From the NCBI GenBank assembly GCA_964536865.1, contig CAZHYN010000019.1, positions 1-13,981 of the forward strand: a DNA stretch of 13,981 nucleotides, given 5' to 3'. This stretch comes from an uncultured Planctomycetia bacterium. GTDB taxonomy: Bacteria; Omnitrophota; Gorgyraeia; Duberdicusellales; 4484-171. The notes below the pieces were generated by a model, which did no database searches, was not told where the DNA came from, and was given only the letters and a program-made list of their open reading frames with translations. Positions 1-13,981 of the stretch are shown here, one piece after another. Both the position numbers and the translations under genes were made by a program. Each line of letters begins with the position of its first letter. Within the stretch, counting starts at the first letter, position 1.

Positions 1-66
1 ATAGATTGGGTAAGATTTGCTCTTAAAAATAGATCCAGTTAATATAACGCTTCATTTAATTTTCCA

Positions 67-94
67 TTGCCTTTTTATTGTCCAGTGATATAAT
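67..94 (+). promoter_or_regulatory. Candidate sigma70-type promoter for ilvB (TTGCCT, 16-nt spacer, TGaTATAAT extended -10)
   Basis: TTGCCT at 67-72, 16-nt spacer, TG at 86-87 and TATAAT at 89-94. The predicted transcription start falls only a few nt before the ilvB ATG at 105. No Shine-Dalgarno sequence is visible between them. Confidence 0.4.
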
Positions 95-104
95 TTAAAT
101 TACT

Positions 105-1781
105 ATGAAAGGTGCTCAAATCTTGGTTGAGAGCCTCCTTAAAGAGAATGTTGAGGTAATGTTTGGTTATCCGGGAGGGGCGGTTCTACCTGTTTTTGAC
201 TTTCTCTACGATGCCCCTATAAGGTTTGTTCTCTCTCGGCATGAACAAGGCGCTGCTCATATGGCTGATGGATATGCTCGTTCTACGGGCAAGGTAGGTG
301 TTTGTATCGCAACTAGTGGGCCGGGAGCTACTAATCTCACTACGGGTATTGCTACTGCTTATATGGATTCTGTGCCTATCGTAGCGATCACAGGACAAGT
401 TAGGACTTCTTTGATTGGTAACGATGCCTTTCAAGAAGCTGATGTTACCGGTATTACTCGTTCTATTACCAAACATAACTATCTCGTGAAGGATGTTAAA
501 GATTTAGCACATACGATAAAAGAATCCTTCTATATCGCAAAGAGTGGTCGACCAGGGCCAGTTTTAGTGGATCTACCAGTAGATGTTCAACTTCAGGAGA
601 CTGAGTTTATTTATCCCCAAACTATTAATATAAGAAGCTATAGACCTACTTACATTGGTCACCCTGGCCAAATTAAGAAAGCATTGAAGTTGATTTATAA
701 TTGTCAGCGTCCTGTGATTTTGGCAGGAGGAGGAATTATTATTTCTTCTGCTTCTAAGGAGCTTAGAGAGTTTGCAGAAAAAATTAACGCACCTGTTACT
801 ACTACTTTAATGGGGTTAGGGGGGTTTCCTGCTACTCATCCTCTTAGTTTAGGTATGCCAGGTATGCATGGGACAGTTTATGCCAACATGGCAATTACAG
901 AAAGTGATTTGATTATAAGTGTAGGGTGTCGATTTGATGATAGGGTGACAGGAAGAGTGGATGCTTTTGCACCAGGAGCGAAGATAATTCATATAGACAT
1001 TGATCCAACTTCTATAAGTAAAAATATAAAAGTAGATGTACCTATTGTAGGAGATGCTAAAAATGTATTAAGAGACTTTTTAGAAGAACTGGATTCCTCT
1101 AAATTATCTAATCTGGATAGGTGGCATCAACGGATAAAAGAGTGGAAGAAGAAATATCCTTTAACTTATAAGAGGAGCTCTCAGGGAAAGATTAAACCTC
1201 AGCATGTAGTAGAGGAGCTGTACATTCAGACTAAAGGAGAAGCTATTATTACTACAGAAGTAGGTCAGAATCAGATGTGGGCTGCTCAGTTTTATAAGAT
1301 TGATACTCCTCGTCATTTTCTTTCTAGCGGGGGCTTGGGAACAATGGGGTATGGCTTTCCTGCTAGTATTGGTGCCAAAGTAGGTAACCCTGAGAAAGAA
1401 GTTATTGATATTGCTGGAGATGGTTCTATTCAGATGAATATTCAAGAGTTAGCCACAGTTGCTACTTACAATATTGCCGTTAAGGTAGTAATTTTGAATA
1501 ATAATTATTTAGGGATGGTAAGACAATGGCAGGAGCTTTTCTATAAAAGAAGGTATTCAGCGACTCATCTCAAAAATCCTGATTTCGTAAAAGTAGCTGA
1601 GGGTTTTGGCGTTAAAGCAATGAGAGTTACTAGAGAAAGTGAGCTTAAAAAAGCAATTGAAGAAATTATTTCTTATAAAGGTCCGGTTTTAGCAGATTTT
1701 TGGATAGAGGAAGAAGAGAATGTTTTCCCCATGGTCCCTGCAGGAGAGGCGATCAACAGAATGATCGGGGGTATGGCTTAA
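105..1781 (+). CDS. ilvB: Acetolactate (acetohydroxyacid) synthase large catalytic subunit, ThDP-dependent
   Basis: 558-aa ORF. N-terminal [13 protein letters not shown], then [32 protein letters not shown]-terminal ThDP/Mg motif [12 protein letters not shown]...NNNYLGMV. Operon context with ilvN and ilvC. Confidence 0.95.
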
Positions 1782-3217
1782 TGGGGAAAGAGAAAATAGT
1801 TGTTTCTTACCACTCTCTTTTGAGAAAGTTCAATATATTTTTCATTTTCTCTTCTCTTATTCCGTTTCTAATAATTTTTTACTTTTATCTTCAAACTTTC
1901 ACCATGGGGAAGGTGATAATAGATGAGCATAGTTTATTTTTTCTCCTTATAGGAGTAGGAGTTATTTCTCTTATCTGTTTTTTGCTTTCACGGAGTTATT
2001 TAGTGAAAATAATTAAGTTAACTCAAAAAATAAGAGAGTCTTTATTTAAAAAAATAGATAGAGAAATGATTCTAGAACTTACTAAAGATGGAAGTGAGGT
2101 TGCTCAACTAGCAAAAGCATTCGGAGATATTTTACAGCGATTGGAAGATAATATAAAAGAGTTAGAAGAAACAAGAAGAAAGTTTTACGATATCCTCTCT
2201 AAGGTAGGAAAAGCTTTAACTTCTATTGATAATTTTGACTCACTTATTCATTTAATCTTAGAAACAACTGTTGAGGCTTTAGATGTAGAGAAGGGAGTAT
2301 TCTTTGTTGCTCAAGAAAACGGTACTTTTCAGTTGAAAAGTAGTGTAGGTTTAGAAGACACTTCATTAGATAAAGTTCTAAAGGAAAGTGCTTCTTTTAC
2401 TGAGTTGGTAACTAAGGAGAAAAAGATTGTTTTTCTTCCTTCTTTAGAGAGGGAAGAAGAAAAAAAGATATTTGTTTATCCTCTTGTGTGCGCACCTCTT
2501 ATTTATCATGATAAGTTATGGGGAGTTCTTTGCTTGAGCGGTAGGAAGAGACAAAATAATTTTACTGATGATGAGTTAAGAATAATTTCCCACTTAAGTT
2601 ATCAGCTTGCAGTAGCATTCGAAAATATGAAGCTGAATAAGGATATGGAAAGGACTTATTTTGAAACTATTGCTGCCCTGGCTTTAGCAGTGGAAGCAAA
2701 AGATCCTTATTCTAGGGGGCATTCAGAGAGAGTAGGCAGATATGCAGTCAAGCTTGCCAGAGAATTAGGTCTGTCTGAAGAAGATATTCATACTCTTCAA
2801 GATGCCTCTCGTCTTCACGATATTGGTAAAATTGGGATTACTGATATTCTCTTAAAGAAAGAAGGCGAGCTAAGTCCCCAAGAGCGGGAAATTCTAAGAA
2901 AACATTCTACTATTGGAGAAAGCATAGTTAAACCTTTAAAAACATTTCAACATCTCCTAGAGCCTATTAGACATCATCATGAGTATTTAGATGGTTCTGG
3001 ATATCCGGATGGTATAAAAGGGGATCAAATCCCTTTAATTACTCGGATTCTTACAGTAGCGGATATCTTTGATGCTCTTACTACTGATAGGCCTTACCGA
3101 AAAGCAAAGAGTTTTTCCGAGGCTAAAAAAGATTTACAAGATTTGGTAGAGAAAGGTAAAATTGACAAGAAGGTTGTAGACACTCTTTTTGTTCTTATAG
3201 AAGAAGGAAGATTATGA
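1781..3217 (+). CDS. Membrane-anchored HAMP-GAF-HD-GYP protein (predicted c-di-GMP phosphodiesterase)
   Basis: The track ORF starts at 1700 inside ilvB. The likely start is ATG 1781 (MGKEKIVV), which shares the A of the ilvB TAA stop (TAATG). Two hydrophobic helices (FNIFFIFSSLIPFLIIFYFYL and LFFLLIGVGVISLICFLL) flank a short loop. A HAMP-like coiled segment follows, then a GAF-like region (LIHLILETTVEAL...WGVLCLSG...ELRIISHLSYQLAVAFEN). HD is in RLHDIGKIG (codons 2816-2821). HHHEYLDGSGYP, matching HHExxDGxGYP, is at 2972-3007. DALTTDRPYR is also present. Confidence 0.85.
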   Translation: MGKEKIVVSYHSLLRKFNIFFIFSSLIPFLIIFYFYLQTFTMGKVIIDEHSLFFLLIGVGVISLICFLLSRSYLVKIIKLTQKIRESLFKKIDREMILELTKDGSEVAQLAKAFGDILQRLEDNIKELEETRRKFYDILSKVGKALTSIDNFDSLIHLILETTVEALDVEKGVFFVAQENGTFQLKSSVGLEDTSLDKVLKESASFTELVTKEKKIVFLPSLEREEEKKIFVYPLVCAPLIYHDKLWGVLCLSGRKRQNNFTDDELRIISHLSYQLAVAFENMKLNKDMERTYFETIAALALAVEAKDPYSRGHSERVGRYAVKLARELGLSEEDIHTLQDASRLHDIGKIGITDILLKKEGELSPQEREILRKHSTIGESIVKPLKTFQHLLEPIRHHHEYLDGSGYPDGIKGDQIPLITRILTVADIFDALTTDRPYRKAKSFSEAKKDLQDLVEKGKIDKKVVDTLFVLIEEGRL

Positions 3218-3687
3218 GGCACACTATTCAAGTATTGGTTGAAAATAAGTTTGGTGTATTAGCTAGAATTGCCTCCCTGTTTAGTGCCAGGGGTTACAAC
3301 ATTGATTCTTTAGCGGTAGGAGAGACCCAAGATCCTACAATTTCTTGCATGACTATTGTGGTAAATGCTGAGGATGAGAGAATTTTAGAACAGATAAAGA
3401 AACAGCTTCATAAGCTTATCGATGTCATTACAGTGGTAGATTTAACCAAAAAAAATTACATTGATAGGGAGTTAGTTTTAGTAAAGATTGGTAGAAAAGA
3501 AGGGGTAGAAAATCTTATTTTCTCTCTTAATTCTAAGTGTCTTATAAAGGTCTTGGAAGAAAGAGAGGATTGTTTTATTTTGGAAATATGCACAGACCAT
3601 TCTAGTTTAGAAGAGATCCTTAAGGAGTTAAGGAAGCCTGGAATAAAGGAATTAGTACGGACAGGAAAGATAGCAATTTCTAAGTAG
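3214..3687 (+). CDS. ilvN: Acetolactate synthase small (regulatory, ACT-domain) subunit
   Basis: 157-aa ORF. The N-terminus HTIQVLVENKFGVLARIASLFSARGYNIDSLAVGET is the classic AHAS small-subunit ACT domain. The start ATG overlaps the stop of the preceding HD-GYP gene (ATGA at 3214-3217). Confidence 0.9.
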   Translation: MRHTIQVLVENKFGVLARIASLFSARGYNIDSLAVGETQDPTISCMTIVVNAEDERILEQIKKQLHKLIDVITVVDLTKKNYIDRELVLVKIGRKEGVENLIFSLNSKCLIKVLEEREDCFILEICTDHSSLEEILKELRKPGIKELVRTGKIAISK

Positions 3688-3705
3688 CTTTTAAGGAGGT
3701 GGGCG

Positions 3706-4695
3706 ATGGTAAAAGTTTACTATGACAGAGATGTTAGTTTAGATATCTTAAAGAAGAAAACTGTAGCCATCATTGGATATGGAGCACAAGGAAGGGCTCA
3801 TGCTCTAAATTTGAGGGATTCTAAAATTAAAGTGGTAGTGGCAGAGCTTAAAGGGACTGCCAATTATCAACAAGCAAAGAGAGATGGGTTTAATCCTCTA
3901 TCTGCTTATCAGGCTTCTAAGGAAGCAGAAGTTATTCATATTCTTACTCAAGATAACGTTCAACCTAAAGTTTACAAAGAAGAGATTGAGCCTAACTTGG
4001 TTAAAGGAAAAGCTATAGGTTTTTCACACGGATTCAATATTCATTTTCATCAGATAGTTCCTCCTTCTTTTGTTGATGTGTATATGGTAGCTCCCAAGGG
4101 TCCAGGAACATTGGTAAGGGATATGTATCTACAGAAGAAAGGAGTACCTTCTCTGGTAGCAGTTTACCAAGATGCCTCTAAGAAAGCTAAGAAGATTGCT
4201 TTAGCTTATGCTAAAGCAATTGGAGGTACTCGTGCAGGAGTAATTGAGACTACATTTAAAGAAGAGACTGAGACAGATTTGTTTGGAGAGCAAGTAGTTT
4301 TATGTGGAGGGGTTACTAAACTTATCCAAAAGAGCTTTGAAACTTTAATTGAGGCAGGGTATCAGCCAGAGATTGCTTACTTTGAGTGCTGTCATGAATT
4401 AAAGTTAATTACTGATTTGATTTACTCAAGAGGTATAAAAGGAATGCGTGAGGTTATTTCTGATACTGCTGAATATGGAGATTTAACAAGAGGTAAGAGA
4501 ATAATTAATGAGACTACAGAGAAAGAGATGAGAAAGATTTTAGCAGAGATTCAGTCTGGAGAGTTTGCTAGAGAATGGATTTTAGAGAATATGGCTGGGC
4601 GTCCCGTGTTTAATGCTTTAAGAAAGAAAGAGAGTCAGCACTTGATAGAAAAGATTGGTGAGCGCCTAAGAAAGATGATGCCTTGGATAAAATGA
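3706..4695 (+). CDS. ilvC: Ketol-acid reductoisomerase (class I, about 330 aa)
   Basis: [19 protein letters not shown] Rossmann motif, then [29 protein letters not shown] and ISDTAEYG. Strong SD AAGGAGGT at 3693-3700, 5 nt before the ATG. Confidence 0.95.
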
Positions 4696-6194
4696 AAGAG
4701 AAGATTATTATTTTTGATACCACTTTAAGAGATGGTGAACAAGCGCCGGGAGCATCTCTAACTTCAGAACAGAAGCTAGAAGTAGCTTATCAGCTTCAGG
4801 AGTTAGGAGTAGATGTTATTGAAGCGGGTTTCCCTATCGCTAGTCCCGATGATTTCCGAGGAGTAAATTTAGTAGCTAAGAATATTAAGAGAAGTATAGT
4901 ATGTGGATTGGCAAGATGTGTGAAGGAGGATATTCAGGCAGTTTATAAAGCTATCAAGCCAGCTAAGCTTGCCCGCATTCATATATTTTTAGCTACTTCT
5001 AAAATTCATCTTAAATACAAATTCAGAAAAGCCGAGGATGAGATTTTAAGTATAGCTAAAAAAGCCACTAGGTTTGCTAAAGGTCTCTTCGAAGATATAG
5101 AGTTTTCTCCCGAAGATGCCACTCGGACAGAAAGAGATTTTTTGTATAGAATTATTGAGACAGTCATAAAAGAAGGAGCAAAAACTATAAATATTCCTGA
5201 TACAGTAGGCTATAGTTACCCTCAGGAGATTTTTTCCCTTATAGAAGATATACGGAATAATGTTCCCAATATAAATAAAGCAGTGATTTCTATCCACTGT
5301 CATGATGATTTGGGGTTATCGGTAGCTAATTCTCTCTCCGCGATTTTGGCAGGAGCTAGACAGGTTCACTGTACAGTTAATGGAATTGGAGAACGTGCAG
5401 GGAATGCTTCCTTAGAAGAGATTGTAATGATTCTGAAGACACGGAAGGATGTTTTCAAGCGTTTCTCTACTGGGATAAATACTAGAGAGCTTCTTCGTAC
5501 CTCAAGATTAGTGAGTACTCTTACAGGTTTTGTTGTACCTCCTAACAAAGCTGTCGTAGGAGTAAATGCTTTTCGGCATGAATCTGGAATACATCAGGAT
5601 GCGATTTTAAAGAAAAGAATTACTTATGAGATTATTGATCCCAAAGAAGTAGGAGCTAGTCAAACTCAACTAGTGTTGGGTAAGCATTCTGGGAGACATG
5701 CCTTAGCTAAGAGATTAAGAGACTTGGGATTCAAGTTGAATGAGAAAAAAATCAATACCATTTTTAGGAAGTTCAAAGAACTTGCTGATAAGAAAAAAGA
5801 GATATTCGACGATGATCTTCTCGCTTTGGTAGAGGAGGAGATTCGTCAGAAGAAGAAAAAGTGGGAGTTGGTTTCTGTGAGGATTGTTACGGGAACTGAT
5901 ATTGTCCCCTTAGCTACAGTGAAAATTAAACATAAAAAAGATGTATATCAGGTTAAATCTCAAGGGGATGGTCCTGTGGATGCTTGTTTTAAGGCGATCG
6001 ATAAAATTACTAAGGTTAAACCAAAACTTCTAAACTATAAGCTAGAAGCAATTACTCGAGGTAAAGACGCTCAAGGGTTAGTGCGTTTAGAGATAAGGCT
6101 AAGAAATAAAGTTTTCTCTGGCATGGGAACAAGTACAGATATTTTAGAAGCATCGGTAAAGGCTTATTTAGATGCTGTAAATAAGGCTTTTTAA
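4692..6194 (+). CDS. leuA: 2-isopropylmalate synthase
   Basis: [65 protein letters not shown] and a C-terminal LeuA-dimer-like regulatory domain. The track begins at TTG 4683. ATG 4692 (MKEKIII) overlaps the ilvC stop as ATGA and is preferred. The start codon remains uncertain by 9 nt. Confidence 0.88.
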
Positions 6195-6207
6195 AGCATA
6201 GTGAAAG

Positions 6208-7074
6208 TTGAAAATAAGTAGGGATTTTCCTGATAGTCAAACTAAATTCTTAGGATTAATTGGGTTCCCTATAAAACATTCTCTTTCTCCTCAGATTCAT
6301 AATTACCTCTTTAAGAAGTACTCCTTAAATTATATCTATGGTTGCTTTGAAGTTAGACATCTAAAAGAAGTAGTAAGGGGACTTTCTAATTTGGGATTCA
6401 TAGGTTTCAATATCACTATTCCTTATAAAGAAAAGATTATTTCTTATCTTGATAGAGTAGATAAGGAAGCGGAAATTATTGGTGCAGTAAATACAGTAAA
6501 AATTAATCACAATGGTTTAACAGGTTTTAATACCGATGGAAGAGGATTCTTAAAGAGCTTAGAGGAGTTTGGTTTTACTTCCCAAGGAAAAGCGGTGTTA
6601 ATTTTGGGAGCAGGCGGAGGAGCAAAAGCAATAGCTACTTATTTGGCTAAGACAAGAGTAAAGATAATTGCTGTTTATGATATTATTTATAGAAAATCTT
6701 CTTTCTTAAAAAATAGGTTAAGTAGGTTTTTCCCCGAAACAGAGGTGGTGGCCCTAAAGGAAAAAAAGGAGATATCTTTGAAAGAGTTTGATTTGGTAGT
6801 TAACGCCACAGGAGTGGGGTTAAAGAAAAAAGATCCTTCTCCTATAAAGTTAGAAGGAGCGAAAAAACACTTAGTTGTCTATGATTTAATTTATAATCCC
6901 TTACTTACTTCTTTCCTTAAAGAAGCAAAGAAAAAAAAGCTTCTGGTTATAAATGGGTTGTGGATGCTTATATGGCAAGCTTTGGAAGCAGAAAGAATCT
7001 GGTTAGGAAGAAATTTCTATAAAGAGGCTCCAACTATTTATCAAATATTAACTAGGCATCTGGGAAAATGTTAG
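6208..7074 (+). CDS. aroE: Shikimate dehydrogenase
   Basis: GLIGFPIKHSLSPQIHN, NITIPYKEKI, GAVNTV, GFNTDGRGF, LGAGGGAKAI and YDLIYNP motifs. Apparent TTG start at 6208. No in-frame ATG lies upstream of the conserved N-terminal motif. Confidence 0.85.
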   Translation: MKISRDFPDSQTKFLGLIGFPIKHSLSPQIHNYLFKKYSLNYIYGCFEVRHLKEVVRGLSNLGFIGFNITIPYKEKIISYLDRVDKEAEIIGAVNTVKINHNGLTGFNTDGRGFLKSLEEFGFTSQGKAVLILGAGGGAKAIATYLAKTRVKIIAVYDIIYRKSSFLKNRLSRFFPETEVVALKEKKEISLKEFDLVVNATGVGLKKKDPSPIKLEGAKKHLVVYDLIYNPLLTSFLKEAKKKKLLVINGLWMLIWQALEAERIWLGRNFYKEAPTIYQILTRHLGKC

Positions 7075-7895
7075 TAGGATTGTTTGTTTTTGTTTTAGGA
7101 AGTTGTGTAGGGAGTTTTTTAAATGTCTGTATCTACCGGATGCCTAGAGAGATTTCTATAGTAAGACCGTTTTCCTTTTGCCCAAAATGTAAAGCTTCCA
7201 TAAAGTGGTATGATAACATTCCTATCTTAGGATTCTTCCTCTTAGGAGGGAAATGCAGGAGCTGTAAAGAGCCAATTTCTCCTAGATATCCATTAGTAGA
7301 GGCTATTACCGCCAGCTTATTTTTAATTCTTTATATCAAGTTTGGTTTAAGTTTTTCTCTCCTAAAGTATATCTTACTTTTCTCTCTCTTGGTTGTTGTC
7401 TCTTTTATTGATATAGATTATCATGCTCTTCCTATTTCTCTGTGTTTCATAGGGGTAAGTTTAGGAGTAATTCTTTCCCTTTACGAAACTATCTATACCA
7501 TAACTAAGTGGGGGATATCAAATCTCTATGCTCTTCCTATAACTAAATCTTTAATAGGGTTAATTACAGGATTTGGTTTTACTTATGCCTTTAAGTTTTT
7601 TGGGGATATATTTATTAGTTTATATTTAGCATTTAGAGGTAAAGAGTCCATCGAAGGTGAGAAAGAATCTTTAGGTTTAGGGGACGTGGATTTTATGGGG
7701 ATGGTAGGAGTATTTTTAGGGGCAAAACTTACTATTTTAGCTTTTTTTCTCGCACCTTTTCTTGCTATTTTCTACTCTATTTTTGCTTTAATTTTTAAAC
7801 GCTCCCACATAATTCCTTACCTTCCTTATCTCTCTTTAGCAAGTTTTTTATCTTTTATGTGGGGAGATGTTATCTTAAATCTTTTAAAGTTTTAA
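7068..7895 (+). CDS. pilD: Prepilin peptidase / N-methyltransferase (A24 family)
   Basis: N-terminal CPKC...CRSC zinc-type pair (FCPKCKASIKWYDNIPILGFFLLGGKCRSCKEPISPRYPLVE) and polytopic membrane body. Candidate catalytic Asp motifs are IDIDYHALP (7407-7433) and GLGDVDF (Asp codon 7683-7685). Overlaps the aroE stop by 7 nt. Confidence 0.85.
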   Translation: MLVGLFVFVLGSCVGSFLNVCIYRMPREISIVRPFSFCPKCKASIKWYDNIPILGFFLLGGKCRSCKEPISPRYPLVEAITASLFLILYIKFGLSFSLLKYILLFSLLVVVSFIDIDYHALPISLCFIGVSLGVILSLYETIYTITKWGISNLYALPITKSLIGLITGFGFTYAFKFFGDIFISLYLAFRGKESIEGEKESLGLGDVDFMGMVGVFLGAKLTILAFFLAPFLAIFYSIFALIFKRSHIIPYLPYLSLASFLSFMWGDVILNLLKF

Positions 7896-7906
7896 GGAGG
7901 AAAAAA

Positions 7907-9034
7907 ATGAGATTTTTAACTGGAGGAGAGTCGCATTCAAAAGCTATAGTAGCAATTTTAGAGGGTTTTCCTAAGGGAGTAAAGGTAGATGAAAGAGTTA
8001 TTAATCGAGAGTTAGAGAGAAGACAGCAAGGTTTTGGAAGAGGTAAGCGAATGCAGATAGAGAAAGATAGAGTAGAGATCATTTCTGGTTTAAGAAACAA
8101 AGTAACACTAGGAAGCCCCATATGCATGGTGGTAGAAAATAGGGACCAAAAAATTTACCCACAAAAGAAAGATAAATTATTACCTCTTAGGGTCCCCCGA
8201 CCTGGGCATGGAGATTTAGCTGGTTCTATTAAGTATGGAGAGAAAGATATAACCAATATCTTAGAGAGAGCTTCGGCGAGAACCACTGTTGCTTGGGTAT
8301 GTATAGGAAGTATTTGCAAACAACTCCTTTCCCAATTCAATATAAAGATAGCTAGTTATGTAGTAAGTGTAGGAAGAATTTTTTCTTCTAAAAGACCTAA
8401 GAGTGTAGAAGAGATAATTAAAAAGACCAAAAAATCCCCCCTTAACTGTATTGATGGAGAAAGAGAGAAATCAATGTTAGAGGAAATAAAGAGGGCGGAA
8501 AGAGCAGGAGATACCCTAGGGGGAGTTGTAGAGATTTGGGCCCAAGGTGTACCACCTGGCTTGGGGAGTTTTATGCATCTAGATAGAAGGTTGGATGCAA
8601 GGATTGCCTTTTATTTAATGGGCCTTCCCGGGGTCAAGGGTGTAGAGATAGGGTTAGGATTTGAGTATGCTCGAAAGAGAGGCTCTTCCTCTCACGATGT
8701 AATCAGTTACTCTTCCCTTAAAGGTTTTTACCGGAAGTCCAATAACTGTGGAGGGATCGAAGCAGGCATTTCCAATGGTGAGCCTATAGTAGTGAGGGTA
8801 GGGATGAAGCCCATTTCTACCTTAAGAAAGCCTCTTGATTCGGTAAATCTCTTGACTAAAAAGAGAGAGAAAGCACCGGTGATTCGTTCTGATATTTGTG
8901 CCATAGTTCCACTCGGGGTAATTGGAGAAAGTATGCTGGCTATAGCTTTAGGGGAACTATTTTTAGAGAAATTTGGAAGCGATTCTCTAAAAGAGATAAA
9001 GAGAAATTACAGAAATTATCTGAAAGCTTTATAA
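7907..9034 (+). CDS. aroC: Chorismate synthase
   Basis: MRFLTGGESHSKAIVAILEGFPKG, RRQQGFGRGKRMQIE, RPGHGDL, ERASARTT and RSDICAVP-like RSDICAIVP motifs. The track ORF starts at 7859. The true start is taken as ATG 7907, preceded by SD AAGGAGG (7894-7900) directly after the pilD stop. Confidence 0.92.
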   Translation: MRFLTGGESHSKAIVAILEGFPKGVKVDERVINRELERRQQGFGRGKRMQIEKDRVEIISGLRNKVTLGSPICMVVENRDQKIYPQKKDKLLPLRVPRPGHGDLAGSIKYGEKDITNILERASARTTVAWVCIGSICKQLLSQFNIKIASYVVSVGRIFSSKRPKSVEEIIKKTKKSPLNCIDGEREKSMLEEIKRAERAGDTLGGVVEIWAQGVPPGLGSFMHLDRRLDARIAFYLMGLPGVKGVEIGLGFEYARKRGSSSHDVISYSSLKGFYRKSNNCGGIEAGISNGEPIVVRVGMKPISTLRKPLDSVNLLTKKREKAPVIRSDICAIVPLGVIGESMLAIALGELFLEKFGSDSLKEIKRNYRNYLKAL

Positions 9035-9114
9035 AATCTATCCTCTATATATAGTAGGTCTTCATCTATACCTCAAAATATTCTATTTTTTTAACTTTTC
9101 TTCTTAATCTTTTC

Positions 9115-9143
9115 TTGACACTTATTCTGAAAAGTAATTTAAT
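9115..9143 (+). promoter_or_regulatory. Candidate sigma70-type promoter of the pilus/secretion module (TTGACA, 17-nt spacer, TTTAAT)
   Basis: Perfect -35 TTGACA at 9115-9120, 17-nt spacer, TTTAAT at 9138-9143. A T-rich tract lies upstream. It sits in the only long intergenic gap of the window (9035-9199). Confidence 0.45.
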
Positions 9144-9158
9144 TTAACTGTAGTTAAA
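9143..9158. promoter_or_regulatory. Inverted repeat TTTAAC-tgta-GTTAAA overlapping the -10 and predicted transcription start (candidate operator)
   Basis: 6-bp perfect arms with a 4-nt spacer, read directly from the sequence. The position is suited to autoregulation by the downstream HTH protein. It is short and AT-rich, so a chance occurrence is possible. Confidence 0.25.
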
Positions 9159-9199
9159 GTATACCAAGGTGTATCAGGGGCTATTAAAAATGATCTGGT

Positions 9200-9385
9200 A
9201 TGGTAAGAAATAAGTACTATAGCGCTAAGGAGGCAGCAGAAATTTTAGGGATATCTAAACAAACTCTTCTTAGGTATGAGAAAAGGGGTATTTTTCCTAA
9301 ACCTAAGAGAAATCTGGTTAATGGTTGGAGAGAGTATACCGAAAGCGATTTAAATAAGCTGAAGAGGATTTTAGGTAGGATATGA
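9200..9385 (+). CDS. Stand-alone MerR/excisionase-type winged-HTH DNA-binding protein (61 aa)
   Basis: YSAKEAAEILGISKQTLLRYEKRGIFPKPKR...NGWREYTESDLNKLKRIL follows the MerR N-terminal HTH pattern (HTH, then G-x-R-x-Y-x-x-x-D-L wing). It has no effector or dimerisation domain. The stop overlaps the next start (ATGA at 9382-9385). No obvious SD. Confidence 0.7.
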   Translation: MVRNKYYSAKEAAEILGISKQTLLRYEKRGIFPKPKRNLVNGWREYTESDLNKLKRILGRI

Positions 9386-9753
9386 AATTTTCTAAGTTAG
9401 GGAGGTTAATTTTTCTATCAGGGATATTTACTAGTTTTGCATTTTACCTTACCTCTGGTATCTACAGTTTTGGAGAGAGTGCTATATCACCTCAGCGGAT
9501 TTCTTATTTACGTAATCCTTTTCTTACTCTTCAAGAAGAGGAGTTTTTTCGAACTTATAAAAGAAAGGTTATTGACTATTTAACTCTCTCGGGAATTATC
9601 TACTCCCCTCAAAACGCTTATGCAATCTTTCAGGGCAGGATACTTAAAAAAGGAGACATGTTAGATAGAAAGAGGATTATTGAGATTACTCCTAAAGAAG
9701 TGATTTTAGAAGATAATAAAGGTAGACAGTATTTGGTAAGAGTTAGAAAATGA
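9382..9753 (+). CDS. PilP/GspC-like secretin-interacting protein (N-terminal membrane anchor plus small beta domain)
   Basis: 123 aa. Hydrophobic anchor LIFLSGIFTSFAFYL, then an RNPF motif, then LTLSGIIYSPQNAYAIFQGRILKKGDMLDRKRIIEITPKEVILEDNKGRQYLVRV. This resembles the PilP / GspC-HR pattern (xDPF ... L-x-L-x-G-I ... A-x-I ... GD ... I ... V-x-L). Sits immediately upstream of the secretin genes. Confidence 0.5.
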   Translation: MKFSKLGRLIFLSGIFTSFAFYLTSGIYSFGESAISPQRISYLRNPFLTLQEEEFFRTYKRKVIDYLTLSGIIYSPQNAYAIFQGRILKKGDMLDRKRIIEITPKEVILEDNKGRQYLVRVRK

Positions 9754-10514
9754 ATATCTTTGGCGTCCTTTTATTTACGTTTCTTCTATTTGTAAGTACT
9801 CCTTCTTCTATCTTTTCTCAGCAGGAAAAAGAGTCTATAAATCAGGAAGAAAAAGTTTCTCTGAAGGAAGCAAAAGAAGAGGTAGAAAAAGAGATTCGCC
9901 AAGAGAAGGAAGGGGCAGCTAAAGAGAAAATAGAACAGCCTCCTCAATCTAAGTCTATTTTAGAGATTAAAGGAATAGAGGAACAAGAAGGCCTTTATTC
10001 TCTAGAGCTGAAAGATGTAGAGTTAGCTGATTTTTTTAGAGTGATTGCTCATAACTATCATCTCAATATCTTAGTAGACGAAGAGGTTAAAGGTAAAATC
10101 ACTGCTAGTTTAACTAATGTGACTTTAGAGGAAGCATTGAAAAGGATTGTAGAAGCTAACCATCTTGCTCTAGAGAAGAAAGGTAATATTATAATAATAA
10201 AGCCCAATTTGATTACAAAAGTTTTTGTCCTCAAGCATATCGAAGCTAAAGCAGTTCTAGAAGGAGAAGGCGATGAGAAAGAAGGTAAGTCCGCTGCTAT
10301 TCATACTCTTCTATCTGATCAAGGAAAGATTTTCTTAGGTAAGCAGTCAAACTCTCTTATAGTCACTGATCATCCAGCTAATGTAGAAAAGATAATGGTA
10401 TACTTAAAGAGCATCGATAAGGGGATGAGTAGTAAGGTGTTTAAGCTCAGATACATAAGTGCTAAAGATTTAATAGGAGAAGAAGATGAGGAGAAGGAAG
10501 AATCTTCTAAATAA
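9750..10514 (+). CDS. Secretin N-terminal periplasmic module (signal peptide, E/K-rich linker, N0/STN-like domain, one Secretin_N repeat, first strand of another)
   Basis: Hydrophobic N-terminus MNIFGVLLFTFLLFVSTPSSIFS. N0-like YSLELKDVELADFFRVIAHNYHLNILVDEEVKGKITASLTNVTLEEALKRIVEANHLALEKKGNIIIIKP. N1-like VFVLKHIEAKAV...LLSDQGKIFLGKQSNSLIVTDHPANVEKIMVYLKSID. It then reads VFKLRYISAKDL and ends in an acidic tail. There is no C-terminal secretin core in this ORF. Confidence 0.7.
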   Translation: MNIFGVLLFTFLLFVSTPSSIFSQQEKESINQEEKVSLKEAKEEVEKEIRQEKEGAAKEKIEQPPQSKSILEIKGIEEQEGLYSLELKDVELADFFRVIAHNYHLNILVDEEVKGKITASLTNVTLEEALKRIVEANHLALEKKGNIIIIKPNLITKVFVLKHIEAKAVLEGEGDEKEGKSAAIHTLLSDQGKIFLGKQSNSLIVTDHPANVEKIMVYLKSIDKGMSSKVFKLRYISAKDLIGEEDEEKEESSK

Positions 10515-11709
10515 GGTTGTAGTTTCTACATTTTTTAGTAGCTTATTTCTATTTTTTTCTCTGTTATCTATTCCTTTAAGTTATTCTGGGATTGCTTCGG
10601 AGATAAATTCTCTTCTTTCCAGTGAAGGCAAGATTCTCTTTGGAGAAGAGCCTAATTCTATATTAGTTATTGACTATCCAGAAAATTTAAGAAGAGTTGA
10701 GGAATATCTAAAGATGGTGGATACTCCTCCTAAACAGGTTCTTATCGAAGCTAGAGTGGTAGAGGTAAAACTTCAAAAGGAAAATGCTTTAGGAATTAAC
10801 TGGCAAGCTTTTGCCAAAAAGAATGGTTTTGAGCTAGGTCAATTTAAGATAGCTTCGAGTACCTCTGGTCCTTTAGAACAACAAATTCCTTACAAATCTA
10901 CCAACTATCCTCCAGGAAGTACTTCTGCTGAAGATCCTTTCACTATTACTATCTTTGATGATAATATTAATATTGTTCTTAAGGCACTAGCTAGCTCTTT
11001 TGATACTAACATCTTATCTGCTCCTAGAGTTACCACGGTAAATAACCGTCCTGCAGAAATCAAAATTATTGAGAAACTCCCTTGGGCAGAACCTCAGGTA
11101 GATATGAACGAGTTCGGTATCGCTATAAGTTGGAATATCAACTTTGAAGAAGTAGGAATAAGCCTTAAGGTTACTCCTACTATCACTGATGATGGAAAAA
11201 TTTCTATGGAGATTCATCCTGAAGTTAGCGAGAAAGTTGATGATTACCAGCTTACTGTAGTCCAGGGAAGTACACAGATTCCCTATACTGTCCCTGTGAT
11301 TGATACCCGTACCGCTGATACTAAAGTGGTTATTGGTAATGGCCAAACGCTTATAATTGGAGGCCTAATTAAGGAAAAGATTACCTCAGGAGTAAGTAAA
11401 GTTCCTCTTCTGGGAGACATTCCTGGTTTAGGTTGGTTTTTTAAAAGCAAGAAGGATACTAAGAATAAGACAGAGCTTTTAATCTTTGTTTCCCCCACTA
11501 TAATTACTTCCCAAGTAGTTGCCCGTATGGAGAAGAAAGAAAATCTAGATATAGGAAGATGGTACATGGAGGAAAGGATAAGAGAACAGAGAGCTTTAGA
11601 GAGTAAAGAAGGCAGAGAGGAAAAACTTCTTTCTAGGGTTAACTCTTTAGAAAAAAAGCTAAAGGAGATAATTAAAAAACGCAAAACATTAGAGAATAAA
11701 ATCTTTTAA
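10486..11709 (+). CDS. Secretin core protein (GspD/PilQ family C-terminal pore domain) with its own N-terminal export signal
   Basis: SD AGGAG at 10475-10479, 6 nt before ATG 10486. Signal-like MRRRKNLLNKVVVSTFFSSLFLFFSLLSIPLSYSG. Partial Secretin_N repeat INSLLSSEGKILFGEEPNSILVIDYPENLRRVEEYLKMVDTPPKQVLIEARVVEV. Core motifs ILSAPRVTTVNNRPAEI, GQTLIIGGL and VPLLGDIPGLGWFF (11401-11442), then ELLIFVSPTII. A 64-aa charged C-terminal tail follows. Confidence 0.85.
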   Translation: MRRRKNLLNKVVVSTFFSSLFLFFSLLSIPLSYSGIASEINSLLSSEGKILFGEEPNSILVIDYPENLRRVEEYLKMVDTPPKQVLIEARVVEVKLQKENALGINWQAFAKKNGFELGQFKIASSTSGPLEQQIPYKSTNYPPGSTSAEDPFTITIFDDNINIVLKALASSFDTNILSAPRVTTVNNRPAEIKIIEKLPWAEPQVDMNEFGIAISWNINFEEVGISLKVTPTITDDGKISMEIHPEVSEKVDDYQLTVVQGSTQIPYTVPVIDTRTADTKVVIGNGQTLIIGGLIKEKITSGVSKVPLLGDIPGLGWFFKSKKDTKNKTELLIFVSPTIITSQVVARMEKKENLDIGRWYMEERIREQRALESKEGREEKLLSRVNSLEKKLKEIIKKRKTLENKIF

Positions 11710-11733
11710 CTTTTCAAAACTTTGACTCCTAAC

Positions 11734-13413
11734 ATGGATAATAGTAAATTAAGAAAGAGAATTGGGGAGATTCTTATGGAGCAAGGTTACATCACTTCTG
11801 CTCAGTTAGAAGAGGCTCTAGAAGAACAGAAGATAACTGGAGAAAAACTCGGAGAAATTATGATAAGAAAAGGATGGATTTCTCAGGAAGTATTGAATCA
11901 AGCTTTAGCCAATCAAGCAGGCGTAAGTACTTTTGATTTATCTACCTATATCATTGATCCCGAAGTAATCAAACTAATTCCTGAAGAAGTAGCTACTAAA
12001 TATAAAGTTGTTCCTGTATTTAGAATAGATAATACTTTAACTGTTGCAATGGTCGATCCTAATAACGTTTTCGTTATCGATGAGCTTAGCCGTATAACTG
12101 GGTGTATAATTGAGCCGGTCTTAGCTGATGAGATTGCTATCCGTAAAGCCCACGATCAATACTATGGAGGTGCAGGAACTATTCAAGAGATTATTTCTAG
12201 TATCGATAAGGAAAAATTAGCTGAGGGGGAAAAGTTGGGGGAGGAAGCTCCTATAGTTAAGTTGGTAAATATGTTGATTGTAGAGGCAGTTCAGTCCAAT
12301 GCTTCAGATATTCATATTGAGCCAGAAGAAAAGTTTGTAGGGGTGCGTTACCGCATCGACGGGATTTTACGTCGGCGTACCTTTCTCCCCAAAGATCTTC
12401 AGCCAGCAGTCATATCCCGACTTAAAATAATGTCTGGTTTAGATATTGCTGAAAAAAGAATTCCTCAGGATGGAAGGATTATTATGAAGGTAGCTAATAA
12501 AGATATTGATTTTCGTGTTTCTACCTGTCCTACGGTCCATGGTGAGAATGTGGTTCTAAGGATTTTAGATAAAAGTAGTGTAAATATTGGGTTAGAAAAG
12601 TTAGGATTTCCTCCTCGGGAGCTAGAGTTATTTAGGGAACTTATCTTTCAACCTTACGGGATAATTTTAGTTACTGGTCCTACGGGAAGTGGTAAGACAA
12701 CTACTCTTTACTCTGCCCTGCAAAAAATAAACCGGGAGGAAGTAAATATTATGACGGTAGAAGATCCTGTAGAGTACCAGTTTCCTCGTATTCGTCAAGT
12801 ACAGGTAAACGTAAAAGCAGGACTTACTTTTGCTAGTGCCTTGCGTTCTTTTTTAAGGCAAGATCCTGATGTGATAATGGTAGGAGAAATTAGAGATTTA
12901 GAGACTGCTGAAATTGCTGTACAGGCAGCATTGACCGGGCACTTAGTTTTATCTACTCTTCATACCAATGATTCTCCTTCAGCATTTACTCGGTTGATAG
13001 ATATGGGAGTAGAGCCATTTTTGGTTTCTAGTTCTATATTAGGGGTATTGGCTCAGAGATTGGTAAGGAAGGTATGTTCTAAGTGTAAAGAAGAATATAC
13101 TCCTCCGCAACCTCTCTTAGATGATTTAGGGTTGGGAAATCTAGCTTCTGAATCTATAAAATTTGTAAAGGGAAGAGGATGTAAGTTATGTAATAGTTCT
13201 GGATATAAAGGTAGAATAGGGATTTTCGAACTTCTTAAAGTTACTCCTCAGATACAAGAATTAGTTTTGAGGAGAGCTTCTGCTGATGAGATCGGTAATA
13301 TAGCTAAGAATGAAGGGATGAAATCATTAAGAGAAGCAGCCATTGATAAACTTTTAGAGGGAGTGACTACCCCTGAAGAGGTAATGCGGGTGACTCAATC
13401 TTTAAAGAAGTAA
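11734..13413 (+). CDS. GspE/PilB/MshE-family type IV filament assembly ATPase with MshEN-type N-terminal domain
   Basis: Walker A GPTGSGKTTT (from 12676), Asp box VEDPVEY, Walker B DPDVIMVGEIRD, His box GHLVLSTLHTND. Tetracysteine pair CSKCK...CKLCNSSGYKGR. The track start is TTG 11722. ATG 11734 (MDNSKLRK) is preferred, and neither has a clear SD. Confidence 0.9.
   Translation: MDNSKLRKRIGEILMEQGYITSAQLEEALEEQKITGEKLGEIMIRKGWISQEVLNQALANQAGVSTFDLSTYIIDPEVIKLIPEEVATKYKVVPVFRIDNTLTVAMVDPNNVFVIDELSRITGCIIEPVLADEIAIRKAHDQYYGGAGTIQEIISSIDKEKLAEGEKLGEEAPIVKLVNMLIVEAVQSNASDIHIEPEEKFVGVRYRIDGILRRRTFLPKDLQPAVISRLKIMSGLDIAEKRIPQDGRIIMKVANKDIDFRVSTCPTVHGENVVLRILDKSSVNIGLEKLGFPPRELELFRELIFQPYGIILVTGPTGSGKTTTLYSALQKINREEVNIMTVEDPVEYQFPRIRQVQVNVKAGLTFASALRSFLRQDPDVIMVGEIRDLETAEIAVQAALTGHLVLSTLHTNDSPSAFTRLIDMGVEPFLVSSSILGVLAQRLVRKVCSKCKEEYTPPQPLLDDLGLGNLASESIKFVKGRGCKLCNSSGYKGRIGIFELLKVTPQIQELVLRRASADEIGNIAKNEGMKSLREAAIDKLLEGVTTPEEVMRVTQSLKK
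11758..11916 (+). other. Tandem 24-residue MshEN-type c-di-GMP-binding motifs separated by a 5-residue spacer
   Basis: RIGEILMEQGYITSAQLEEALEEQ (11758-11829), spacer KITGE, then KLGEIMIRKGWISQEVLNQALANQ (11845-11916). Both fit RLGxx(L/V/I)(L/V/I)xxG(L/V/I)(L/V/I)xxxxLxxxLxxQ, with conservative deviations. Motif 1 has I for L2, M at position 7 and Y at position 11. Motif 2 has K for R1, M at position 6 and W at position 11. Confidence 0.6.
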
Positions 13414-13424
13414 AACAAAATCTA

Positions 13425-13453
13425 TTGAAAAAAATATTTAATTGAGGTATAAT
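13425..13453 (+). promoter_or_regulatory. Candidate strong sigma70-type promoter for the pilin gene (TTGAAA, 17-nt spacer, TATAAT)
   Basis: TTGAAA at 13425-13430, exact 17-nt spacer, consensus TATAAT at 13448-13453. SD AAGGAGGTG at 13477-13485 follows, then ATG 13490. Confidence 0.55.
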
Positions 13454-13489
13454 TAAAAGTGTAAAAAGGCTTTAAGAAGGAGGTGGTAG

Positions 13490-13981
13490 ATGAGGAAAGG
13501 GTTCACATTGGTTGAGTTAATTGTTGTTATAGCTATTATTGCTATCTTAGCAGCAGTAGTAGCTCCTCAAGCTTTTAGAGCTATTGAGAAGGGAAAAGTA
13601 TCTGCTTTATTAGGGGATTACAAATCTATTAAGACAGCCACTATGGCTTTGTATGCGGATACTAACAGTTGGCCTGCCAATGGAAGTAGTGGTCAAGATT
13701 TAGTTTACAATGCCAGTGGTATATCAGGATGGGATGGTCCTTATCTTGAGAAATGGCCTGGGCAGAATCCTTTTGGAGGGACATATACGATTAACAATGA
13801 GAGTGCTACCCGAGACTGGGATGGTGACGGTTCTAATGATGATGCAGTGGTCCTTCAGGCTACCAATATTAGCAATACTCAGTTTAATAGAATAGATAAT
13901 CAAATAGATGGTGGAGACGGAGCAGCTGCTGGTAGTGTTCGTTACGATTCTACTAACAGTCGGGTAGAAATGCTTCTTTCT
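13490..13981 (+). CDS. Type IV prepilin / GspG-like pseudopilin (3' end truncated by the window)
   Basis: Not in the ORF track because no stop lies within the window. My translation from ATG 13490 is MRKG|FTLVELIVVIAIIAILAAVVAPQAFRAIEKGK... This has a short basic leader, Gly at -1, Phe at +1, Glu at +5 (codon 13514-13516) and a hydrophobic helix. GPYLEKWPGQNPFGGTYTI resembles the GspG core (GPYL..P.DPWG..Y). The frame is open for 164 codons to the window end. Confidence 0.85.
   Translation, partial: MRKGFTLVELIVVIAIIAILAAVVAPQAFRAIEKGKVSALLGDYKSIKTATMALYADTNSWPANGSSGQDLVYNASGISGWDGPYLEKWPGQNPFGGTYTINNESATRDWDGDGSNDDAVVLQATNISNTQFNRIDNQIDGGDGAAAGSVRYDSTNSRVEMLLS

What the first reader, a model, noticed from the sequence alone, without database searches (positions are those of the whole stretch)
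9750..11709. Secretin encoded as two overlapping genes, split inside an N-domain repeat, with each half carrying its own export signal
Secretins (GspD, PilQ and relatives) are normally a single polypeptide: N0, then N-domain repeats, then the pore domain.

Here ORF 9750-10514 carries a signal peptide, an N0/STN-like domain and one full Secretin_N repeat. It then carries only the opening strand of a further repeat (VFKLRYISAKDL) before an acidic tail and a stop.

ORF 10486-11709 is in the +1 frame and overlaps by 29 nt. It has a well-spaced SD (AGGAG at 10475-10479) and an ATG. It opens with a typical signal-like segment (MRRRKNLLNK plus a 19-residue hydrophobic stretch plus SYSG). It then resumes with what looks like the remainder of that repeat (INSLLSSEGKILFGEEPNSILVIDYPENLRRVEEYLKMVD), which is about 46% identical by eye to the corresponding part of the repeat in ORF1. 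The pore domain follows.

In ORF2's frame a TAG at 10474-10476 lies four codons upstream of the ATG, so only an indel within about 10477-10514 could fuse the two. Such a fusion would place a hydrophobic helix in the middle of a periplasmic domain.

This looks like a genuine gene fission. The resulting two-component secretin may reassemble by strand complementation of the split N-domain.
Basis: partly seen in the sequence, partly recalled or inferred. Interest (0 to 1): 0.75.

Follow-up and report, generated by a model that had tools for sequence, protein, structure and literature searches.

The report
Secretin pore split into two genes
In this Omnitrophota bacterium, and in most of its sampled relatives in this secretin family, the outer-membrane pore of a pilus machine is encoded by two adjacent genes cut through the middle of a small folded domain, each half has its own export signal, and the halves probably snap back together in the periplasm by sharing a beta-strand.

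Summary
ORF1 (9750-10514) has a signal peptide, N0/STN, one full Secretin_N domain, an orphan strand (KVFKLRYISAKDLIG) and an acidic tail. ORF2 (10486-11709) has a signal peptide, the rest of a Secretin_N domain, the pore domain and a C-terminal helix.

It is not an error. Two independent sequencing runs give the identical split. About 109 of the 120 best ORF2 homologues are split-type, and so are about 75 of the 79 strong 50%-identity ORF1 clusters; every named hit is Omnitrophota. Junction geometry varies (-29 to +45 nt, all three frame relations), which excludes a conserved frameshift.

Nine homologues are naturally fused, one of them checked at the orthologous locus. They carry a Ser/Thr/Gly-rich disordered loop exactly at the cut, so the gene broke at a pre-existing loop.

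The orphan strand is as conserved as the folded domains (0.67 against 0.70 and 0.61; tail 0.23). AlphaFold2 docks it onto ORF2's half-domain to give a complete secretin N-domain (pLDDT 80-92). Complementation is inferred, not shown.

Split secretin genes are already known in rhizobial type III systems, but there the cut is at a domain boundary, the genes are unlinked, and the pore half is a self-contained Tad-type secretin. A similar intradomain split also turned up in Verrucomicrobiota. Verdict: real, a new variant of a known kind, moderately interesting.

The parts
9200..9385 (+). 61-aa MerR-type HTH protein, the first gene of the conserved cluster
   Evidence: Pfam MerR_1 E 7.5e-12. It holds the same position in 5 of the 7 Omnitrophota loci inspected (L001/L002, L003/L004, L089, L091); it is not called in L005 or L092.
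9382..9753 (+). 123-aa protein with an N-terminal hydrophobic anchor and a CdsD_C / T2SSB(GspB)-like C-terminal domain. Its stop overlaps the ORF1 start by 4 nt. It is a candidate inner-membrane partner of the N0 domain.
   Evidence: Pfam CdsD_C E 2.2e-7 (above cut-off) and T2SSB E 0.004 (below cut-off). A 113-141 aa homologue lies directly upstream of the secretin gene(s) in the split, short-split and fused loci L001-L005, L089 and L091; L092 instead has a DUF8575 gene there. The partner role is an inference.
9750..10514 (+). ORF1, the secretin N-module (254 aa). Signal peptide aa 1-23 (9750-9818); charged linker aa 24-70; N0/STN aa ~70-155 (9957-10214); complete N-domain N1 aa 156-226 (10215-10427); orphan strand; acidic tail; stop.
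   Evidence: Model pLDDT is about 96 for N0 and N1. Closest solved relatives by sequence are PilQ/HofQ N0-N1. 100% identical protein P0121 occurs in 4 contigs.
10434..10478 (+). Orphan element of the split N-domain (ORF1 aa 229-243, KVFKLRYISAKDLIG): beta1 plus a short helical turn
   Evidence: Consensus frequency 0.67 over 138 ORF1-like sequences, against 0.70 (N0), 0.61 (N1) and 0.23 (tail). All ORF1-like proteins end with this element plus a low-complexity tail. In the mini-model it is a 6-residue strand; the 10-residue blocks covering it average pLDDT 80 and 92.
10479..10514 (+). Acidic low-complexity tail of ORF1 (EEDEEKEESSK) and its stop codon. It is the remnant of the ancestral linker loop.
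   Evidence: Fused relatives carry a 30-60 aa S/T/G-rich linker at this position. pLDDT is below 50 or about 62 in the two models.
10475..10479 (+). Shine-Dalgarno-like AGGAG, 6 nt upstream of the ORF2 ATG and inside ORF1's coding sequence
   Evidence: Purine-rich SD-like motifs precede the second gene in most of the relatives shown, whatever the gap or overlap.
10486..10587 (+). ORF2 signal peptide (aa 1-34: MRRRKNLLNK, hydrophobic core, SYS|G)
   Evidence: Read from the sequence. About 109 of 120 homologues have a canonical Sec-type N-terminus (a basic n-region such as MKK, a hydrophobic core, then [YF]AQ|[EQ]) ending 5-8 residues before the LLSSEGK helix. No dedicated signal-peptide predictor was available.
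10588..10725 (+). Remainder of the split N-domain (ORF2 aa 35-80): helix alpha1b, beta2, beta3, alpha2
   Evidence: Pfam Secretin_N matches profile positions 14-69 only. pLDDT is about 95. With the orphan strand it superposes on complete secretin N-domains over 75-81 of 85 columns at 2.0-2.8 A.
10735..11520 (+). Secretin pore region (ORF2 aa ~84-345; Pfam Secretin aa 167-340)
   Evidence: Pfam Secretin E 4.9e-47. PDB sequence hits XcpQ 5e-38 and V. cholerae PilQ 9e-36. Foldseek top hit is PilQ 6w6m, E 4e-19.
11521..11709 (+). C-terminal ~60-aa charged helix of ORF2, then the stop
   Evidence: Predicted as helices 539-551 and 553-603 of the pseudo-fusion model, with 10-residue block means of pLDDT 88-97. 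The function is unknown.
11734..13413 (+). PilB/GspE-family assembly ATPase with an MshEN (c-di-GMP-binding) N-terminal domain
   Evidence: Pfam T2SSE E 4e-142 and MshEN E 6e-21. TIGR02538 PilB scores 671.6 bits, just under the 675.65 cut-off. Gene callers start it at the ATG equivalent to 11734. It follows the secretin gene(s) in 6 of the 7 Omnitrophota loci inspected, after an extra 878-aa gene in L003/L004; it is not adjacent in L092.
7068..7895 (+). Prepilin peptidase (A24), showing that this genome region serves a type IV filament system
   Evidence: Precomputed Pfam A24_N_bact and Peptidase_A24 on the identical gene in L001.

Best explanation
A PilQ/GspD-class secretin of a type IV filament machine has undergone a fixed gene fission inside its last periplasmic N-domain.

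The ancestral gene encoded N0, N-domain(s) and the pore. Helix alpha1 of each N-domain was interrupted by a disordered low-complexity loop. In the last N-domain a stop codon arose in that loop, and the sequence downstream acquired a start codon, an SD and a Sec signal peptide.

The two genes stay adjacent and tightly linked, overlapping or nearly abutting (29-nt overlap here; -29 to +45 nt in relatives). Both products are exported separately.

- ORF1 is a soluble periplasmic N0-N1 module. It ends in an orphan beta-strand with a helical turn, then a floppy acidic tail.
- ORF2 is the outer-membrane pore. Its membrane-proximal N-domain lacks beta1.

In the periplasm the orphan strand of ORF1 most likely inserts at the free edge of ORF2's two-stranded sheet. 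That would complete the beta-alpha-beta-beta-alpha fold and tether the N0 ring non-covalently to the pore. The N0 ring is the part that contacts the inner-membrane platform, perhaps through the conserved upstream GspB/CdsD_C-like protein.

Shown: the fission, its conservation, selection on both halves, and the export signals as judged by sequence pattern. Inferred: the physical reassembly, its stoichiometry and any functional advantage.
For: 1. Domain content. ORF1 matches PilQ profile positions 5-74 and onward; ORF2 matches 125-427.

2. Not an error. The split is identical in contigs from SRR7517633 and SRR7517634, and the 92%-identical relative keeps the same -29 nt junction despite many nucleotide changes.

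3. Conservation. Of the 120 best ORF2 hits, 109 are 371-575 aa split-type, 9 are fused and 2 are truncated. Of the 90 ORF1 hits, 85 are stand-alone proteins of 232-348 aa or 173-196 aa, and the other 5 are shorter (162-222 aa), one of them labelled partial. In an exhaustive search, 79 clusters at 50% identity score E <= 1e-30, and all but 4 are 175-395 aa.

4. Fused relatives have an S/T/G-rich linker exactly at the cut; for the one looked up, P0030, the locus is orthologous by its flanking genes. The outgroup secretins that carry both ORF1-like and ORF2-like regions have them in one ORF, apart from the Verrucomicrobiota set.

5. No recoding. Junctions are -29, -14, +1, +5 and +45 nt with frame offsets +1, +2 and 0. 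ORF2-type proteins start with Sec signal peptides.

6. The orphan strand is conserved like a folded core: 0.67 against 0.70 and 0.61, with the tail at 0.23.

7. AlphaFold2. The mini pseudo-fusion has mean pLDDT 85.3 and pTM 0.74. The orphan strand is E7-12, with block-mean pLDDT 80 and 92, in a model whose only other strands are ORF2's beta2 and beta3. It superposes on complete HofQ, PilQ and XcpQ N-domains. N1 within ORF1 has the same topology, with its own disordered loop at the same place.

8. Structural precedent for inter-chain strand pairing holding an N0-like protein on a secretin: BfpB-BfpG (PMC12531336).
Against: - In the full-length pseudo-fusion model the orphan strand is only moderately confident (pLDDT 62-67, a 2-residue bridge).
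- Both models link the halves covalently, so they test fold compatibility rather than binding in trans.
- AlphaFold2 is biased towards completing a familiar fold.
- No heteromer prediction, covariation test or experiment was possible.
- Signal-peptide cleavage was judged by pattern only. The window's ORF2 h-region (about 21 residues) is long enough to be a membrane anchor.
- The polarity (fission rather than fusion) rests on outgroups and an unbootstrapped NJ tree in which fused forms are scattered.
Confidence: 0.7

Rival explanations
1. The two proteins are both functional but do not reassemble by strand complementation. ORF1 would act as an independent periplasmic adaptor, like BfpG/TcpQ or GspB. 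The orphan strand would be conserved for another reason, such as binding a neighbouring subunit, the upstream 123-aa protein or the pilus. ORF2's N-domain would tolerate the missing strand or borrow one from a neighbouring ORF2 subunit.
For: The full-length pseudo-fusion model docks the strand only weakly (pLDDT 62-67). Stand-alone N0-like secretin partners exist (PMC12531336). No trans-binding test could be run.
Against: The orphan element is exactly the part missing from ORF2's Secretin_N match: ORF2 covers profile positions 14-69, and ORF1 carries a beta1-like VFKLRY. In natural fusions the same two segments flank one linker within one domain. The mini-model completes the canonical fold with high confidence.
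Confidence: 0.22
2. The split is ancestral for this family, and the 567-700 aa forms are secondary fusions. That is, gene fusion rather than fission explains the two architectures.
For: Fused forms are a minority (9 of the 120 best hits) and are scattered on the NJ tree, with one (P0090) nested among split forms.
Against: The outgroup secretins from other phyla, and the Omnitrophota paralogues, that carry both regions have them in a single ORF, apart from the separate Verrucomicrobiota family. Most fused family members branch early. A fusion would have to delete a signal peptide precisely and regenerate a hydrophilic linker several times.
Confidence: 0.12
3. A single full-length secretin is made by programmed +1 frameshifting or another recoding event in the overlap, and ORF2's apparent start is incidental.
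For: The 29-nt overlap is purine-rich, and the close relative L089 has an A7 run there.
Against: Relatives have gaps of +1, +5 and +45 nt and all three frame relations, so no recoding site is conserved. The product would bury a hydrophobic signal peptide in a periplasmic domain, whereas natural fusions have a hydrophilic linker. ORF2-type proteins carry canonical signal peptides with AXA-like sites.
Confidence: 0.02
4. It is a sequencing or assembly indel, or a recent pseudogene: an ordinary single secretin gene broken by a 1-nt error.
For: Metagenome assemblies do contain homopolymer and low-complexity indels. The junction is purine-rich.
Against: The split is identical in independent runs and in 4 contigs. 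It is conserved in hundreds of divergent homologues from NCBI, JGI, ENA and Logan. ORF2 has its own SD, ATG and signal peptide, and both halves are under purifying selection.
Confidence: 0.01

Closest known systems
Type IVa pilus secretin PilQ / competence secretin HofQ (single polypeptide: N0-N1-secretin)
   Same: ORF1's N0 and N1 are most similar to PilQ/HofQ N0-N1 (PDB 4av2, 3jc8, 6w6m, 2y3m). ORF2's pore is similar to PilQ and XcpQ, and the top Foldseek hit is V. cholerae PilQ. Neighbours are a PilB-like ATPase, a prepilin peptidase and pilin genes.
   Different: It is encoded as two polypeptides, cut inside an N-domain. There are no AMIN domains. There is an extra duplicated N-domain. Low-complexity loops interrupt alpha1. 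There is a C-terminal ~60-aa helix. Neither half reaches the TIGR02515 cut-off (80 and 210 bits against 284).
Rhc-type T3SS 'split secretin' RhcC1 (NolW) + RhcC2 of rhizobia and Pseudomonas syringae T3SS-2 (PMC3574062, PMC3973906)
   Same: A secretin function is divided between an N-terminal-module protein (N0 plus Secretin_N, 234 aa) and a pore protein. The published functional significance is 'not known'.
   Different: Pfam analysis here shows NolW has a complete Secretin_N (profile 1-63 of 69). RhcC2 is a self-contained Tad/RcpA-type secretin (T2SS-T3SS_pil_N + BON + Secretin). So the division is at a domain boundary, with no orphan strand. The genes are about 11.6 kb apart on opposite strands of pNGR234a. 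The system is a T3SS, not a type IV filament system.
Type IVb pilus secretin complexes BfpB-BfpG / TcpC-TcpQ (PMC12531336)
   Same: A separately encoded, separately exported N0-like protein is attached to the secretin by inter-chain beta-strand pairing at fixed stoichiometry. This is the kind of contact proposed here.
   Different: BfpG is an extra N0-like accessory on the outside of the N3 ring, and BfpB keeps its own N0 and a complete N3. No domain is split. BfpB is a lipoprotein, and ORF2 shows no lipobox by eye.
Verrucomicrobiota two-gene GspD-like secretins (found here: loci L020, L027, L029, L032, L041)
   Same: Adjacent genes. The upstream protein has N0, 2-3 Secretin_N domains, a conserved orphan beta1-alpha1 element and a low-complexity tail. 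The downstream protein has a signal peptide, a Gly-rich linker, a partial Secretin_N (profile 25/31-69) and Secretin. The family is large: all 120 top hits lack the pore domain.
   Different: Only about 28-36% identical to ORF2. The N0 is GspD-type rather than STN-type. The cut lies after the whole of alpha1 rather than within it. The origin is therefore apparently independent. I found no description of it in the literature searched.
Donor-strand complementation in chaperone-usher pili (from general knowledge, not tested here)
   Same: An incomplete fold in one periplasmic protein is completed by a strand donated from another polypeptide.
   Different: The fold is unrelated (Ig-like), the chemistry of assembly differs, and the arrangement did not arise by gene fission.

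Membership tests
Secretin superfamily (Pfam PF00263 pore + periplasmic N-domains) | C-terminal secretin pore domain | tested here: met
   ORF2 aa 167-340, E 4.9e-47, 160 bits against a 27.5 cut-off. Foldseek and PDB hits are to secretins.
Secretin superfamily (Pfam PF00263 pore + periplasmic N-domains) | N0 (STN-like) and Secretin_N ring-building domains | tested here: met
   In ORF1, STN scores 36.6 bits (cut-off 28.4) and Secretin_N 33.5 bits (cut-off 28.2). In ORF2, a partial Secretin_N scores 29.0 bits.
Secretin superfamily (Pfam PF00263 pore + periplasmic N-domains) | All domains on one polypeptide | tested here: not met
   There are two ORFs with separate starts, stops and signal peptides.
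Type IVa pilus secretin PilQ (NCBIfam TIGR02515) | Score above the curated cut-off (284.35 bits) | tested here: not met
   ORF1 scores 80.3 bits and ORF2 210.5 bits. Neither passes alone. The simple sum (290.8) would pass, which fits one PilQ-like protein cut in two.
Type IVa pilus secretin PilQ (NCBIfam TIGR02515) | Genomic association with type IV filament genes (PilB ATPase, prepilin peptidase, pilins, PilMNOP) | tested here: inconclusive
   A PilB-like ATPase is adjacent. A prepilin peptidase lies 2 kb upstream. PilW_C/N_methyl pilin genes lie downstream in relatives. No pilMNOP is seen within the window.
Type II secretion secretin GspD (NCBIfam TIGR02517) | Score above the curated cut-off (351.35 bits) and N0-N1-N2-N3 architecture | tested here: not met
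   ORF2 scores 222.1 bits and ORF1 47.9 bits. There are only N0 plus two N-domains.
Rhc-type split T3SS secretin (RhcC1/RhcC2) | Located in a type III secretion gene cluster | tested here: not met
   Window neighbours are type IV filament genes, with no sct/rhc genes.
Rhc-type split T3SS secretin (RhcC1/RhcC2) | N-module with complete domains plus a pore protein with pil_N and BON domains; genes unlinked | tested here: not met
   NolW and RhcC2 were analysed. Here the cut is intradomain, ORF2 has no pil_N or BON, and the genes overlap.
T4bP secretin with N0-like accessory (BfpB-BfpG / TcpC-TcpQ) | Lipoprotein secretin with its own N0, plus a small separate N0-like partner | tested here: not met
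   By eye, ORF2's signal peptide has no cysteine and so no lipobox; no lipoprotein predictor was run. ORF2 has no N0. ORF1 carries the system's only N0 plus a full N-domain.
Intradomain-split secretin (the class proposed here) | Adjacent genes; the upstream product ends in a conserved orphan element of a Secretin_N domain plus a low-complexity tail; the downstream product starts with a signal peptide followed by the rest of that domain and the pore | tested here: met
   Window. Omnitrophota relatives L005, L006, L007, L089, L091 and L092. Verrucomicrobiota analogue.
Intradomain-split secretin (the class proposed here) | Physical reassembly of the two products through the orphan strand | not testable with these tools
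   Only covalently linked pseudo-fusion models could be run. Heteromer prediction or biochemistry is needed.

The most novel reading that the evidence does not exclude
Periplasmic strand complementation of a split ring-building domain may be a recurrent, selected way to build secretins. A detachable N0-N1 adaptor protein would click onto a separately assembled outer-membrane pore. This would have evolved at least twice, in Omnitrophota PilQ-like and Verrucomicrobiota GspD-like secretins, by fission at the disordered loop of the pore-proximal N-domain, with a new signal peptide arising each time. If so, coupling between the outer-membrane pore and the inner-membrane platform could be assembled stepwise or be reversible in these lineages.
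Probability: 0.45. Interest if true: 0.7.

Novelty: new variant of a known kind. Interest (0 to 1): 0.58.

Why it matters
**Structural biology.** Secretins are treated as archetypal single-chain, 12-17-mer outer-membrane channels, whose N-domain rings are covalently strung to the pore. These natural, widely conserved families have the chain cut inside a ring-building domain. That suggests the periplasmic vestibule can be assembled from separate polypeptides. They also provide ready-made split sites and matched natural fused controls for studying assembly order, symmetry and coupling to the inner-membrane platform.

**Genome annotation.** In Omnitrophota and Verrucomicrobiota the N-module is currently labelled 'hypothetical' or 'secretin N-terminal domain-containing protein', and the pore is labelled 'GspD'. 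Inventories of pilus or secretion machinery can therefore misjudge completeness.

**Evolution.** This is a clean, well-sampled example of gene fission at a disordered loop, with a Sec signal peptide acquired by the new downstream gene.

**Rhizobial case.** The analysis suggests the textbook rhizobial 'split secretin' may be a different thing: an N0-N1 module plus a Tad-type secretin.

Tried and rejected
- **Genome survey diluted.** It returned mostly distant secretins from other phyla and only two close relatives. I used it as an outgroup panel rather than as a split-versus-fused census.
- Only the window-derived chimera was accepted. The models therefore rest on 8-9 natural fusions plus unpaired rows.
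- **No coordinates.** Model coordinates are not exposed. Strand pairing was inferred from the DSSP string, pLDDT and Foldseek alignment spans rather than from measured contacts.
- **Wrong first guess.** My first guess for the pNGR234a T3SS region (450-500 kb) was wrong. The genes were found at 69-98 kb.
- **Operon scan uninformative.** The promoter and terminator scan around the operon gave counts equal to those in shuffled sequence.
- **Literature.** Searches for a split T4P/T2SS secretin, or for Omnitrophota secretins, found nothing relevant beyond the Rhc case. The library is incomplete, so this is weak evidence of novelty.
- **Regex error.** The regular expression picked an internal N-domain rather than the terminal element. 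I replaced its consensus line with direct reading of the printed C-termini.
- **Rejected explanations.** I rejected sequencing error, pseudogene and programmed frameshift; reasons are given under the rival explanations.
- **Covariation not attempted.** The orphan strand is nearly invariant, and the few changes follow phylogeny.

Full report
**Observation.** The window contains two overlapping + strand ORFs as described: 9750-10514 (254 aa) and 10486-11709 (407 aa). ORF2 is in the +1 frame and the overlap is 29 nt. AGGAG lies at 10475-10479, 6 nt before the ORF2 ATG. In ORF2's frame, TAA and TAG occupy 10471-10476.

Pfam gives the following:
- ORF1: STN (aa 105-152), GspD-like N0 (aa 86-130) and Secretin_N (aa 177-224).
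- ORF2: Secretin_N covering only profile positions 14-69 (aa 36-84), and Secretin (aa 167-340, E 4.9e-47).

NCBIfam aligns ORF1 to the start of PilQ (profile 5-74 onward) and ORF2 to PilQ 125-427. Each half falls below the family cut-off, but their sum would pass it. By sequence, ORF1's closest solved relatives are PilQ/HofQ N0-N1, and ORF2's are XcpQ/GspD and PilQ pores.

**Context.** The genes sit in a type IV filament cluster. The order is a MerR-type HTH (9200-9385), a 123-aa membrane-anchored CdsD_C/GspB-like protein (9382-9753, overlapping ORF1 by 4 nt), ORF1, ORF2, and a PilB-like ATPase with an MshEN domain (11734-13413). A prepilin peptidase lies at 7068-7895. Every hit that carries a source name is from Candidatus Omnitrophota.

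**Is the split real?** Yes.
- The identical split occurs in contigs assembled from two different runs, SRR7517633 and SRR7517634.
- A 92%-identical relative keeps the same 29-nt overlap despite many nucleotide differences.
- Of the 120 best ORF2 homologues (52-92% identity), 109 are 371-575 aa proteins that begin with a canonical Sec signal peptide. The mature N-terminus lies 5-8 residues before the LLSSEGK helix. Nine are fused and two are truncated calls.
- Of the 90 ORF1 homologues, 85 are stand-alone proteins of 232-348 aa or 173-196 aa; the other 5 are shorter (162-222 aa), one of them labelled partial. Nearly all of the 85 end in [KR]VFKLKY[IL]xAx[DE][IV]xG, then a 20-35 aa low-complexity tail and a stop.
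- An exhaustive search of 1.84 billion cluster representatives found 79 representatives at E <= 1e-30. All but four are 175-395 aa.
- The seven Omnitrophota loci inspected share the cluster's core: five have the MerR gene, six the small upstream gene, and six the PilB-like ATPase after the secretin gene(s). L092 departs most.

**No recoding.** The junction differs among relatives: -29 nt (window, L089), -14 (L091), +1 (L005, L092), +5 (L006) and +45 (L007). The frame offsets are +1, +2 and 0. In most relatives the second gene has an SD-like purine tract, and in all it has its own start codon. A fused read-through product would place a signal peptide in the middle of a periplasmic domain.

**What the fused relatives show.** Nine homologues of 567-700 aa are single polypeptides. 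For P0030, the one I looked up, the locus is orthologous by its flanking genes. P0027, P0029 and P0030 have exactly the domain order of ORF1 plus ORF2. In all nine, the segment ...VFKLxY...G is joined to ...xIxxLLSxxGK... by a 30-60 aa Ser/Thr/Gly-rich linker. The complete N-domain inside ORF1 (N1) has a shorter disordered loop at the same point. Its model topology is beta1, a short helix, a loop with pLDDT below 50, a helix, beta2, beta3 and alpha2.

So this family's N-domains carry an insertion-prone loop that interrupts alpha1, and the gene was cut in that loop in the pore-proximal domain. A shorter subtype also exists (N0, strand and tail; 173-196 aa), paired with a 371-aa pore protein (L005).

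Among the outgroups, the secretins that carry both regions have them in one ORF, apart from the Verrucomicrobiota set. On an unbootstrapped NJ tree the fused family members mostly branch early, although one is nested. Fission is therefore the likelier polarity, possibly more than once. This is the weakest link in the evolutionary argument.

**Mechanism.** The orphan element (ORF1 aa 229-243) is as conserved across 138 sequences as the folded domains. Consensus frequencies are 0.67 for the orphan element, 0.70 for N0 and 0.61 for N1. The tail after it (0.23) is as variable as the N-terminal linker (0.21). That argues for a structural role even though ORF1 lacks the rest of that domain.

I ran two AlphaFold2 models.
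- The full pseudo-fusion of mature ORF1 and mature ORF2 has mean pLDDT 83 and resembles solved secretins (top Foldseek hit V. cholerae PilQ, E 4e-19). Its orphan strand is only moderately confident, at pLDDT 62-67.
- The 85-residue mini-construct (ORF1 221-254 plus ORF2 35-85) folds with mean pLDDT 85 and pTM 0.74. The orphan segment forms a six-residue strand, with block-mean pLDDT 80 and 92; the only other strands in the model are ORF2's beta2 and beta3. The acidic tail is the only weak region.

The mini-model superposes on complete N-domains of HofQ, PilQ and XcpQ over 75-81 of 85 columns at 2.0-2.8 A. The E-values are modest, as expected for so small a domain.

These models join the halves covalently. 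They show fold compatibility, not binding in trans. Reassembly is therefore inferred, and I put it at about 0.6-0.7.

**Comparison with known systems.** Split secretin genes are documented for Rhc-type T3SS as rhcC1/nolW plus rhcC2, with the significance stated to be unknown (PMC3574062, PMC3973906). I retrieved both genes from pNGR234a. NolW is N0 plus a complete Secretin_N. RhcC2 is T2SS-T3SS_pil_N + BON + Secretin, which is a self-contained Tad/RcpA-type architecture. The genes lie about 11.6 kb apart on opposite strands. That case is therefore a domain-boundary, unlinked arrangement, unlike the intradomain, adjacent split here.

The T4bP BfpB-BfpG complex shows that a separately exported N0-like protein can be held on a secretin by inter-chain beta-strand pairing (PMC12531336). 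There, however, no domain is split.

I found no description of a split PilQ/GspD-class secretin, though the library is incomplete.

**A second family.** Five Verrucomicrobiota loci in the outgroup panel (L020, L027, L029, L032, L041) show an analogous split of a GspD-like secretin.
- The upstream protein has N0 and 2-3 Secretin_N domains. In the two read in full (L027, L041) and in all homologues printed, it then ends in a conserved VY/FV(F/Y)SLENADxQQVxxVLxEMF element (beta1-alpha1) and a ~45-aa N/Q/S/T/G-rich tail.
- The downstream protein has a signal peptide, a Gly-rich linker, a partial Secretin_N (profile 25/31-69) and Secretin.
- All 120 top homologues of the N-module lack a pore domain.

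The cut lies one helix later than in Omnitrophota and the proteins are only about 30% identical, so the origin looks independent.

**Verdict.** It is a new, widespread variant of a known kind (split secretins). Three things distinguish it: the cut runs through a domain, an orphan strand is conserved, and a second signal peptide has been acquired. Interest is moderate to good (0.58). It would rise if trans-complementation were demonstrated.

Noticed in passing
L027 2505-3776 and 3794-5005; L041 2415-3719 and 3752-4981; also L020, L029, L032: Verrucomicrobiota GspD-like secretins are also encoded as two adjacent genes cut inside the last Secretin_N domain, here after alpha1. The upstream product has a conserved orphan beta1-alpha1 element and an N/Q/G-rich tail; the downstream product has a new signal peptide. 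All 120 top homologues of the N-module lack a pore domain.
   Followed up: partly
L088 5373-6077 (+) and 17670-19097 (-) (pNGR234a): The textbook rhizobial 'split secretin' does not look like a simple cut. RhcC2 has T2SS-T3SS_pil_N + BON + Secretin, a Tad/RcpA-type architecture, and sits next to a CpaD-family lipoprotein gene. NolW has a complete N0 and Secretin_N. The pair may be an SctC N-module combined with a recruited Tad-type pore.
   Followed up: partly
L005 6001-6546 and 6548-7663; proteins P0199-P0209: A shorter split subtype in the same Omnitrophota family. The N-module is only N0 plus the orphan strand and tail (173-196 aa), so the extra N1 domain of the window's ORF1 has been gained or lost within the family.
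   Followed up: partly
proteins P0136, P0140, P0152, P0156, P0161, P0170, P0182, P0193, P0197, P0208 (C-termini): A subset of ORF1-like proteins replaces the S/T/G-rich tail with a highly charged one, 'LFPxL...ERxEREKQREERKxER...'. It looks like a coiled-coil or charged-helix variant. Its meaning is unknown.
   Followed up: no
window 11521-11706 (ORF2 aa 346-407): ORF2 ends in a ~60-residue charged helix, confidently predicted (10-residue block means of pLDDT 88-97), after the secretin domain. Some homologues extend it greatly (P0016 is 525 aa, P0086 is 575 aa). It is not a recognised S-domain, and its function is unknown.
   Followed up: no
window 9382-9753: A conserved 123-aa gene overlaps the ORF1 start by 4 nt. 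It has an N-terminal hydrophobic anchor and a CdsD_C / weak T2SSB(GspB)-like C-terminal domain. It lies directly upstream in the split, short-split and fused loci L001-L005, L089 and L091, but not in L092. It is a plausible inner-membrane partner for the N0 domain.
   Followed up: partly
L003 8132-10768 (and L004 7157-9793): In the locus with the fused secretin (P0030), an 878-aa protein with no Pfam hit is inserted between the secretin and the PilB-like ATPase. The split loci do not have it.
   Followed up: no
window 1700-3217 and 11734-13413: A 505-aa ORF lies between ilvB and ilvN and reads like an HD-GYP-type c-di-GMP phosphodiesterase (HDIGK..., HHHEYLDGSGYP by eye; not profile-tested). 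The pilus ATPase carries an MshEN c-di-GMP-binding domain (NF053729, E 8e-22). This hints at c-di-GMP control of the pilus.
   Followed up: no
proteins P0346-P0465 (C-termini): The low-complexity tails of the Verrucomicrobiota N-modules contain a conserved 'LQNRANQ' motif, and most of the 18 tails printed end in GGF. A C-terminal aromatic residue is reminiscent of outer-membrane-protein sorting signals. Unexplained.
   Followed up: no
L089 about 2501-2515: The 92%-identical relative has an A7 run just after the ORF2 ATG, within the 29-nt overlap. It is a potential indel hotspot, yet both reading frames are preserved.
   Followed up: no
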